From Candidatus Hodarchaeota archaeon (GTDB taxonomy: Archaea; Asgardarchaeota; Lokiarchaeia; Sigyniarchaeales; SOKP01), in contig JBHLKM010000001.1 of the NCBI GenBank assembly GCA_048886685.1, forward strand, positions 96,001 to 160,000: DNA of 64,000 bases, given 5' to 3'. The position numbers and the translations under genes were made by a program. This document shows, piece after piece, positions 1-64,000 of this stretch (positions within the stretch are counted from its first letter, which is position 1; every line of letters starts with the position of its first letter). The notes under the pieces are model-generated. The model had not been told where the DNA came from, did not search any database, and saw only the letters and a program-made list of their open reading frames with translations.

Positions 1-1
1 A

Positions 2-508
2 GAACACTTTAAGATAATTATTTCAGTTATGACAGAGTTTACAAAAGCCTCTCTCGATGCGGGGGCTAATGGTATATTTTTGGCTACACAACATTTTAAC
101 AATAGACTAACCGATAAAGAGAGATTAGAATTAGCATTTACACCAATGAAAAACATAATAAAAAAAACTATAAAAAAGAATAATTTTCTAGTCCTACATC
201 TTCACGGAGTCAATCCTGATTACGATTTGGCAACCAAACTACCTGTAGACGCGATTAACTGGCATGATCAGCAAACGCCACCAACCCTTTCCGAAGCAAG
301 GCAAATCTTTAAAGGAGGACTTCTCGGAGGATTAAATGCAGAATCATGGAAAGATATATCTGATCTCTCAGAAGTTTCACGAATGATCTCATCCGTTTAC
401 AAAAATTTCGATGGTTCAGGATTAATATTTGCACCCGGTTGTGTCATTCCCCAGTTTATAAGTGATCCTATAATAGAGATGGCAGTGAAAACCATTCAAA
501 ATCTCTAG
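2..508 (+). CDS. Uroporphyrinogen decarboxylase (URO-D/MtaA-CmuA) family protein, 5'-truncated by window edge
   Basis: Frame open from base 2; LHLHG, INW, GGL(N) and FAPGC motifs typical of the URO-D-like TIM barrel C-terminal half. Confidence 0.75.
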   Translation, partial: EHFKIIISVMTEFTKASLDAGANGIFLATQHFNNRLTDKERLELAFTPMKNIIKKTIKKNNFLVLHLHGVNPDYDLATKLPVDAINWHDQQTPPTLSEARQIFKGGLLGGLNAESWKDISDLSEVSRMISSVYKNFDGSGLIFAPGCVIPQFISDPIIEMAVKTIQNL

Positions 509-626
509 CAAACTTTTCAATAAATAATTAGGGTAGGATTCATAGTATCAATTATTCAAAGAATAGATATTTTTTGGAAAGCAAACTAATACTAAGAAAG
601 AAAAATATTCTAAGTGTGAATTACGA

Positions 627-1610
627 GTGCAAAAATATATTACAGAGTATATCAATGATGATACTTCACTAAAATCGAAATATAAGGGTCCGAAATTTGA
701 TGCCCATGTTCATTTAGGGAGTATAGACAGTATTCATAATTTAATTAAGTTTAGAGAAGAGTTTAATATCAAAAAATCAGTTGGTATCGTCTGGGGGGAT
801 GTTTATGACGAATTTGAAACAAAATTTCCTGATAAATTTGTCTTAGCTAAGTATTTTAGAAGTAGGCAGCTTTTTAGTGCAAAACCAGACCTTAAATTAA
901 CGTTAGATTTAATTGAAAAGATTTATCAGCAAGGATTTCCAGTTGTTAAATTCTGGTTTGGACCGCGAGTAAGAGATTTTGTAAAAGAACAATATAAAAT
1001 TGATCCCCCAATAATTCGATTAACTGATCCTTTTTTTAAGTCAATATTTTCCAAGATAGAAGAATTAGGACTAATTTTATTAATTCATGTTAGTGATCCA
1101 GATCTTTGGTACGAGAAAGTATATCAACCAGTTAGCCGATATGGCACTAAAAGAGAACACATTGATGATTTTGAGGAGATTTTATCAAGTTTTCCTAATT
1201 TAAAGGTACAACAAGCGCATTTTGGGAGTCAACCAGAAGATCTAGAAAATCTTGCGAGGTGGCTTGAGTTATATCCAAATTATCATATTGATACTTCTTC
1301 AGCAAGATGGATGGCACGTGAGCTTGGAAGGTATCCTGAAAAAGCAAGAGAGTTTCTAATTAAATATTCAGATAAAATTCTTTTTGGGACAGATATTGTG
1401 CAAGATCGACACAAACCAATTTCAGATTATTATCGGACTCGTTATTTTACATTCCAAGCTATTTTAGAAACCCCATGTCGGAATATTCCATTACCTTTTC
1501 CTGATCCAGAGAATGATAATAATACAAAAATCAATGGCTTGGATCTTCCTCTTGATGTCTTAAAGAAGATTTATTGGGAAAATGCGAATAAGTTCTTCAA
1601 ACTAAAATGA
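627..1610 (+). CDS. Amidohydrolase family protein (Amidohydro_2-like)
   Basis: DAHVH, IHVSDP, AHFG, LFGTD, KIYWENA motifs. Confidence 0.85.
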   Translation: MQKYITEYINDDTSLKSKYKGPKFDAHVHLGSIDSIHNLIKFREEFNIKKSVGIVWGDVYDEFETKFPDKFVLAKYFRSRQLFSAKPDLKLTLDLIEKIYQQGFPVVKFWFGPRVRDFVKEQYKIDPPIIRLTDPFFKSIFSKIEELGLILLIHVSDPDLWYEKVYQPVSRYGTKREHIDDFEEILSSFPNLKVQQAHFGSQPEDLENLARWLELYPNYHIDTSSARWMARELGRYPEKAREFLIKYSDKILFGTDIVQDRHKPISDYYRTRYFTFQAILETPCRNIPLPFPDPENDNNTKINGLDLPLDVLKKIYWENANKFFKLK

Positions 1611-1618
1611 CTTACACA

Positions 1619-3328
1619 TTACAAGAAGATTTCTATTCCAGGAGGAAGCCATGGTTTGTAAATTCGAAAGTAATCATTAAAGAAATTAGATAACCCATTT
1701 TTCAAACATAAATCCATCCAGTGAAAAATTGCCTCTTGTCCGTGTTTTTCCTTAGCGATTTTTCCGAACATATTGCTTAAATAACTTGAAATGATATTTT
1801 TATTCTCTGGAGCAATATCAATTGATTTGATATCTACTAAGACATTTTCGATTTGCCTCATATATGATTGAAAATTATTTAAAATTTCTAACATTTCTGC
1901 CCTTTCCGGAACAGATTCTTTAAATTTATTGATCAACTTATTATATTTCCCAAGATTATTCATTAGACCTTTGATATTTTCTAAAAAGTATGGAATATTT
2001 AATTTGATGATTTCTTGTTCTAATTTTCTAGTGATAAATGTATTCATTGTTATCTTATTATAAAAATATATAACAGGTAGAGAAATATTCTTATCAAAAC
2101 GCCTAATCAATGGGATTCCCATTGTGTAATATCTTGTTTCGCCTGTGCCAGCAATATGTATTGCTGGCTGGATAGTTTTTGAAACCAAATATTGTCGGGA
2201 TTCAACTCTAGGAGTCAGATAGGGAACATGCTCAGAAAGATCAGGATTATGCTTTTCAAGGCTAAAATCAATTAAATTCCCGCAATGATTGCATTTACAT
2301 TTCACATGGATCATGGATGTATAATCTTCACAAGATAGTTCCATTCTATGGCAGGAGCACTGTTCATTAATGCATTCATAGAAAAAAGGGACAAAATCGT
2401 GTCTAATATCTCTTAAGGAAGGACGAATATTGCGTTCTTTGAACTCTTTGTTTAAATCTATATAAGTCTCAACATACCTGGGTTGATTCTCCAACAAAGT
2501 TTCATAGAATGGTGTTAGTAGCTTCTTAAATTCTAAGTCTGAAGCGGCTATAAATAAATATCCTTGATCGAAAATAATGTTGGAGATTGTCCCTATTATG
2601 TTGATAAACCAATCTGTATAATTCTCTGCATTATTGTGTGCGATTTTAATCAGCCGAAGCGCTTCCTCTAACCGTTCTTCTAATAGTTTTTTATGCCAAT
2701 TATCATCTAAACAAGAATTAATAGAATTAATATATTTTTTTCTTATTTCTTGAAATTGTTCCAAGAGATAAGATACAGATGGTAGTGGAAGATTCCTAAT
2801 TCTCATATTTAAATATTCTTTTTCTATTTCAGGCTTTATTGAAATAGAAAACCCATTGGGTGAGTCGCTTTGTGAAAATTTAGTTTTAATTAGTTCTGAA
2901 TGGACCTTATCATAATCAGCAACATAGAAAATTGGAATTATAGAATTATCTAGCTTTGCAAGGGCTGCACCACATGCGATTTTGTTAAAAAGAAATCTTT
3001 CCCCACCTAAAAATTTAGGTTGGTGCGAAACTTCTAAACTCATACTATTACTATCAGTAAGAAAACTTTCCAAATGCCTCTTAGCTTTTTCAGTTAGTAG
3101 ATTATATTTCTTATTTGTATTTTCATAAATTTTTCCTAATGCTAGTTTTATTTCATTATGATCTTTTTTCTTTTCTATTTCTCTGTTTATTTTTTTGGCA
3201 AGGAAGATGGCATCGTTCATTGATTGGGGTATAATACCATTCATACCTTTAGAAATCCATGATTCTTGTCCTTTTAAAGCATATAACAGGTAATACTTTA
3301 ATGGATCTTCGAGTTTATTGTTTGACAT
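1619..3328 (-). CDS. bshC: BshC-like cysteine-adding enzyme with a Cys-rich insertion
   Basis: SHQPKFLGG..FNKI, IPIFYVADYD and HIAGTGETRYY parallel the BshC motifs GQQ..LFTGP..K, PVFW...DHD and YIGGPGE..Y; lies directly downstream of bshB1. Confidence 0.7.
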   Translation of the reverse strand: MSNNKLEDPLKYYLLYALKGQESWISKGMNGIIPQSMNDAIFLAKKINREIEKKKDHNEIKLALGKIYENTNKKYNLLTEKAKRHLESFLTDSNSMSLEVSHQPKFLGGERFLFNKIACGAALAKLDNSIIPIFYVADYDKVHSELIKTKFSQSDSPNGFSISIKPEIEKEYLNMRIRNLPLPSVSYLLEQFQEIRKKYINSINSCLDDNWHKKLLEERLEEALRLIKIAHNNAENYTDWFINIIGTISNIIFDQGYLFIAASDLEFKKLLTPFYETLLENQPRYVETYIDLNKEFKERNIRPSLRDIRHDFVPFFYECINEQCSCHRMELSCEDYTSMIHVKCKCNHCGNLIDFSLEKHNPDLSEHVPYLTPRVESRQYLVSKTIQPAIHIAGTGETRYYTMGIPLIRRFDKNISLPVIYFYNKITMNTFITRKLEQEIIKLNIPYFLENIKGLMNNLGKYNKLINKFKESVPERAEMLEILNNFQSYMRQIENVLVDIKSIDIAPENKNIISSYLSNMFGKIAKEKHGQEAIFHWMDLCLKNGLSNFFNDYFRIYKPWLPPGIEIFL

Positions 3329-3334
3329 CTCTAC

Positions 3335-4030
3335 TTAACCTAAAATTGTATCAAAATCCACCATTAAATATTCAGAAGTAATAAATCCTTCTGCGTACTT
3401 TACTCCAATTTGATATCCTAAATATCCTGCACGTTCTCTTATATAATCAAAAATCCTTAAATACTTTTTATTATCTACAAACTGTGATTTATAGGCCCTA
3501 ATAGAATTTACTTTTTCTTCGATAGAATCAGAAATATCGATTAAAAAGTCCAATTTTCGATTACTATCCTTTAAATGTGAATGATCAAAATAAAAAACAA
3601 ACTTAGGGGAATATTCAGGATATCTGGATTCAGTTTTTGTTAGTCTTGCTTGAAATTTGGCTGCATTTACAAGCTGATGGCAAACTATATGGTCGGGGTG
3701 CCAATCGTCAGAGGGGTGGGTAATAAGAATATTTGGTTTATATTTTCTAATCACTTCAGAAACTTTTTTTCTATTCTCAATTGTATTTTCAATATATCTA
3801 TTCGTCATATCTAGAGTAATTCTTATATCCAGATTTAAAATTTCAGAAGCTGCTTTCGCTTCAGCCAGTCTTTTTTCAACAGTGCCAAATGGGGTCGGTT
3901 CTCCATTTGATAGATCTAAAAGCCCTATTTTTTTCCCTCTTTTCTTATAATGGGCAATAGTTCCTCCGCATCCAATTTCTGCATCATCTGGATGAGCTCC
4001 GATCACTAAAATATCTAATTTAAGGTCCAT
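3335..4030 (-). CDS. bshB1: BshB1-like N-acetylglucosaminyl deacetylase (PIG-L/LmbE family)
   Basis: AHPDDAEIGCGGTI, R..EA..A..IL, HPDH, AYKSQF, GVKYAEGF. Confidence 0.85.
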   Translation of the reverse strand: MDLKLDILVIGAHPDDAEIGCGGTIAHYKKRGKKIGLLDLSNGEPTPFGTVEKRLAEAKAASEILNLDIRITLDMTNRYIENTIENRKKVSEVIRKYKPNILITHPSDDWHPDHIVCHQLVNAAKFQARLTKTESRYPEYSPKFVFYFDHSHLKDSNRKLDFLIDISDSIEEKVNSIRAYKSQFVDNKKYLRIFDYIRERAGYLGYQIGVKYAEGFITSEYLMVDFDTILG

Positions 4031-4039
4031 TTTAACCTA

Positions 4040-4942
4040 CTAAGTTTCTAGTTCTCTAATTTGTGTGAAAATTGAATCTTGTATTTTTTTAAAGTTATAT
4101 TTATTAATATCATCCACACTATTGAAATAATTTGAGAAAATTGATTTAAAAGTATTAATATTTGTTTTTAAATGAACATTCAATAGTGATTCAATTAAAT
4201 GAATGTATCTTTCGATTCTTTCTTCTCCCTTTTTAAATAAAAAACTATCTTTAGCATTTTTTAAAATTAAATCTCTATCTTTATATATAACAGGAACTCC
4301 TTTTTCAACAATTTTATATCCTTTTTTCATTGATTTAATCCAAATTTCGATAGGTATTTCATATCCGATTACTTCTAATTCCAAATTATTGATTGCATTA
4401 CATTCATAGGCCTTTAATCCGCAAAAAGCATCTGTAATAGAAAGTCCAATAGTATTGAGAATTCCTGTGATGATTGTATTAACTAGAAATCTATCTTTCC
4501 ATGGTTTCTGCCAGAATAGGTCTGCATTTTTATACCTTGAACCAGAAATAATTTGCTCTGATGGTTTTTCAAGGATTACTTCAATAAACTTATAAAAACA
4601 TTTAGGTTCATGTTGACCATCCATATCAAACGATATTACCCAGGAAAAGTTATTTTTTTTAGCGTATTTAAAACCGTATATAAGTGTGTAGCCATAACCT
4701 TGATTTTCTTCAAAGTTAATAAGAGTAAAAAAGGAATCTTGATTGTTTTTATCCAAAATTTGCATGGTTCTATCAGTAGAACCATCATTGATGATAAGGA
4801 TTTCTAGTTTTAATTCATTTCTATTCTTTAAGTTTTGCTTTACATGACGGAGATGTTCTAAGATATGCTTAATGTTTTCTTCTTCATTGAAACACGGGAT
4901 AAGTAAAAGAATGTTAATTTTATCTTCAGAAATGTCGAACAA
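4040..4942 (-). CDS. Glycosyltransferase family 2 (DPM1-like)
   Basis: IPCFNEE, NDGSTD, NQGYG, DMDGQH, GSRY, TDAFCGLKAY. Confidence 0.9.
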   Translation of the reverse strand: MFDISEDKINILLLIPCFNEEENIKHILEHLRHVKQNLKNRNELKLEILIINDGSTDRTMQILDKNNQDSFFTLINFEENQGYGYTLIYGFKYAKKNNFSWVISFDMDGQHEPKCFYKFIEVILEKPSEQIISGSRYKNADLFWQKPWKDRFLVNTIITGILNTIGLSITDAFCGLKAYECNAINNLELEVIGYEIPIEIWIKSMKKGYKIVEKGVPVIYKDRDLILKNAKDSFLFKKGEERIERYIHLIESLLNVHLKTNINTFKSIFSNYFNSVDDINKYNFKKIQDSIFTQIRELET

Positions 4943-5179
4943 CCCATTATACTTTATGAATCTTCATTGAAACAACACATCTAAATTTTTTTAAATTGTT
5001 GATTATGATTTATTAAAAACACTTGATATTCATAAAATGTGAAATTTCTCTCTTAGAAGATTTTTCTTATTCATAAAGCAAAATTAAAAAAATCTCCAGT
5101 TTAGATCATACCTAAGATTTAATTAATAAATTTGCGATACTTAAATCTTATATCAGTATTATAAATTAAGAGGAAAAAA

Positions 5180-6124
5180 ATGTTCAATATTGAGATGGAT
5201 AATATTGATTTAGATAAGACTTTCGATCTCATTGTTTTAGGAGGAGGTCCCACAGCAATAGGGTGCGCTATTTATGCCGCAAGGTTCGCGATGGATGTAC
5301 TGATTATTGGAAAAACTTTTGGTGGCTTAATTGCTACAACGCATTTAGTTGAAAATTATCCCGGCATTGCGTCTATTAGCGGTCAAGAGCTAATGGAATT
5401 GTTCAGAGAGCATATGAATTCACTTAATATCCCTTATATTTCAGATGAGATACGAAGCATAGATAAAGTTGATGATCATTTTGAACTCCATTCTTTCTTT
5501 CAAAAATTTAATGCTTATTCAATTTGTATAGCAACAGGTTCAGATCGGAAAAAACTTGGAATTCCTGGAGAAGATAATTTTGCTGGGAGAGGTGTCTCTT
5601 ATTGCGCCACATGTGATGGTCCATTTTATGCAGGCAAAGTCGTTTGCGTAATTGGAGGGAGTGATTCTGCTGCCAAGGAAGCTTTATTTTTAGCTCAAAA
5701 TGTTGAAAAAGTTTATATTATCTACCGTGGCAAAGAAATACGAGCTGAACCTATAAACAAGCAGAGAGTCTATGACAATGATAAAATTGAAATTATTTAT
5801 GAAACAAATATAGTAGAAATCAAAGGAGATACAACAGTATCTTCAGTTGTTTTTGATAACGGCAAGGAATTTGAGGTAGATGGTGTTTTTATAGAAATTG
5901 GCTCTATTCCAAACTCAGATTTAGCAAAACGGATTGGGGTAAAAACAAATGAAAGGGGTGAAATCATAATTAACCGTAAGTCAGAGACTAATATTCCCGG
6001 GATTTTCGCTGCAGGAGATGTTGCTGACGCTCCATTTAAGCAAGCAATTACGGGAGTTTCCGAGGGTGTAATAGCAGCATATTCTGCTTTTGATTATGTT
6101 AAAGAAATGAATATCGAATATTAA
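5180..6124 (+). CDS. trxB: Thioredoxin-disulfide reductase
   Basis: GGGP, VENYPG, GVSYCATCDG, GGSDSA, FAAGDV. Confidence 0.92.
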   Translation: MFNIEMDNIDLDKTFDLIVLGGGPTAIGCAIYAARFAMDVLIIGKTFGGLIATTHLVENYPGIASISGQELMELFREHMNSLNIPYISDEIRSIDKVDDHFELHSFFQKFNAYSICIATGSDRKKLGIPGEDNFAGRGVSYCATCDGPFYAGKVVCVIGGSDSAAKEALFLAQNVEKVYIIYRGKEIRAEPINKQRVYDNDKIEIIYETNIVEIKGDTTVSSVVFDNGKEFEVDGVFIEIGSIPNSDLAKRIGVKTNERGEIIINRKSETNIPGIFAAGDVADAPFKQAITGVSEGVIAAYSAFDYVKEMNIEY

Positions 6125-6183
6125 CTTGGTTAAATGAGTTAGAATAATTTTGTTAAAATAAAAAATATGAAAAGAAAAAAGGT

Positions 6184-6507
6184 TTATTCAATTTTTACAT
6201 CTATACTATGATACTCGGACTCTTTAAAAGGTACCTCAATCTTTAGAAGCCCTTGATTATAAGTTGCTTTAGCTTCTTCCGGTTTTACAGCACAACAGAT
6301 GGAAAAACTACCAATATAAATAGTATCCTCAGTTTCTCCTTTTATAAAGAAACTATCGTCATGCATTTTAAGTTTAATAGTATCTTTCTCTACTCCCGGC
6401 AGTTGTATTTCGATTTTATAAGTTTCACTGTCATCATCAGCCCAAGAACATACTTCTGGTGAGGTTAAAAATTTATCTTCTTCTTTAACTTCTTCCATTT
6501 CTTTCAC
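6184..6507 (-). CDS. Hsp20/alpha-crystallin family protein
   Basis: LPGVEK and AKATYNQGLLKIEVP motifs. Confidence 0.85.
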   Translation of the reverse strand: MKEMEEVKEEDKFLTSPEVCSWADDDSETYKIEIQLPGVEKDTIKLKMHDDSFFIKGETEDTIYIGSFSICCAVKPEEAKATYNQGLLKIEVPFKESEYHSIDVKIE

Positions 6508-6681
6508 TTTAGCTTTTTATATTATAATATTATTTCTTATTAGTACCATCCAAAATAGTTGATTTAAAAGTCCTCTCTATAGACTATCAAAGAAAAAACA
6601 AATTTCACTTAATAACTAAAATGAAAATTCATTTCATTTTTAATTTATAAAATATCAATGATATTGACAGAAAAGAAATTG

Positions 6682-7605
6682 TTATTGATATTTCAGTAAA
6701 AGTGAACCCGTCGATAATATTTTTAAAATTTTCTCCCAATAATATTCTATATCCCATTCCTGTTTATTTTTTATTTTTTGGGAGATTTCTTTCAATATTT
6801 CCCTTACTTTAAGTGAATCAAAGTAAGTTATGTTAGAAGCAATAATAGATAACATATATTGCTTTTCACCAAATCTTTCATTTTTATCTGGATATGCATC
6901 AAAAAGTGCATATCCTTTCTTTTTAATATTTTCAATGTTTAATAATATGCCTTGACTTTGCGTAATCTTATTCTGACCATAGATTGAGGTTGCTGCATGA
7001 AATAATTGCTTCCCTATTGTGTTAATTGAAATATGGCAACTCTTTTCCGAGGGATGGCTATTTTTTAATACAGGGCCTTCAATATCATCCCAAAATACAA
7101 GCAATAAACAAAATGGTAATTCATCTTCTTTCAAAATTGAAGGCTGGATTTCAATTTCAAATGAATTAAGCAATTGTTTAATCTTACTATTAATTAAATT
7201 TAAGCTTTTTTTACGAGCGAGTTTCCCTGAAATTGATGCTATTAAATCTCTCTCATTAAATGGTTTAGTGATATAATCATCAACGCCTAGCATTTTACCC
7301 AATCGAATATCTTCAGGTGTAGATTTTGCTGTAAGAAATAGAAAAGGTATTTGATTTAGATGAGCATGAGCAGATACAGCAGCGAAAAACTCATAGCCAT
7401 TCATATTGGGCATCATTATATCACTTATTATTAAGTCAGGAACTTTTCCTGACTTAAGTAGACTGAGTGCTTTTTCTCCGTTAATGGAAGTCATGATATC
7501 ATAACCCTTTTCTTCTAGCATAATTTTTAGGTTGAATAAGATATCTTGGTTATCATCAACGACTAGGAGAAGAGGTTTTGAATCAGGCATTATGATTTTT
7601 CTCAT
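6682..7605 (-). CDS. Response regulator: REC domain fused to a putative longin/uDENN-like C-terminal domain
   Basis: VVDD, SDIMMP, LTA, KPF in REC; C-terminal domain opens with LLLVFWDDIEGPVL. Confidence 0.85.
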   Translation of the reverse strand: MRKIIMPDSKPLLLVVDDNQDILFNLKIMLEEKGYDIMTSINGEKALSLLKSGKVPDLIISDIMMPNMNGYEFFAAVSAHAHLNQIPFLFLTAKSTPEDIRLGKMLGVDDYITKPFNERDLIASISGKLARKKSLNLINSKIKQLLNSFEIEIQPSILKEDELPFCLLLVFWDDIEGPVLKNSHPSEKSCHISINTIGKQLFHAATSIYGQNKITQSQGILLNIENIKKKGYALFDAYPDKNERFGEKQYMLSIIASNITYFDSLKVREILKEISQKIKNKQEWDIEYYWEKILKILSTGSLLLKYQ

Positions 7606-7655
7606 TAGATTAGTAAGAAGATATTTAAACCTTTAATATTTAAAATTTTTTGAAA

Positions 7656-10175
7656 TCAATCAATTAGAGGTAGAAAGACAAAAAATGTTGTTCCTTTCTC
7701 TAATTCACTTTCAACGAAAATTTTCCCCTTATGAGCTTCAATTAAATCTTTTACTATAGCTAGCCCTAATCCCGTTCCAGAAATTTCATTAACATTGCTA
7801 GAACGGAAAAAACGTTCAAATATATGAGGAATATCCTCCTTTGGGATACCACGACCATGATCTCTGAACTTAAAGAGAATGCCTGGACTTTTATTCGGGT
7901 TATATTGGCCTTGGTAATCCTTAAGAGCCTGAATTTCTATTTTTGAATTTTCCTTCGAATATTTAATTGCGTTATCAATAATAATTCGAAAAATTTGGTC
8001 GACTCTTTTTAAATCACCTTTTAAACGAATAGTTTCATCTATATTCATTTCAAAACGGATATTCTTTTCTTTTCCGATTGGTTCTAAGAGATATAAAATC
8101 TCCTTAATTATCTCTAATGGACTATATTCTTCCCATCCCAATTCTAATCGTTTTTCATCTATTCTTGAAATAAGTAAAATATCATCACTCAATTCATTTA
8201 GCAATTGGGCGTTTCTAGAGATACCATCCATCAATTTTTTTTCCAAATCTTCTGTAAGTTCAGTTTTATGTTTAGAAAGATATTCCAAAGACATTAAAAT
8301 TACTGTAATTGGAGTTCTTAATTCATGTGAAACGGTAGATATTAATTGAGATAATTTTTCTTCAGCCTTTTTCCTTTCTGTTATATCCATTCCATATATA
8401 TTTACATAATCCACATTTTCTACAGGGGTCACAACCAGCGTGTAAGTTCGGTCATGCAATTTAACATCAAATTCTTGGATCTCCTTATTTATTATGGAAT
8501 TTGTGATAGCTTCTTTTAATATCTCTGGAACTGCTCCACCTTCATAAATATTAAAAAGTGTTTTTCCAATTTTGTTAGAATAGATTACTTTTTGATTATT
8601 TACCCTTAAGACCGGATTTGGATTTTCGGAGGGAAATTTTGATAAATTTTGTATTTTTTCTTCTGACCTCTTTTTTTCGCTTATATCTCGAGCGATTGCC
8701 GAAGCCCCAATGATTTTATTATTTACATCTTTTATTGGTGAAATCGTAAGAGAGACATTAACTTTTGATCCATCTTTTCTAATTCTTTCAGTTTCAAAAC
8801 CTGCAATTTTTTCTCCCCTTTTAATTCTATTTAATATTGCAGAGATCTCTCTCTCACGGTTAGGAGGTGATATAAGCTCTATTGACTTTCCTATCATTTC
8901 TTCAGCAGAATAATAATAAATTTTCTCAGCTGCTTTATTCCAACTGGTAACTATTCCATCTAATGTTTTACCTATTATAGCATCCTCTGATGATTCAACT
9001 ATAGAAGCTAATCTCGTCTTTAATTCTTCTGCTTTCTTTAGTTCTGTTATATCTCGAAAGGTAGATTGGAAATAAGACTTTTCAGATAGTTGGATTACCT
9101 TCATAATTACAAAAATATCTTTAATTTCTCCAATTTTAGTACGAAATTTTGTCTCAAAATCATCACGTCCTTCCCTTAGTATCTTTTCTACATGAGCTCT
9201 TGTCTCTGAAGGACCTTCTATAATATCATAATCATTAATTTTTAATTTTTCAAATTCTTTACGTGAATAGTCCAATAATTTATATGCAGCTTCATTAAAT
9301 TCAATTGGCGTAAAATTATCAAGCTCAAAAATTACAATTCCGTCAGGAGATTGTTCAAAAGCAGTATGATAACGATCCTCTGCTTCTTTAATTTTTCGAA
9401 ATAATAAATTAAAGGGTTTCTTTATTCCAATTTGAATAATGGATTTGTACAGAAGATAAAAGGCGATTATTTTAAAGATATGCCCAACAACGTTAGAAAA
9501 ATCATAAACTCCAATATAGAAGGTGAATGCTAATTCGGCTATGATGGTTGCTAAAATTGAACTAAAAATTAAATACAAAACTATTTTATCAAACTCAATG
9601 CTTTGTTTGAAAATAATTAATATGCAAATCAGGTATATGGAAATAATAATATATTCACTCACTATTTTAAATGGAGTTAACCCATCTATATAACAAATGG
9701 GAAATAATTCAGCAAAAATAAGAACTATCAGCACCAGTGTAACACCTAAATAAGAAAGGATAAGGAAAATTGGTTTTATGCTTCTCTTAATTACAAGTGA
9801 TGCCATTAAACATGAACCCGCTTGAAGATACCTTGCAGCAATCCATAGAGATGTTGGAAGATTAGAAGTATAACCTTCAAAAATATTCATACCGGTATAA
9901 GCTAAGGTATGAATCAGGTCAATAATCCCAATAAAAAGAGATGATATACCTAGAACCAAAAAAAAAGAATTTTTCATATATTTACGCGAGTTCCAACCTA
10001 CAAAAAACACACCACCAGCTATAACTATACTAAATACCTCAGCAATGCTATGGAATAACAAAAATTTATAAAATCTTGAAAAAAAGGTAAATAACAGAGC
10101 TATTGAAAAGATTATTATTTCAAATAATACTGGACTTATTCTGTGTAAGGTGGTTTGATTATTTTCATTCAACAT
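7656..10175 (-). CDS. Membrane sensor histidine kinase (MASE3 + PAS repeats + HisKA + HATPase)
   Basis: FHSIAEVFSIVIA multi-TM MASE3-like region, PAS/PAC repeats ending DIT/DIS, SHELRTP H-box, NAIKY, DHGRGI, GTGLGL. Confidence 0.93.
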   Translation of the reverse strand: MLNENNQTTLHRISPVLFEIIIFSIALLFTFFSRFYKFLLFHSIAEVFSIVIAGGVFFVGWNSRKYMKNSFFLVLGISSLFIGIIDLIHTLAYTGMNIFEGYTSNLPTSLWIAARYLQAGSCLMASLVIKRSIKPIFLILSYLGVTLVLIVLIFAELFPICYIDGLTPFKIVSEYIIISIYLICILIIFKQSIEFDKIVLYLIFSSILATIIAELAFTFYIGVYDFSNVVGHIFKIIAFYLLYKSIIQIGIKKPFNLLFRKIKEAEDRYHTAFEQSPDGIVIFELDNFTPIEFNEAAYKLLDYSRKEFEKLKINDYDIIEGPSETRAHVEKILREGRDDFETKFRTKIGEIKDIFVIMKVIQLSEKSYFQSTFRDITELKKAEELKTRLASIVESSEDAIIGKTLDGIVTSWNKAAEKIYYYSAEEMIGKSIELISPPNREREISAILNRIKRGEKIAGFETERIRKDGSKVNVSLTISPIKDVNNKIIGASAIARDISEKKRSEEKIQNLSKFPSENPNPVLRVNNQKVIYSNKIGKTLFNIYEGGAVPEILKEAITNSIINKEIQEFDVKLHDRTYTLVVTPVENVDYVNIYGMDITERKKAEEKLSQLISTVSHELRTPITVILMSLEYLSKHKTELTEDLEKKLMDGISRNAQLLNELSDDILLISRIDEKRLELGWEEYSPLEIIKEILYLLEPIGKEKNIRFEMNIDETIRLKGDLKRVDQIFRIIIDNAIKYSKENSKIEIQALKDYQGQYNPNKSPGILFKFRDHGRGIPKEDIPHIFERFFRSSNVNEISGTGLGLAIVKDLIEAHKGKIFVESELEKGTTFFVFLPLID

Positions 10176-10254
10176 TTTTGGATATCTTTATCTATAAATA
10201 TCTAAAATTTGCACTTAATTTATAAATAGCTTTAAATTTTTTTTTAAAAAATGA

Positions 10255-10803
10255 TTAAGTGATTGTAGATTTCTCAAATGTTGCATATATTGATGTTTTA
10301 TGTAGTGAATAAATTAAATTTGGGGGAATTACTTCCTTGATCTTCGTAATCAAGCCATCAATGATAATTTCATTTAATTCTTGATCAAATTCTAGGTCTG
10401 GATCATATTTATGAAGAAAAATGGAAAAATCAATTTCATTGAGGTTTTTAATTGCATTTATCATTTTTTTTAGGTAACTGATTGCGAGATTATATCGTTT
10501 TGTATCTTGAACATCAAAAACATATATTATTTTTTTAGTCCCTCTCAAAATATTTTCTATATTTTTAAAATACTCATCATGATATGCTTCTTGACCCCCA
10601 AGATCCCAGATAGCATATTTCGAGTCTAAGGCTTCAAATCGTTCTATTTCTAAACCTCTTGTAGGATTTGGGAAATTAAACGCAGATAATCCCTTGATTC
10701 CTTTCAAACATTTTAATATCGAAGTCTTACCACCATTATCTAAACCTATCAATAAAATTTTTATTGAATCTTCTGATGAGTCAATATAATTTGTATTATT
10801 CAT
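10255..10803 (-). CDS. Small GTPase, Arf/Rag-like
   Basis: G1 GLDNGGKTS, G2 PTRG, G3 DLGGQ, G4 HKYD, G5 TSI. Confidence 0.92.
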   Translation of the reverse strand: MNNTNYIDSSEDSIKILLIGLDNGGKTSILKCLKGIKGLSAFNFPNPTRGLEIERFEALDSKYAIWDLGGQEAYHDEYFKNIENILRGTKKIIYVFDVQDTKRYNLAISYLKKMINAIKNLNEIDFSIFLHKYDPDLEFDQELNEIIIDGLITKIKEVIPPNLIYSLHKTSIYATFEKSTIT

Positions 10804-10843
10804 GATTCTAAGAAAAATTTAAAATTAATTGTAATATCCGAAA

Positions 10844-11185
10844 TTAAGACAGGGTATCGATAATATCAACATCTCTTATATCATCTCTTATATTTTTTAG
10901 TTTTTCTTTGTTGATAGTATTCGCAAAAGTACTTATCTGGGCTATGAACTCATTGATATTAATATTTTTTTTAAGCTTGTAATATTTTATATTATTTTTT
11001 CTCTCAAAATCTATAAGGTTATTATCAACAAGAATGTTCAAATGCTTTGAGGTTGTAGATTGAGACCTACCTAATCTTTCTTTAATTTTTGATGCTGGCA
11101 TTTCATTATCCTTTAAAATTTCTAGGATATCTAGTCTTGTGGTATCTGCTAAAACCCTTAAGAACTCAACAATCGATTTTTTAAT
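10844..11185 (-). CDS. ArsR/SmtB family transcriptional regulator (probable ATT start at 11185; track ATG at 11101 truncates it)
   Basis: In-frame upstream FLRVLADTTRLDIL plus SQSTTSKHL..L HTH; GAGG 5 nt before the ATT; no ATG/GTG/TTG before the upstream stop. Confidence 0.8.
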   Translation of the reverse strand: MKKSIVEFLRVLADTTRLDILEILKDNEMPASKIKERLGRSQSTTSKHLNILVDNNLIDFERKNNIKYYKLKKNININEFIAQISTFANTINKEKLKNIRDDIRDVDIIDTLS

Positions 11186-11272
11186 TTTAGCCTCGATGCT
11201 TATCGAACTCCAGAATCATATTCTATAAGAATCTGTTTTTTTAGCTTTTTAAAGCTTATTTTAATGAATTAT

Positions 11273-11285
11273 TAATGTTACATTA
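11273..11285. promoter_or_regulatory. Inverted repeat TAATGT-T-ACATTA in the divergent ArsR/Lrp intergenic region, candidate operator
   Basis: Perfect 6-1-6 inverted repeat; core TGTTACAT recurs at 13954 upstream of the second Lrp gene; weak in AT-rich DNA. Confidence 0.3.
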
Positions 11286-11401
11286 TTAATACGAAAATTA
11301 GTAAGATTTATATAGTATGTTATTGTAATATTATTGTATCGTGGTATCGCGATATGTGAACATTACTTAATATTTTATTTTAGAAAAAAGGGAGAAATAA
11401 A

Positions 11402-11914
11402 ATGATAAGCGAGAAGATTGGAATTGACCAAATCGATTGTAGAATAATGGATTTAATCCAGAAAGCTCCAAACCTCACTCATACTGAAATTGCAACCCAT
11501 GTGAATCGTAGTCAACCTACTGTAGGAATGAGAATTAAAAAACTTGAGAATTTAGGTGTTTTAAAGTATCAGGCAGGTATAAACATGAAAGTGGCAGATC
11601 TCTGTTTTGTTAGAGCTGAGGTTCAAACTAAAAATCCGAAAAAGGTTATTGAAATTGTTAAAATTTGTCCTTTCATGTTAAATGCATTTCGATTGAGTGG
11701 AAATGCGAATGTCAGCATTTTAATGGTAGGTTTAAGTTTTAAAGATATTGATCACATCGTTAACCGTCATTTTCGTAACGATCCAAATGTTATTAGTGTC
11801 CATATTGATGTAATCGCTGATATTGTAAATGACCTTGTTCTACCAATAGATCTAAATCTTGAATACGGAAAACTTGAAATAAAAAGTTGTTGTTGTGGAA
11901 TGTGTAATTGTTAG
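11402..11914 (+). CDS. Lrp/AsnC family regulator with Cys-rich C-terminus
   Basis: DQID..I..L, SQPTVGMRIKKLE HTH, RAM-like domain, ends SCCCGMCNC. Confidence 0.88.
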   Translation: MISEKIGIDQIDCRIMDLIQKAPNLTHTEIATHVNRSQPTVGMRIKKLENLGVLKYQAGINMKVADLCFVRAEVQTKNPKKVIEIVKICPFMLNAFRLSGNANVSILMVGLSFKDIDHIVNRHFRNDPNVISVHIDVIADIVNDLVLPIDLNLEYGKLEIKSCCCGMCNC

Positions 11915-11950
11915 ATTTTTATTTAAAATTATCTCTTTTTCTATATATCT

Positions 11951-12199
11951 TTAATCTATAGTTATCGCCCTTAATTTACACGCTGTTGTACACATGTGGC
12001 ATTTAACACACATTTCTTCGCGATCATCGACAACTATACATTTAGGAGTAGATTCTTTATTAATAACTACATAAATCCCTCTAAAGCAGGCTTCTTCGCA
12101 TGAAAATTCCTTACAAATGCTACATTTACGCACATTTATATGATGGAATTTATAGCTTTCGACGCTACTTTGCTTTTCTGCCTCACTCATCATGATCAT
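11951..12199 (-). CDS. 4Fe-4S dicluster ferredoxin
   Basis: CSICKEFSCEEAC and CVKCHMCTTAC. Confidence 0.85.
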   Translation of the reverse strand: MIMMSEAEKQSSVESYKFHHINVRKCSICKEFSCEEACFRGIYVVINKESTPKCIVVDDREEMCVKCHMCTTACKLRAITID

Positions 12200-12349
12200 T
12201 CAAATATGAAAAGGTTTATATCTATTTAGTTTATAAAATAGAAACAAAATTATAGAACTGATTGAGAAAATATTAAGAAAATTTACATTATATTCTAGAT
12301 TTCATTATTTTGTTTTCTTATTTATTTAACACTTGGATGATGAAATATT

Positions 12350-13096
12350 TTGTCAGGTAAAGTTTTATATTCAGAACTTAATCCGCAAGAATTTAAAAGT
12401 CGAATACTGGAAGCTCCTATTGCCTATTTACCATTAGGTACTCTTGAATGGCATGGTAAACACTTGCCTTTAGGAACAGATGGTCTAATTTCTTCAGGAT
12501 TTTTTATAGAACTTGCGAACAATATTGGAGGAATTGTTCTTCCCATGCTTTTTCTTGGACCAGATTTATTTAGAAATATAAACGAAAAAGATTACTATGG
12601 AATGGATATTCATAGTTATCCATCAAGTAAACCTGAACAATTACCAGGTAGTGCCTACTGGGTAAATAATGAACTTTTTAAGCAAATTATTGAGGTTACC
12701 CTAAAGCAACTTAAGAGAGCGGGTTTTAAGATTATAATAGCTCACGGTCATGGTCCATCAACATTGTTGTTTGCTCAGTTTAGTAAGGAGTGGCAAAACA
12801 AGTTTGGGTTAAATCTTTTTACATGTTGGCAAAGGGGTGAATCACCTGAATTTGGTCTACAAACAGACCATGCTGCTTCGAATGAAACGTCTCTCATGAT
12901 GGCATTAAGACCCGAACTTGTAAATTTAAATAATCTCTCTAAAAACATGAATAAAAAACCACTTGGTCTTATTGGTAAAGATCCACGAAAACATGCAAAT
13001 TCTGAGCTTGGAACAAAAATCATCACTAGACAAATTGAGAATATGGCAATTATTCTAAGGGATAAACTAGAAGAATTGTCTAAGAAAGTAGATTAG
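12350..13096 (+). CDS. Creatininase/creatinine amidohydrolase family protein
   Basis: EWHGKHLPLGTD, HGHG, DHA..ETS. Confidence 0.88.
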   Translation: MSGKVLYSELNPQEFKSRILEAPIAYLPLGTLEWHGKHLPLGTDGLISSGFFIELANNIGGIVLPMLFLGPDLFRNINEKDYYGMDIHSYPSSKPEQLPGSAYWVNNELFKQIIEVTLKQLKRAGFKIIIAHGHGPSTLLFAQFSKEWQNKFGLNLFTCWQRGESPEFGLQTDHAASNETSLMMALRPELVNLNNLSKNMNKKPLGLIGKDPRKHANSELGTKIITRQIENMAIILRDKLEELSKKVD

Positions 13097-13180
13097 ATTA
13101 ATTAATACTCTATAATAAAACCTTTTAATTTATAAAGATGAATTAGTCTTACTAAAGATACTTGAGAAATTACTAATTTT

Positions 13181-13849
13181 ATGGCTCCTGAAAAATTTCC
13201 CATTTTTAAAATACCTAACTTGATGAAGGGTATTTTTTTATCAAGACCCAATAGATTTGTAGGAGAAATCGAGTATAAAGGGCAAATTGACACCGCTCAT
13301 ATTCACGATCCTGGTAGATTAAAAGAATTGCTTATTAAAGGCGCTGAAGTTTTATTTACACATTCAAAAGGCAAATTAAAGTATTACATCAAGGCCGTTC
13401 GTATTAACGATGAGTGGGTTCTCATAGACACAGCTCTACACTCTAAAATTGCCATGAAAGTGTTTGAGTTTCTATCAGAATTCTCTGCTGTAAAAGAAAT
13501 TAAAAAAGAAGTGAAAATTGGGAATAGTAGAATAGATTTTGCCCTTGATGGAGTACCATTAGAAGTTAAAGGTGTGTCATTAGTTGAGGACGAAATTGCT
13601 CTTTTCCCTGACGCACCTACAGAACGGGGAACTAGACACGTAGAAGAAATTATTAAGCATAATGGGATTATCTTACTTTTAGTTGTTCGCAAGGCTAAGA
13701 GCTTTGCTCCAAATTGGGAGATGGATCAAAAATTTTCTAATACTCTAAGCGAAGCAAGAAAAAATGGAATTCGAATTGTTCCCGTTCAAATTAGTTTTGA
13801 TGGAAAAACAATCTATTATCATGGAATAATCCCACTTTCGGACTTTTAA
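13181..13849 (+). CDS. sfsA: DNA/RNA nuclease SfsA
   Basis: RPNRF, HDPGRLKEL, SRIDF, EVKG, FPDAPTERG..H. Confidence 0.92.
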   Translation: MAPEKFPIFKIPNLMKGIFLSRPNRFVGEIEYKGQIDTAHIHDPGRLKELLIKGAEVLFTHSKGKLKYYIKAVRINDEWVLIDTALHSKIAMKVFEFLSEFSAVKEIKKEVKIGNSRIDFALDGVPLEVKGVSLVEDEIALFPDAPTERGTRHVEEIIKHNGIILLLVVRKAKSFAPNWEMDQKFSNTLSEARKNGIRIVPVQISFDGKTIYYHGIIPLSDF

Positions 13850-13992
13850 TTAAAGTGCTATAAAAAAAGTTTCATTTTTTGATGTTTAAAATCGAAATAA
13901 ATGAAGACTAATTTCTTATAAATTCCTCCTAATATTTTATAAGTTGTAAAAATTGTTACATAATTAGTAACTAAAATTTTGTTAGAAATATT

Positions 13993-14547
13993 ATGATATC
14001 AGATAAATTAAAGCTTGATGATATTGATAGGCAGATAATTTCTCTTGTTCAGGATAATCCATCTCTAACACATACAGAAATTGCCACGAAGATAGATAGA
14101 TCGCAACCAACAGTCGGTATGCGGATAAAAAAGCTCGAAAAAAATGGGATCTTACAATTTCAGCCAGGTATTAATTTTAAGAAAGTCGATTTACATTTAG
14201 CGACAGTCGAGTTAAAGACGAAAAATCCTGAACAAATAATGGATATGGCTAAGCACTGTCCTTTTATGCTAAACGCATTCCGTTTAAGCGGAGAACATAA
14301 TCTTTGTATCCTTCTTGCCAGTTCTAAGCTTCAGAAACTTGATAATATTATAAATTACCATTTTCGAAATAATCCTGAAATTTCAAATGTCTCAATGGAA
14401 ATTGTAATTGACATTGCAAAGGATTTTATTTTGCCTATTGATTTTGATTCCGAAGATCATGATCCTACTCTCGAAGAGGGATGTGGTGATAAATGTAAGT
14501 ACAAGATTGCCCAAGCTAAGGGATTAATATCATCCCCAAATCAATAA
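13993..14547 (+). CDS. Lrp/AsnC family regulator
   Basis: LDDIDRQII, SQPTVGMRIKKLE; paralog of 11402..11914. Confidence 0.9.
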   Translation: MISDKLKLDDIDRQIISLVQDNPSLTHTEIATKIDRSQPTVGMRIKKLEKNGILQFQPGINFKKVDLHLATVELKTKNPEQIMDMAKHCPFMLNAFRLSGEHNLCILLASSKLQKLDNIINYHFRNNPEISNVSMEIVIDIAKDFILPIDFDSEDHDPTLEEGCGDKCKYKIAQAKGLISSPNQ

Positions 14548-14672
14548 ATTATTCTTTTATTGAAGAACTATATTATAGAGATTATACTCGGGCATATCTT
14601 ATAAAAAGAAAAAATTCTTTTTTCAGGATTCCTCCTTTGTTTAAAAATTAAAAAACGAAGATTAAAAATTTG

Positions 14673-14730
14673 TTACTCATCTTCTTCGCTGAATTTGAAC
14701 CATGGTCAGTCTTCTACCATATTACAGGTC
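14673..14730 (-). pseudogene. Degenerate duplicate of the 3' end of the Lrp gene 15872..16438
   Basis: 42/50 nt identical to the 3' end of that gene (about 15879-15928); translates CNMVED*PWFKFSEEDE* versus CNMAEDLPKFKFRQEDED*. Confidence 0.8.
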
Positions 14731-14743
14731 TGATTATAATCTA
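14724..14743 (+). repeat. Imperfect 20-bp direct repeat, copy 1 (ACAGGTCTGATTATAATCTA)
   Basis: 16/20 identical to 15752-15771; the two copies bracket the crotonase gene. Confidence 0.5.
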
Positions 14744-14843
14744 AGATGCTAGCCAAATTCTTTCAAAAAGTAAAGAAGATTTAATAACATACCAAGATTA
14801 ATTATTAAAAATATAAAATTCAATAAAAAAGATGATGTGAAAA

Positions 14844-15692
14844 ATGGTAGAATATGAAACAATAAAAGTTCAAGAACATGAAGATGGTATTTCTATTATA
14901 ACTTTTAACAGACCAAATAAGTTAAATGCAATCAATTTCCAGTTTATAGAGGATTTGCAAGACTATCTCAAGAAGGTAGAAAACAATCTTAGTATTCGGG
15001 TTGTAATTTTAACGGGTGAAGGTCGTGCGTTTTGTTCCGGATTGGATATAAAAGATAGTCAAATTATTTTAAAGAAAAAAATACCTGAAGATCTTCACAA
15101 ATTTAGATACCTTCAATTAAAAGATAAAATTAAAAGAATAGCAATTGTACAAAAGCTACTTTCTCAGATAATGGTACAACTAAGGAGAATTCCTCAGCCC
15201 ATTATAGCAGCAATAAAAGGATCGGCATACGGTGGTGGACTAAGTTTTGCTTTGGCGTCTGATATCAGAATTGCAGGGGAAAGTGCTGAGTTCTGTAATG
15301 CTTTTATTAACGTTGGTCTTTCTGGGGCTGATTGTGGAAGCTCTTATTGGTTACCCCGATTAATTGGATTTTCTCGAGCAGCAGAATTTATGTATACGGG
15401 AAGAGTTATTGATGCTAAAGAAGCTGATAAAATTGGATTTGTATCTAAAGTAGTACCTGACAAAGAAATCCTCAATGAAGCACTGAACGTTGCGAAACTG
15501 ATATTAACAAAAAGCCCGATAGGTTTAAGGTTTACAAAAGATGCTCTTAATATGAATGTCGATGCACCCTCACTCGAGGCTGCTGCAAAATTGGAAAATA
15601 GGACTCAGGTCATTTGTATTAATGCAGATGATATGCTTGAGGGTGTTTTTGCTACTCTCGAAAAAAGAGTTCCTAACTACGATAAATGGTAA
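14844..15692 (+). CDS. Enoyl-CoA hydratase/isomerase (crotonase) family protein
   Basis: NRPNKLNA, AFCSGLD, GGG..ALASDIRIA, GSSYWLPRLIG. Confidence 0.92.
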   Translation: MVEYETIKVQEHEDGISIITFNRPNKLNAINFQFIEDLQDYLKKVENNLSIRVVILTGEGRAFCSGLDIKDSQIILKKKIPEDLHKFRYLQLKDKIKRIAIVQKLLSQIMVQLRRIPQPIIAAIKGSAYGGGLSFALASDIRIAGESAEFCNAFINVGLSGADCGSSYWLPRLIGFSRAAEFMYTGRVIDAKEADKIGFVSKVVPDKEILNEALNVAKLILTKSPIGLRFTKDALNMNVDAPSLEAAAKLENRTQVICINADDMLEGVFATLEKRVPNYDKW

Positions 15693-15751
15693 TTACACCA
15701 GCTTAAAGAACATGTAAATTCATTTTACTTACAAAAGGAAGCATTTGTGAA

Positions 15752-15771
15752 ACAGGTCCGACTGTAATATA
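15752..15771 (+). repeat. Imperfect 20-bp direct repeat, copy 2 (ACAGGTCCGACTGTAATATA)
   Basis: 16/20 identical to 14724-14743; core CAGGTCCG also present in the Lrp gene at 15931-15938. Confidence 0.5.
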
Positions 15772-15871
15772 GATTACTCTGTTATGAGATAAAAACATCT
15801 GATTAAATCAAATAAAATCTGATTTTCGATTAAGTAATAATGATTATTTAAAGAAAAAATAAATTTAATAC

Positions 15872-16438
15872 TTAGTCTTCATCTTCTTGACGGAATTTGA
15901 ATTTTGGTAAGTCTTCTGCCATATTACAACCAGGTCCGCAATATCTTCCATCAAAATCCTCTATCTGGAAATCTATCGGCACAACAAAATCATGTATACT
16001 TTCGATTAAGATATTGGTCTTAACATTGATTACATTTTTATCGCGTCTAAAGCATAGGTCAATGAGCTTTTCGATTGTTTGTAAATCTGAAGCAGCAATA
16101 AAGCATAATACATTGAACTCCCCTGAAATTTTAAACGCGTGGTTTATAAAGGGGCAATTCTCAATTTTCTTAACAATCATTTCAACATCTTTAGTAGAGA
16201 TATAGACGATAGCAACCTTAATATCAACTTTCTTTATATTGAAACCAACCTGTTTTGTAAGCAGATTCTTTCTTTCTAACTTTATAATTCGAGCTCCTAC
16301 GGCTGGTTGAGATTTTTCAATCTCTTTTGCTATATCTGAATGGGTAATATCCGGGTTCTTCTCAATCATCTCAATTATCTTCTTATCATCGTCGTCGATT
16401 GAAAGTAACTCATTAAAACTTTTTTTCTTCATATCCAT
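15872..16438 (-). CDS. Lrp/AsnC family regulator
   Basis: IDDDDKKII, SQPAVGARIIKLE, CPF motif shared with the other two Lrp paralogs. Confidence 0.88.
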   Translation of the reverse strand: MDMKKKSFNELLSIDDDDKKIIEMIEKNPDITHSDIAKEIEKSQPAVGARIIKLERKNLLTKQVGFNIKKVDIKVAIVYISTKDVEMIVKKIENCPFINHAFKISGEFNVLCFIAASDLQTIEKLIDLCFRRDKNVINVKTNILIESIHDFVVPIDFQIEDFDGRYCGPGCNMAEDLPKFKFRQEDED

Positions 16439-16600
16439 TTTTAATCAAGAAAACCTAATAATTTAAACTTGATTTTAATGAATTTAAATCTTTATAAATC
16501 TACTAATTTAGAGATATAACAATTTAGGATTAAAAATTTATAATTTAAATACTGAAATTAAGACATTGATTTTAGATAGTTTAAAAGTTTAATTTTTGGA

Positions 16601-17563
16601 CTATAATACAGTTGTAAAGATATTGATTAATAAGATGATAATAGTAAATCCTATTAGCCCAATTAAAAATTTTATAGGATTTCCTTTTTCTTTTTCGGGA
16701 ATAACTTCACGTACAATTACATATAGAATTACCCCCGATATAATAGAATAAAAAATAAACAATAATTCTAAATTTTCAGGCAAAATAATATTAATTACAA
16801 TTCCAACAACTATACCTGTGAAGGTAGAAGTTCCTAATATATATTTCATAATGGAGCCTTCTTCAAATTTGAGTTCTTCATAGATTTCCAAATCAGTAAA
16901 AATAATATGAGCTTCAGATCTTTTAGAGATAAGGGTTCTAAAGAAGGCATAAAAAAAGAAGAGAATTCCTGGCACTAATTCTAAAACCAATAACCCCATT
17001 AGGATTACACCAACCAGAAAATGATAAATATAATCCGTGATAAATCTAAATTTTCGTAAGTTATCATTCACATGGTTTTGAATTTTAATTTTATATTGGT
17101 TTATTTCAGTTTTCATTTCTTCTTCCTGCTCATTCAGTTCTGATAGGGTTTGGGCTATATCCCTTAATGCAGCTTCATCTAGTTTTTCTTGCTTCAGTTC
17201 TCTAGTAAGGATAATTTCTATATTTCGCTCTACAATTTCCAGAGTTTTCTCTTTCATCATAAGTTTACGCATTTTTTTTTGAGTTCCTGATTCAACTTTC
17301 TGTAGAATAAATTTTTCAGTAACATGAATCACACAAAATCCAATTAAAACGAATAAATATTCAAATAAAGTTAATTGAAAAGGAAATTCTGGTAATCTTT
17401 CAGCAATTTCAGGGAGTACAATAAGGAAGAAGTAAGCTACAGAGATTCCTGCTATAAAAGAAGCATGCAATTGAATAAATTTATACTCAAAATAATCCAC
17501 TATGAAGAATAAACAACCAAATACCAAAGCAAGAACAAAAGCTATTACAACGTGCAATACCAT
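16601..17563 (-). CDS. ZIP-transporter-like membrane protein with long cytoplasmic coiled-coil loop
   Basis: About 8 hydrophobic segments; AGISVAYFFLIVLPE and GVILYVIVREVIPE resemble ZIP TM2 and TM7. Confidence 0.55.
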   Translation of the reverse strand: MVLHVVIAFVLALVFGCLFFIVDYFEYKFIQLHASFIAGISVAYFFLIVLPEIAERLPEFPFQLTLFEYLFVLIGFCVIHVTEKFILQKVESGTQKKMRKLMMKEKTLEIVERNIEIILTRELKQEKLDEAALRDIAQTLSELNEQEEEMKTEINQYKIKIQNHVNDNLRKFRFITDYIYHFLVGVILMGLLVLELVPGILFFFYAFFRTLISKRSEAHIIFTDLEIYEELKFEEGSIMKYILGTSTFTGIVVGIVINIILPENLELLFIFYSIISGVILYVIVREVIPEKEKGNPIKFLIGLIGFTIIILLINIFTTVL

Positions 17564-17692
17564 TATTATTATGATTATTTTTGAAGGATTTAAAGTTTTT
17601 AGAAATTGAAAAAGGTCTAAACTAGAAAGTTATAAATCTTAGGTTAATTATGATTAATAAATTGTTAAATGTAACCCTCGTGGTGAAAGGAT

Positions 17693-18586
17693 ATTAAATT
17701 CTTAATTATCACCTCAGCAGAAGACAAAGCTTCAATGAATATGCGCGAAAAATTCTTGAGTTCAAAATTTTATAATTTTGAAGAAACAAATTTTAATTGG
17801 TATGAGAATTCTATCTATAAATTGACGGAAATGTCTCTTGAAGAAAATAAATTTTCCAATTTTAAACAAACGGATATATATCTTGGTCTAACCAAAGAAC
17901 CACTCATTTTTTTAGATGATTTAAGATTAGATGAAACTAATATAAATCCTGATTTTCTTATTTTTGCAAGCCGACATACTTCAAAAACAGCCCGTCCAGC
18001 ATTTTTAGTGCATACAACTGGAAATTGGAGTAAAGATACGGATTTTGGAGGTGAACCTCAAGATTTATCATTAGCAAGCGCTTTACTTCATAAGGCAGGA
18101 TTTATTTCATTAATTGAACAACCATCTATAACAAATTTTTCTTTTGATATTGAAGTAACTCACCATGGTCCTACAAGATTAGAAAAACCTTTGATATTCA
18201 TGGAATTAGGGAGTAGTAAAGAAGAGTGGGCTATTGATATTGCAGGGGAATTACTCGCTAAGGCAATAATTAACACAATCTTCAAATACTTAGAAATTAA
18301 TGAAAAAGGAAGTGATAATGTAGGTTTAGGTTTTGGAGGAACCCATTATGCTCCAAATTTTCAAAGGATTATTAGAAATAAGAATTTAGCAATGTCTTTT
18401 ATCTGTCCAAAATATTATATTCAACAATTAAATAAAGATTTAATTAATAAAATGATAAACAAGACGCATGAAAAAGTTGAATTTTTCATTGTTGATTGGA
18501 AAGGCACAAATTCAGAGGATAAAAAATATTTACTACCATTATTGGAAGAATTCGATATTCCAACTAAAAAGACCAAAGATTTTTGA
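17693..18586 (+). CDS. dtdA: Archaeal D-aminoacyl-tRNA deacylase (DTD2), probable ATT start
   Basis: FASRH, VHTTGN, EVTHHGP, FMELGS, GFGGTHYAP; N-terminal KFLIITSAEDKASMN lies upstream of the track ATG (17735); GGTGA 6 nt before ATT. Confidence 0.88.
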   Translation: MKFLIITSAEDKASMNMREKFLSSKFYNFEETNFNWYENSIYKLTEMSLEENKFSNFKQTDIYLGLTKEPLIFLDDLRLDETNINPDFLIFASRHTSKTARPAFLVHTTGNWSKDTDFGGEPQDLSLASALLHKAGFISLIEQPSITNFSFDIEVTHHGPTRLEKPLIFMELGSSKEEWAIDIAGELLAKAIINTIFKYLEINEKGSDNVGLGFGGTHYAPNFQRIIRNKNLAMSFICPKYYIQQLNKDLINKMINKTHEKVEFFIVDWKGTNSEDKKYLLPLLEEFDIPTKKTKDF

Positions 18587-18617
18587 TTTATTTTTCTTGA
18601 AAAATATTGTCTAAATA

Positions 18618-19487
18618 TTAATTAGCTTCTTCTTTAATTTTCTCATAATATTTTACTAAGTTCTTGAAAACATAATGAGTAGGAGAATAACCTTGTGTAG
18701 CTGTTTTGATCAAAACTTTAAGTAAGAAATCTCGGTGTGTACTATTCTCATCCGGTGAAACATTCAATTCTCTAATATTATAAAAACTACGCCAGAAACC
18801 AGTTGGCCAATCAATTATTGGTGCCAGATCTCTTTGGTATTTAAGTATACCTTCTTTGCTTAATTCTAATTCTTTTTGTATTTCATAAAAATTATTCTTC
18901 CCGTTCTTTGTAATTTTGATAATACCATCTAATTTTATTTCTTCCATTAATTTGCTTAAATCATTTAATTTTACATCTTTAATATTAAGTTTTTCTAAGC
19001 TACTAAGGATCTCGGTATCCGTTTGACCTTTTAGTTTCATTATTGTATAATTTCTTGCTATAATATTGTATTTCATTGGCACAGATTCATGATCAAGTTT
19101 ATTATATTGAATTAAATCTCCTAATATCTTTTTTGCTATCAGGTATTTTAGAATGAGTTGATCTTCCACAGAAAAATCTCCTTTAAAAAGTTCAGAGTTG
19201 AAATATGAGTTGTATAATATTAGTAAAATTGATTTTATTGAATAAAATCCATCAACTACTGCTTGCTCTACATGTTTTAATACTTCAATCCTATACTCTA
19301 TATTTGTCAGGAATTTCTCTTTATCTAAAGGTATTTGACGGATAAAATGAGGTTCTTCATTTAACGTTTTTAAATAATCCTCCCATTTACTCTTAAGTCG
19401 ATAGGTTTGGGTTTTTGCAATACTTGAAAGTTTATAAACTACCTCCAAAAGCTTTTTTAAGAATTCTTGTTCAGAAACTTCAGTCAT
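18618..19487 (-). CDS. Hypothetical protein, possible internal winged-helix segment
   Basis: Long ORF with GGT-type RBS; no family recognised. Confidence 0.6.
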   Translation of the reverse strand: MTEVSEQEFLKKLLEVVYKLSSIAKTQTYRLKSKWEDYLKTLNEEPHFIRQIPLDKEKFLTNIEYRIEVLKHVEQAVVDGFYSIKSILLILYNSYFNSELFKGDFSVEDQLILKYLIAKKILGDLIQYNKLDHESVPMKYNIIARNYTIMKLKGQTDTEILSSLEKLNIKDVKLNDLSKLMEEIKLDGIIKITKNGKNNFYEIQKELELSKEGILKYQRDLAPIIDWPTGFWRSFYNIRELNVSPDENSTHRDFLLKVLIKTATQGYSPTHYVFKNLVKYYEKIKEEAN

Positions 19488-19658
19488 CCACTAAATACCT
19501 TAACCTAAATATGTGATTTTTTTTTAATTAATTAATATTAGAATCTAAAAATTTTAAACTTTAGATTAAAAATCTATTTTAGTTTATATAAATGTTGTTT
19601 AAAGAATTTAAGCAGACACCTCTTTATTAAAAATGTAAAAAAAATTATGTTTAAAAAA

Positions 19659-20120
19659 TTAAATTTCTCCTGGATAATATCCTTCTTTTCTGAATCTAAT
19701 ATAGGAAATCAAACAGGCTGAGAAAATTGCTATATAGATTATCAACAAAATTATTAGTAATATACTGGCTCCATATAGATCTGTATATATAATTATCGCT
19801 CTTATAGACAATATAATACTTATTCCTGTGATGATATTACACCCGATAGTTATAACATTAAGTTTTCTTCCAGCGATAGTCATTATACCTAGGATTAAGT
19901 ACACTAGAAAGGCAAATCCAGTAGCAAGAATTGTAAAGAGAACCGCAAGAAGAGCTTCTACTAAGCCTTCGATTATATTTACATATTCATTCCAATCAAT
20001 AAAAATAGCAGAATATATAATAGCACCTCCTAAATCAAAAAAGAAAAGCACAACTCGTAATATTGCTACAAGAATACATGAAATTCCTGCGGAAATTCTC
20101 AATTTTTCATAAAATTCCAT
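19659..20120 (-). CDS. Hypothetical 4-TM membrane protein
   Basis: Four hydrophobic segments. Confidence 0.65.
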   Translation of the reverse strand: MEFYEKLRISAGISCILVAILRVVLFFFDLGGAIIYSAIFIDWNEYVNIIEGLVEALLAVLFTILATGFAFLVYLILGIMTIAGRKLNVITIGCNIITGISIILSIRAIIIYTDLYGASILLIILLIIYIAIFSACLISYIRFRKEGYYPGEI

Positions 20121-20246
20121 AGTTTAATCTACCCTATTTCATACATAATTTCTTGTATAATTAAAATAAGTGAAAAATTAACTAAGATGTTAAATAAAAA
20201 TATATTAAACATTTGTATTTAAATAAATTTGTAAAGATTAGGAAAA

Positions 20247-20633
20247 ATGGAAATTGAACATGTAGCTGTAGGATACAATTCAGAAGATGAGGCGGATAAA
20301 TTTTTTATTGAATTGCTTGGTTTAGAAAAAAAAAGATCAAAATTAGTTACTGCAGATTTAATTAAAGAATTCTTTGGTGTAAAAAGAGAATATAAATCTG
20401 TTTTATATGGAAATAATGAAGTTAGTTTTGAAGTTTTTATAACCGATGATAAAAGCAGAGTGAAAGATGTTTTTACTCATTCATGTTTATTAGTAGAAAA
20501 TCGAGATGAGTTTATGTCGAAAGCAACTTCAATGGGATATGATGTAATAAAAGTTCCAAGAAAGGATAGTGACGGATACTATCTTTTTATTAGAGATACA
20601 TTCCAAAATACGTATGAAATAAAAGAGAAATAA
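20247..20633 (+). CDS. VOC/glyoxalase family protein
   Basis: IEHVAV..FF..LLG, H.C.LV, LFIRD..N.YE. Confidence 0.85.
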   Translation: MEIEHVAVGYNSEDEADKFFIELLGLEKKRSKLVTADLIKEFFGVKREYKSVLYGNNEVSFEVFITDDKSRVKDVFTHSCLLVENRDEFMSKATSMGYDVIKVPRKDSDGYYLFIRDTFQNTYEIKEK

Positions 20634-20651
20634 CAGATACCCAATGGTATT

Positions 20652-21068
20652 TCAATTTTTTAGAATGCTCTCTATTATCTCCTTATGATCAAATGCTAGT
20701 TTTAAAGAAGCGATTTTTGATAATGGAACAATTTCTAGGGCAGTGGCATCATCCATAGCTTTTGGTTTTTCATTATCTGTTGATGGTTCACAGAGGAAGG
20801 CAACAGTTACATTATGGCCTCTAGGGTCCCTATTTGGCTGAGAGAAAACTCCTACGAGTTTAATTATTCTAATATCAATGTTGGTCTCTTCCTTAGCTTC
20901 CCGAATGCAGGCATTTTCCACAGTTTCACCAACATCTACAAATCCACCAGGTAATGCTAATTCTCCCTGAAAAGGCGGATTTTTACGGCGAACTAACACT
21001 ACATCTTTTTTATTATTTAATAGAATAACCGCATCAACAGTAAGAAGGGGAGTCACAGGTTTAGGCAT
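20652..21068 (-). CDS. NUDIX hydrolase
   Basis: Nudix box GGFVDVGETVENACIREAKEET; RDPRGH; LAFDH; start placed at the ATG after the upstream stop. Confidence 0.92.
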   Translation of the reverse strand: MPKPVTPLLTVDAVILLNNKKDVVLVRRKNPPFQGELALPGGFVDVGETVENACIREAKEETNIDIRIIKLVGVFSQPNRDPRGHNVTVAFLCEPSTDNEKPKAMDDATALEIVPLSKIASLKLAFDHKEIIESILKN

Positions 21069-21072
21069 TATC

Positions 21073-21894
21073 TTATTCATCCCATACCTTTGATGCCAGT
21101 AAATGCTCAATTCGCGTTTTTCTTGGCCTTATAAATTCAGTGTGATGTTCTTTACGCTCGAGTAATAGAGATCTTTCAAGAGTATTCGAATTAACAATAT
21201 ATACTTCTAAATCTCCTTCATCAAGATATATTTGATTAAAACTAGGTGAATCATCAGCTCGAACTTTGTTTGAAGTTGAGGTGCCAGAGTAAAGAAATGT
21301 AGTACTTGATGAATTTCTCCATGAAATAGTATAGGCATGAGGAACGTGCCTATGTCCCATTAGAACTAAATCTATTTCGAATAATTGGGTGAGTTCTAAA
21401 ATTTCCCCAGCATCTCGAACAGTCGTAAATTTCTGTCCTGACATTGGAATAGGGATTAAATGATGGTGTAATGCGATTATTCGGTTTTCTAAGTTTTTAT
21501 TGAAGCATCTTCCAGTAAAGTCAAGTTGCTCATCCCCAATCATGCCTTCGGCCATATCATCTCTCGCAGAGCAAATTCCAACGATTATCGTATCTTCATC
21601 CTCAATTAATATTCTGAATCTTCGTGGACCAATAAGTTTTTCAAAAAATACTAGCCCTGAGTTTTTAGCGTCGTGATTCCCTGGTACTGCCAAGAATTTA
21701 GTGATCTTTCTTATTCTTTCTATATAGGGTAGAATATTCTTAAACTGAATAACCCTTCCTTTATGTACTAGATCTCCTGAACAAATAACGACGCTAGGCT
21801 TAAAATCTTCAACAAAACCGATTATATTTTCCATATATTCAGGGACAAATTCCGATCCATAATGTAGGTCGCTGATATGTATTATTTCAACCAA
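21073..21894 (-). CDS. Metallophosphoesterase (Icc/CpdA-like)
   Basis: SDLH, GDL, GNHD, HHH, GHRH. Confidence 0.9.
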   Translation of the reverse strand: MVEIIHISDLHYGSEFVPEYMENIIGFVEDFKPSVVICSGDLVHKGRVIQFKNILPYIERIRKITKFLAVPGNHDAKNSGLVFFEKLIGPRRFRILIEDEDTIIVGICSARDDMAEGMIGDEQLDFTGRCFNKNLENRIIALHHHLIPIPMSGQKFTTVRDAGEILELTQLFEIDLVLMGHRHVPHAYTISWRNSSSTTFLYSGTSTSNKVRADDSPSFNQIYLDEGDLEVYIVNSNTLERSLLLERKEHHTEFIRPRKTRIEHLLASKVWDE

Positions 21895-22063
21895 TCTTTC
21901 AACACCCTCTCATATTTATTCATTAATTAAGAGAAATTTAATAATAATTATAAATTTAATAATAAGGGCAAAATTTAAAATATTTTTGATTGAAAAGTAT
22001 CTCAAATAAAAAGTAAATTCATTGAAATTACAAAATAATTTCTATTCAAACAACGTACTGATT

Positions 22064-22240
22064 TTAAATCCCTATACTAAGAGATTGAACTGAAAATTCG
22101 AGTTTGTACTGCAATTTACGCTGTTTTGCTAAGCTAATAAGTGTGTTTTCATTATTACAATCAAAGCAAATTCCATGGACATTTATATAGCATAAATTTC
22201 CACATTGTGGGCAGTTAAACTCTTTAAAAATTGGTTTCAT
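22064..22240 (-). CDS. Small putative zinc-finger protein (58 aa)
   Basis: GGAG RBS before ATG 22240; CPQC...CFDC. Confidence 0.6.
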   Translation of the reverse strand: MKPIFKEFNCPQCGNLCYINVHGICFDCNNENTLISLAKQRKLQYKLEFSVQSLSIGI

Positions 22241-22283
22241 AATTTTTTCTCCTAAATATGTAATTTTTATATGTATAATCAAT

Positions 22284-22436
22284 TTAATTTAGTTTGGTCA
22301 TCTTATCGATATCTTGTGTAATTTTTTCTATTATTGCATCAATAGATTTTTCGAGGGGTGTATGTAAAACCTCTTTTTTTAATTTTTTATACTCATCTTT
22401 TTGAGATAGTAAAGTTAAAAGATATCGATTGAACAT
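22284..22436 (-). CDS. Small hypothetical protein (50 aa), below track cutoff
   Basis: MFNRYLLTLLSQKDEYKKLKKEVLHTPLEKSIDAIIEKITQDIDKMTKLN; fills the gap between alaS and the zinc-finger ORF in the same direction. Confidence 0.45.
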   Translation of the reverse strand: MFNRYLLTLLSQKDEYKKLKKEVLHTPLEKSIDAIIEKITQDIDKMTKLN

Positions 22437-22551
22437 TTTTCTATATAGTTTCCCATTTTCTTCTTAATTATATTAAAAAAGTAAAGGGATTTAAGCTCTC
22501 TCGTCATATTATATAAAGTATATATAGTCTATATAGAAAAAAAGAAATGAT

Positions 22552-25518
22552 TTACGTGTTGCGTAGTTTATTCATAATATAATTTTTTACCTTGTCTATA
22601 CTTAAATCCATATCGTTGATAAAACCCTGACCATAATCCTTTTTCCCTCCTCCTTTTCCACCAAATTTTTCTACACTTTCTTTAATTAGGCTTCCAACAT
22701 TTAATTTTGAAGTTTTAAGCGGTTTATCTCCTTGCATAGCTAGAATCATGATTCCCTTATTGGTTTTATTTAAAAATATACTTATCACATTGTCATTATA
22801 TTTCATAATTCTTATAGAGAAGTTCTTAAGATCATCTTGACTTAAGTTATCATATGTTTCAATAATGAGTTTATAGGTTTCATATTCCTGACTTTTTATA
22901 ATTAACTCATCAATATATTCTTCACTTAGGAGATTTTTTGTTAGTTTGATTTTTTTTATTCCTTCATTCCATTCTGAATATAACTTTTGGATTTTATTTG
23001 GGACATCATCTTTTTTGGTGTTTAAAAGTTGAGAAATCTCTGATAAGACATCACCTTCGAAGGATTTAGAGGACATTAAATGTAAGTCTCTCTCATCTAC
23101 CTTACCAGATTTGAGTGATTTGTTTACATTTTTCCATTTTTCAAGTAATTCTTCTACACGTCCCACGAGTTGTTTACGCTCAACATTTAAAATATCTTTA
23201 ATATCTTCGAGAATTTTCTTATGTTTTTCCTTTAACTTATCTGTAGCATTTCCCGCTACAAATGTGAGTCTAACAATACCATCTTGTATCTTTTGTGACT
23301 TTGTAATATGAATATATCCTGCTTCTGAAGTATTATTTAAATGTGTCCCTCCACACGCTTCAATATCAATATTAGGGATTTCAACGATTCTTAAGTTTTT
23401 GCCAGGCACAGCTCCTCCTTGATATATGCTCATACCATAATTTTTTTCTGCTTCTGAACGTGGGATGAAACTAAGGTTAAGATCTATTCGTTTCTCGACT
23501 ATTTCATTTGATCTTTTTTCAATCTCCAAAAGTTTATCCCTTGGAATTTGCTCATAATGTGTAATATCGAGGTGAGAGTTTTTTATTGTCTTTTTCGCAC
23601 CAGCTTGATTAATATGACTACCCAAAACATCTCGAGCGGCTGCGTTTACTATATGTGTAGCTGTGTGATGTTGAGAAAGTTGCTTCCTCCATTCTTTATC
23701 CACTTCGACTTTTACAGAATCACCCTCCTTAAACTTCGGTTTTTCATCTAATACATGAATAGTATAGTTTCCTTGTTTAAAAGCGTTTGAGAATTTCTGA
23801 CCATTAATAGAACCAATATCATGAAGTTGTCCTCCAGAGGTAGGATAGGTCACAGCTTTGTCTAAAATTACCATATTATCAATTATTTTCAAAACTTTAG
23901 CTTCATTTGAGGTTTTGGTGTAATCATAATAATAAAGAGATTTCGTTTCAGGGATGCCTTCTAAGTTTAATTCTATTTCTTTTTCCGTCGCATGAATTTG
24001 CTCAATCTTTTCATGTCTTTCAACCACTAAAGTATAAAAATCATCAGGAATTTTAACTTTCACATTAAATTTTCTTGCAGCTTCTTTCACCATATCTGGA
24101 CTTATACCATTAGAATCATACAATTCAATCAAAATATCTGTAGAAAAATCCCCCTTCTTAATAATCTTCTCTAAAATTTTTCCTGCCTTTTTTTTAGTGG
24201 TGTAAAATTTCGTTTTCTCAACATTAAGTATTTCTCTGATCTCATCTAAATGTTCTGATACTTCTGGAAAAAGATCTTTCAATTCATCAGCATGCCATAC
24301 ACAAACATCTGCCATGTCAATATCCCATTCAAGTTGGTCAATAAAACTATAAGCTCGCCTAAAAATCACCCTAAGATTATACCCGCCTCCTACATTTGAA
24401 GGGAGTTTCCCATCGTTAATTGCAAATAATAAGCTTCGAGCATGATCAGCAATAGAGTAAAGAGCTGTCATCGGTAATATTTTGTTTTTAAGTTCTTTTG
24501 CTTCTGTTTTCATTTCATTTGCTACTCGTTCCCAAGTTTCATCCATATCATCTACTTCATCAATATTTAAATAAGCTGAATATTGAGAAAACTTATTATA
24601 TAATTCTAAATCCAATTCGATTTTCGTAATTTCTCTTAATTTTGATAGAACATAGGGAAAAATGGCTTCGTAAATATTCGGTGTTCCTTGAGAAAACCAC
24701 GCTACACGTTCCTGTCCAAGACCCATATCTAAAACCTTTAACTTTAATTCACGGGGGCCTTCTGGAGTTTGTTCAAACATAGTATAAACTTGGTTAAACA
24801 ATTCAACACCTCTACTAAAAAATTCAAGGCTACATCCAAATGAGCCACCGCCTGCCCAAGAATCTTCATGGATAGTTATTTCTTCCTTAGCTAATCCGAC
24901 ACCTTCATGAATAAAATCATGAATATCCATGAATAGTTCACCTTGATTCCATTCTTCAGGAGGTACAAATTCATGTTGCCCTATCATAACAAATCCGGTA
25001 TTATGCGAACCAGTAATCCCAACATTTTCAATGTCATTAAATCTTAAACAAAACTGTGGAATAATAAGCTTTTTAGCAGGAGGTTCTACTTCTCCCGTAA
25101 TAACATAAGGTTGAAATGCTGAAATTGATGCGATTGTAAATTCAGAAGTAGGATTCCATCGCGCTACACATGGATACCTTTTAATAGGGACATAACCTCT
25201 AGGTTCTAAAATCTCAACGATCTTTTCCCAAACACCAATGAAAGATAATTTAGTTTGAGATGGATTATCAATGACAACTTGAAATCCTCCCGAACATACA
25301 GGATCTCCGCAAACTTCTCTTTCTTTGAGCATTGTCCAAAAATAATTGCCACAACATTCACAAAGTTTTCTTATATAACCCAAATTTTTAAGTTCCTTAG
25401 TAGGAAAGTATTCATCTGGATTTCTTGAAGCAATTTTTTTGAAAACTCTTTTTAATTGCTTATCCGTTTGAGCTTCGACAAGTTCCTTCTGTTCTTTCTC
25501 TGAGAGCACTTCAATCAA
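22552..25518 (-). CDS. alaS: Alanine--tRNA ligase, archaeal type
   Basis: N-terminal CxxC..FWT..CGD, RYP.VARW, DMGLGQER, IADH, GGGYNLR, editing HHTATH/CGGTH, C-terminal GGKGGG. Confidence 0.95.
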   Translation of the reverse strand: MIEVLSEKEQKELVEAQTDKQLKRVFKKIASRNPDEYFPTKELKNLGYIRKLCECCGNYFWTMLKEREVCGDPVCSGGFQVVIDNPSQTKLSFIGVWEKIVEILEPRGYVPIKRYPCVARWNPTSEFTIASISAFQPYVITGEVEPPAKKLIIPQFCLRFNDIENVGITGSHNTGFVMIGQHEFVPPEEWNQGELFMDIHDFIHEGVGLAKEEITIHEDSWAGGGSFGCSLEFFSRGVELFNQVYTMFEQTPEGPRELKLKVLDMGLGQERVAWFSQGTPNIYEAIFPYVLSKLREITKIELDLELYNKFSQYSAYLNIDEVDDMDETWERVANEMKTEAKELKNKILPMTALYSIADHARSLLFAINDGKLPSNVGGGYNLRVIFRRAYSFIDQLEWDIDMADVCVWHADELKDLFPEVSEHLDEIREILNVEKTKFYTTKKKAGKILEKIIKKGDFSTDILIELYDSNGISPDMVKEAARKFNVKVKIPDDFYTLVVERHEKIEQIHATEKEIELNLEGIPETKSLYYYDYTKTSNEAKVLKIIDNMVILDKAVTYPTSGGQLHDIGSINGQKFSNAFKQGNYTIHVLDEKPKFKEGDSVKVEVDKEWRKQLSQHHTATHIVNAAARDVLGSHINQAGAKKTIKNSHLDITHYEQIPRDKLLEIEKRSNEIVEKRIDLNLSFIPRSEAEKNYGMSIYQGGAVPGKNLRIVEIPNIDIEACGGTHLNNTSEAGYIHITKSQKIQDGIVRLTFVAGNATDKLKEKHKKILEDIKDILNVERKQLVGRVEELLEKWKNVNKSLKSGKVDERDLHLMSSKSFEGDVLSEISQLLNTKKDDVPNKIQKLYSEWNEGIKKIKLTKNLLSEEYIDELIIKSQEYETYKLIIETYDNLSQDDLKNFSIRIMKYNDNVISIFLNKTNKGIMILAMQGDKPLKTSKLNVGSLIKESVEKFGGKGGGKKDYGQGFINDMDLSIDKVKNYIMNKLRNT

Positions 25519-25616
25519 ATACTAAATGTTCAACTTCTCATATATTAATAATTAAAAATAATCTTGGTCATTCTATAATATTTTCTCTTATTTCTTTAAT
25601 TAAATCTTTAGGTTTT

Positions 25617-26066
25617 TTATTGAATATCTAATGTTTGAAGGCGTGAATATCCTTTTTTCGCAAAATCATAATCAAGTAATTCAATCTTTTCTGGGATAAT
25701 TTTCATTAGAAGTTTTCTTTTTCCCCTGACAATTTTTTGAGCTTCTTCAAATCCTTCATCTCCTTTCCTTAAAAAGATTAAATTCTCTTTCCCTGAGGCG
25801 GTGATTTGCATACCTTGAATTTTCCCTTCTGATAATGGTGTATAAATACCTATACTGATATTCGGATTTTCCTCCATATTTTTAATCTTTCTTCCAGGAG
25901 CAGGACCAATATAAATATTAAAACTATCTTGTTCTGTGTAGAAATCCATAGGAGTTGCACGAGGAATATTATTACTACATGTACATAAAACTAATACTTT
26001 TCTTTTATTTAAATAATCTCTAATTTCTTTTCTTAAAAGGTCTTCAGGCATTCTTTGATTACTCAT
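25617..26066 (-). CDS. Pyridoxamine 5'-phosphate oxidase-like FMN-binding protein
   Basis: LCT..N.PRATP, K..N...NP.IS, GMQI. Confidence 0.8.
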   Translation of the reverse strand: MSNQRMPEDLLRKEIRDYLNKRKVLVLCTCSNNIPRATPMDFYTEQDSFNIYIGPAPGRKIKNMEENPNISIGIYTPLSEGKIQGMQITASGKENLIFLRKGDEGFEEAQKIVRGKRKLLMKIIPEKIELLDYDFAKKGYSRLQTLDIQ

Positions 26067-26161
26067 TTTAAAGAACCTTTAATCTTGAATTAAATTACAA
26101 TAAAGAATGAATGGATAAAGATAAATTTTAGAATATGAAGAGAAATAGAGTTAAGTCGAAA

Positions 26162-27313
26162 TTATAATCCAACAATATTTATTGGTGAAGAATCATTGTC
26201 CGAATCTACAGCCGCTTGTACATACGGGGATATGGGTCCATTTGCCAGAACCATAATTTTAACTTTGGATCCCATATCTGGTTTGTTTTGTACTCCAAAT
26301 TTTAGTTGAGCTTCCTCAGGAATTTCACTTGTAATAGTAGATACAACACTATCTACCTTTGATAATGGTAAAGTATGATCACCGGTAACAGATACTATAC
26401 ACCGTTCAACTTTTTTAGGGTCAGGTTGTAAAAGCGGATTATTAATGGCTAATCTGGATTTCTCAATTAAATCGGATTCGTCTCCCACTGACTCTGCAAT
26501 ACCTATTAAGCCTGTAGGATAATCTCCTTTTTTTACAAAAATACGTTTCACATCAGCATAATCTATGTTGACTAGACCACAGTTGTTGATTAAGTTAACG
26601 ACTTCGCCAATATTCCTAATTAAGACCTCATCCATTATTTTAAAACCTGTTATCATTGGAATCTTTCCCACGATTCCCAAAAGATTATCATTTGGGACTG
26701 TTATTAAAAAATCAGAATAATCTGCCAAATTTTTAAGTCCTAATTTTGCTCTTACACTTCGTTGAACTCCTTCTGATTTGAATGGAAGTGAACAGAAGGT
26801 GACTACAATAGCATTGTTTTTTTTTGCCTCTTCTGCAATAACAGGCGCTGCTCCGGTTCCCGTTCCCCCACCTAAACCACAAGTTAAAAAGACAATATCT
26901 GCATTAAGGACTTTATTCAATCTATCTCTATCTTCTTCGGCAGCCGCGGTTCCAATCAAAGGATCATTCCCTGAACCCATACCTTGACATCGTTCCTTCC
27001 CAATTAGAACTTTCTGACTTGCATTTGAATAATACAAGTCATGTGCATCAGTATTTATACAAATTGTCTCAGCATTATTTATGCCCATATCCTCCAAACG
27101 TGAAACAGTGTTATTTCCAGCGCCCCCCACTCCTACTACCTGTGTTTTTACTTTTAAAACTTTCAATAAGTCTGCTAAATACTTGTCATCGTCACAATTT
27201 GGGTTTGTATTAGGATTTTGATTATGACGGGCGATTTCATTGAACCGTTCTCTTGCTGATGTTCGAGATTTTGCCATTTCTAAAATATCATCAAAACTCA
27301 TAAAATTCATCAA
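26162..27313 (-). CDS. ftsZ: Cell division protein FtsZ
   Basis: VVGVGGAGNN, NTD, GLGGGTGTG, PF.SEG, NDNL, VNIDYAD. Confidence 0.93.
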   Translation of the reverse strand: MMNFMSFDDILEMAKSRTSARERFNEIARHNQNPNTNPNCDDDKYLADLLKVLKVKTQVVGVGGAGNNTVSRLEDMGINNAETICINTDAHDLYYSNASQKVLIGKERCQGMGSGNDPLIGTAAAEEDRDRLNKVLNADIVFLTCGLGGGTGTGAAPVIAEEAKKNNAIVVTFCSLPFKSEGVQRSVRAKLGLKNLADYSDFLITVPNDNLLGIVGKIPMITGFKIMDEVLIRNIGEVVNLINNCGLVNIDYADVKRIFVKKGDYPTGLIGIAESVGDESDLIEKSRLAINNPLLQPDPKKVERCIVSVTGDHTLPLSKVDSVVSTITSEIPEEAQLKFGVQNKPDMGSKVKIMVLANGPISPYVQAAVDSDNDSSPINIVGL

Positions 27314-27560
27314 ATGAAATGAGGTTTTTATAATACGAGAAAAATATCGGAATAATATATGAAAGTAATATGAAGATAATACGCATATTACGTCTGTATT
27401 ATATCCATTAAACTATGACTTTCTTAATATTATTTTGAAATTCCTATTTAAATTTGAATCGTATATCGATTTTTTCAACTGAAACATAGGACAAAACGCT
27501 GGAGAAAAAAGTTTATAAGTCTATATTTTCATGAATATCATACTATTAGGGATATTTCAA

Positions 27561-27800
27561 ATGGAAATCAATAATACTCGAAATAACAGCAAAGAATCCG
27601 TGGAAAGCTCGAAACATGATGAGCCAATACAAGTGCGTGCTATCATTTCCTGTCCGAACTGTGGCTATAAGAAGAAGTTCAGAAATCAATTTCTTAGAAA
27701 AGATCTTGAATTACTCACAGTAGCAGTTAAGGTCTTCGAGTTTATCACATGCAATAAATGCGGAGATCTTATAAAACTTGATTTAGAGCTAAGTATATGA
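27561..27800 (+). CDS. Small zinc-ribbon protein
   Basis: CPNC...CNKC; AGGGA upstream of ATG 27561. Confidence 0.65.
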   Translation: MEINNTRNNSKESVESSKHDEPIQVRAIISCPNCGYKKKFRNQFLRKDLELLTVAVKVFEFITCNKCGDLIKLDLELSI

Positions 27801-27883
27801 TTAATCTTTTTCAATTCTATATTTGAATCTTTAATACCGACTCAATATCTTGATTTAAAATTCTCAATTTTCAAATCTTCAAT

Positions 27884-29194
27884 TTAGAGATCCAAATTAA
27901 TATTACCATATGTGCCTCCACCACCAGGTGTATAGCTAATTTCATTTTTTCTAAGAGCATTTACAATTAAAGCGAGAGTTTGGTCATATTCCTCAATTTT
28001 ACTTATTGGAGTATCAATTAAAATCTCAAACTCTGTTCCAAGCGTTTGAATAATCTTATTATATTCATTTAAAACTGTCTTACTTGCTGTACTTTTGATA
28101 CCTTTAATCGAACGGATTATATCTATTAATGGAACCGCATTTATATAAGGGGGTCGATGATCTGGATTTTCAGTTTCATTATATGTAGATATTTTTTCAA
28201 TTCTTTCGCTGACTCCCAATTTTATTTTGAAATTCTTATTATATTCCTCTTTACAAGCGGGACAGTTCATTTTATTTTTTGCTACCTGTTCTATATAGTC
28301 TATTCTAGAAGAATTAGGATTATTTGAATAATATATAACAAAATTTTCAGTTATAGAGTACTGATTAAAGACTGTACTGACTTGCTTTTTCGCTTTCCTA
28401 AAAAGGATCCTTCTTCTACATTTACTGCAAAACATATTATAGTATTTACCAAGCTTAGGGTGAAGACCAACATTAAGTATAATCTTTCTCCCATTTCTTC
28501 TCATTAGTGCCAATAAAATTTCGTCAAAAGAGGGATTATCAAGGTCAAACCTATTGAATTCCCGTCCCAAAGATCGAGGATTTTGAGAGTGAGCATCACT
28601 ATTGCTTAAGAATGAGACATTTTTTAAAGATTCAAGCCTATCTGCTAAATCTGTGTTAGCAGATAAACCCAATTCTAAAAAATACACATTTTTCACATTG
28701 TCTTGATAACAGTCCTTTAAAGTTTCGAATTTACCTTGACGAAAAATCGCTTTAAAGGGTGTGAAAGCATGAGCTGGGCCAATAATGCCCCCAGCATCTG
28801 TTATTAAATCAACTAGTTCAGATGGAGATAAATTAACTCTAGGTCTGCCACCCCACTCATCTAAAATATTTTTAGAGTGTGATTTTAATTTATTTTGGAT
28901 TTCTTTAACTGAAGTAAAATCGGGAAATAACATAACATGATGAATACTTTCCCTATCTTCTATTTCTGTCTGAAGGATGAAAAATATATCTTTATATGAA
29001 AAGGATCCATCGTTTTGGTGTTTCAAATTACGTTCCATGTATTTAAGCCATTCTGGTTGTAAAATATCTCCAGTACCAAGAATATTTAAACCTTTTTTCT
29101 TACAGGTCTCCAACATTGTATCTAAATTTAATGATTTCGATACTGCGATTGAATGAGGACTATGTATGTGGAGATCAGCGTTAAATATATCCAT
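27884..29194 (-). CDS. Endonuclease Q family (PHP domain, TIGR00375-like)
   Basis: ADLHIHS, PAHAFTP, ELGLSA, SNSDAHS, GKY, CxxC..CxxC, PGGGG.YG. Confidence 0.88.
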   Translation of the reverse strand: MDIFNADLHIHSPHSIAVSKSLNLDTMLETCKKKGLNILGTGDILQPEWLKYMERNLKHQNDGSFSYKDIFFILQTEIEDRESIHHVMLFPDFTSVKEIQNKLKSHSKNILDEWGGRPRVNLSPSELVDLITDAGGIIGPAHAFTPFKAIFRQGKFETLKDCYQDNVKNVYFLELGLSANTDLADRLESLKNVSFLSNSDAHSQNPRSLGREFNRFDLDNPSFDEILLALMRRNGRKIILNVGLHPKLGKYYNMFCSKCRRRILFRKAKKQVSTVFNQYSITENFVIYYSNNPNSSRIDYIEQVAKNKMNCPACKEEYNKNFKIKLGVSERIEKISTYNETENPDHRPPYINAVPLIDIIRSIKGIKSTASKTVLNEYNKIIQTLGTEFEILIDTPISKIEEYDQTLALIVNALRKNEISYTPGGGGTYGNINLDL

Positions 29195-29253
29195 CAGTTA
29201 TTAAAAACCATAATTCAATAAAAAGATTTTAATAAGGGATTAATTAATCGGTT

Positions 29254-30303
29254 TCAATTTGTGATAAGCATTTTATCTTTGATTTGATCAGTTAGTAAAA
29301 TTCGATAATACTCTGATTTATTTTTATAATTAACTTTTTCTAGCTTTCCTTCCACGATAACTGTTTCTCCTTCCTTAGCCTGCTCACAAAAACGTGCTCT
29401 AAAAGAGTTTATTTCCAAAATATCATTAAAATTGATTTCATTTGAGGTCAAGTTTTTCTCTAAGATTTTTATATTATTGATTTTATAAGAACAAGGAGTA
29501 AAAATAGAATCTTTAGAATCCGTGATTAAAGCTTTTACTTTAATTCTACCAAAGTTTGAATATTTAAAATCATAATAATTACCCTCCCAATCTTTAGGGC
29601 CCTTTATATATCGAATAAAATAATGTGACCCATGGAATTTACCTTGATGTAGTTTTCTTTGTTCACTCTGTACGAATTCTTCAAAAGAGACACCAGATCC
29701 TCCAACTCTCCAATTATAATGAGATTTATACTCATCCATATCATACATTCTTAATTTATTGGATTCTTCTAATAGGAGTTTTAGTTTTTCTTGGAATCTA
29801 TAACTATTCTTCGTTCCATAGATAATAATATCAATATCTGAGTCCTCCTTATTCAAACCAACCATAACAGATCCAGTAATTCCTATTAAATCTTGAGAGA
29901 TACCTCCCTTATCTATGAATAATTCACATAAACTTTTGGAATATTGTTCTGTGTTGGAGAGTTTTTCTTTTTTTTCCAAACTCTTTAAACAGTCTCTTGG
30001 AGTATATATCTTCTTAATATCTTGAATTTTTACTCCTTGTAATTCTAAATTAAGTTCTTCGGAAGAAAAAAGGTATTTAGGATATTTAGTTCTTAATAGG
30101 GAGTATCGTTCCTCCAATTCATATACTTTTTTGAATTTAACACCCTTTTTTATCCTATCTCCTTCGGGATGAGGATAGAATCTTAAGAAGCAAATTTTCC
30201 TGTCATTTGGATGAAGTAGGCCTTTAATATCAAAAAATAAATTATCTTCCTTAGTTTCTATATAATCTCCCTCAATTCCCTTGGATATTTTCATAAAGGT
30301 CAC
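29254..30303 (-). CDS. Pol-beta-like nucleotidyltransferase domain protein (COG1665-like)
   Basis: GITGSVMVGL...SDID motif. Confidence 0.75.
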   Translation of the reverse strand: MTFMKISKGIEGDYIETKEDNLFFDIKGLLHPNDRKICFLRFYPHPEGDRIKKGVKFKKVYELEERYSLLRTKYPKYLFSSEELNLELQGVKIQDIKKIYTPRDCLKSLEKKEKLSNTEQYSKSLCELFIDKGGISQDLIGITGSVMVGLNKEDSDIDIIIYGTKNSYRFQEKLKLLLEESNKLRMYDMDEYKSHYNWRVGGSGVSFEEFVQSEQRKLHQGKFHGSHYFIRYIKGPKDWEGNYYDFKYSNFGRIKVKALITDSKDSIFTPCSYKINNIKILEKNLTSNEINFNDILEINSFRARFCEQAKEGETVIVEGKLEKVNYKNKSEYYRILLTDQIKDKMLITN

Positions 30304-30314
30304 TATATTATTGA

Positions 30315-31451
30315 TTAATATTTTGAAGGAGTCTTTGATTTAATCTTATGTTTTGGAATAGTTTTGATCTTTCTTATTTCTCTTTCAAAATCTCGCTTTT
30401 CATTTAGAAATCTTTGTTTATCTTTTTCTAGCTTTTCTCTTTCACGTTTAATAGTGTTTTTTTCGCTTTCCAATAATGTTTTTTCTTTTGCTAATTGTTT
30501 ATATTCATTATTTAGTTTTCTAAGCTTTTCTTCTAAATTCGGAATTTTATTGGTTAAAGAGTAATATGTATCTTCTGCTCGAGGAATTTTTCTTTCTAAT
30601 TCTTTATACCTTGCTTCTTGTTGTCGCTTTCTATTCTCCGAATCTCTTACTTCTCTTTCAACCTTATCCCTATAATTTTTTAAATCTGCTTTTTTCTTAT
30701 CAATTTCGCGGGCTTTAAGATCTAAATTTTGCTTTTCATATCGTGTTTTTTCTCTTTCTTCTTTTAGTTTTCTCTTTGCATCAGCTATTCGATTCTTTTC
30801 ATCAGTAATCTCCCTTTTTTTATTATTTACTTCTCTTTCCAAATTATCTCTTTCTCTAGTTAGATTTTTAATTTCATTTCTTAAATCCATTAATTTATCC
30901 TCTAAATCTTTGTTAGTTCTTTCTAAAGCACTTTCTCTTCTTTCCATGCCCGGAAGTTTAGTTTTAATTTCCTCTATGCGATTTTCTGTTCTTTCTCTTT
31001 CTCTCTCTAAATTACGCTTTTCTTTCCCTATTTCTTCACGTAATTTGTCTAATTTCTCTTGGAATTTCTCTAATTGAGCATTTTTTTCATCTAATTCTTC
31101 ATTTTTTCGTCTAAATTTATCTCTAAATTGCCTTTCTTTGATAGCTAATTCGTTCTTATTCTGTTCTAACTCATTTCTCGATTTTTTCAGCTCATTTCGT
31201 AAGTTATCCCTTCGTTCAAGAAGATTTTTAACTTCTAGTTCAATATCTTTTCTCTTCTTTTCGAGATCCTTTATATTATCATTGTAATTTTCAATTTGAT
31301 TAACAATTCTTTCCCATTCACTTTTTTCTTTATCTAAAGCAATTCTCTCCTTTTTTAATTTTTTTAACAGCTTTTTATCTGGGATCTCATCTATTTCTTC
31401 ATCTGGTGTTTTTTCTCGAATCTGATGTTTGGGAATAGGTTTTTCATTCAT
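30315..31451 (-). CDS. Long coiled-coil protein with matching terminal IPKHxIxxKTP motifs
   Basis: About 330 aa of E/K/R/L heptads; N-terminal IPKHQIREKTP and C-terminal IPKHKIKSKTP. Confidence 0.8.
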   Translation of the reverse strand: MNEKPIPKHQIREKTPDEEIDEIPDKKLLKKLKKERIALDKEKSEWERIVNQIENYNDNIKDLEKKRKDIELEVKNLLERRDNLRNELKKSRNELEQNKNELAIKERQFRDKFRRKNEELDEKNAQLEKFQEKLDKLREEIGKEKRNLERERERTENRIEEIKTKLPGMERRESALERTNKDLEDKLMDLRNEIKNLTRERDNLEREVNNKKREITDEKNRIADAKRKLKEEREKTRYEKQNLDLKAREIDKKKADLKNYRDKVEREVRDSENRKRQQEARYKELERKIPRAEDTYYSLTNKIPNLEEKLRKLNNEYKQLAKEKTLLESEKNTIKREREKLEKDKQRFLNEKRDFEREIRKIKTIPKHKIKSKTPSKY

Positions 31452-31667
31452 AAATGCTCATTTATTATCTAATTTTGCTAATAAATTCATATTAATCCTA
31501 ACTCTAAAGTGTTTTGTATTTGAAATTGTATTAATTAAATTTTTCTATGGGTAGAATCGATTTATATATTAATTATACCTTCTATTATTTCTATAAAGAA
31601 TATACAAAAAACAATTGACATAATCACTAAAATTAATTATTTTAATAAGAAAGTAGGTGTTGAAATA

Positions 31668-32051
31668 ATGGGTTATGATGATGAGTTTGATGAGGAATTT
31701 GATGAAGAATTAGACGAGGATTTAGATGAAGATTTAGAAGAACCTTCTACAAAGACTCCCGAAGAAGTAGTTGAATCCAAAACTCCCGCAGTTATTACTG
31801 AAGGCAAAAAGATTTCTGTATATTTCATGTCAACTATTGGACCTGGCGAAAAAAAACAGAAATTAAATGTAAATACGGGCAACAATGTTGGGGATGTTAA
31901 AGAAACGGTAGCAAACTTATTTGGATTAGATCCGGCTGATTTTCATTTATCATCGGGTGGAGTTACTATGGATGAGGGTTCATTTTTAAAAGATTATAAT
32001 ATAAGTGATGGCGATGACATATTATTAATTCCAGCAAGTACAGCTGGTTAA
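31668..32051 (+). CDS. Ubiquitin-like protein 1 with acidic N-terminal tail, C-terminus ...IPASTAG
   Basis: Beta-grasp pattern (V.DVK..VA..FG, L..GG, L.DYNI.DGD.I.L); AGGTG RBS; next to the E1/E2 genes. Confidence 0.88.
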   Translation: MGYDDEFDEEFDEELDEDLDEDLEEPSTKTPEEVVESKTPAVITEGKKISVYFMSTIGPGEKKQKLNVNTGNNVGDVKETVANLFGLDPADFHLSSGGVTMDEGSFLKDYNISDGDDILLIPASTAG

Positions 32052-32095
32052 AATTTTAGGAAATAGTAAATTGCTTTAAATATCATTTACTTTTT

Positions 32096-32890
32096 TTATC
32101 CTCTATCTTTTCTTGAGGGAATTAGAGCTATTTCATCATCATCTTCTAAATTAAAGTCTTTTATTTGTGAGGTTTCGTCTAATAATATCCCTCCTGAAGA
32201 GAGTAGAAAACTTTCTAGATTATAATCAAATAACCTTCCAATTTTTTCTTTGATAATACCAACTAATTCACTAGTATCTATTATTATTATTTTTGTTTTA
32301 TCACCTGCCTCAACTAATGATCTTATGTAAACACGGATTTGGTCTTCAGTATCAAAAGTGTTTATAATTGGTGGATAAGTAATGTTCTCATCAGTTATAT
32401 CTCTATTTCTCAACATATTTTCAATTAATGTTTTTCTCTCATTTGAGTCAAAATAAAGCATTTCCCGAATAAAAAAAATCTTGTCCATTTTTGATAAATT
32501 TAGTAGATTTATTTTATTTATTTCTTCTTGACTAAAAACTGAAAAAATGTACTTATCGATTATTGTCATATCCTTATAGGATTCATTGCTTTCAACATAT
32601 TCTTTAATTTGAGGCATTGCATCAATATATTCTTCAATTATTTCAGATGATTTCATTTTAATTGATTTTGGTTCAGGTAAATATTTTTTTTTCTTAAATT
32701 TATCATCCCAACTACCTTTAGAATGGATAACTGTATACACAGTACTAGTAGAAAGTACTGAAACACTACCTATTGATATAATAAAGAATAGGGAATAATT
32801 TTCTATATGAAATAGGAAAAAAGAGGCATAAATCAAAATACAAACTGTATAAAGAGCAATAACAATTAAAATTCTATTTTTTTTCCTCAT
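32096..32890 (-). CDS. 2-TM membrane protein with C-terminal ubiquitin-like domain
   Basis: Two N-terminal TM helices; C-terminal LSSGGILLDE..IKDFNLEDDDEIALIP clearly homologous to the flanking Ubls; ends in Gly. Confidence 0.8.
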   Translation of the reverse strand: MRKKNRILIVIALYTVCILIYASFFLFHIENYSLFFIISIGSVSVLSTSTVYTVIHSKGSWDDKFKKKKYLPEPKSIKMKSSEIIEEYIDAMPQIKEYVESNESYKDMTIIDKYIFSVFSQEEINKINLLNLSKMDKIFFIREMLYFDSNERKTLIENMLRNRDITDENITYPPIINTFDTEDQIRVYIRSLVEAGDKTKIIIIDTSELVGIIKEKIGRLFDYNLESFLLSSGGILLDETSQIKDFNLEDDDEIALIPSRKDRG

Positions 32891-32975
32891 GATTTTTTAA
32901 TTAGATTGTTTTCTGAATTTAAAATATATAATTTAAAATTTAAATGAGATTGGAATAAAATTGAAGTTTTTATCT

Positions 32976-33647
32976 TTAATCGCCTTGAATTAAATTTTTA
33001 ACCTTTATATAATTCTTTACATCAAATTTGAACAGTTTTCTTTTATTGTCTTTCTCAATATTTACTAATTTCAGATCTGTTAAGATACCTAAATATTTTT
33101 TAATTGTGTTATGATTTTTTTTCATCCCAGATGCAATTTCTGTAATTTTTAATGCTTTATTCTCTTGCCTCATAAAATCAATTATTTCTTGAAGAATTTG
33201 TTTCCGCAAATAATAGTATAGGTCATCATATTTAGGATTTGAATCAAATTTAAAGAAAATTCTATGATTGTTGATTTGCTTTGATCTTACGAATTGGAAT
33301 TTTTCTAAACATGATAAGTGCCATAAAGCTTGATTACTTCCGATTTGCAGAACTTTCATTATTTCATTAATATTTGATGGATTCTTTTTAATGTAATTAA
33401 AAATTTCATTTCTTTTAGGATGTTCTATAATGTTATTTTTCATTAATCTGGTACCAGGAAGAATAACTCTTCGTTTAATTAAATCTTTTAAGATAAGCTC
33501 TATTCTATTCTCGTTTATATTAGGATTATACCTTACCCTATTATTAATAAATGATATAATTTCTCTTAGGGAAAAGAAGGTCTTTTTCGCTAAATATTCT
33601 TCTACTAATTCAAGAACAACAGATTCAGCATTATCCAGAGAATTCAT
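32976..33647 (-). CDS. Tandem winged-helix transcriptional regulator
   Basis: R..IF.YIK.NP..INEI...WHL..LE and second HTH ITEIA...HNTIKKYL. Confidence 0.8.
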   Translation of the reverse strand: MNSLDNAESVVLELVEEYLAKKTFFSLREIISFINNRVRYNPNINENRIELILKDLIKRRVILPGTRLMKNNIIEHPKRNEIFNYIKKNPSNINEIMKVLQIGSNQALWHLSCLEKFQFVRSKQINNHRIFFKFDSNPKYDDLYYYLRKQILQEIIDFMRQENKALKITEIASGMKKNHNTIKKYLGILTDLKLVNIEKDNKRKLFKFDVKNYIKVKNLIQGD

Positions 33648-33921
33648 GAGCTTATAATTTTATTGTGTTAAAAATTTTGGTCTTGTAAATTTGTATTCTC
33701 TTTAAAGCAACATTTTATTGAATATATATAATAATAGGCATTCATACAATTTATAATATAATTTCTTATAAGTCTTAATTTGCTCCATCTCATTTTTGAT
33801 ATAACCGCAAAAAACTTCAAAATCATTCCAAAGGATTTTATATTATCTTTTTAATGCGATTTTATTAAGTTAATAAAAAATAACAAATAACAAAAAAAAA
33901 TAAAAAAAAGGAGTGTTTTAA

Positions 33922-34254
33922 ATGAGTTTTGATGAATTTGAGGAGGACTTAGGTGAGGAGGAACCTTTAAAATCTAAAACTCCCGCCACTAAAACCCCTT
34001 CCACAGGAAAAAAACTTACTTTATATTTCATGTCAACTATTGGTCCTGGTGAAAAGAAGGAAAAATTAACAGTAAATGACAGTAATCAAGTAAGAGATAT
34101 TAAGCGAACTTTAGGTAATCTATATGGACTTGATCCTAATGACTTTCATTTATCTTCAGGTGGAGTAACAATGGATGAAAATAGTTCTTTAAGAGACTAT
34201 AATGTAAACGATGGCGATGATATTCTTTTGATCCCTGCGAGTACTGCGGGGTAA
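33922..34254 (+). CDS. Ubiquitin-like protein 2 with acidic N-terminal tail, C-terminus ...IPASTAG
   Basis: 62/82 aa identical to Ubl1 over the folded domain (hand count); AGGAG RBS; first gene of the E1-E2-JAB-E3 run. Confidence 0.9.
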   Translation: MSFDEFEEDLGEEEPLKSKTPATKTPSTGKKLTLYFMSTIGPGEKKEKLTVNDSNQVRDIKRTLGNLYGLDPNDFHLSSGGVTMDENSSLRDYNVNDGDDILLIPASTAG

Positions 34255-34287
34255 ACTTATATAATTTTTTTCATAAAATATAATATG

Positions 34288-34313
34288 AGGGCTTTAAGCC
34301 CTTACCCTTTTTT
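34288..34313 (+). terminator. Hairpin plus T-tract between Ubl2 and E1
   Basis: AGGGCTT-T-AAGCCCT followed by a T6 run. Confidence 0.45.
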
Positions 34314-34333
34314 ATTTATTATTGGTGATAATA

Positions 34334-35557
34334 TTGAAAAAGAGTTCAGATTTTTTTAGTAAAGACCTAACATCGGAAGAAAGAAATTTATATGACCGAC
34401 AATTTAGACTTGAAGGATGGTCACAGAAACTAGTAAAAAATTCAAGAGTTTTAATGGTAGGGGTCGGGGGATTAGGGTGTGAAATTGCCAAGAACCTAGC
34501 AATGTTAGGTGTGGGCCATATAGATTTAGTAGATTTAGATATTATAGAACATTCAAATTTAAATCGTCAAATTTTATTCGCAGGTGCTAAGTTGGGAGAA
34601 CCTAAAGCGATAGTAGCAGCAAAAAAATTGATTGAAATTAATCCGAATATAATTATTAAAGGATATCATAGTTCCCTAGAAAGATTGGATCCAGCATTAT
34701 ATCAAGCTGCTGATGTCGTCGTAGGTGGTCTTGACTCCATGAACGCTCGGTTGAATTTAAATGCTCAATGTATAAGATTTAGAAAACCGTTAGTAGATGG
34801 AGGTGTATCAGGTTATCATGGTCACGTTTATACAGTTTTTCCTTACAAAAATGCGTGTTATGAATGCAATCCACTCCCAGTAGGAGAAAATGATGAGATG
34901 GCAGCATGTACAGTCGTAGGTGTGCCAAGAAAAAGAATCCATTGCGTTTTCAAAGGAGATATGGCCTTTAAGGAAGAATTTGACAGGGATCCTAATCCAA
35001 AGAATATTAGTGATATAAAATTTATTCAAAAAATTGCTAACGAACTAGTAGATAAACACAACTTTCCTCCTGAGTATACTGAAGATGATATAGTTAAAAT
35101 TATTGATAGGCATGATCCTGGAATTATAACCATCAATGCTGTCATTTCTGCATTACAATCACATGAAGTTGTAAAAATCCTTCATTGGAAAAAAGGTCAT
35201 AAGGGTTTAGGTGAACCAATTAAATCCTACGTTATTTTCAATGCTATAACAATGATGTTTTATCATATTGAAAAGAAAAGAAATCCAGAATGTTCTCAAT
35301 GCGGGAAAAATGTTCGAAGATTCGTAGTCAAGTTGAAAAGGAGTTCTCCATGTATTAATATAATAAAAACCTTAGAAAATTATGGCTTTAAATTAAACCC
35401 TGATCTGGAACCCGTTATAACATTACTGGATTTTAATGACGTCAAGATGATTGATTTAGAACAGAATCCAATTGACAATAATTTACGAAATTATGAATTT
35501 ATGACAATTGCAGGCTTTATAGAAGGAGAAATTTTTGTAACCTTAAAATTAAAATAA
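34334..35557 (+). CDS. Ubiquitin-like activating enzyme E1 (ThiF/UBA family, UBA2/UBA3-like)
   Basis: YDRQ, GVGGLGCE, D.D.IE.SNLNRQ, CYEC, catalytic ACTVVGVPRKRIHC, PGIITINAVIS, CSQC; TTG start 5 nt after GGTGA. Confidence 0.93.
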   Translation: MKKSSDFFSKDLTSEERNLYDRQFRLEGWSQKLVKNSRVLMVGVGGLGCEIAKNLAMLGVGHIDLVDLDIIEHSNLNRQILFAGAKLGEPKAIVAAKKLIEINPNIIIKGYHSSLERLDPALYQAADVVVGGLDSMNARLNLNAQCIRFRKPLVDGGVSGYHGHVYTVFPYKNACYECNPLPVGENDEMAACTVVGVPRKRIHCVFKGDMAFKEEFDRDPNPKNISDIKFIQKIANELVDKHNFPPEYTEDDIVKIIDRHDPGIITINAVISALQSHEVVKILHWKKGHKGLGEPIKSYVIFNAITMMFYHIEKKRNPECSQCGKNVRRFVVKLKRSSPCINIIKTLENYGFKLNPDLEPVITLLDFNDVKMIDLEQNPIDNNLRNYEFMTIAGFIEGEIFVTLKLK

Positions 35558-35666
35558 ACGGTTTAGCAAAAATGTATTTTATAAAAATTTAATGAAATAA
35601 TTAAAAATATAACTATAAATTTAGATATTTAAAGTAAATAATAAGAAAATCTAAAGGGTTGAGAGT

Positions 35667-36194
35667 ATGAGTATAAGAAGTAGTCGAATCTCACAAGATT
35701 TTGCTGGATTAAAAAAATTATATAAACAAGGAACAATTGTTCAGTTAAAACCATTTAATCCTCAAAGAAAGAGTATTGATCATTTAGCAATAACTATTAA
35801 AGGACCTAAGGGTACCGCTTATGCAGGTGGTCTTTTTAAATTAGAAATGAAATTCCCTGCTCAGTATCCTAGGCAACCACCTTTTGTTAGATTACATACT
35901 CCAATTTGGCATCCAAATTTCTGGGCAAAACCGAATGAATATAAAGGACAGAGAAATATTTGTTTAGCGTTAGTAGATCCATCTTTAGTTGGAAAAAAAG
36001 GTGGGTGGAGTCCATCAAAAACAGCTGTTACTGTCGTTCAGGCTATAATTGCGATGTTAAATACACGAGGCAAGTATGTAAATCCAACTGATGTTTTCAA
36101 TAAGAAAGCAGCGATAGAGATGATGAAAAATCAGAAGTTTTTTGAGAAAAAAGTGAAAAATCTCGTTAAAAAGTATGCTAATAAGAAGTGGTGA
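35667..36194 (+). CDS. Ubiquitin-conjugating enzyme E2 (UBC fold)
   Basis: GPKGTAYAGGLF, FP.QYP..PP, WHPN...ICL, WSP. Confidence 0.93.
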   Translation: MSIRSSRISQDFAGLKKLYKQGTIVQLKPFNPQRKSIDHLAITIKGPKGTAYAGGLFKLEMKFPAQYPRQPPFVRLHTPIWHPNFWAKPNEYKGQRNICLALVDPSLVGKKGGWSPSKTAVTVVQAIIAMLNTRGKYVNPTDVFNKKAAIEMMKNQKFFEKKVKNLVKKYANKKW

Positions 36195-37021
36195 AAAATA
36201 AAATGGGAGAAGAAAATTCACATATAGACTCTATTAAAGAAACAATAAAATTGAAAATTAAAGACATAATAAAGAAGGAGTTGTTAGAGGAAATTTATGA
36301 AGAATTAAAATTAGAAGAAAAAGAATTAGTTAATGAAATTAGTTCGATGATTTCTAAAAAAAGTCCTGAAAGACAAACGATTAAGCATTCAGCTACCATT
36401 CCCACCAAATCAGAGACAATAAAAGTAGAGGAAAAAAGTATTGATGAAGATAAAATAGAAAAAGAGGTATACATTTCTGTTAAAGCAATTCTAAAAGTGG
36501 CAAGTCATGCGCTTAAATATGCGAATCCTAAAATTCCTAGACAGAGTTGGGTAGAAGTAATAGGGTTACTTGCAGGAAAGGTAGATGATAAGAATGGCAT
36601 TTTACATATTGAGGATTACTATCCTATGGGTCATGGAACAGCAGTTTATGCCGAAATAAAAGATTATAGAAACTATGCTAGAGCTTTCCAAGATATTAAA
36701 AAACAAAAGTTATTTATCTGTGGTTGGGCTCATAGTCATCCTTCTTACGGATGCTTTATGTCTAGTGAAGATATTGGTACTCAATCAAGATATCAAAAAC
36801 TTTGGAACAAAGCTGTTGCCCTTGTTATCGATCCATACCTTATTGATGGAACATCAGCTGGTTTTGAGATTTATCGAGCGGATTTAACCACAAAGAGTTG
36901 GTACCCTTTAGTTTATGGCATTAAAGGGTCATTAGACATTCGCATGCTCCCAGAAATACTAAATTTTATGAATCCGATAATTGAAGGGAAAGCAATTTAT
37001 CTTGAATATGATGAAAATTGA
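36188..37021 (+). CDS. JAB/MPN+ metalloprotease, Rpn11/CSN5-like
   Basis: VYIS..A.LK..SHA, EVIGLL.G, GWAHSHPSYGCFMSSED, AVALVIDP. Confidence 0.92.
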   Translation: MVKNKMGEENSHIDSIKETIKLKIKDIIKKELLEEIYEELKLEEKELVNEISSMISKKSPERQTIKHSATIPTKSETIKVEEKSIDEDKIEKEVYISVKAILKVASHALKYANPKIPRQSWVEVIGLLAGKVDDKNGILHIEDYYPMGHGTAVYAEIKDYRNYARAFQDIKKQKLFICGWAHSHPSYGCFMSSEDIGTQSRYQKLWNKAVALVIDPYLIDGTSAGFEIYRADLTTKSWYPLVYGIKGSLDIRMLPEILNFMNPIIEGKAIYLEYDEN

Positions 37022-37050
37022 AACAGATAAATTTTGGTGATTCTTAAACT

Positions 37051-38256
37051 GTGGCAAAAATTAAATCTGTGGCAATTGTTTTGGTTATATTTCTATTAAT
37101 AGGCATAATACATGGTATTATTTCAGATTCATTAAATGTATTTGTAAGTTGGTTATTGATTGGAATCTGGTTGATATTTTCTTTTAAGGTTCTAAAAAAT
37201 ATTAAGCAGTATCGTGAATATAATTCACCTCATAATACTGCATTTTTTACAATTGCTCCTGTCTTTTTTGGAATTTTTTATTCAATCTGGGGAAATTTTA
37301 CAGGTTTATTAGGTGAAAATCTTCTAGAAGATACAGATTTATATTTAAGCTGGTGGAGTATTCTTTTTGGATTTCCATATATATTATATGGTTCTATTTC
37401 TCTGTATCGTTGTTTCAAAAAATTTAATGTGATTTATTTTGGAACTAAATCAGTAAATGCACGTAAATTTGGATACATTTTAGGCATCTCAATCCTATCT
37501 TTTATACTTATTTATTGGATAAGTTTTTATTCACTTATCGACTTCTATGATTCTTATTTAGTACCTCTTCACTTTTTAGTAGATCTAAATCTTTTAATCT
37601 TGCTTATCAGTACAATATTAATAATAATTATCCCGGGATTGTTTGGAGCCCAAACAAGATTACCCCAATTAACAAGAGATTATATAACACAAAGAACAAA
37701 TCGATTAAACCAATTAACCTCACCTACAAGCAATGGAACTCCTAGAAGATATAGAGAGAGCGTTCGGAAAACAACAAGAACATCTCCAACTCCCATAACC
37801 AGAACTGTTACGAGTAGATCAAGTTCAATTAGCCATTCTTCAAGAACAACACCCACAATGCACAGTCGATCTACAACTTCAAGGTCCAAAACAGCTACTC
37901 GAACTGTAAGCAGAGGTTCGGCAGGAACGCAAGTAAGAAGCAAACAAAGCACCAAAAAGATAAGTAATTTTAATCTGTATAAACCAAGAGCGGCACGTCT
38001 GTCAACAGAGGATTTTAAATGTATCTTTTGTTTTAAATTACCGAAATTTCCTGAAGATAGGGGAAGAGGAATAATTTTGTGTCCTAATTGTCGATATCCT
38101 GCTCATGCAGACGAATTTAAAGATTGGTTACGAAGTTCAAACCTCTGTTCTCGATGCAACGCGCCAATTCCAGCCAGTTACAGAAAAAATCCTAAAGTAT
38201 TGACTATCAAAAATTATATAGTCGTAGTCAAGCATTTTGTAAATAATAGGAAATAA
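37051..38256 (+). CDS. Multi-pass membrane protein with S/T/R-rich linker and C-terminal RING-variant (putative E3 ligase)
   Basis: About 6 TM segments; C-x2-C-x16-C-x2-C-x4-H-x2-E-x3-W-x6-C-x2-C at 38020-38157; last gene of the E1-E2-JAB run. Confidence 0.8.
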   Translation: MAKIKSVAIVLVIFLLIGIIHGIISDSLNVFVSWLLIGIWLIFSFKVLKNIKQYREYNSPHNTAFFTIAPVFFGIFYSIWGNFTGLLGENLLEDTDLYLSWWSILFGFPYILYGSISLYRCFKKFNVIYFGTKSVNARKFGYILGISILSFILIYWISFYSLIDFYDSYLVPLHFLVDLNLLILLISTILIIIIPGLFGAQTRLPQLTRDYITQRTNRLNQLTSPTSNGTPRRYRESVRKTTRTSPTPITRTVTSRSSSISHSSRTTPTMHSRSTTSRSKTATRTVSRGSAGTQVRSKQSTKKISNFNLYKPRAARLSTEDFKCIFCFKLPKFPEDRGRGIILCPNCRYPAHADEFKDWLRSSNLCSRCNAPIPASYRKNPKVLTIKNYIVVVKHFVNNRK

Positions 38257-38279
38257 GATTTAGGACAGTCCTAAATAGT

Positions 38280-39245
38280 TTAATTTTTCTTTTTTAGCTT
38301 TTCCTTTAAATCCCCTATTTTAGTTGTCAATTCCGCAAAAACATTATGCGGATGAATACTTTCTTGTGATAAAATTTTAAATTTTATTTCAAAATCATCT
38401 TCAAGATTTGGAAAATCTCTTAAAATGAAATTTCTTGCCATTTCTCTTATAACATCTTCAGAAAATAGGGGTTTTAAATGAGCGCTTCTTACTAATTCAG
38501 CTTCCTCAGGTCGCTTTAACACAGATTGTATTTTTCCGCTCATAGATTCTTCTATTACATCAATTATATCTAAGACATCAATTTTATGATTTGATAAATC
38601 TTTAATTTGAACAGTAATAGTGCCAATTGACCTCTGGTTATGTGATGAAAATGGGAGAATATTAATTAACTTTTTAAGGTCATCTTCTGAGACGTTAATA
38701 TCTTTTCTCGTTTTGATGATTTCTTCAGCATATTCCTGTGACATTTCTTTTGCACATGGACATACTGTCATTCCGACAGCGCTTGCTCCAATGAAATAGG
38801 TATAATCAATTTCACCTGATGATGATCTGTTTGCTTTAACATAAGAGCTAATATCGTATGATTTTTGGATATTTCTTGTATTATTTTCTCTAACTTGTAC
38901 AACTATTCTTCCCTCTAGCTTAACTTCCGCCTTTGAAGTATAGAGATGCCGTTCTAACAGTTTTCGAACTATTCTATCACCTACTAATTCAATTGTGGGC
39001 GTTGGTTTGAAAATTACCTCATTTATAACTTCTTCTATAGTTTCAGAAGTTCTTGACATATGAATGCCTCGTTGTTGAGCAGGAAGGTCGATTAATGCTG
39101 AAATTTTTGGATAAAATGAGTACTTCTTATTCTCTTGTACAATTTCAACTTTTTTCTCTAGTTCAACAATCCCAACTTTATCTATAGCGATATCGAATGC
39201 AGATCCCGAATCTTGAAGATCCATTTTAAATTTGTAAATTTTCAC
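38280..39245 (-). CDS. mptA: GTP cyclohydrolase MptA/FolE2
   Basis: DLQD, QRGIHMSR, GMTVCPC, SHNQRS, LKRPEE, ESIHPHN. Confidence 0.92.
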   Translation of the reverse strand: MKIYKFKMDLQDSGSAFDIAIDKVGIVELEKKVEIVQENKKYSFYPKISALIDLPAQQRGIHMSRTSETIEEVINEVIFKPTPTIELVGDRIVRKLLERHLYTSKAEVKLEGRIVVQVRENNTRNIQKSYDISSYVKANRSSSGEIDYTYFIGASAVGMTVCPCAKEMSQEYAEEIIKTRKDINVSEDDLKKLINILPFSSHNQRSIGTITVQIKDLSNHKIDVLDIIDVIEESMSGKIQSVLKRPEEAELVRSAHLKPLFSEDVIREMARNFILRDFPNLEDDFEIKFKILSQESIHPHNVFAELTTKIGDLKEKLKKKN

Positions 39246-39418
39246 TCACCAATATAAAATTTTTTTTTCTCTAATTTAGAAAAAGAAGAATCGATTTTAA
39301 TAGTTAATATAAAAAAAGGTAATCATTTCAACAAAAGAATTAGATAATTTGAAATAACTTAATGTTATAGTATAATATTAAAAATAACTTCAATCATTAT
39401 ATTCAAGCGAATTTAATA

Positions 39419-40588
39419 ATGCATAAAACAGTAATTAACAGCCCATATGCGTTGATTGGGGATAATCTAAATTTAAAGAAGAATGTTTCTGTAGAAATTG
39501 ATAATGGAGGGAAAATCACTAACATATCATATGAAGATCCTGAAGAAAACATTCAACCTTTAAAAAGTAACCAATCTAAATTAATAATCCCTGGCTTAAT
39601 TAACTCTCATGTGCATATCGGTGATAGCTTTGCAAAAGAATTAGGATTTAATAAAGAATTAAGTGAGATTGTAGCACCTCCATTTGGTTTAAAACATAAA
39701 TTGCTGAGACAAACCCCAAAAGAAGTTATAATTATGGGGATCAAAAACGCAGTTTTCGAGATGCTTTCGAACGGAATTACTTGCTTTATAGATTTTAGAG
39801 AAGGGGGTGTTGAAGGCTTAAAACTTCTGAAAAAAGCCTTAGATAATACACTAATAAGTTGTTTAATCTATGGTCGATTTATGGATGAGAGTGAAATAGA
39901 ATTAATTTTTGAGTTAGGTGATGGTGTTGGATTAGCTAGTTATGACCAGATTTCGACTAAGAATAAGGAATATGTTATTAAATCTAAGCATAGTTCAAAA
40001 AAAATGATCGCTTGTCATTGTGCAGAAAAAATTCATGATTCAAATTTATTAGATGATATGTTTAGTGATAAATTAGTTGATGTAATAATCCATGGAACTA
40101 AATTGATTAGAAAAGACCTTATCAAAATTCAAAAAGAGGGAAAGTCTTTAGTTTTATGTCCTCGCTGTAATGGATATTTTGGAGTTGGATTCCCTCCTAT
40201 TACGGAAATATTACAGTTTAAAATTCCTATATCATTAGGAACGGATAATATAATGGTGAATAATTCAGATTTATTTGAAGAAATGCGTTATTTATATCGA
40301 ATCTCGAGAGTATTGGGGAGCCATGATAAAACAATACAATTGACCTCAAGAGAACTCTTAAAAATGGTTACGGTTAATGCAGCCAGAAATTTCCGAATAG
40401 AAAACGAATTTGGATCAATCTCAGAAGGTAAAAGAGCCGATTTCTTTTTAATAGATTTAAAGGGACCAAATTATTATACCAATAACTTAAGTAAAAACAA
40501 TATTTATGATATCATCGTTCAAAGAACTAAATCGGAGAACATTATAAAAACATATATAAAAGGAGATGTCGTATTTGAGAGAAAATGA
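39419..40588 (+). CDS. Amidohydrolase/deaminase family protein
   Basis: PGLINSHVHIGDS, DFREGG, H.AE, CPR.N, LGTDN. Confidence 0.85.
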   Translation: MHKTVINSPYALIGDNLNLKKNVSVEIDNGGKITNISYEDPEENIQPLKSNQSKLIIPGLINSHVHIGDSFAKELGFNKELSEIVAPPFGLKHKLLRQTPKEVIIMGIKNAVFEMLSNGITCFIDFREGGVEGLKLLKKALDNTLISCLIYGRFMDESEIELIFELGDGVGLASYDQISTKNKEYVIKSKHSSKKMIACHCAEKIHDSNLLDDMFSDKLVDVIIHGTKLIRKDLIKIQKEGKSLVLCPRCNGYFGVGFPPITEILQFKIPISLGTDNIMVNNSDLFEEMRYLYRISRVLGSHDKTIQLTSRELLKMVTVNAARNFRIENEFGSISEGKRADFFLIDLKGPNYYTNNLSKNNIYDIIVQRTKSENIIKTYIKGDVVFERK

Positions 40589-41240
40589 AAAACCGTATAT
40601 TATATTAAACGCAGCTATGACGATAGATGGAAAAATTGCATCAAAATCGGGTGATCCTGAACTCTCAGATGAGGAAGATTGGAAGGAGGTTCATAAACTT
40701 CGGACTCAAGTTGATGCTATTATGGTCGGAAAGGGCACAATTTTAAAAGATAACCCAAAGCTGCATATTAAATTTTATGACCATACAGGATACTACAGAA
40801 TTGTCGTAGATAGTAATCTTACCATTCCAATTGAATCCAATGTCATTTCTTTTGAACCAGAAATATATCCTACTATTATATGTACAACAGAAAATACATC
40901 ACCTAAAAAAGTAAGGAAATATGAAGAAAAAAAAGTTAAAGTCATCCAATCGGGAAAAGGAGAACAAGTAGATTTGAGAAAACTCATGCCACTTCTAAAG
41001 GAATTTGGAATTAATACTATTTTACTAGAAGGAGGGGGAAATTTAAACTGGAGTTTTATTAAAAATGATTTGATTGATGAAATCAGGTTGACTGTGGCAC
41101 CGTGGATTGTTGGTGGGAAAGAAGCAACTAGCCTGGTGGAAGGAATAGGTTTTAATACAATGAAGGAAGCAAAAAGATTTGATTTAATTGAAGTGAGAAA
41201 GAGAAATAATTATATTAATTTATTTTATAGAAAGAATTAG
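40566..41240 (+). CDS. arfC: 2,5-diamino-6-ribosylamino-4(3H)-pyrimidinone 5'-phosphate reductase (archaeal RibD-C)
   Basis: AAMTIDGKI, VHKLR..DAIMVG.GT..DNP, EGGG.LN. Confidence 0.88.
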   Translation: MSYLRENEKPYIILNAAMTIDGKIASKSGDPELSDEEDWKEVHKLRTQVDAIMVGKGTILKDNPKLHIKFYDHTGYYRIVVDSNLTIPIESNVISFEPEIYPTIICTTENTSPKKVRKYEEKKVKVIQSGKGEQVDLRKLMPLLKEFGINTILLEGGGNLNWSFIKNDLIDEIRLTVAPWIVGGKEATSLVEGIGFNTMKEAKRFDLIEVRKRNNYINLFYRKN

Positions 41241-42361
41241 TGATGAGTCAAGAAGATATAAGAATTTTTAAAAATTTTACTCTAAGAAAATTAAGAGAAA
41301 AGGTTGGGGATATAAAATCTCAATTACCAGAAGATAATCGAAATCTAATTACATATTCAAAAAATTTCACATTGTCACTCTCAAATTATTGTCAAAATTT
41401 CTGTGGTTATTGTTTTTACAACTATCGAATTCCTAAAATTGGGAAAGGAAATGTTGTATTACTTGGAAGCGAGCAGATAAAAGAGTTAATTCAGATGAGC
41501 CTTCTTTATAAATGTAAAGAAGCCTTAATTATGTCAGGTGAAAAAGCAGATGAATTTAGAGAAGTTAAAGATGAATTAAAAAAGAGGGATTTTGATAATT
41601 TTATTGAATTTGTTACAGACATTTCTATTTATTTACTAGAATTTAACCTATTACCCCATACAAATATTGGAATCCTTAATTTTGACGAGTTAAAACACCT
41701 AAAGAATTATAACGCCAGTATGGGTCTAATGCTTGAGAGTACTAGTTTGAAATTATTCGAGAAAGGTGGTGTTCATGAGAGATCACCAGGGAAAATCCCT
41801 GAACTCCGAATACAACATATAAATAATGCAGGCAAATTAAAGATACCTTTTACTACGGGGTTACTTTTAGGAATTGGGGAGTCTTTAGATGATAGAATAA
41901 AAGATTTGTATTTAATTAAAGAAATCCACGACTCTTATGGCCACATTCAAGAGGTGATTATTCAGAATTTTATTGAAAAACCAGGAATTCCATATAACCC
42001 AAAAAAAGCAATTAAAATTGAAGATATTTTAAGAGTTGTTGGTATTGCGAAAATTATATTTAAAAATGAAATTGCTATTCAAGTTCCACCAAATCTAATA
42101 TCTGGATATGAAAAAGAATTTATTGAAATGGGGATAGATGATTTTGGTGGAATTTCACCAATTACTTTTGATTATATTAATCCAGAAAACCAATGGCCTC
42201 AAATTAATGAAATAAAGAATATTTGCGAGTCTAACGGTTATTTACTCAAAGAAAGGCTCCCAATTTATGATAAATATATTAAAAAAAAAGGTTTTTGCTC
42301 GGAAAATATTAAAAAAACTATAGATAATATAAATATTAATGATGGCTTCTCAGATGTTTAA
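41240..42361 (+). CDS. cofG: FO synthase subunit CofG
   Basis: ITYSKN, CxxxCxxC, LLPHTN.G, ASMGLMLE, PFTTG.L.GIGE, GHIQEVIIQNF, QVPPNL. Confidence 0.92.
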   Translation: MMSQEDIRIFKNFTLRKLREKVGDIKSQLPEDNRNLITYSKNFTLSLSNYCQNFCGYCFYNYRIPKIGKGNVVLLGSEQIKELIQMSLLYKCKEALIMSGEKADEFREVKDELKKRDFDNFIEFVTDISIYLLEFNLLPHTNIGILNFDELKHLKNYNASMGLMLESTSLKLFEKGGVHERSPGKIPELRIQHINNAGKLKIPFTTGLLLGIGESLDDRIKDLYLIKEIHDSYGHIQEVIIQNFIEKPGIPYNPKKAIKIEDILRVVGIAKIIFKNEIAIQVPPNLISGYEKEFIEMGIDDFGGISPITFDYINPENQWPQINEIKNICESNGYLLKERLPIYDKYIKKKGFCSENIKKTIDNININDGFSDV

Positions 42362-43469
42362 TGAGATAAAACGAGAAATAAAGGTAATTCTAGAGAAAGC
42401 ATTAAATAACACTGAAATTTCCTCTGAAGAAGCATTAAAACTATTAAATGTTCATGGGAAAGAATTTTTCGCATTACAATATACAGCAAATGAAATTTGT
42501 TTTAAAAAAAAAGAAGATATAGTAACGTTTGTTGTTAATCGAAATATTAATTTTACAAATGTATGCTTTCAAGGGTGCAAATTCTGCTCATTTAGTTTAC
42601 CAGCTAATCATGAAGATGCTTTCTTACTTACTTTAGGTGAGATTAGAGATCGAGTTATTGAAGCTAAAAAATCAAATTGTTCAGAAGTTTGCATACAGGG
42701 GGGAATAAATCCTGATTTAAAGTTTGACTTCTATTTAGATATTCTCAAGGTGGTAAAAGAAGTTGATAAAGATATGCATACTCATGCTTTTTCTCCACAA
42801 GAAATTTTCTTTATGTCAAAATTATATGGGACTTCAGTAGAGAACACTTTAAAGGAACTAAAAATGGCAGGATTAGATTCGATTCCTGGAACTGCGGCAG
42901 AAATTTTAGTTGATCATGTTCGCAAAGTTATTTGCCCCAACAAAGTTTCCACTCAACAATGGATTGATATCATCACTACGGCACATAATTTAGGTATTCC
43001 AACAACATCAACAATTATGTATGGGCACATTGAAGCTGATAAAGACAGAATTGAACACTTAAATGTTTTGAGAGAAATTCAGAAAGAAACAAAAGGCTTC
43101 ACAGAATTAGTACCTTTACCCTTTGTAAAAGAAAATCCTATTTTATCGAGGCTAGAAGCACATCCTTTGAAACCTAGTTATGGGATGGCAGATTTGAAAT
43201 TATTTTGCGTATCACGATTATTTTTAAATAATCATATAGACAATTTACAATGTTCTTGGCCAAAATTAGGTCCAAAATTTGCTCAAGTCTCTTTAAATTA
43301 CGGGGTAAACGATTTTGGTGGAACTTTGATTGAAGAAAATATATCTAAAAGTGCAGGAGCCGAATACGGTGAATATCTTCCTGCAGAAGAGATTATTAAA
43401 ATTATTCAAAATGCAGGAAAGCACCCTGCACGAAGAGATACCTTGTATAATATCATGAAATATTATTAG
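42339..43469 (+). CDS. cofH: FO synthase subunit CofH
   Basis: VTFVVNRNINFTNVC..CKFC, QGG..P, HAFSPQE, PGTAAEIL, TIMYGH, NDFGGTL.EE. Confidence 0.92.
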   Translation: MMASQMFNEIKREIKVILEKALNNTEISSEEALKLLNVHGKEFFALQYTANEICFKKKEDIVTFVVNRNINFTNVCFQGCKFCSFSLPANHEDAFLLTLGEIRDRVIEAKKSNCSEVCIQGGINPDLKFDFYLDILKVVKEVDKDMHTHAFSPQEIFFMSKLYGTSVENTLKELKMAGLDSIPGTAAEILVDHVRKVICPNKVSTQQWIDIITTAHNLGIPTTSTIMYGHIEADKDRIEHLNVLREIQKETKGFTELVPLPFVKENPILSRLEAHPLKPSYGMADLKLFCVSRLFLNNHIDNLQCSWPKLGPKFAQVSLNYGVNDFGGTLIEENISKSAGAEYGEYLPAEEIIKIIQNAGKHPARRDTLYNIMKYY

Positions 43470-43472
43470 GCA

Positions 43473-45329
43473 TTACTGAGTTTGTAAATAATCTAAAATA
43501 TAGCGTTGTGCAATCAGATCTGTATTAACCATGCCTAATACTTTTCCTTTTATTACTACTGGCATCGCAGAAATCTGATATTGCTCTAGTTCTCGAACAA
43601 TATCTACAATAGAAAAATCAGGAGATGCCGTAATAACATTCTTCGTCATAATTTTCTCAAGAATAACGTCACATTTATTAGATGCAACTGCTGCAGTTAT
43701 ATCCCAATCTGTCACAACTCCTACGAGTTTATCCTCGGAAAGGACTGCTATTATTCCACTGTTTTCTTGTATCATTAATTCAGCAGCTTCTTGGATACTG
43801 CTATCTACATTAATAGTTGGTATTGATATCATAATATCTTTTGCAGTACGTTCGCTTTCCTTTGCATTTAAACGTTGGAGACTAATACGTTCGGCTGCTG
43901 TGCTAGGAAGCATATCTGGATTTGCAGCTAACAAATCCACTAATTCAATCATATTATGATGAACTACATCTTCTCTATATTCTTCTCCCGCTAATAAACG
44001 ATGTTTTGAAAGTTCAGCAAAATTTTCTGAATGATCCTTCAGCCATTTTTCTACGGCATCAGGATTCCCTAACATTTCTTCAGGTATTTGTAATTGGTCA
44101 GGTGATTTGATGAGATGTTCTTGAGCTGCAAAAATAACACCCCCAGAATTAACTAAATAATCGTTAGCAATCATGACTCCCTTTTCTCTATACACTATTT
44201 GTTCCATTCTTGTTCGTGCTGCCTTTCTATTAGGATCTGGGCTATAAGTATTAGCGCCTTCTATTATCAATGACCATTTACCCATTCGATCAACAACCAT
44301 CGAAGGAGATTCAGAGGCACGAACTCCTAAATAATTAAAAATTGGTGCTGCAGGGATTAAACAAAAGGCATTTTCAAGAAGTAAATTATTTGCATTTGTT
44401 GAAAACTTAGTAGGATGTTTGTATCCCTCCGAAATTATTTCTTCTTTGAAAAAATTACTGGTTACTATGCTTTTTTCTTCCCATAATTTAAAAAGACTTC
44501 CAACCGGTAATCCAGATGCATTATACAAATAACCTTCTAAATCACTTATACCTATTACTTTTGCAGCAGGAATTCTTTCGTTTAATATCCGAGCAGCATG
44601 AGCCCCTACTGCTCCAAAACCTTGAATCAAAAGTTTTAGATCTTCAGCATCTGGAATTTCAAGATTAGCAAACTGAGGTAAGACTCTTAATCGGGGCATT
44701 ATTTCTAGTAATGTTTGAAGTGCAATTACAACACCACCAGCAGCAGCTCCTAATTCATCTATGCGATTTCCTCCCATTTCAACAGGTTTAGAGAGAGCAT
44801 TATCCAATCCATTTTCTATGGCAATAGTCTTCATATCTGCATCATTGGTACCCACATCAGGTCCAGGTAGATAGATATCTATATAACGACGAATTAATCG
44901 TGCAAAACCGCGTATTACTTGATTATGATCCTTTGGAGAGAGATCAATATCAGTAACTATCCCCGATTTCCCACCACCATAAGGTAAATTTGCGGCAGCA
45001 TTTTTTAAAGTCATACCCCGAGCTAAATTATGTATATCAGAAGGGTTTATATCAGGAAGCATTCTTATACCCCCCATACTTGGTTTTCCCATACTCAAAT
45101 TATCTACTATCAAATATCCACCAATTTCTAGAGGTGAATCTTCATCCCAAATACAAGAAACAATATATGGGCCTAATTTATCGGCAACTATTCCAAGTCG
45201 AGATAAAAGATGCTCATCTACGTTGCTGAATTCTAAATAACATTTCCCATTATCCTTTTTAAGCCTTGTTTTAAGAGTAGCTTCTGGTAACCTTTCTTTA
45301 AGAAATAAGTCCATTTTCTTTGGAATCAT
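43473..45329 (-). CDS. Glu/Leu/Phe/Val dehydrogenase fused to a C-terminal CBS pair
   Basis: GGIRM, MTLK, GGGKSG, PGPDVGT, QGFGAVG, EGAN, NSGGV; CBS repeats AKDIM...GVVTDWD. Confidence 0.88.
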   Translation of the reverse strand: MIPKKMDLFLKERLPEATLKTRLKKDNGKCYLEFSNVDEHLLSRLGIVADKLGPYIVSCIWDEDSPLEIGGYLIVDNLSMGKPSMGGIRMLPDINPSDIHNLARGMTLKNAAANLPYGGGKSGIVTDIDLSPKDHNQVIRGFARLIRRYIDIYLPGPDVGTNDADMKTIAIENGLDNALSKPVEMGGNRIDELGAAAGGVVIALQTLLEIMPRLRVLPQFANLEIPDAEDLKLLIQGFGAVGAHAARILNERIPAAKVIGISDLEGYLYNASGLPVGSLFKLWEEKSIVTSNFFKEEIISEGYKHPTKFSTNANNLLLENAFCLIPAAPIFNYLGVRASESPSMVVDRMGKWSLIIEGANTYSPDPNRKAARTRMEQIVYREKGVMIANDYLVNSGGVIFAAQEHLIKSPDQLQIPEEMLGNPDAVEKWLKDHSENFAELSKHRLLAGEEYREDVVHHNMIELVDLLAANPDMLPSTAAERISLQRLNAKESERTAKDIMISIPTINVDSSIQEAAELMIQENSGIIAVLSEDKLVGVVTDWDITAAVASNKCDVILEKIMTKNVITASPDFSIVDIVRELEQYQISAMPVVIKGKVLGMVNTDLIAQRYILDYLQTQ

Positions 45330-45489
45330 AATTTCCTAGCCTTTAAGATATTTTAATTAGATAAACAATTAGAATATTTATCTTAGCATTTTTTTTTAAG
45401 AATTCATTATTAATTATATTTTCACTTTTCTTATGTTCATTTAGTAATTTTTATTAAAATCAAAACATTTTACCACTAAGAATTAACTA

Positions 45490-45792
45490 TTGGTGGTTAT
45501 TATCCCTATAAGTTTAATTGCAACAGTAAAAGTAAGAGAAGGAAATATGGAGAAAGCTAAAGAAGTTCTAAAGAAGTTAGTTCCTAAGATAAAAGAATCT
45601 GAGCCTGGAACATTAGAATATATTCCACACACAGTGAGACAGGATCCAAATATTATAATATTTTATGAGAAATATGCTGATGAGGAAGCACTGAAGACGC
45701 ACAGTGCTAATTTAGGTAAAAATATGGCGGAACTTGGCCCTTTATTAGTTCCTGAAAGACCAGATATAAAAAATCTCAAAGAAATTCTCTAA
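45490..45792 (+). CDS. Antibiotic biosynthesis monooxygenase (ABM) family protein
   Basis: EPGTLEY, FYEKY...A...H. Confidence 0.85.
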   Translation: MVVIIPISLIATVKVREGNMEKAKEVLKKLVPKIKESEPGTLEYIPHTVRQDPNIIIFYEKYADEEALKTHSANLGKNMAELGPLLVPERPDIKNLKEIL

Positions 45793-45813
45793 CTCATATC
45801 TCTTTTTTTTTAT

Positions 45814-47385
45814 TTATTCATCCTGGATATATGGTTTTCCAAGGGATAAACAAATTTCGGCTTTTTTTAGTTCTCGTCCTAAATAAGTTAGATGATATAT
45901 ATCAGCAGTTAAATTACAATTAATAACTGTCTTATTAATAGTTTCAGCATTGTCTCCAATAATAGTCTCAAGTAACTCGTCTTCATTTGAATAAAAAAGG
46001 ACATAAATTTTTTTAGTATAACTATTTGTATAAATTCTAAAATAACCCCTATCGTCTGGAGAGTATTCAGGTATTAATTGCTCCATCAGAATTGATTTTG
46101 AAATGTCAATTTTAGGCATTTTTTGACTAGTCTTTCCTTTCGCTTTAAAAACTGAAATACCTTGATTTATGGGGGGAGTCTTTTTATGATTTGCTACATA
46201 GTTTAACTTGACACTTTCTTTCAATTCTCTAACGCCTCCTATTAATTTTGTACTATGTTCAACAGTAAAGAGGATCCCTATATCTAATTCAATTGCTATA
46301 CTTGCTAAAAGACCATTAATCCCTACAGAATCAATATCCATTAACTCAACTACATTTGAAACTCCAAAAAAAAGTGGAACTTCGAGTTTTTCATATTTTT
46401 CTTGTTTAATTTGCTTTTTATAAAGAAAATAGGTGTTCAATGAATTAGAAATACCTGGGTGAATAGGAGTTTCTAACAACGGATCAGCAATTAATTTCTT
46501 GAATCCATTATCTTGTAGAAGCTTTGTTAGTTTCAATAAATTTTTTACACGAATTTCTGGTTCTTTAGGAAAATAAGCTTTTTTTAAGTTAGTGGGAAGT
46601 ATAACAACTGGAATGTCCTTAGGAATATTTATAAATTCTTTATAGGTCCCCAAATCTAAACTTAAAATGAGATCAATATCCTTATCGATAGCCGTGTTGA
46701 TCTCTTTACTATCCATTGAGTCAATACTTAAGAGAACATCATATTTTGTTCTAATAAGATTGATTATATCTCTTACTCTTTCTGGATTGGGCTTATTCGA
46801 AACGCACCCGATGTCTATGATATCTGCTCCAGATTCGATATAGTATCCAACTTTTTTGAGTATGTTTTCATCATCTTTCGTCGTGCAATTAACTATTTCA
46901 GCAATAATAGGAGGGGGTAAATTTTTACCAATTATTAGATCTGATTTGTTCTTTCTAATGTAAAAAGTGTGATTTCCAATCTCATTTTTGCTTAACTCTA
47001 ATTGCTTCTTAACAGCTTCATGATATTCATTTTCACCCGATATTTCTAATAACCTATTTGCAGGTATACTATTAGAGAGATCTACTTTATCCAAATTATT
47101 TAAGCTTATAGGTAAATCAGAGGCAAATTCAGGTCCTTTTCTAATTTTAACTGAAAAACGTTTTTCTAAATTACCTGAATCCCATTGTATGAATCCAGGT
47201 AATAAAATCATATTGAAATTTGAAATTTCGGTACTTTCTAATATTTCGGAGGTAATAGTTTCAGTTAAAAAAGCAGATATCGTTACTGGTGCTTTTACAA
47301 TAGTGATATCATGTTCTTCTATAGTATTAACAATATTTTCTATTATTTCATAACTATTTTGACCAGTGATTATTAAAATTTTAAT
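45814..47385 (-). CDS. Dihydropteroate synthase-like protein (MJ0107 type, with C-terminal DUF4346-like domain), probable ATT start
   Basis: KILIITG N-terminus 58 codons upstream of the track ATG; GADIIDIG, SIDS, IADPLL, N.VELMD.DS.G.N, H..YLGREL.KAE. Confidence 0.88.
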   Translation of the reverse strand: MKILIITGQNSYEIIENIVNTIEEHDITIVKAPVTISAFLTETITSEILESTEISNFNMILLPGFIQWDSGNLEKRFSVKIRKGPEFASDLPISLNNLDKVDLSNSIPANRLLEISGENEYHEAVKKQLELSKNEIGNHTFYIRKNKSDLIIGKNLPPPIIAEIVNCTTKDDENILKKVGYYIESGADIIDIGCVSNKPNPERVRDIINLIRTKYDVLLSIDSMDSKEINTAIDKDIDLILSLDLGTYKEFINIPKDIPVVILPTNLKKAYFPKEPEIRVKNLLKLTKLLQDNGFKKLIADPLLETPIHPGISNSLNTYFLYKKQIKQEKYEKLEVPLFFGVSNVVELMDIDSVGINGLLASIAIELDIGILFTVEHSTKLIGGVRELKESVKLNYVANHKKTPPINQGISVFKAKGKTSQKMPKIDISKSILMEQLIPEYSPDDRGYFRIYTNSYTKKIYVLFYSNEDELLETIIGDNAETINKTVINCNLTADIYHLTYLGRELKKAEICLSLGKPYIQDE

Positions 47386-48472
47386 CTAGATCACGTATCC
47401 ACTTTTCTTTTTCAAATGGGATAAATATATCATCCAAAATTGAACCTGAAGCTTGCTTTATTTTTAAATTATCAATTACTGGTTCAAGTTCACCACCTGA
47501 TATTCCATTGGCAATAAAAGCAGCACCTTGAGCAGCACGTTTTGCTATTTGACTGTATGATCTCATTATTCTTACAGGAGCGACATCGTTTAATCCATGA
47601 ATCATTTTTTCTTTTAAATAAGATAAGTTTGCCCCTCTCCCCGCCAATAATACTTCATTAATTTTTTCTTTTTTTGAGAATGATGAGGAAATGCCAAAGA
47701 CAGCTTTTTTCACACTTGAGATATAGGCTTTAAGAGCTGTTTTAGTCTGCTCATCTTTTTCAGCTAAGAGTGCAATTTCCTTTAAACTCAAATTAGAATA
47801 GCCAGCAATAAAAGATACTCCACCTTTATAAATATTATTCTTATTAATATGTTTAATTAAATAAGCTAATTCACCATCAAGTGAACCACAAGCTCTAAAA
47901 CCCATTATATTACTTCCTCCAATGCCATCTATAATTTGACCATTTTCTATTGCAAGTACAGCAGTAAATCCATACCCAATTTCAACCATGATGAAGTTAG
48001 TATTTTCTGGAGCAATTTCAAATCGTTCCATTTGATCTTTGATTCCTGTTACTGCTGTACATATTTTATCTGCAGTACCCATATCAATCTTATTAATTTT
48101 ACGATATTTAGGAACGGTGGGGAGATGTTTAACCCCAGGAACAATGATTCCGGGCACTCTTTGGGCTTTTATTAAACGTAAAACCTCTCCAAGACCCAAA
48201 AGCTTATTTTTTTCTTTCTGTTCAAATTTTAATAATGTGAAAAAGATATCTTGCTCGGTTAATTCATGAACATTTTTTAATGGAAGTCCAAAACCACTTG
48301 GGGCGACCATCATATTTAAATTTTCGACAGAATCAATAATTGTCATTACTTTTTGAGGATCACTAATTACATCTTTCGTAGGCAATGAAGTATCCAGAAT
48401 AATCTCATTATCCTCCAAACCGAAAAAATCCCAACTCTTCGAACCAGGGTCTATCCCAAGAACTCTAAGCAA
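47381..48472 (-). CDS. DUF1464 family protein (ASKHA fold)
   Basis: GIDPGS, APSG.G, PTVP..RK.NKIDMGTADK, IIDG.GG, D.E.AY, AA.GAA.IA.G. Confidence 0.8.
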   Translation of the reverse strand: MLRVLGIDPGSKSWDFFGLEDNEIILDTSLPTKDVISDPQKVMTIIDSVENLNMMVAPSGFGLPLKNVHELTEQDIFFTLLKFEQKEKNKLLGLGEVLRLIKAQRVPGIIVPGVKHLPTVPKYRKINKIDMGTADKICTAVTGIKDQMERFEIAPENTNFIMVEIGYGFTAVLAIENGQIIDGIGGSNIMGFRACGSLDGELAYLIKHINKNNIYKGGVSFIAGYSNLSLKEIALLAEKDEQTKTALKAYISSVKKAVFGISSSFSKKEKINEVLLAGRGANLSYLKEKMIHGLNDVAPVRIMRSYSQIAKRAAQGAAFIANGISGGELEPVIDNLKIKQASGSILDDIFIPFEKEKWIRDLD

Positions 48473-48685
48473 TGATGATCAGACTAAAATTATAAGTATA
48501 ATTTAAGAAGTCAATATTTCTTCTTATATTCTTTTTTTTTATTAATTGCATTTAAGGTGGAGTCATTTTAAATATTTATAATGAATCATATCTAATTTTA
48601 GGAATTAAGTTAAAAATATAAAAACTGTAAAATTTTTAATTATTAAGTCAACTTTTAAAAAATATAAAACAAGGGGTGAATAGAG

Positions 48686-49216
48686 ATTTTTGTAAAGGTA
48701 TATGTGTGTAAAATATGTGGAGAAGCTTATATTGGAGAGGAAGCACCAAGTCGCTGTCCATTTTGTGGAGCTTTCGAAAAATATTTTGTAGAATCAACAG
48801 AATATGATGATACAGGTGCTTGGGATGTAGAATTAAATGAAAAAGATAAAAAGAATGCTGAAAAAGCTTTAGAAGTAGAGATATCGAATAACATTTTTTA
48901 TAACTGTGCTAGTAAAAAGACTCCCGAATTAGATGGTCAGAAGTTATTTAAAATCCTTGCTAAAGTCGAAGCTGAACATGCATCAGTTTGGAAGAAAATA
49001 TTGAAGCTCGACAAGGTAGAATTCCCAAAATACGATGAATGTGCTGCTGAATATAAGCCGAATCTAGAGGAATCTCATAGTAGAGAAGATAGAGCTATAA
49101 AATTTTATGGTCAGGCAGCAGCGGAGGCTAAAAATCCACGAGTTAAGGAGATTTTTGAAGCTTTTGTTGAAGTTGAAACGGATCATTTACACCTTTCTGA
49201 GGAAAGACTCAAGTAA
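48686..49216 (+). CDS. Rubredoxin-ferritin (reverse rubrerythrin-type) protein, probable ATT start
   Basis: YVCKICG..CPFCGA plus ExxH motifs (EAEH, ETDH); GGGGTGA 6 nt before ATT 48686. Confidence 0.85.
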   Translation: MFVKVYVCKICGEAYIGEEAPSRCPFCGAFEKYFVESTEYDDTGAWDVELNEKDKKNAEKALEVEISNNIFYNCASKKTPELDGQKLFKILAKVEAEHASVWKKILKLDKVEFPKYDECAAEYKPNLEESHSREDRAIKFYGQAAAEAKNPRVKEIFEAFVEVETDHLHLSEERLK

Positions 49217-49476
49217 ACTAAATTTATTATTTTAAAAATTAAAGTAAGTTGTTCCAATACCAGATTAAGAATGAAAAACTCAAAAAAAATTTTTAGTTAT
49301 ATAAAATGTGAAAAATAAGGATGTCATTCTTTTTGTGATAGATCAGCATCACTTTTTTTTCACAGAAATTTTTATTAATAATTATTTCAAATTTTATAAT
49401 TGAATTTGCTTTACTTTAATTAGATTAATTATTAAAATATATTTTTAAATGGAAATATCATTTTGTGATCTTTTAA

Positions 49477-51981
49477 ATGCATAAAATTAATATAAGTCAA
49501 GATAGCAAAAAAGAAGGACCAAGATTTCCTATTGCAGAACCTCATGATCTCTCTCCTCGTTCGAAATGGCTTAGAGATTATTATTTTAAGGGAATCAAGC
49601 GAGAGTGGAATAACCAATTTATGCCATTTACAACAGGAACAGATTGGGATATTGTTTTCCATGAAGGAGATTTTTATGTAACACCTGAATTGTATTATTA
49701 TATCCAGATATTAGGAAAAAATGATAATGGTGTATTTGCTTCATCTTTTAGATCAATGGCTATACCAGTAGAATTATCAGATAACTTTTGGGAATTATCT
49801 CTTCCCGAACGGAGGGCCTTATTTTTCGAAAAAGTCATGCTTGATTATATTCCTCAAGAAATTATTTCTGAAAATGATTTAATCGCAGGCGGAAGATTTA
49901 ATACACAACTAAGCAAATGTTTTAGTAAAGAAGAAGCAAAAGAATATTGGAAAAAAAATATAAGAAATCGAGAAGCTATTTTTAATTTTCATAAATCTGG
50001 TTTCGGAAATCTGGGAGCAACTTCAGGTCATATTATTCCGGATTATGAGACTGTTGTTAAAGAAGGATTTAAATGTAGATGTCAAAAAGCTAAAAAAATA
50101 TATGACAATCTAAGTGAAGAGGAAAAAAATGGTTCAAAAGGAGAAGAACTTAGGGCAATGATGATATCGGTAGAAATTCCAAGAAAACTAGCAAAAAAGT
50201 ACTCTGAAGAATGTCGAAGATTGAAAGTAGAAGCCACTAAACCTGAAAGAATTGAAGAACTTGAACAAATGGCAAAAAATTTAGAGAGAGTACCATGGGA
50301 ACCTGCTGAAACTTTTTGGCAAGGAATTCAAGCAATTTGGCTTATTCATATGCTAGTAATGGCTGAAGAATCTTATCCTGGAGCAGGCCTTTCTTTTGGA
50401 AGAATTGATCAATACTTGTGGGATTTATATAAAAAAGATGTTATTGAGCAAAAGATAATTACAAAAGAGTTTGCAAAAGACATTTTAGGAAGTTTCTGGT
50501 TTCATTGTAATACTGTATATGACGCAATGATTAAAGCTGGCAAGCAAGGGATAACATCAGCATTTGGTCAAATTATAACACTCTCTGGTTGCGGTCCAAA
50601 TGGAGAGGACTTAACAAATGAACTAACATACCTTATGCTTGAAGTTATAGATTCTTGGTACCCAAGCCTCGAGCCCAAACCGAATGTAAGGATTCATAGA
50701 AATACTCCTGATAGGCTTTTAGATGTTTTAGTAGAAATGATTTCAAAAGCTCAGGGCTCTCCATTCATTCTAAATTTTGATGAGAGGAGTATTGCTGGTT
50801 TGATTAAAGAGGGCATACCCAAAGAAGAAGCATGGAATTATGGAGTAGTAGGCTGTTTAGAAAATACTATGCAAGGCAATGACAGAAGTGGGACTGTAAA
50901 TTGTAATCCTAATTTAACGAAATCTATAGAATTAACATTGTGGAATGGGCAAAATATGCCTGGAAGTAATATAACTACTAAAATTGGTGAACAAATTGGA
51001 CCAAAATCAGGAAATCCCGAAAAATTTCAAACATGGGAAGAATTTTATAATGCTTGGAAAAAACAAATCAAATTTATCATTAAATACACTGTAGATGTCA
51101 ATAATTTGTGTGAAGAACTTCGAGGAAATTATATTCGTACTCCATACTTGTCATCTATGGTGAGGGGATGTATAGAGCAAGGTTTGGATATTACAAATGG
51201 AGGTCCCGAATTGAGATATGTTACTGTTGAAGGTGTGGGATTTGCGACAACAGTAGATTCATTATTGTCAATTAAAAAGCTTGTTTATGAAGATAAGAAA
51301 TATACAATAGCACAGATTAAAAATGCTATTATTAATAATTTCAAAGGATACGAAATAATGCAAACTTACTTAAAGAATAAAGCCCCTAAGTATGGAAATG
51401 ATGAAGATGATGCAGATGCATTAGCTAGAATGGTAATGGAAATGTGGACAGAAGAATGTTGGAAATATAAAACACCAACCAATTACCAATATCGTCCGGG
51501 AATGTTATCATGGAACTATTGGGCAGGAGTTGATGCTAGTTATACAATAGCTACTCCAAATGGACGAAATAATGGATCATTTCTGTCAAATGCTATTTGT
51601 CCTACTGATGGAGCTGATATAAAAGGACCTACAGCAGTGACCAATTCTGTGGGTAAAGTATTAGGAGGCAAAACTGAATCCGGAGAATATATTAATTGTT
51701 TACCAAATGGCGCAAGTCATACTATAACATTTAATCCAGCCTTAATTAGAGATCCAGAGCATAAAAATAAATTAAAAGCTTATTTAAGAGGTTATATTGA
51801 AAATGGGGGTAGTGCTCTACAAATCAATATTCTAGATGCAGAGATGTTAAAAGATGCTCAAAAACATCCTGAGAATTATAAGAATCTTTTAGTTAGAGTT
51901 ACCGGTTACAATGCATATTTCACTACTATTGGTAGAGAATTACAAAATGAGATTATCGCAAGAGAATCTCATGGAATCTAG
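49477..51981 (+). CDS. Glycyl radical enzyme (PFL-like family, substrate unknown)
   Basis: SFGRIDQYL, VGCLE thiyl loop, PKYGND, ATPNGR, LVRVTGYNAYF glycyl loop. Confidence 0.93.
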   Translation: MHKINISQDSKKEGPRFPIAEPHDLSPRSKWLRDYYFKGIKREWNNQFMPFTTGTDWDIVFHEGDFYVTPELYYYIQILGKNDNGVFASSFRSMAIPVELSDNFWELSLPERRALFFEKVMLDYIPQEIISENDLIAGGRFNTQLSKCFSKEEAKEYWKKNIRNREAIFNFHKSGFGNLGATSGHIIPDYETVVKEGFKCRCQKAKKIYDNLSEEEKNGSKGEELRAMMISVEIPRKLAKKYSEECRRLKVEATKPERIEELEQMAKNLERVPWEPAETFWQGIQAIWLIHMLVMAEESYPGAGLSFGRIDQYLWDLYKKDVIEQKIITKEFAKDILGSFWFHCNTVYDAMIKAGKQGITSAFGQIITLSGCGPNGEDLTNELTYLMLEVIDSWYPSLEPKPNVRIHRNTPDRLLDVLVEMISKAQGSPFILNFDERSIAGLIKEGIPKEEAWNYGVVGCLENTMQGNDRSGTVNCNPNLTKSIELTLWNGQNMPGSNITTKIGEQIGPKSGNPEKFQTWEEFYNAWKKQIKFIIKYTVDVNNLCEELRGNYIRTPYLSSMVRGCIEQGLDITNGGPELRYVTVEGVGFATTVDSLLSIKKLVYEDKKYTIAQIKNAIINNFKGYEIMQTYLKNKAPKYGNDEDDADALARMVMEMWTEECWKYKTPTNYQYRPGMLSWNYWAGVDASYTIATPNGRNNGSFLSNAICPTDGADIKGPTAVTNSVGKVLGGKTESGEYINCLPNGASHTITFNPALIRDPEHKNKLKAYLRGYIENGGSALQINILDAEMLKDAQKHPENYKNLLVRVTGYNAYFTTIGRELQNEIIARESHGI

Positions 51982-52029
51982 AAATTTTTATTAATTTTAT
52001 ATTAATACTTAAGTCTAAAAAAAATTTTA

Positions 52030-53019
52030 ATGATGACGACATCTGAAGCTTTAATTTTTCAAATTCAGAAATTCTCAACTGAAGATGGCCCAGGAATCAG
52101 AACAACTGTATTTTTTAAACATTGTCCCTTAAGGTGCATATGGTGTCATAATCCTGAATCCATACTTAAAAACCCTCAACTTGAGTGGTTTAAGCATAAA
52201 TGTATAGGATGCAAGACATGTTTAGAAACATGTCAACATGAAGCATTATCTTTTGATAAGAATGGGCTAAATATTGATAGAGATAGATGTACACAATGTG
52301 GAGAGTGTGTTGTAGAATGTCCCTCTACTGCATTAAATATGTTGGGTAGATGGTGGAAGTTAGAAGATCTTTTTTATGAAGTTGAAAAAGATAAGGTTTA
52401 TTATACTGAATCTAATGGAGGAATAACTGTTTCTGGTGGTGAACCCACCCAACAAGCTGAATTTGTCGCGGATTTTTTAAAAAAATGTAAGGAAAATGGA
52501 ATATCTACTGCTATAGATACATGTGGATATGCATCAAAAAGGATCTACGAATTAATTTTACCATATGTAGATTTAGTGCTTTTAGATATAAAACTTATAG
52601 ATTCTGATAGACATAAAGAATTTACAGGAGTTCCTAATGAAGTAATATTGGAAAATGCTATTTGGATTTCTAATTATTTAAAAGGAAAAGGCAAAAAAAT
52701 GTGGATAAGAACTCCAATTATCCCTCATTATACCGCTATTGATGATAATGTTAAAGGAATTGGAGACTTCATTGTAGAAAAATTACAAAATTTTCCTGAT
52801 AGATGGGATCTGCTGAGTTTTAATCGGTTGTGCACTGAAAAATACTCCAGATTAGATATAGATTGGATTCTTAAAGATGAACCATTACTGACAAAAGAAG
52901 AGATAGAACATTTTCTTAAAATTGCTGAATCTACAGGAGTTAAAAACCCTCGTTGGTCTGGATTAATAAGGAGTATTGAAAATAATCCAAATAAAGAATT
53001 AAAATCAACTTCTAAATGA
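52030..53019 (+). CDS. Glycyl-radical activating enzyme with 2[4Fe-4S] insert
   Basis: DGPGIRTTVFF..CPLRCIWCHNPE, two ferredoxin Cys motifs, SGGEP, DTCG. Confidence 0.93.
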   Translation: MMTTSEALIFQIQKFSTEDGPGIRTTVFFKHCPLRCIWCHNPESILKNPQLEWFKHKCIGCKTCLETCQHEALSFDKNGLNIDRDRCTQCGECVVECPSTALNMLGRWWKLEDLFYEVEKDKVYYTESNGGITVSGGEPTQQAEFVADFLKKCKENGISTAIDTCGYASKRIYELILPYVDLVLLDIKLIDSDRHKEFTGVPNEVILENAIWISNYLKGKGKKMWIRTPIIPHYTAIDDNVKGIGDFIVEKLQNFPDRWDLLSFNRLCTEKYSRLDIDWILKDEPLLTKEEIEHFLKIAESTGVKNPRWSGLIRSIENNPNKELKSTSK

Positions 53020-53063
53020 TGATATTTATTAAAAAAATGATTAAATAATTAACTTGAGGAATT

Positions 53064-53942
53064 ATGAGTGATAATATTGATAAATTTGGTTGGATTTCTG
53101 AATTTTCGGATAAACTTATAGAATTTACTCAACCAGATGTGATGGTAAAATTAATATCAACTATAGATTCACGTGATTGGCCCCATATTACAATTATTAC
53201 ATCAAATCGGGCTATAAGCAGAGATCAAATAGTATGGGGACAGTTCTTTATGGGTATTAGTAAGGAAAATGTGCAAACAAATCCAAAACAAGGAATGTTA
53301 TACATGACTGCAGAGCCTCCTTTCAAGTTCATCCAAGTAAAAGCTAAATTTGATCATTCGAAAACCGAAGGAGATGACCTTGAATATTTTAATCGATCAG
53401 AATTTATGCGGTATTTTACATATATAAACGTTTATAAAGTTTTTTATAACAAAGTTGTATCTGTGACTCCCATTAGAGATTTACCACCGGGTATTATACC
53501 AAAAAAAACGCTTAGAATCATTAAAAATGAAGCAAAAACCGGACTAGATGAGAAACGATTAAATGTTATAGGATACAAACTATTTACAAATCCTATAGGT
53601 ATTAGAGCGATTGCATATATTGATCCATCAGATGGTTATCCTATTATTCTCCCAAATCTTCAGCTCAATGCTGTTGATCATAATAGACTCTTTTTTCCTT
53701 TAACAGCTTTAAGAGAAGATTTGTTGCAGATTCCTGTTGATTCAAAAGTTGCGATAATTAGCGCTAACTTTGATATGGCTAGCCAAGTAGTAAAAGGAAC
53801 ATTTACTAGTATTCAAAAAGTCGAAGATATTGAATATGGATTAGTAGATATTGAAGAAATTTATAATAGTTCACCCCCTATTCCTGGTAAAATTTACCCT
53901 GAAACTGAAATAAGACCGAAAGTTACTAAATTTACTCTCTAG
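53064..53942 (+). CDS. Tandem PNPOx-like (FMN-binding split barrel) protein
   Basis: Two repeats: KLISTIDSRDWPHI..S..N...NPK and AIAYIDPSDGYPII. Confidence 0.6.
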   Translation: MSDNIDKFGWISEFSDKLIEFTQPDVMVKLISTIDSRDWPHITIITSNRAISRDQIVWGQFFMGISKENVQTNPKQGMLYMTAEPPFKFIQVKAKFDHSKTEGDDLEYFNRSEFMRYFTYINVYKVFYNKVVSVTPIRDLPPGIIPKKTLRIIKNEAKTGLDEKRLNVIGYKLFTNPIGIRAIAYIDPSDGYPIILPNLQLNAVDHNRLFFPLTALREDLLQIPVDSKVAIISANFDMASQVVKGTFTSIQKVEDIEYGLVDIEEIYNSSPPIPGKIYPETEIRPKVTKFTL

Positions 53943-54010
53943 CTTCTTTCTCTTTCATAGAGAAATTAAAAATGACAAAATGAAGAAAATAACAAAAGTA
54001 ATAATATTAA

Positions 54011-54715
54011 ATGAAAATGTTTGATTATCAAGATTTTGGGCTGAAGAAAGATAATTTATATGAAATTATTGCTACAACTTATTCAATAAATTCAGAAAAT
54101 AAAGCTATTAAGCCTAATGCTTCCTGTATGGGTATTAGAATGATAGAGGGAAATCAAATCCAGATATCGCCTTTCTATAGTACCGCAACCTATAAAAACC
54201 TTAAGGAATATGGTACGATTGCAATTAATTTCGTTGATGATGTTTATTTATATGCTCTAGCAGCTTTAAAAGAGCCATTTTCCCCTATTGGATTGACAGA
54301 TTTTCCTTCAAATTATTATGATTTTAAATATTTAGAATCTCGTATGAAGGATGTGCCTTATATTAAGAAGGCATGGGGAATTCTAATTGGTGAGGTTTCA
54401 CATGAATTTCAAAAAACTAAGTTAGATAAATTTGGAGAAGCTATAATACCAGTGTTTAAATTAAATGTTATTTATTCTGAAAAATTTCAAGAGTCGAGTA
54501 AATTATTCAATAGAGCTGAAAATCTAGCTTTAGAAACAATTATTTTAGCAACCCGTTTAAAAATTGCCAAAGAAAACAATAACCAACCTCTTCTTTCTAA
54601 AATCCATGAAAAAATAATCGATCATATGGAAAATATTGAAAGATTTGGAAAAAATAAAAATGCACTAAAAACTATAGAATTAGTGAATAAATATATAAGT
54701 AGAATAATAGGTTAA
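54011..54715 (+). CDS. DUF447 family protein
   Basis: EIIATT, PNA..MGI, T..NL, FNRA..LE..I.ATR. Confidence 0.8.
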   Translation: MKMFDYQDFGLKKDNLYEIIATTYSINSENKAIKPNASCMGIRMIEGNQIQISPFYSTATYKNLKEYGTIAINFVDDVYLYALAALKEPFSPIGLTDFPSNYYDFKYLESRMKDVPYIKKAWGILIGEVSHEFQKTKLDKFGEAIIPVFKLNVIYSEKFQESSKLFNRAENLALETIILATRLKIAKENNNQPLLSKIHEKIIDHMENIERFGKNKNALKTIELVNKYISRIIG

Positions 54716-54728
54716 TCCGATTATTTGA

Positions 54729-55124
54729 CTATTGCATTTCTTTAATTTTTTCAATGTACATAAGAGGATACTGCATTTCTTCGATCCAATCAATTTTTGC
54801 ATTTACTTCAATATTCTCATATCTAAGGACTACTTCTGCGCGAATAATCTTTCCTGTAATCTCGTCATAATCGAATTCTGTGAATTTAGTTCCTACAATT
54901 TTATCTCGATCCAAAATTATTCGAACAGATTTAACGAATGGTTGACATGAAATAGCTGCTTCAAATCCTCTTTCTATGGAATCAATAATCTTTTCATCCG
55001 AACTTATAGGAATACCAGAGAGGATATGATAAAGGGCACCTAACTTAATACCTGTTTCAAAACAAGCCCTTTCTCTTGTACTTAAATCAGGGGAAAAATA
55101 TATTTTTTCATTGGATTTAGGCAT
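54729..55124 (-). CDS. mptD: Archaeal dihydroneopterin aldolase
   Basis: RERACFETGIKLGALYH, QPFV, YPLMY. Confidence 0.9.
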   Translation of the reverse strand: MPKSNEKIYFSPDLSTRERACFETGIKLGALYHILSGIPISSDEKIIDSIERGFEAAISCQPFVKSVRIILDRDKIVGTKFTEFDYDEITGKIIRAEVVLRYENIEVNAKIDWIEEMQYPLMYIEKIKEMQ

Positions 55125-55129
55125 TTACA

Positions 55130-56140
55130 TCAGTCAATATATTCGATTTTTGCTCCACTATTATTCGGTTTACAGATATAGATATGACCTCCTCCATTTT
55201 TTTGGTTTTTTTGAACTGCTTTTAAGAGATCTTCTGCTTCTGTATCGGATTCCACGATTCCTACAACACTAGGTCCAAATGAGGACATCCCATATGCTTT
55301 TAAACCATAATCTTCAAAAAATTTCAAAAGATTTTTAACAACATCATGTTGAAGTTCAATTTCAATTTTTTTAAAACCTAAGCTCTGAATTCTTTTTAAA
55401 CCTTCTCCAAAGCCTTTTAAATTGTTTTTAATTAGATTTGGAATGATCTTCATTAATATCTGATGAGATACCTCATTTACCTCGTTTTTAGGAATTGGAG
55501 CATAATTTTGAAATACACTAATCTCCTCATCCCCATACGCTCCTTTCTTTACATTAGGGATTACTAAAATAAATCTCCAATTTTCAGGAATATCGTGTCT
55601 TGAAATAGTTAATGCTGGATTAGCAGAAGACGCAGCAGATGATGGTAAAAAAGTCTCTTTCTCTTTACCTTTACCAAAATCATGCCCACCATCTAAAATA
55701 AAACCTCCAGTTTCAAAACCCCTCCATCCAATCCCAGAAGTACCTCCTCGTTCTACTAGTTGTGTTAATTGTTCAGTAGTTAATCGATTAAGACTCTTTA
55801 ATTTTGTTATTGCACAGGCAATTGCCAAGGATAATTGAGTTTTTGAACCTAATCCTACGTGTGAGGGGAAGTACCTTTTTAGTTTGAAGTGAAAATTTTT
55901 GTTACTGATATTAAATGTTTTGAAGACTTTAGAAGCGATTTCATTTATTACTTCAATGGATTCTCGATAATATCTATGAGTTTCAATTTTAAATTCTCTT
56001 GCACTATTTGAAGCTTCAAGTACTACATTAGGACGGTCTAACATAAGTCCAATACCACCATCAACCCTGCCAGTATAACCATTCTCATCTATTAAAGAAA
56101 GGTGTATCCGACAGGGGGTTGTAATTCTTAAAGAAGTCAT
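55130..56140 (-). CDS. mptG: Beta-ribofuranosylaminobenzene 5'-phosphate synthase (GHMP family)
   Basis: TPCRIHLSLID, GRVDGGIG, HVGLGSKTQ, RGGTSGIG, GGFILDGGH, SSFGP. Confidence 0.92.
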   Translation of the reverse strand: MTSLRITTPCRIHLSLIDENGYTGRVDGGIGLMLDRPNVVLEASNSAREFKIETHRYYRESIEVINEIASKVFKTFNISNKNFHFKLKRYFPSHVGLGSKTQLSLAIACAITKLKSLNRLTTEQLTQLVERGGTSGIGWRGFETGGFILDGGHDFGKGKEKETFLPSSAASSANPALTISRHDIPENWRFILVIPNVKKGAYGDEEISVFQNYAPIPKNEVNEVSHQILMKIIPNLIKNNLKGFGEGLKRIQSLGFKKIEIELQHDVVKNLLKFFEDYGLKAYGMSSFGPSVVGIVESDTEAEDLLKAVQKNQKNGGGHIYICKPNNSGAKIEYID

Positions 56141-56360
56141 ATTTTTTATTTTTAGAAAGGTTTGATCAACTATAATTATGAATTTTTAAAATAATTTAAA
56201 TCTTTGATATGTATTTATTGGCAGAAAAGTGAGTTAATAGGCTTCTAGGGATGAATTTCCTAATAAAATGAGACCACACAATTCCTTTCGTAGAAAAAAT
56301 TCAGAAAAAAATATTGGTTTCATTGAGCAAGATATTTTAAAACTTCTTAATTTAGTTTAA

Positions 56361-57782
56361 ATGAATATAGATTGTTTTAAATCTAAAAAGGTTATATTCT
56401 TGAGTGATTTAGAAGGTTTAACCAGAAGGTTAATGAATAAAGGGATAAAAAAGGAAGATATTGTAACACGCCTTGTAGATGAATATCTTGATTTTAAAGA
56501 TATTGAAAAAAAGTCCGCAATCCCACTTGCTGAGGCAATTTATGAGGAATGTAAAAATAGTGATATAAATTCTGTGTCAGATCCATTTATAAGATATCTT
56601 TTAGATATTAATAAAGCTAATGTAACTGTTGGTAAACAAGGTGTAGGATGCAGAGGAATAGGAGATTTTTTCGTTCATAAATTAATAGCAGGATTATCAG
56701 AGACAGAAACTAAAGCTTTCTTAGCACCAAGTTCGCTAGATGATGCAGGTGCAGTTCGCTTGAAAGACATCGTGGGTTTTAGTAATACAGAAGAAGGTTT
56801 AATAATTGTTTCCAAAATGGAGGGTGTTCATTCTCGTCTAAGTGATTTCCCTTTTGTTTGTGGATTTCATGTAACCCGTGCTTGCCTTAGGGATTTATAT
56901 GTCAAAGGAGCAAAACCTATTTCAATAATGGTTGATACTCATTTGGGAGATGATGCTGATGTCGGCAAGTTATTCGATTTTATGGCAGGAGTTTCTACAA
57001 TTTCAGATTTAGCTAATGTACCAATCACCGCAGGTTCAACACTTAGAATTGGGGGTGATATGGTAATAGGAGATCGCTTAGTTGGGGGGATTAGTGCTGT
57101 TGGAGTCTGTGATCGAATTCTCGCTAGGAGAAATATAAAATTGGGAGACAAAATACTAATGACTGAAGGTGCAGGAGGAGGGACAATAACTACGACAGCT
57201 ATATATTCCGGAAATCATAGTGTTGTTAAAGAGACGATGAACATTAAATTTCTTGAAGCTTGCGAAGTTTTATTAAATTCTGAATATCTAGATGAGATTC
57301 ATGCTATGTGTGATGTTACAAATGGTGGTCTAAGGGGAGATCTCTATGAAATTAATTATGAAGCCAATTGTGGGGTCACAATTTATGAAGAAAAAGTAAG
57401 AAAGCTTGTAAATCAGAATGTTCTGGATTTACTCAAGAAAGTAAATGTAGATTATTTAGGGGTTTCTTTAGATGCACTGCTTATTTATTGTTCTAAAAAT
57501 GTCTCAAATAAGATTATTTCAGATTTAAAGCAAGTTAATATTAAATGTGCAGAAATAGGATATGTGGATAACTCAAATAAAGTTAAGATGGTATATGCCA
57601 AACATAAACAAGAAAATATATTACCTCGTTTTCGAGAGTCAGCATATACAAAGATAAAGCAAGAAATTGGCGAAGAAACTCCTAATTCTATAGAAGATAT
57701 GGAAAAAAAAATTGAAGAAACTGCCTTAAACGCAATAGAGAAACGTAAAAGAATAATAGAATTTATAAAAACGACAAATTGA
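56361..57782 (+). CDS. AIR synthase-related protein (PurM-like; real start probably TTG 56400)
   Basis: DLEG, GVGCRG.GDF, DDAG, HSRLS..P, GSTLRIGGD, DVTNGG.RGD, FRES.YT. Confidence 0.85.
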   Translation: MNIDCFKSKKVIFLSDLEGLTRRLMNKGIKKEDIVTRLVDEYLDFKDIEKKSAIPLAEAIYEECKNSDINSVSDPFIRYLLDINKANVTVGKQGVGCRGIGDFFVHKLIAGLSETETKAFLAPSSLDDAGAVRLKDIVGFSNTEEGLIIVSKMEGVHSRLSDFPFVCGFHVTRACLRDLYVKGAKPISIMVDTHLGDDADVGKLFDFMAGVSTISDLANVPITAGSTLRIGGDMVIGDRLVGGISAVGVCDRILARRNIKLGDKILMTEGAGGGTITTTAIYSGNHSVVKETMNIKFLEACEVLLNSEYLDEIHAMCDVTNGGLRGDLYEINYEANCGVTIYEEKVRKLVNQNVLDLLKKVNVDYLGVSLDALLIYCSKNVSNKIISDLKQVNIKCAEIGYVDNSNKVKMVYAKHKQENILPRFRESAYTKIKQEIGEETPNSIEDMEKKIEETALNAIEKRKRIIEFIKTTN

Positions 57783-57791
57783 AGTCTATTA

Positions 57792-58616
57792 TTAGCTTAA
57801 GTCAAGGACTTCATTCATTGATCCAGAGCGAAAACCTTCTAGATCAACTGTTATATAAGTAAAGCCTAGGTCTTTTAACTTATTCTTAATTTTTTCCATA
57901 TTTTCCTTTGTTAAAACTCTTGGAAGATCAGCTGGCAATAATTCAATTCTTCCAAGATTATTTTCATGCAACCTGACTCTCAACTGTTTTAGATTGAAAG
58001 TAATTTTTAAATACTTTTCTGCTTCTCTTATCATTATTAACTTCTCTTTATTAATGATTTGCCCATAAGGAATCCGGGAAGAAAAACAAGCCATTGAAGG
58101 CTTAGATTGAACTGTTAAATCATAAAATTTACTGAGTTCTCTTATTTCATTTTTGTTTATATTATAATCTATATATGGTGTAGAAATCTGTAAATCTTTT
58201 AAAGCTTGCATACCTGGCCTAAAGTCTGAAAGATCATCTATATTAGAACCATCTAGAATTACATCAAAGAGTCTTGAGTTTTTTATTTCCATTATATCAT
58301 TATAAAGACCAGTTTTACAGAGATAACACCTATTTGTAGGGTTACATTGGAATTCTGAGTCTTCTAATGGATCTCTATCCATTATCATGTGTTGTATGTT
58401 ATATTTCTCAGCAAACTGTTTAGCCTCTTCGATTTCTTCATCGGGATAGAGTATAGATTTTTCTGTTATAAGCAAAGTTTCTTTAGCATATTTACTTGAA
58501 AGAAAAGCTAATAATGAACTATCAACTCCTCCAGAAAAAGCTACTATAACTTTTTTTCCTTTTAAAAAGGATATAACATTTTCAAGTTTAGTATATAGGT
58601 TCTTGGTTAAACCCAT
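57792..58616 (-). CDS. larE: ATP-dependent sacrificial sulfur transferase LarE family
   Basis: AFSGGVDS PP-loop, RCYLCK, DGSN.DD..D.RPG, KPS.AC.SSR.PYG, QLRVR.H, GFRSGS. Confidence 0.9.
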   Translation of the reverse strand: MGLTKNLYTKLENVISFLKGKKVIVAFSGGVDSSLLAFLSSKYAKETLLITEKSILYPDEEIEEAKQFAEKYNIQHMIMDRDPLEDSEFQCNPTNRCYLCKTGLYNDIMEIKNSRLFDVILDGSNIDDLSDFRPGMQALKDLQISTPYIDYNINKNEIRELSKFYDLTVQSKPSMACFSSRIPYGQIINKEKLIMIREAEKYLKITFNLKQLRVRLHENNLGRIELLPADLPRVLTKENMEKIKNKLKDLGFTYITVDLEGFRSGSMNEVLDLS

Positions 58617-58708
58617 TTTTATTCTCTTTTTTTTTTTAAAAGTGTTATGGCCCACATTTTTTTAAAAAATTGAAAAAAAAAAAGGTTTTTGATAATAGTT
58701 TAAAATTT

Positions 58709-59992
58709 TTAGTAGAAATCTGTTTTCAATTTTTGAAGTTTGCTTATCTTGTAAAAATTCACAATCATCGAACCTAGAATACCTATTATTATTCCAATAA
58801 TTACCCAGAAATAGACTATATAACTTACATTACTACCATCATAAGGAATTATACTGATAGTTCCTCCTGAAAAAAGAGAGATTGGAAATATTTCAGGATT
58901 ATTTAAAAGAATTAAAAAGACGGGGATATATGCTAGTGAATAAAGCGCTTCAATTACTAACATTACTTGTTGACCTGTGTGATTTCTCACTCCAACTGCT
59001 AATCGAATTAGATTAATTAATCCACTGATAACTATTAATAATCCAAATATTTTTAACCAGTCGAGGAATTCAGGAACGAATAAATCTGGAATTTCAGCGA
59101 AAGGTTGAATAATGATGAATAATCCAAATATTAATCCTCCAATAGCACCAAAAATTAATTCACCAATTGTAACTGGTTGTCTTTTTCTCACTTCTTTTTT
59201 TATTTTAGCCTCCTCTCGTCTTTCTTCTGTACGCTCTCTTGCTCTTTGCTGTCTTTCTTCTCTTCTTAATTTTGATTCTAGCAGTTTTTGCTCTCTCCGT
59301 AATTCTGCTACTTCTAATTTTTCTTGTCTGAGAGCTTTTATTTCCTCCAATTTTTCTTTGGTACGTAATCTTGCTTCTACTATTGTTTCTCTTGCTTTTT
59401 GACTAGCTTCTTCTAACTTAATTTTAGTATATTCTCTAGTTTCTTTTAATCCCTTTTCTGAGATATGGAATGGAAATAATGATGCTAATCGTGAGGGAAT
59501 CATACCAAAATCTTCAGGTAAAAAACCTTGCATTGAGAAATATACAAATACTATAGTAATTACAATAGCAGTAATTAAACAACCAATCCACACCCCTGTA
59601 AACATGCTACCTAGAACTTTCCACCAAGGTTCAAAAAAAAATTGAAAAGTTGACACAATTACAGTTATTGTAATGACGATTATAAAGAAAAAGAGCATTG
59701 ATCTCATGTAAAAATCAAAAAGCTCTTCCGTAATATACAATTTAGGCGTACCCCGTTGTTTATAAAATTTTGCAATGCTCTCAGGAGTACCAATTTGGTA
59801 TAAAGCTTGTTGTATATCAAAATCAGAGGGTTCTTGACCCTCTGCAATATTTCTTGCTTCATTTAAGATCTGGTTATTCAAATCATTTAAAATTTTATCA
59901 GCTTCTTCTTTTTTTAGTTTCAGCCACTCAGGAAATTTTTTATATACTTGAGTGAGAAAATCGTTAATCATTTGGTTTTCAGAATAGTTCAT
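58709..59992 (-). CDS. Membrane protein with N-terminal HAAS/DUF1700-like helical domain and internal coiled coil
   Basis: L..IGTPESIA..Y motif, 2 TM, ~85-aa E/K/R coil, then about 4 TM. Confidence 0.6.
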   Translation of the reverse strand: MNYSENQMINDFLTQVYKKFPEWLKLKKEEADKILNDLNNQILNEARNIAEGQEPSDFDIQQALYQIGTPESIAKFYKQRGTPKLYITEELFDFYMRSMLFFFIIVITITVIVSTFQFFFEPWWKVLGSMFTGVWIGCLITAIVITIVFVYFSMQGFLPEDFGMIPSRLASLFPFHISEKGLKETREYTKIKLEEASQKARETIVEARLRTKEKLEEIKALRQEKLEVAELRREQKLLESKLRREERQQRARERTEERREEAKIKKEVRKRQPVTIGELIFGAIGGLIFGLFIIIQPFAEIPDLFVPEFLDWLKIFGLLIVISGLINLIRLAVGVRNHTGQQVMLVIEALYSLAYIPVFLILLNNPEIFPISLFSGGTISIIPYDGSNVSYIVYFWVIIGIIIGILGSMIVNFYKISKLQKLKTDFY

Positions 59993-60112
59993 TTTGAGCC
60001 TTTAAATTTATTTTTGTATTTGTCTAAAGAAATTTTTAAGGCTTATTAAAACTAATGGAGCCCATTTTTTCAGCAGTTACATTGGAAAATTCGAAAAAAG
60101 AGGAGACAATCC

Positions 60113-60916
60113 TTACCATTTAAAATTAGGATTGAAAAATAGTATGGAGTTAAGCTTTTGCAAAGTAATAAAAACGATAACATAGTACCACCCGAGCGCG
60201 CTAAACATCATTATCCATTCAAGGAACTGCCGTGTCAATGGCTCTGGACATATTAAAAAGATTATAGAAGCTGTTGATGGACCTAATATCATAAAGTAAC
60301 CAACTGCTTTAGGAAACAATCTTTTTTTAAGCACTATTGCTAAACCTGTAAAAAAAGCACCAAATGCAAAGCCTCCGAATGCTAATGTAGAAAAATAATA
60401 ATGAGCATTTAATGGGGAACGATCAAGACTAAATATTCCAACAAAAAACATCCCGAATACCCCTACAAAAAGAAAAACTACTCCCATATATCCAAAAATT
60501 CTTCTAAATTTATTAATATAATGGGTACGTTTCGAATTATCTATATTCTCGGTCATATCTGAACTGTATAACCGACTTAAGTTTAAAATTAAAGGAACAA
60601 TGAAAATTGCTGATAAAGCGCAAGTTATATCTAAAATAAATGGTGCTGGAGTATGCTTAAATGACCCTAAATCACTGATATAATTTAACCATAAACTATA
60701 TGGAAGATGACCAAAATTTATGGCAACAATTAATCCTATTATTATTCCTGGTAAAAATGTGGCCAAACTCACATAAATTGAAATTTTAACAATTTTCGGC
60801 TCAGTTACCTTATCATAAAACTTTCTACTGTTCTGTTTAACTTTCAAGAATTTCTGAGTCACAAAGTTAACATAAAATTTATTAAATCGCTGCAAATAAG
60901 AATTTTTTTCGCTCAT
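60113..60916 (-). CDS. DUF998-like membrane protein
   Basis: YS...NYISDLG, VGIF, H...S, EW. Confidence 0.7.
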   Translation of the reverse strand: MSEKNSYLQRFNKFYVNFVTQKFLKVKQNSRKFYDKVTEPKIVKISIYVSLATFLPGIIIGLIVAINFGHLPYSLWLNYISDLGSFKHTPAPFILDITCALSAIFIVPLILNLSRLYSSDMTENIDNSKRTHYINKFRRIFGYMGVVFLFVGVFGMFFVGIFSLDRSPLNAHYYFSTLAFGGFAFGAFFTGLAIVLKKRLFPKAVGYFMILGPSTASIIFLICPEPLTRQFLEWIMMFSALGWYYVIVFITLQKLNSILFFNPNFKW

Positions 60917-61164
60917 GTTGTTCCTCTATATTAATGTTATAAATATCCCAATAATAATAAATTTATTCCAAGGTTTAAATAGGATATAGATAATTCTTAA
61001 CCCGTTTTTCTTATTTAATTTATAAATTATATCTATATATTTTTTTTGATCTCAATAAATTAACTCTTATATAATTAAACGAAAAAATTAATATGATTTT
61101 AATAAATATGACCTATTAGTTCATGGCGAATTGTAAGTTTCAACCATTATAAGTAGGATTAAAA

Positions 61165-61773
61165 TTGAAGCCTTTGTCTTGTATATTTGGTATTTTAATT
61201 ATTGCAATCTCTTGGGGTTCAGTGTTAATTTCAACTACATTAGCTCCTCCTCCATTCAGTCCTTTAAATAATTACATGAGTAATTTAGGTAATTCGTCAT
61301 TTAACCCTGATGGGGCGATTATCTATAATACTTCAGTAATTATTTCTGGGATTTTATTTATAATTTTTTTCACTGGGCTTTATCAGTGGTATTCTAGTTC
61401 AATAATAGATAATATCTTATTGAAAATGACCCAAATATTAGGTTTTCTCTTATCAATTACTATTATTATGACTGGAATTTTTTCTGAAAATTTTAAACGA
61501 CAACATGTTTTTTGGTCGATTTTAGCTGGTATCTTGGGCTTTCTGGTTAATGTTTTTATGGCAATATATTTATTTAAACAAAGAGAATCCAATAAAAAAG
61601 TTAATTATTCTATATTTTTCCTAATTGGACTTTATATTATACTTTTATTTATAATAAGTCCTGAAAATGTATTAACAGAATGGGTTGTGAGAATTTTAGG
61701 AGATACAAGCTTAATCCTAATGATATATAATTTTAACCAAATATATCAAATTAGGACAAAAACTATGAAATAA
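61165..61773 (+). CDS. DUF998-like membrane protein
   Basis: FSPLNNYMSNLG, GIFSE, H, EW. Confidence 0.7.
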   Translation: MKPLSCIFGILIIAISWGSVLISTTLAPPPFSPLNNYMSNLGNSSFNPDGAIIYNTSVIISGILFIIFFTGLYQWYSSSIIDNILLKMTQILGFLLSITIIMTGIFSENFKRQHVFWSILAGILGFLVNVFMAIYLFKQRESNKKVNYSIFFLIGLYIILLFIISPENVLTEWVVRILGDTSLILMIYNFNQIYQIRTKTMK

Positions 61774-62470
61774 TTGGTTCTAATTGTAAAGACATATACT
61801 TACCTGCAAGACGGTATAATTTAGTTGACATAATAAATATCCATGATAGTGGAACAGCAAGGCCTAATCGTTGTATCAGCCCATCAACTAGAGAAAGGTC
61901 GATGAAAATTGCTATAGGAGAAAATATTATTAAAAATATCCCAATTTGTAAGAAAAAAAGCCACCAATAATTCCGCCAGTTATGATCCTTCCATATTGGG
62001 TATAATGAAAGAAGGATCGCGGTAGGCATAGCAACTGAAGGAAATTTTATTAGCAAATTATGCCCTATACCTGTAAATGTTAGACTTTTACATCCAGTAT
62101 CACAAGGAAATGCTGCAAGTGAAAAAATACATATCCCAGAGACGATAAATAGAATCATACTTATCGTAGTTAATATGTGTTTCTTAACGCTAAGATAAAA
62201 CCCTAATCCAAAAAAAATCAAATAGAGCCCAAATACATTGAAACCTAAAATATTCATGATAATATTATGTGGGGCTTCAGAAGTGGCTAACTCACTAATA
62301 AATTGACTAATTGGATTATACCCAGGATAAAGAGAACCTAAAACTGCAAATACAATGGTATTTATCACTGGTCCTACAATTCCAAAAAGCGCTGATGTCT
62401 TCTGAAGTCTACTAATGTGTATTATATCCATATCCCTTAACCTAATAATTAACCATAAAGATGAAAACAA
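61763..62470 (-). CDS. DUF998 family membrane protein
   Basis: PGYNPISQFISEL, FPCD, GH, GL.QR. Confidence 0.8.
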   Translation of the reverse strand: MFSSLWLIIRLRDMDIIHISRLQKTSALFGIVGPVINTIVFAVLGSLYPGYNPISQFISELATSEAPHNIIMNILGFNVFGLYLIFFGLGFYLSVKKHILTTISMILFIVSGICIFSLAAFPCDTGCKSLTFTGIGHNLLIKFPSVAMPTAILLSLYPIWKDHNWRNYWWLFFLQIGIFLIIFSPIAIFIDLSLVDGLIQRLGLAVPLSWIFIMSTKLYRLAGKYMSLQLEPIIS

Positions 62471-62616
62471 TTAAAATTTTACTAGTTCACTATTTAAATA
62501 GAGAGATTCATACTTTAATTAATTTCGGAAAGGGAAAACTTTAAATAGGGTTAATTTCGTTTCATTTGGTTATTATTTTTTCCTACTGTTTACTTTTTCC
62601 GGATTTTATACTGTGT

Positions 62617-63999
62617 TTAATGTGAAGCATGCGTACTGCTCACATTGACTAACTTTGGTAAAATTAGGCATGAAGGATGATCTGGACCAACTAATAGTGT
62701 ATTATTGGCTATATTATAATTCAAATAACTATGTGCTAATGGAGCACCAGTATTAGGGTTTGTTGCGAACCGAGGGAAGTTTGAACTCGAAATCGCGACT
62801 CTAATTTGATGACCTGGAGCAAAAACATATGCAGTTGACCAGCAGTCGACTAGCAATTCATAAACATTAATCTGATTTCCTGACATAAATACATCCATAG
62901 TGTAGTTATAACGTGACCTTGTGGTTAAGGATCCGTCGCAAATTAGCATAGAACGCCCATCAGGATAAACATCGGTCAGCTTTACGGTAAAATCTGTGTC
63001 TGTACAGTTCGAACTGACAAATAAATTTCCCCAGATTCTCCCAACAATCTCAACTGACTCACTGAGTATGGGTGTTTCGAATATCAAGACGTCGGATCTG
63101 TTTTCGATAGATTTTTGATCCATAGGGCCACAAAGATCGAATGGTTGGTTCTGTCCACCAAGATTTGGAACAGGATTTCTTGGATCGTATAAATATGAAA
63201 AGTTTTTATTTGTGGAAGGAATCGTATTGTTAATCAAACCACCCGTTGAAGTAAAGTACCATTTATCATCCACGTGATCAAGAGGCCAATCATATGCGTA
63301 CCTCCAGTAATTCCATTCATCTGAATGAGTATCAACATCTCCCATTAAATAATATGCTACTCTTGTACCATCCCAATTTGTGGATTTTCCTAAAAGAGCA
63401 GCATCAAAAACATCTCGATCCCAACCAGTAACCATATCGAATCCGTTTGAATTTCTTGGATAAATTAGATCTCCTTGTTCAGTTGTCATAAAATTTACGT
63501 GAGTCCACGGTCCTATAATTAATTTTTGATGACCTCTTGCCGTTATAGTCCCATGATCATCATAACCAATATAACCATCAATGGTACCTTGCAAAAAGTG
63601 GTCATACCAACCCCCAACATGAATCCCATATACTGAAACATTAGAGTATGTAGGACCAATCGGTATTGATAAAGATGTCGAGTTATACAATGTTTCATTC
63701 TTAGGATTTGAAAATTCAAAAATTCTATCTAATTGATATCGCCAATTATCTGGAGCGGTACTTTCAAGCCATGTTTCAACAGATGATTTATGATATGATC
63801 CTTGGTAGATTGCGTGATCGTATAATTCCGGTGTTCCAAACCATAATTGTTGAGCAATTAATCCTTGAGGTGCCATTCCTGCATAAAAGTATTGGTTTAT
63901 GCAAAGAGCCGATGGTCCAGCGCTAGCAATTTTGCCATTACACCAGCTTTGATCTAGGATCCAATTAAGAGTATCAACTCCATCTAGATATGAGTTTAA
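62617..63999 (-). CDS. CocE/NonD family serine hydrolase, 5'-truncated by window edge
   Basis: Frame open to the window end with DG.D..NW...Q.W.NGK and GPSAL nucleophile elbow; GGWYD, GPWTH, YDP.NPVP, SSSNFPRF. Confidence 0.9.
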   Translation of the reverse strand, partial: LNSYLDGVDTLNWILDQSWCNGKIASAGPSALCINQYFYAGMAPQGLIAQQLWFGTPELYDHAIYQGSYHKSSVETWLESTAPDNWRYQLDRIFEFSNPKNETLYNSTSLSIPIGPTYSNVSVYGIHVGGWYDHFLQGTIDGYIGYDDHGTITARGHQKLIIGPWTHVNFMTTEQGDLIYPRNSNGFDMVTGWDRDVFDAALLGKSTNWDGTRVAYYLMGDVDTHSDEWNYWRYAYDWPLDHVDDKWYFTSTGGLINNTIPSTNKNFSYLYDPRNPVPNLGGQNQPFDLCGPMDQKSIENRSDVLIFETPILSESVEIVGRIWGNLFVSSNCTDTDFTVKLTDVYPDGRSMLICDGSLTTRSRYNYTMDVFMSGNQINVYELLVDCWSTAYVFAPGHQIRVAISSSNFPRFATNPNTGAPLAHSYLNYNIANNTLLVGPDHPSCLILPKLVNVSSTHASH

Positions 64000-64000
64000 A

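Follow-up and report, generated by a model that had tools for sequence, protein, structure and literature searches.

Among the closest described systems is the operon of Caldiarchaeum subterraneum (Rpn11, Ub, E2, E1 and srfp; PMC5654768, PMC6043591), in which the same five functions as in the operon analysed here lie in one cluster. Both have an Rpn11-like JAMM protease, a pro-form of the modifier and conserved contact residues, in the E2 loops and as an Ile and a Trp in the RING. In contrast to Caldiarchaeum, the modifier of the present operon ends in AG and not in GG and carries an acidic SKTP tail, its E3 is a six-TM protein of 370-400 aa with a C4-H-E-C2 RING that has no linchpin Arg, and a conserved Lys-rich, motif-bearing neighbour is present. 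A diGly ubiquitin-ESCRT system that shares organisms and enzyme classes with this locus has been described in the Asgard archaea (Hatano 2022, PMC9192718; Helarchaeia cascade, bioRxiv 10.1101/2023.07.25.550441). The ubiquitin tested by Hatano et al., Lokiarch_37670, ends in TQAGG (PMC9192718), and its counterpart in this genome is another gene, on contig C5; no ESCRT genes were found near the present operon. The reconstituted archaeal E1-E2-E3 cascades found in the literature all use diGly ubiquitin and small soluble RINGs, and no paper was found that characterises the AG-ended modifier or its TM-RING ligase.

The locus lies at positions 30315-38256 of the window, that is, of the whole 64,000-nucleotide stretch of DNA that was analysed. 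Its nine genes, all present as ORFs with the coordinates, strands and order given by a first-pass annotation, fall into four orientation blocks and are thus not a single transcription unit. The cascade that they encode is established at the level of genes, motifs, conservation, distribution and phylogenetic separateness. From the sequences, we consider it likely that this would be a second, vertically conserved Asgard Ubl conjugation cascade, separate from diGly ubiquitin/ESCRT and acting at the cytoplasmic face of the membrane. The features are the following:

30315-31451, minus strand: coiled-coil protein, Lys/Glu-rich, with a K-x-K-T-P motif at each end; candidate substrate
30327-30344, minus strand: IKSKTP (K373), C-terminal in the coiled-coil protein; K[TIV]P conservation
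31404-31421, minus strand: IREKTP (K14), N-terminal in the coiled-coil protein; K[TIV]P conservation
31668-32051, plus strand: Ubl1, a Ubl2 paralogue with an S[TI]AG end and a KTP tail
32096-32890, minus strand: TM-Ubl, with two TM helices, a small helical module also present in wHTH-linked membrane proteins, and a degenerate Ubl copy; accessory
32976-33647, minus strand: tandem wHTH protein with two Pfam HTH matches; accessory
33922-34254, plus strand: Ubl2, the operon's modifier, with an acidic disordered tail containing SKTP, a beta-grasp domain and an IPASTAG C-terminus
33973-33984, plus strand: SKTP motif in the tail of Ubl2, with K19 as candidate acceptor; alternatively a docking motif
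34286-34315, plus strand: GC hairpin with a T-run, 3' of the Ubl2 stop; candidate internal terminator
34322-35557, plus strand: E1, UBA2/UBA1/UBA3-like, with GxGxxG, two CxxC pairs and the predicted catalytic C196
35667-36194, plus strand: E2, with HPN, C99 and the RING-contact loops Y67-P68 and P116-S117
36188-37021, plus strand: JAB, an Rpn11/CSN5-like JAMM protease
37051-38256, plus strand: TM-RING, with six TM helices, a disordered linker and a RING-fold domain
38020-38157, plus strand: RING variant C4-H-E-C2 (C324, C327, C344, C347, H352, E355, C366, C369)

In the Pfam search, matches to ubiquitin were obtained for Ubl2 (E 1.4e-6), Ubl1 (1.5e-5) and residues 197-256 of TM-Ubl (6e-4), together with ThiF for the E1 (2e-58), UQ_con for the E2 (5e-26) and JAB (1.4e-13); the TM-RING gene gave no match. 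The hairpin 3' of Ubl2, in which 88% of cells are paired, with no compensatory changes, is a candidate element that would favour Ubl over enzyme transcripts. The cofactor genes MptA, RibD and CofG/H flank the locus and are not kept outside the family.

Ubl2 is a beta-grasp protein of the ubiquitin family, with PF00240 above the cut-off. Its model best matched Caldiarchaeum ubiquitin in a fold search (E 8e-8) and reached a VIA Z of 13 against Ub/ISG15; the top sequence and fold rows comprise ubiquitin, Caldiarchaeum Ub, ISG15, NEDD8 and SUMO, with UFM1 not among them. Both free Ubls, Ubl1 and Ubl2, terminate in IPASTAG directly before the stop, and A109-G110 of Ubl2 stand in register with G75-G76 of ubiquitin. 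A C-terminal diglycine is absent, as the first-pass annotation had proposed: the A-G end is invariant in 60 Ubl2 orthologues, and S107-T108-A109-G110 in 26 Ubls across classes. Ubl1, with 72% identity to Ubl2, is a family-level paralogue and a later addition found in a few genera. The residues after STAG vary freely, with extensions in 15 of the 60 Ubl2 and 6 of the 43 Ubl1 orthologues, and head-to-tail poly-Ubl ORFs of two and three units, joined at STAG or SQAG, were found on short metagenome contigs without neighbours. Together, the propeptides and the poly-Ubl genes imply cleavage after the STAG glycine, the same propeptide logic that has been shown for Caldiarchaeum ubiquitin and Rpn11 (PMC5654768). 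Furthermore, other domains (Roadblock, HerA-like, vWA and Zn-ribbon) repeatedly carry the Ubl as a C-terminal fusion, and a CDC48_N-vWA-Ubl fusion lies within the operon in one lineage (L102, P0390).

With regard to the enzymes, the module is complete as had been claimed: the catalytic motifs of the E1, E2 and JAMM protease are intact and a polytopic RING protein is encoded. GVGGLG and C196 of the E1 are conserved in 59 of 60 orthologues, HPN and C99 of the E2 are invariant across 33 (Lokiarch_29330 and NEF87_002994 being orthologues of this E2), and E123/H182/H184/S192/D195 of the JAMM protease are conserved in 55 of 56. The E1 scores from 1e-38 to 1e-35 against UBA2/UBA1/UBA3 and 1e-14 against UBA5. 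It is therefore not of the UBA5 type expected of a UFM1 system, nor is the E2, a canonical UQ_con protein with HPN, of the UFC1 type. The E1 scores highly against MoeB/ThiF models too, which, with the flanking cofactor genes, would suit a sulfur carrier of the ThiS/MoaD/Urm1 type in place of protein conjugation. Such a role is most improbable given that an E2 and a RING are encoded and that the modifier has a ubiquitin-family fold, and given the UBA2-like catalytic-Cys region of the E1 and the lack of conservation of those flanking genes outside the family. For protein conjugation, the sequence of the JAMM protease points to a probable maturase and isopeptidase, and the propeptides and poly-Ubl genes suggest that it would cut after STAG, exposing the glycine, and later strip the tag from targets. 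The intact motifs are consistent with a second step in which the E1 would adenylate this glycine, form a thioester at C196 and pass the Ubl to C99 of the E2.

The AlphaFold model of TM-RING agrees with the earlier description of a polytopic RING protein with about six TM helices. Six N-terminal helices (TM helices within residues 1-197) are followed by a Ser/Thr/Arg-rich disordered linker (222-301) and a C-terminal domain with RING/U-box structural neighbours. The distribution of charge is consistent with six TM helices and with both the N-terminus and the RING inside, and every full-length orthologue carries its RING behind six TM helices and not as a small soluble protein. Residues 315-401 of the model match RING/U-box chains with a Foldseek probability of up to 0.92, but with E>0.3 (VIA Z 7.5, rmsd 4.4, 75 aligned), and the orthologues match zf-RING_2 and Prok-RING_1 below the curated Pfam cut-offs. 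There are seven Cys/His ligands, all invariant, and not the canonical eight; ligand 6 is predicted to be Glu (E355) rather than Cys in 72 of 73 orthologues, and the last Cys is followed by N, S or D where the linchpin Arg would canonically stand. The E2-contact residues I325 and W359 are invariant and, with the E2 loop residues, match those required in the Caldiarchaeum system. On this model, TM-RING is a probable membrane E3 with a cytoplasmic RING domain.

Because of the Glu at ligand 6 and the missing linchpin Arg, TM-RING might prove a weak ligase or an atypical one, or a mere E2 anchor. If it were only a membrane anchor or a degenerate RING, conjugation would run on E1 and E2 alone and the E2 itself would recognise the motif, in the manner of Ubc9 in the SUMO pathway, which would accord with an unusually conserved E2 that has lineage-specific insertions around its active site and with a motif placed in the modifier's tail, as in SUMO2/3. 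This seems unlikely, as the seven metal ligands, I325 and W359 are invariant and E355 is kept in all but one of the orthologues, the TM-RING gene is gained and lost together with the rest of the module, and the E2 retains its RING-contact loops. As a membrane E3, TM-RING would hold its RING on a long disordered tether, bind the charged E2 and promote transfer near the membrane, a step suggested by fold, topology and gene linkage.

Hrd1, Doa10/MARCH6 and gp78 are membrane RING ligases, including those of ERAD. TM-RING resembles them in its polytopic membrane domain and cytoplasmic RING, with a C4-H ligand order similar to that of RING-CH. An HRD1 chain also appears among the structural rows, and these likenesses, together with the CDC48_N-vWA-Ubl fusion, fit the parallel drawn in the first-pass annotation. 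On a proto-ERAD reading, TM-RING would recognise and extract membrane proteins as Hrd1/Doa10 do and TM-Ubl would be the counterpart of Usa1/HERP. The parallel is not supported. No Hrd1/Doa10 sequence match was found for the membrane domain, and the HRD1 match (Z 6.4, rank 29, rmsd 4.0, 110 aligned; model pTM 0.49) is unspecific, at a level also reached by unrelated helical bundles and exceeded by designed and repeat proteins. Nor is TM-Ubl kept consistently as a partner: it was found in 4 of the family's 13 genera, and 19 operons of more distant lineages, each with TM-RING, all lack it. Its domains run from TM to Ubl, and its Ubl, which keeps the AG end in none of 45 orthologues, derives from the modifier of the operon, with a long branch in the tree and 35% identity; from its sequence this domain is degenerate and non-conjugatable, and the gene accessory. 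The middle domain of TM-Ubl and the wHTH are found together, as a pair of membrane protein and wHTH, at three further sites of the genome, and the tandem winged-helix protein belongs to a family of paralogues that accompany membrane proteins. The wHTH, once taken for the locus's own regulator, is therefore a late add-on, and both genes are later additions in a few genera. Moreover, the neighbour that is conserved is Lys-rich and soluble, and no derlin, Hrd3 or Ufd1/Npl4 genes were found at the locus. A proto-ERAD function is thus quite unlikely, and nothing supports an ERAD link of the AG-Ubl system.

The conserved unit consists of five genes, Ubl-E1-E2-JAB-TM-RING, and occurs in about 190 of 398 Asgard genomes. 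The Ubl was found in 192 and TM-RING in 187 of them, each in 36 of 85 genera and in the same families; operon-bearing groups are Loki-, Hel-, Borr-, Heimdall- and Hodarchaeal, including the closest relatives of eukaryotes. In loci that are long enough, the E1 is followed by the E2 (58/59), JAB (56/57) and RING (54/55). The synteny comparison that had been suggested across Asgard genomes showed the five-gene core to be clustered in all 19 operons taken from other orders and classes, whereas the flanking genes change. The E2 clade of the operon is likewise absent from five genomes in which the Ubl is missing. In the E2 phylogeny, likewise proposed earlier, the operon clade (99/97) is separate from the E2 adjoining a diGly ubiquitin. 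The absence of the module from many families and the 73-75% identity between the Borrarchaeum and Loki E2s leave room for horizontal transfer. The supposed distinctness from described operons stands in part: the locus stands apart from the diGly Ub/ESCRT operons that have been characterised, with the E2s in separate clades, but orthologues of its E2 had already been catalogued (Lokiarch_29330, HeimAB125_09840 and HeimC3_05760, in the supplement of Hatano et al. 2022; PMC9192718).

Such a patchy, all-or-none distribution, the repeated C-terminal fusions of the Ubl and the use of JAB, E1, E2 and Ubl by bacterial Bil systems (PMC11601596) could also speak for a Bil/Bub-type antiviral system in which virion proteins would be tagged or Ubl filaments formed, the fusions being payloads. 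We regard this as very unlikely. The operon is single copy and has a stable position among housekeeping genes within the family, E2 identity is 54-90% across classes in a tree that keeps the Heimdallarchaeia together, and the PADLOC scores are generic and at domain level only. Although a JAB-matured Ubl, Ubl fusions, E1 and E2 are shared with Bil/Bub, the E1, E2 and JAMM protease are here of the eukaryote type and a RING protein belongs to the core, whereas Bil and Bub have no E3. The canonical E2 and the core RING gene do not agree with the CEHH-type E2, bacterial E1 architecture and lack of an E3 that mark Bil/Bub conjugation.

The coiled-coil gene, put forward earlier as a co-encoded candidate substrate, is present at 45 of 46 close loci, and homologues or K/P-rich counterparts occur in 17 of 19 distant operons. 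K[TIV]P is found in the first 45 residues of 43 and in the last 30 residues of 41 of its 44 orthologues. The SKTP of the Ubl2 tail is kept in 57 of 57 close orthologues, and across classes the motif in the Ubl tail reaches a conservation of 90% or more. Disordered regions of two unrelated proteins, the Ubl and its Lys-rich neighbour, thus maintain the K-x-K-[TI]-P motif. In 15 of 17 distant neighbours it is more frequent than in shuffled sequences (p<0.05); the motif was defined after the sequences were seen, and the genomes are related. SKTP shows no genome-wide enrichment (15 observed versus 11.6 expected). Since it shares this motif with the Ubl tail, the neighbour is the best candidate substrate, and a plausible one as far as sequence goes, although the motif might instead serve in Thr-Pro phosphorylation or in docking.

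A lysine motif in the tail of the modifier is also present in SUMO2/3 (K11) and in Smt3 (tail lysines). The Ubl resembles SUMO in its disordered N-terminal tail with a conserved lysine motif, which here recurs in the candidate substrate, and the best match of the E1 is UBA2 (2e-38). In contrast to SUMO, the motif is K-x-K-[TI]-P and not psi-K-x-E, a JAMM protease takes the place of the Ulp cysteine protease, the C-terminus is AG instead of diGly, and the Ubl profile scores best with ubiquitin. Motif, C-terminus and protease thus set the module apart from a SUMO system proper, with its psi-K-x-E consensus, diGly, Ulp protease and Ubc9. We give slightly less than even weight to a final step in which the acceptor would be the lysine of hydrophobic-K-x-K-[TI]-P, both in the Ubl tail, yielding SUMO-type chains, and in the Lys-rich neighbour as substrate or scaffold. 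More tentatively, and with some doubt as to the whole, the Asgard archaea, Hodarchaeales included, may have a second, SUMO-like and sequence-directed Ubl code. The membrane RING ligase would attach the AG-ended Ubl to K-x-K-[TI]-P lysines, chains would form through the Ubl tail, the co-encoded coiled-coil or K/P-rich scaffold would be modified at the membrane, and N-terminally fused domains (Roadblock, HerA-like ATPase, CDC48_N-vWA, Zn-ribbon) would be delivered as covalent payloads.

The module indicates that several features are older than eukaryotes and present in Heimdallarchaeia: Ubl pathways that run in parallel, each with its own E1/E2 pair, precursors in propeptide and poly-Ubl form, and a RING protein with a polytopic membrane domain. 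Standard diGly proteomics would miss AG-Ubl conjugates because trypsin would leave a remnant of 19 residues on them. The system is directly testable, as its soluble components are small, both a substrate and an acceptor lysine can be proposed, and the cultured L. ossiferum carries the intact operon (NEF87_002992-002996).

The nine open reading frames from which the first-pass annotation had assembled a ubiquitin-like conjugation locus were all recovered in their places in an ORF check of the window:

30315-31451 (-): coiled-coil gene
31668-32051 (+): Ubl1, paralogue of the operon's modifier
32096-32890 (-): TM-Ubl, membrane protein with a Ubl domain
32976-33647 (-): tandem wHTH protein
33922-38256 (+): five-gene operon Ubl2-E1-E2-JAB-TM-RING, with the modifier Ubl2 at 33922-34254

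The system they encode is a real, conserved and probably active version of the archaeal ubiquitin cascade, predicted from its genes to run like a ubiquitin or SUMO cascade; by the tests run it falls outside the diGly, UFM1, SUMO and ERAD families. Three of its features are absent from the characterised systems: a modifier that ends in Ala-Gly and has a conserved motif in its tail, a polytopic RING protein, and a neighbour that shares the motif.

By Pfam, three of the nine gene products have a ubiquitin-family domain, one is an E1 of the ThiF family, one a UQ_con E2 and one a JAB protease, and one has HTH domains in tandem. The E1 is nearest to UBA2, UBA1 and UBA3 (1e-38 to 1e-35) and distant from UBA5 (1e-14), and its C196 aligns with the catalytic Cys region of the SUMO E1. 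The E2 has kept the HPN motif and C99, and the JAB protein, with Rpn11 as its nearest relative, has a complete JAMM motif. A UFM1 identity is ruled out by the type of E1 and E2.

The last gene of the operon, encoding TM-RING, is without any family match. Its predicted model starts with six helices, which a disordered linker rich in Ser, Thr and Arg connects to a compact C-terminal domain; the structural neighbours of that domain are RING and U-box domains. Since basic residues are confined to alternate loops, the protein fits an N-in topology with six TM helices and the RING inside. The RING ligands follow the order C4-H-E-C2, and 72 of 73 orthologues have the Glu. The orthologues also retain the Trp and the Ile that follows the first Cys, and lack the canonical linchpin Arg. 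Prediction of a complex of the E2, the RING domain and the Ubl tail scored 0.08, which speaks neither for nor against binding. Foldseek with the TM-RING model as query returned nothing at E<=0.001, the ESM Atlas gave no usable match to its TM domain, and no membrane E3 was found when PDB sequences were searched with a profile; despite these blank fold and sequence searches, the TM domain may be remotely homologous to known proteins. Burroughs is said to have described prokaryotic RINGs fused to TM helices in 2011. At one locus (L113:4490-5916) a second, RING-only copy immediately follows TM-RING, and comparable additional copies occur in genus g11. In Heimdallarchaeia, a second membrane protein adjoins TM-RING (L103:6741-7328, L108:4318-4923, L115:3615-4202 and others); it has 5-6 TM helices and about 195 aa and is unmatched in Pfam, and one query did not find it in the window genome.

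The close relatives of this genome are Promethearchaeia (Lokiarchaeia), in which the E1 is followed by E2, JAB and RING nearly without exception. This synteny proves little because bystander genes persist there at nearly the same rate, and for the upstream genes, too, synteny in close relatives was uninformative as evidence of linkage, bystanders being kept about as often. The comparison across Asgard genomes that the first-pass annotation had proposed as a check is decided by more distant operons: in 19 out of 19 from other orders and classes, the five genes stay together with changing flanks. Going by the database names given to their E2 clusters, these operons come from, among others, L. 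ossiferum (counterparts NEF87_002992-002996), Helarchaeota, Borrarchaeum, Heimdallarchaeaceae and Hodarchaeales. In L. ossiferum the modifier is NEF87_002996, whose pro-form ends STAGI, and the RING domain belongs to NEF87_002992. Of 398 Asgard genomes, 192 have the Ubl and 187 have TM-RING, and the families are the same for both. Five genomes that have no Ubl have no E2 of the operon's clade either, and the module is therefore kept or lost as a block. With these queries it was not found in about 20 other families, an absence whose weight is limited by genome incompleteness. No relative was found in the viral contigs searched, and a promoter scan gave hits at chance level (54 versus 47.6). The whole module is missing from two single-contig genomes of the same order (G143 and G135), and L. 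ossiferum has it.

Further conjugation genes are encoded elsewhere in this genome. Contig C5 carries a diGly Ubl ending TQAGGI, the orthologue of Lokiarch_37670, which is the ubiquitin that Hatano et al. tested (PMC9192718). A second E2 and a 527-aa E1 (L064:6371-6889 and 9150-10733, contig C13) lie beside a 2122-aa helical repeat protein and are the probable partners of that diGly Ubl. A third, small cluster (C11:510-2796) comprises a Ubl ending VIGG, a divergent E2-like protein, an E1 and a JAB protein. In an E2 tree, which is used for grouping only since its internal branches are long and it contains no eukaryotic sequences, the operon E2s form a clade (support 99/97) apart from the C13-type E2s and from the short E2s, which include a Helarchaeal E2 adjoining a diGly ubiquitin. 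Together with the AG end of the modifier, this separation bears out the earlier claim of a distinct non-diGly system. The supplement of Hatano et al. (PMC9192718) catalogues orthologues of the operon's E2 (Lokiarch_29330, HeimAB125_09840, HeimC2_08360 and HeimC3_05760), so the cluster had already been seen by annotation. In the literature covered, outside which most subscription papers fall, no study on this modifier, ligase or motif was found. Spang reportedly described an E1/E2/Rpn11 cluster of Lokiarchaeum in 2015, which we take to be, probably, the present operon.

The terminal A-G of the Ubl aligns in register with G75-G76 of ubiquitin, and S-T-A-G does not vary among 26 Ubls from across the classes. 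From a conjugate of this Ubl, trypsin would leave a remnant of 19 residues. The residues after the terminal Gly vary freely, 1-8 extra ones being present in 15 of 60 Ubl2 and 6 of 43 Ubl1 orthologues; this is the pattern expected of a precursor that would be cut after Gly by the adjacent JAMM protease, as has been shown in Caldiarchaeum (PMC5654768). Head-to-tail STAG Ubl precursors, analogous to polyubiquitin genes, are encoded on two short metagenomic contigs, with three units in P0254 (L116:59-1177) and two in P0255 (L118:205-957). Their units are closest to Hodarchaeales Ubls, and no poly-Ubl array was seen in 83 Heimdallarchaeia genomes. In four Heimdallarchaeia loci (L107, L108, L109 and L110) the Ubl has been tandemly duplicated, independently, with one copy diverged and SKTP lost in some. 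A hairpin with a T-run lies 3' of the Ubl2 stop in most close relatives; it pairs well and is a candidate internal terminator only, because it shows no compensatory changes. In different lineages the Ubl is also fused to the C-terminus of other proteins, usually with its AG end intact:

L065:7621-8454 (contig C2 of this genome): Roadblock-Ubl fusion with a STAG end and a KSKTP linker, far from the operon
L099:10072-11814, L100:1910-3718, L102:9691-11448, L098:7557-8237, L119:1060-2007: C-terminal Ubl fusions, AG end mostly intact; partners are a HerA-like ATPase (Borrarchaeum-type loci), CDC48_N plus vWA, an unannotated domain and Zn-ribbon proteins

The acidic tail of the Ubl is disordered by prediction; it contains SKTP in all 57 close orthologues, and across classes the motif is conserved in at least 90%. 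Of the upstream genes, only the coiled-coil gene stays with the operon (45/46 close loci); it has homologues in the Loki, Hel and Borr groups, and its product has K[TIV]P at the N-terminus in 43 and at the C-terminus in 41 of 44 orthologues. In Heimdallarchaeia its place beside the operon is taken by an unrelated disordered K/P-rich protein with K-x-K-[IT]-P repeats. The motif exceeds the shuffled expectation in 15 of 17 operon neighbours and has no genome-wide enrichment in this genome. An acceptor-lysine consensus is favoured over a phosphorylation site because the Lys and Pro are constant and the Thr varies, and SUMO tails offer an analogy for an acceptor lysine in a modifier's own tail. 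As the motif was defined post hoc and the genomes are related, this acceptor-lysine reading is put forward as a hypothesis with slightly less than an even chance of being right. Regarding the co-encoded substrate proposed earlier, the association of the coiled-coil gene with the operon and its sharing of the tail motif stand, and the protein is a candidate for that role. Two 810-aa proteins with two KTP motifs are glycyl-radical enzyme-like by sequence, and their motifs were taken as chance.

The parallel that the first-pass annotation drew with ERAD (Hrd1 or Doa10 with Usa1/HERP) is not supported: within the family TM-Ubl was found in 4 of 13 genera, and none of the distant operons has it. 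Neither structure comparison nor a PDB-sequence profile search gave a specific match of the TM-RING membrane domain to Hrd1 or Doa10, and the likeness to ERAD ligases is architectural only. The Ubl domain of TM-Ubl is a long-branch copy of the operon's modifier, and its orthologues never keep either AG or KTP. As a conjugatable membrane tag TM-Ubl was rejected: the terminal Gly of the window's copy (RKDRG) recurs in only 1 of 45 orthologues at loci outside this genome, and AG in none. Its middle helical module, for which the ESM Atlas had no usable match, is also present at the C-terminal end of three further membrane proteins of this genome (matches from 9e-8 down to 0.03, the weakest resting mainly on alignment and gene context), each adjoining a tandem wHTH paralogue. 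These two-gene modules, which pair a tandem wHTH protein with a membrane protein that ends in a small helical domain, are located as follows:

C19:14957-18252: membrane protein and tandem wHTH
C24:6222-7775: membrane protein and tandem wHTH
C3:255054-257506: membrane protein and tandem wHTH

Because the middle module and the wHTH paralogue recur together at these places, the best reading of wHTH/TM-Ubl is that of a generic membrane-sensor/regulator pair which came to lie between two Ubl copies and acquired a Ubl domain; the pair may possibly exert feedback on the operon. The membrane-protein/tandem wHTH module itself looks like an undescribed family of membrane-tethered regulators.

Follow-up and report, generated by a model that had tools for sequence, protein, structure and literature searches.

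A lysine motif shared by ubiquitin-like modifier tails and co-encoded array proteins of Asgard archaea: a candidate acceptor-site consensus

The closest described systems are the ubiquitin-E1-E2-RING-Rpn11 operons of Caldiarchaeum subterraneum and of Asgard archaea (Helarchaeia). As far as the available portions of the two reports go (PMC5654768; 10.1101/2023.07.25.550441), these use a di-glycine ubiquitin, the Caldiarchaeum RING protein is small and soluble, no natural substrate of the Caldiarchaeum cascade is known, UEV-Vps23 is the Helarchaeia substrate (10.1101/2023.07.25.550441), and no acceptor consensus is given. In the SUMO system, the psi-K-x-E consensus is read by Ubc9 and SUMO2/3 forms chains through K11 of its tail (PMC4869838). 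The human ubiquitin E2 UBE2E1 recognizes a short peptide surrounding the acceptor lysine of SETDB1, which results in sequence-dependent, E3-free ubiquitination (PDB 8IYA; PMC10858943). Ubc9, SUMO2/3 K11 and UBE2E1-SETDB1 are thus precedents for acceptor sequences read by an E2.

The window analysed here is a stretch of 64,000 nt from Candidatus Hodarchaeota archaeon (Lokiarchaeia, Sigyniarchaeales, SOKP01; JBHLKM010000001.1 of GCA_048886685.1, positions 96,001-160,000). It encodes the Lokiarchaeia Ubl-E1-E2-JAMM-RING cluster:

30315..31451, - strand: coiled-coil motif carrier, 378 aa, net charge +23, three heptad segments with proline breaks
31668..32051, + strand: Ubl1, 127 aa, very acidic tail (net -19), beta-grasp core, C-terminus Thr-Ala-Gly
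32096..32890, - strand: membrane-anchored Ubl-domain protein without a conserved C-terminal Gly and without the motif
32976..33647, - strand: winged-helix regulator, motif-free
33922..34254, + strand: Ubl2, 110 aa, disordered tail 1-24, ubiquitin fold, C-terminus Thr-Ala-Gly
34322..35557, + strand: E1 (ThiF family), GxGxxG, Cys-Thr catalytic motif near residue 196
35667..36194, + strand: E2, HPN84, C99, D142, two lineage-specific 7-residue insertions on either side of the catalytic Cys
36188..37021, + strand: predicted JAMM/JAB isopeptidase, HxH...SxxD intact
37051..38256, + strand: multi-pass membrane protein with a C-terminal RING-like Cys/His domain, invariant Glu at the sixth ligand position

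The same five-part cascade thus lies within one cluster as in Caldiarchaeum and Helarchaeia, but, judged from the same portions of the reports, the modifier here has an Ala-Gly end and an acidic, motif-bearing tail, and the RING-like protein is a membrane protein accompanied by a motif-array neighbour. Ubl2 is the first gene of the operon, the Ubl1 and coiled-coil genes are arranged head-to-head, and the coiled-coil gene has 41 close orthologs in synteny. The E2 and JAMM reading frames, 35667..36194 and 36188..37021, both run on the + strand. The catalytic residues of E1 and E2 and the JAMM metal motif are intact. The RING-like domain has seven invariant Cys/His residues and one invariant Glu and gave no Pfam match. 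Of the enzymes, the E2 is conserved best, with 54-63% identity to distant families, compared with 43-46% for E1, 39-45% for JAMM and 22-39% for RING, and the insertions adjoining its catalytic Cys are invariant.

According to the AlphaFold2 model and Foldseek, Ubl2 is a beta-grasp modifier with the ubiquitin fold, Caldiarchaeum ubiquitin being the best structural match. All 46 Ubls scored best as members of the ubiquitin family. The C-terminus is Thr/Ile/Val-Ala-Gly in all orthologs (A109-G110 of Ubl2 are invariant), so none ends in di-glycine. A single C-terminal glycine is also the ending of UFM1. Asgard Ufm1 homologues have been reported (PMC12962969), but PF03671 matched 0 of the 46 Ubls and nothing in this genome, and the E2 is of the canonical HPN/Cys type; we therefore rejected membership of the UFM1 family. 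Assignment to SUMO was rejected too: the Rad60-SLD match was below the cut-off and weaker than that to ubiquitin, di-glycine is missing, and the E2 is nearest to the Ubc13/UBE2T/UBE2D types, with Ubc9 no closer than the ubiquitin E2s.

The sequence-only reading had drawn attention to six KTP copies, exactly two each in the coiled-coil protein, Ubl1 and Ubl2, and to about three others in the rest of the window. All six are present where they were placed, and about three others were counted when only plausible genes were considered. The number of two holds for this genome; the coiled-coil orthologs contain 1-7 exact KTPs, and the Lys of the first Ubl1 copy is kept by just 33 of 45. Three degenerate copies inside the coiled coil had been overlooked. 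The copies are as follows:

31404..31436, - strand: N-terminal rod motif, residues 6-16, I11-x-x-K14-T-P16, 0 changes on the tree
31404-31412, - strand: exact KTP at K14
30327..30359, - strand: C-terminal rod motif, residues 365-375, I370-x-x-K373-T-P375
30327-30335, - strand: exact KTP at K373
30951..30968, - strand: internal degenerate copy I162-x-x-K165-L-P167
30582..30599, - strand: internal degenerate copy L285-x-x-K288-I-P290
30540..30557, - strand: internal degenerate copy L299-x-x-K302-I-P304, Pro retained in about half of the orthologs
31752..31760, + strand: Ubl1 K29-T-P, weakly conserved (Lys in 33/45, Thr in 13/45 orthologs)
31779..31787, + strand: Ubl1 K38-T-P, conserved (Lys 45/45, Pro 45/45 orthologs)
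33976..33999, + strand: Ubl2 tandem motif, K19-T-P (33976) and K24-T-P (33991), both Lys retained throughout (operon copies 48/48, stand-alone copies 27/27)

These copies are far more numerous than expected by chance. Across the genome KTP is not enriched (195 observed, 190 expected), which gives no indication of a broad substrate pool. Only 13 of the 3767 proteins contain two KTPs, and the coiled coil, Ubl1 and Ubl2 are three of these 13. In their 615 residues 0.09 copies are expected (Poisson P ~9e-10, calculated post hoc). Since K, T, S and P abound in the tails, one could suspect chance, low complexity or repetition at the DNA level, but shuffling the four tails 200,000 times with their composition preserved yielded at most 4 KTPs, the synonymous codons differ among the copies and the motif is conserved across several Asgard families, which makes such an origin extremely unlikely.

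Comparison of orthologs widened the motif to [IVLMP]-x-[STEDQ]-K-[TIV/K]-P. Its Lys and Pro are invariant within disordered ends whose adjoining residues vary freely; in Ubl2, the predicted disorder of residues 1-24 (AlphaFold2 pLDDT < 50) agrees with the proposal that the copies lie in disordered segments. Ubl2 K19-T20-P21 has no change on a phylum-wide tree, and K14 and K373 of the coiled coil are two of the only three lysines, out of 69, that are unchanged on the tree. I11, K14 and P16 are invariant among 31 orthologs with 27-85% identity. Motif density per 1000 aa is 4-10 in the rod and the Ubls, 0.07 in the proteome and 0 in E1, E2, JAMM, RING and the winged-helix protein. The motif has been lost from some of the Ubl paralogs (L125, L129 and, for the second copy, L149). 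Taken together, the alignments indicate strong selection on the motif in the Ubl tails and the coiled coil, as the KTP proposal had required of the orthologs.

Arginine is excluded at the lysine position. Sites defined solely by their flanks had 323 Lys and 0 Arg, and position -2 of the same sites had 170 Lys and 62 Arg; the relatives counted are not independent and tandem repeats may bias the alignments, so Fisher and binomial P values, which treat relatives as independent, overstate significance and tree-based counts are preferred. In 120 additional Ubl homologs the motif position was occupied by Lys in 113 and by Arg in none. All three prolines inside the rod belong to the degenerate copies K165, K288 and K302, and internal prolines in 52 coiled-coil orthologs had Lys at -2 in 119 of 123 cases and Arg in none, although these represent only about three independent sites. 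A lysine never replaced by arginine next to a position where the two are exchanged points to lysine chemistry rather than charge. Basic turns binding nucleic acid or membrane, like the S/TPKK of histone H1, with the likeness to the Ubl tails incidental, would suit the very basic (+20 to +55), Pro-rich disordered carriers described below. However, Arg would serve such turns as well as Lys, the Ubl tails, which are strongly acidic, have the same motif in invariant form, and Ser, Asp, Glu and Ala are frequent after the Pro; we regard this explanation as very improbable.

The residue following the lysine bears on the suggestion, also made from the sequence, that KTP is a proline-directed phospho-site. 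Thr-Pro does dominate in Lokiarchaeia and the first Ubl copy keeps its Thr phylum-wide. At K-x-P sites, however, Thr is replaced by Ile/Val (83) or Lys/Arg (39) far more often than by Ser (15), the Thr of the second Ubl2 motif is Ile/Val in 13 of 48 operon copies, and entire Heimdallarchaeaceae arrays and the second Hodarchaeales Ubl have K-I-P or K-V-P. Ser/Thr is not retained before the Pro. Invariant Lys and a Thr often exchanged for Ile, Val or Lys and seldom for Ser favour an acceptor lysine or a docking peptide; a phospho-site is very unlikely as the general function, though phosphorylation might yet adjust some of the sites.

The motif occurs in structurally different carriers within the same cluster: the rod, two disordered families and a regulator of the ribbon-helix-helix type that has a single central copy. 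The rod, found in Lokiarchaeia and a Borrarchaeum-like family, has a heptad period of 3.5 in three segments and only generic coiled-coil matches below the Pfam cut-off; its C-terminal motif forms 2-4 tandem repeats in many orthologs. In Heimdallarchaeaceae and Hodarchaeales, a basic disordered protein stands in its place, and the original proposal of a rod-shaped substrate therefore does not extend to these lineages. BLAST linked the two disordered families neither to each other nor to the rod, and an ESM Atlas search with a disordered carrier gave no usable match. In a held-out test on new Heimdallarchaeaceae/Hodarchaeales operons with RING, 15 of 15 encoded a disordered protein; its K-[TIVKR]-P copies numbered 6-13 and in every case exceeded its own shuffles. 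At the x-[TIV]-P sites of these carriers, x was Lys in 101 cases and Arg in 1. A noisy tandem-motif DNA pattern, which served solely to locate loci, was found in 56/67, 24/28, 9/11 and 15/21 members of Ubl-bearing families and in 25/76 (about control level) of family f9, in which no Ubl was found. Two regions (L174, L175) were discarded as chance pattern matches lacking the operon.

The reading that we prefer, with a probability of roughly 0.6, is that the motif is an acceptor-lysine consensus read by the E2, by which a dedicated substrate would be tagged at multiple sites and chains would form through the Ubl tail. The single-Gly Ubl would be activated by E1 and handed to E2, which would bind the extended motif peptide and join the Ubl to the motif lysine, probably with the help of the RING protein at the membrane; the JAMM enzyme would remove it. 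Since the motif is present in the Ubl tail itself, tail-linked chains like those through SUMO2/3 K11 are possible. The basic motif-array protein of each operon, either the rod or the Pro-rich disordered protein, would be its dedicated substrate, and loading it with acidic Ubls would reverse its charge or produce a scaffold with many binding sites. The motif, the selection on it, the carrier proteins and the intact catalytic residues are observed; the isopeptide acceptor role, reading by the E2, chain formation and any cellular role are what we infer. The cross-linkable filament that had been envisaged gained no support: because a Ubl chain offers just one free C-terminus and the last residue of the rod is Tyr instead of Gly, covalent bridging of two rods by chains is impossible.

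As a candidate motif reader, the E2 was included in a complex prediction with RING, the Ubl core and rod tail 345-378. The assembly scored 0.54 (best control 0.02; 0.00 with the E2 replaced), the runs shared at least 69% of contacts and partner pLDDT was at least 62. Among solved complexes, 58 of 80 cleared the mark, against 2 of 110 mismatched pairs; with scores of 0.60 or less, however, it was cleared by just 7 of the 80 and by both mismatches. The pass therefore falls in a weak zone, came without contacts given and may echo solved E2-peptide structures; moreover, E2 replacement also broke the RING/Ubl assembly, so that the binding partner is not cleanly assigned. The prediction weakly supports binding of the rod tail to the E2/RING/Ubl assembly.

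Such a prediction cannot separate substrate binding from non-covalent docking to E2, RING, JAMM or E1, in which the array protein would be a multivalent adaptor or inhibitor gathering the enzymes and the Ubl tail would recruit them for processive tagging. The beta-branched +1 and hydrophobic or Pro -3 residues suit an extended docking peptide. Total exclusion of Arg at one position with free exchange at -2 would be unusual for surface docking, and the AlphaFold2 model of Ubl2 does not fold the tail onto the Ubl core; we consider docking unlikely but not negligible. The Lys-not-Arg pattern also fits a Lys-specific docking pocket, acetylation or methylation. Regulation of the Ubl and its partner by acetylation or methylation would be in line with Asgard acetyltransferases that act on Lys-rich tails (10.64898/2026.07.02.735847), but the motif is limited to the modifier and proteins of the conjugation cluster, and an unsystematic look recognized no acetyl- or methyltransferase as a constant neighbour, which makes it quite improbable. 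Nor is a strict consensus to be expected by default, as the lysines modified by the Caldiarchaeum cascade, in the portion of the report available, were several, both in ubiquitin itself and in a foreign substrate (PMC5654768).

Under the acceptor reading, the logic resembles that of SUMO: a conserved lysine motif is common to the modifier's flexible, disordered N-terminal tail and candidate substrates, the sites lie in disordered segments, and the E2 is highly conserved. The motif differs from psi-K-x-E in its -3 hydrophobic residue or Pro, its +2 Pro and the lack of Glu, and the system differs in its single terminal Gly, one-subunit ThiF E1, co-encoded dedicated array protein and JAMM enzyme instead of a SENP protease. 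UBE2E1-SETDB1 would be similar in the recognition of a short peptide around the acceptor lysine, but the peptide is unrelated and the modifier lacks the motif.

A roadblock-Ubl fusion in this genome and a HerA-type ATPase-Ubl fusion in the Borrarchaeum-like family both have an Ala-Gly end. We can imagine, as a doubtful extension, that Asgard archaea including Hodarchaeales use sequence-coded covalent assembly, in which acidic Ubl chains and whole Ubl-fusion proteins would be added to one site after another of the basic array scaffold. Proteins would in this way be tethered near the membrane ligase by a prokaryotic code of consensus sites that parallels SUMO and arose independently of it.

Neither the motif nor the Ubl family was found described in the literature searched, the coverage of which was incomplete. 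In the papers found, archaeal ubiquitin cascades were rebuilt in vitro with almost no natural substrates and no acceptor consensus. The system is present in Ca. Lokiarchaeum ossiferum, which is cultured and has public proteomes, and is therefore testable now; a standard di-Gly search would miss the modification because of the long tryptic Ubl remnant, calculated as 14 residues and +1310.67 Da (+597.31 Da after chymotrypsin). The Ubl of this organism is NEF87_002996, with K19 and K26 as candidate acceptors, the adjoining coiled coil is probably NEF87_002997, and the raw proteomes are PXD074767 and PXD068820 (PMC13716822). A motif common to the modifier and the co-encoded array protein in Lokiarchaeia, Heimdallarchaeaceae and Hodarchaeales names candidate substrates and the exact residues, and suggests an archaeal counterpart of consensus-site tagging and tail-linked chains, which are regarded as features of SUMO.

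The six KTP copies lie where the sequence-only reading had placed them, two in each of three proteins of the cluster:
30315-31451, minus strand, coiled-coil protein (rod) of 378 aa, motif lysines K14 and K373
31668-32051, plus strand, Ubl1, motif lysines K29 and K38
33922-34254, plus strand, Ubl2, motif lysines K19 and K24
The gene order is coiled-coil, Ubl1, membrane-anchored Ubl-domain gene, winged-helix gene and Ubl2, followed by E1, E2, JAMM and the membrane RING-like gene. About 40 related loci keep this order, and the catalytic residues of E1, E2 and JAMM are all intact. Archaeal cascades of the E1-E2-RING type are already a known kind, as two reports indicate (PMC5654768; 10.1101/2023.07.25.550441). 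An FtsZ-like gene, a small Zn-finger gene, a PHP-domain gene and a nucleotidyltransferase gene (window 26162-30303) are syntenic with the cluster only in close relatives. Away from the cluster, the same 4.4-Mb genome, which holds the window at C1:96001-160000 and whose relatives are Promethearchaeia/Lokiarchaeia, encodes another E2, 40% identical, together with a 527-aa E1 (48% over the N-terminal part) at C13:88370-92732.

KTP shows no genome-wide excess (195 observed, 190 expected). Only 13 proteins of the genome contain two copies, three of them being the neighbours rod, Ubl1 and Ubl2, for which 0.09 copies are expected in all, and the KTP count never exceeded 4 in 200,000 shuffles of the four tails. 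That the motif is a product of chance is extremely improbable. Both rod ends carry a common 11-residue unit, encoded at the two ends with different synonymous codons. All three prolines of the rod interior fall in degenerate motif copies (K165, K288 and K302); Lys precedes internal prolines by two residues in 119 of 123 cases in 52 rod orthologs, a count which represents only ~3 independent sites that some distant rods lack. When the motif was extended to [IVLMP]-x-[STEDQ]-K-[TIV/K]-P, the rod was the only protein of the genome with four copies. The extended motif was absent from E1, E2, JAMM, RING and the winged-helix regulator across all loci examined, and the non-conjugatable membrane Ubl had nearly none.

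Conservation in orthologs was confirmed: rod K14, P16 and K373 are invariant across 41 close orthologs, Ubl1 K38 is kept in 45/45 and K29 in 33/45, and both Ubl2 lysines in 75/75 copies. Since these loci had been chosen by similarity to Ubl2, the search was widened to distant relatives. The Ubl core was found in 122 of 300 Asgard genomes, and nearly all distant Ubls (45-55% core identity) have an acidic tail that retains between one and three motifs. The alignment of 31 rods, with identity down to 27%, has only 13 invariant columns, five of them within the two terminal motifs. Tree mapping showed just three of 69 rod lysines unchanged, K14 and K373 among them, and zero changes for K19-T20-P21 of the Ubl, the neighbouring residues having 6-23. 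The proposed rule of exactly two copies per protein did not hold, as many rod orthologs have 2-5 tandem copies at their termini; copy number is therefore free and the motif itself constrained. The motif is real and under strong selection.

Stand-alone Ubl2 copies (78-91% identical; L006, L012, L016-L018, L020, L026 and other loci) lie far from the operon in varied neighbourhoods in many Lokiarchaeia genomes, all with both motif lysines. P0039 and P0040 are head-to-tail di-Ubl precursors resembling polyubiquitin genes, in which both units have an acidic tail of their own and two motifs apiece. In some Lokiarchaeia (L104, L106, L107, L185), proteins of ~255-300 aa with a C-terminal Ubl of the cluster's Ubl family, preceded in some by a degenerate motif, are encoded downstream of the RING gene.

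Sites were also defined by flanks alone, with a hydrophobic residue at −3, T, I or V at +1 and P at +2. In these, position 0 was Lys in 323 cases, Arg in none and another residue in 20, while position −2 was Lys in 170 and Arg in 62. Thr at +1 (407) was replaced by Ile/Val (83), Lys/Arg (39) or Ser (15). Lys and Pro therefore define the motif and the hydroxyl does not; a phospho-site, for which the frequent Thr would be the candidate residue, is very unlikely. Equally doubtful is a nucleic-acid-binding turn, given Lys and never Arg at position 0. Another modification of the motif lysine would accommodate these counts and is slightly less improbable.

The Ubl-E1-E2-JAMM-RING set is also present in Heimdallarchaeaceae (f7), Hodarchaeales (f24, some members labelled otherwise) and Borrarchaeum-like archaea (f18/f12), the families being assigned from the source names of their cluster members. 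The f18 carrier of the motif is a rod. The f7 carrier is a basic, Pro-rich protein of 211-267 aa and low hydrophobicity, encoded head-to-head with the Ubl, and the f24 carrier is a basic Pro-rich protein whose gene comes after those of RING and a membrane protein with six helices; a similar protein is encoded at one f16 locus. BLAST gave no match between the f7 and f24 disordered families or of either with the rod, and the two families, which share a membrane-gene neighbour, may be diverged orthologs. Among new f7/f24 loci retrieved by their Ubl tails, 15/15 operons with RING encode a basic Pro-rich protein with 6-13 motif copies. In every one of these proteins K-[TIV]-P is more frequent than in shuffles of that protein (P 0.014 or less). 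The x of x-[TIV]-P is Lys in 101 cases and Arg in one. At the f24 locus L176, which has Ubl, E1, E2 and JAMM, RING and the array protein were not seen and the Ubl motif is degenerate, possibly an artefact because this genome (G243) is partly masked and its completeness is 70%. A further carrier in Hodarchaeales is a regulator of the VapB/ribbon-helix-helix type, in which a single motif copy lies centrally. Ca. Lokiarchaeum ossiferum B35, a species with publicly available proteomes, has the operon (Ubl NEF87_002996, E1 002995, E2 002994, RING 002992) and a rod with seven copies; two queries gave no match in G212, a single-contig 4.4-Mb genome of the same family.

In Heimdallarchaeaceae, Hodarchaeales, f16 and f30 the gene after RING encodes a ~195-aa multi-pass membrane protein with no Pfam match, which one query did not find in the window's genome:
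L140:3615-4202, L144:3921-4466, L148:3259-3837 and L151:3168-3743, ~195-aa membrane protein
In one Heimdallarchaeaceae cluster an additional small membrane protein is inserted, its ends being Zn-finger and RING-like (L143:7401-7994).

A candidate reader of the motif is E2, the best-conserved enzyme of the cluster, which has two 7-residue insertions rich in invariant residues beside the catalytic C99. AlphaFold2 predicted the Ubl tail to be disordered and not docked on the Ubl core. A four-chain prediction of E2, RING and Ubl with the C-terminal 34 residues of the rod scored 0.54, compared with 0.02 for the best control and 0.00 when E2 was replaced (contact agreement at least 69%, partner pLDDT at least 62). 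The prediction mark was reached by 58/80 solved complexes and 2/110 mismatched pairs, but the score lies in the zone of 0.60 or under, which among those at the mark held only seven solved complexes and both mismatches, and the predictor may in part reproduce known structures because solved E2-peptide complexes exist (8IYA). Binding of the rod end to this assembly is thus weakly suggested and given little weight. A motif that serves for docking only would agree with such binding as well, and we consider this unlikely, though the least so of the alternatives.

The motif logic is like that of SUMO (PMC4869838) and UBE2E1 (PMC10858943); a literature search found no paper on the motif. Membership tests led to the rejection of SUMO, UFM1 and di-Gly ubiquitin.

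The likely reading is an acceptor-lysine code. We put at about 0.6 the probability that E2 reads the motif and makes its lysine an isopeptide acceptor. Acceptors in the Ubl tails would give tail-linked chains, and the acidic modifier would be loaded at multiple sites on a dedicated basic partner. The rod has a heptad period of 3.5; extended, it would measure ~50 nm. Chains with one C-terminus each cannot cross-link rods covalently, so the suggested cross-linked filament is not supported, and the rod shape is not common to the lineages. Two Ubl fusions were seen, one with a single motif in the linker, conserved in at least one relative, and one without a motif before the Ubl, adjoining the Borrarchaeum-like rod gene:
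L183:620-1453 (C2:401620-402453 of the window's genome), minus strand, also L184:283-1206, roadblock/LC7 with Ubl of the cluster's Ubl family
L152:10072-11814, also L153:1910 onward, HerA/DUF87 ATPase with C-terminal Ubl
As both keep the Ala-Gly end, one option is that whole proteins may be tethered to the array protein.
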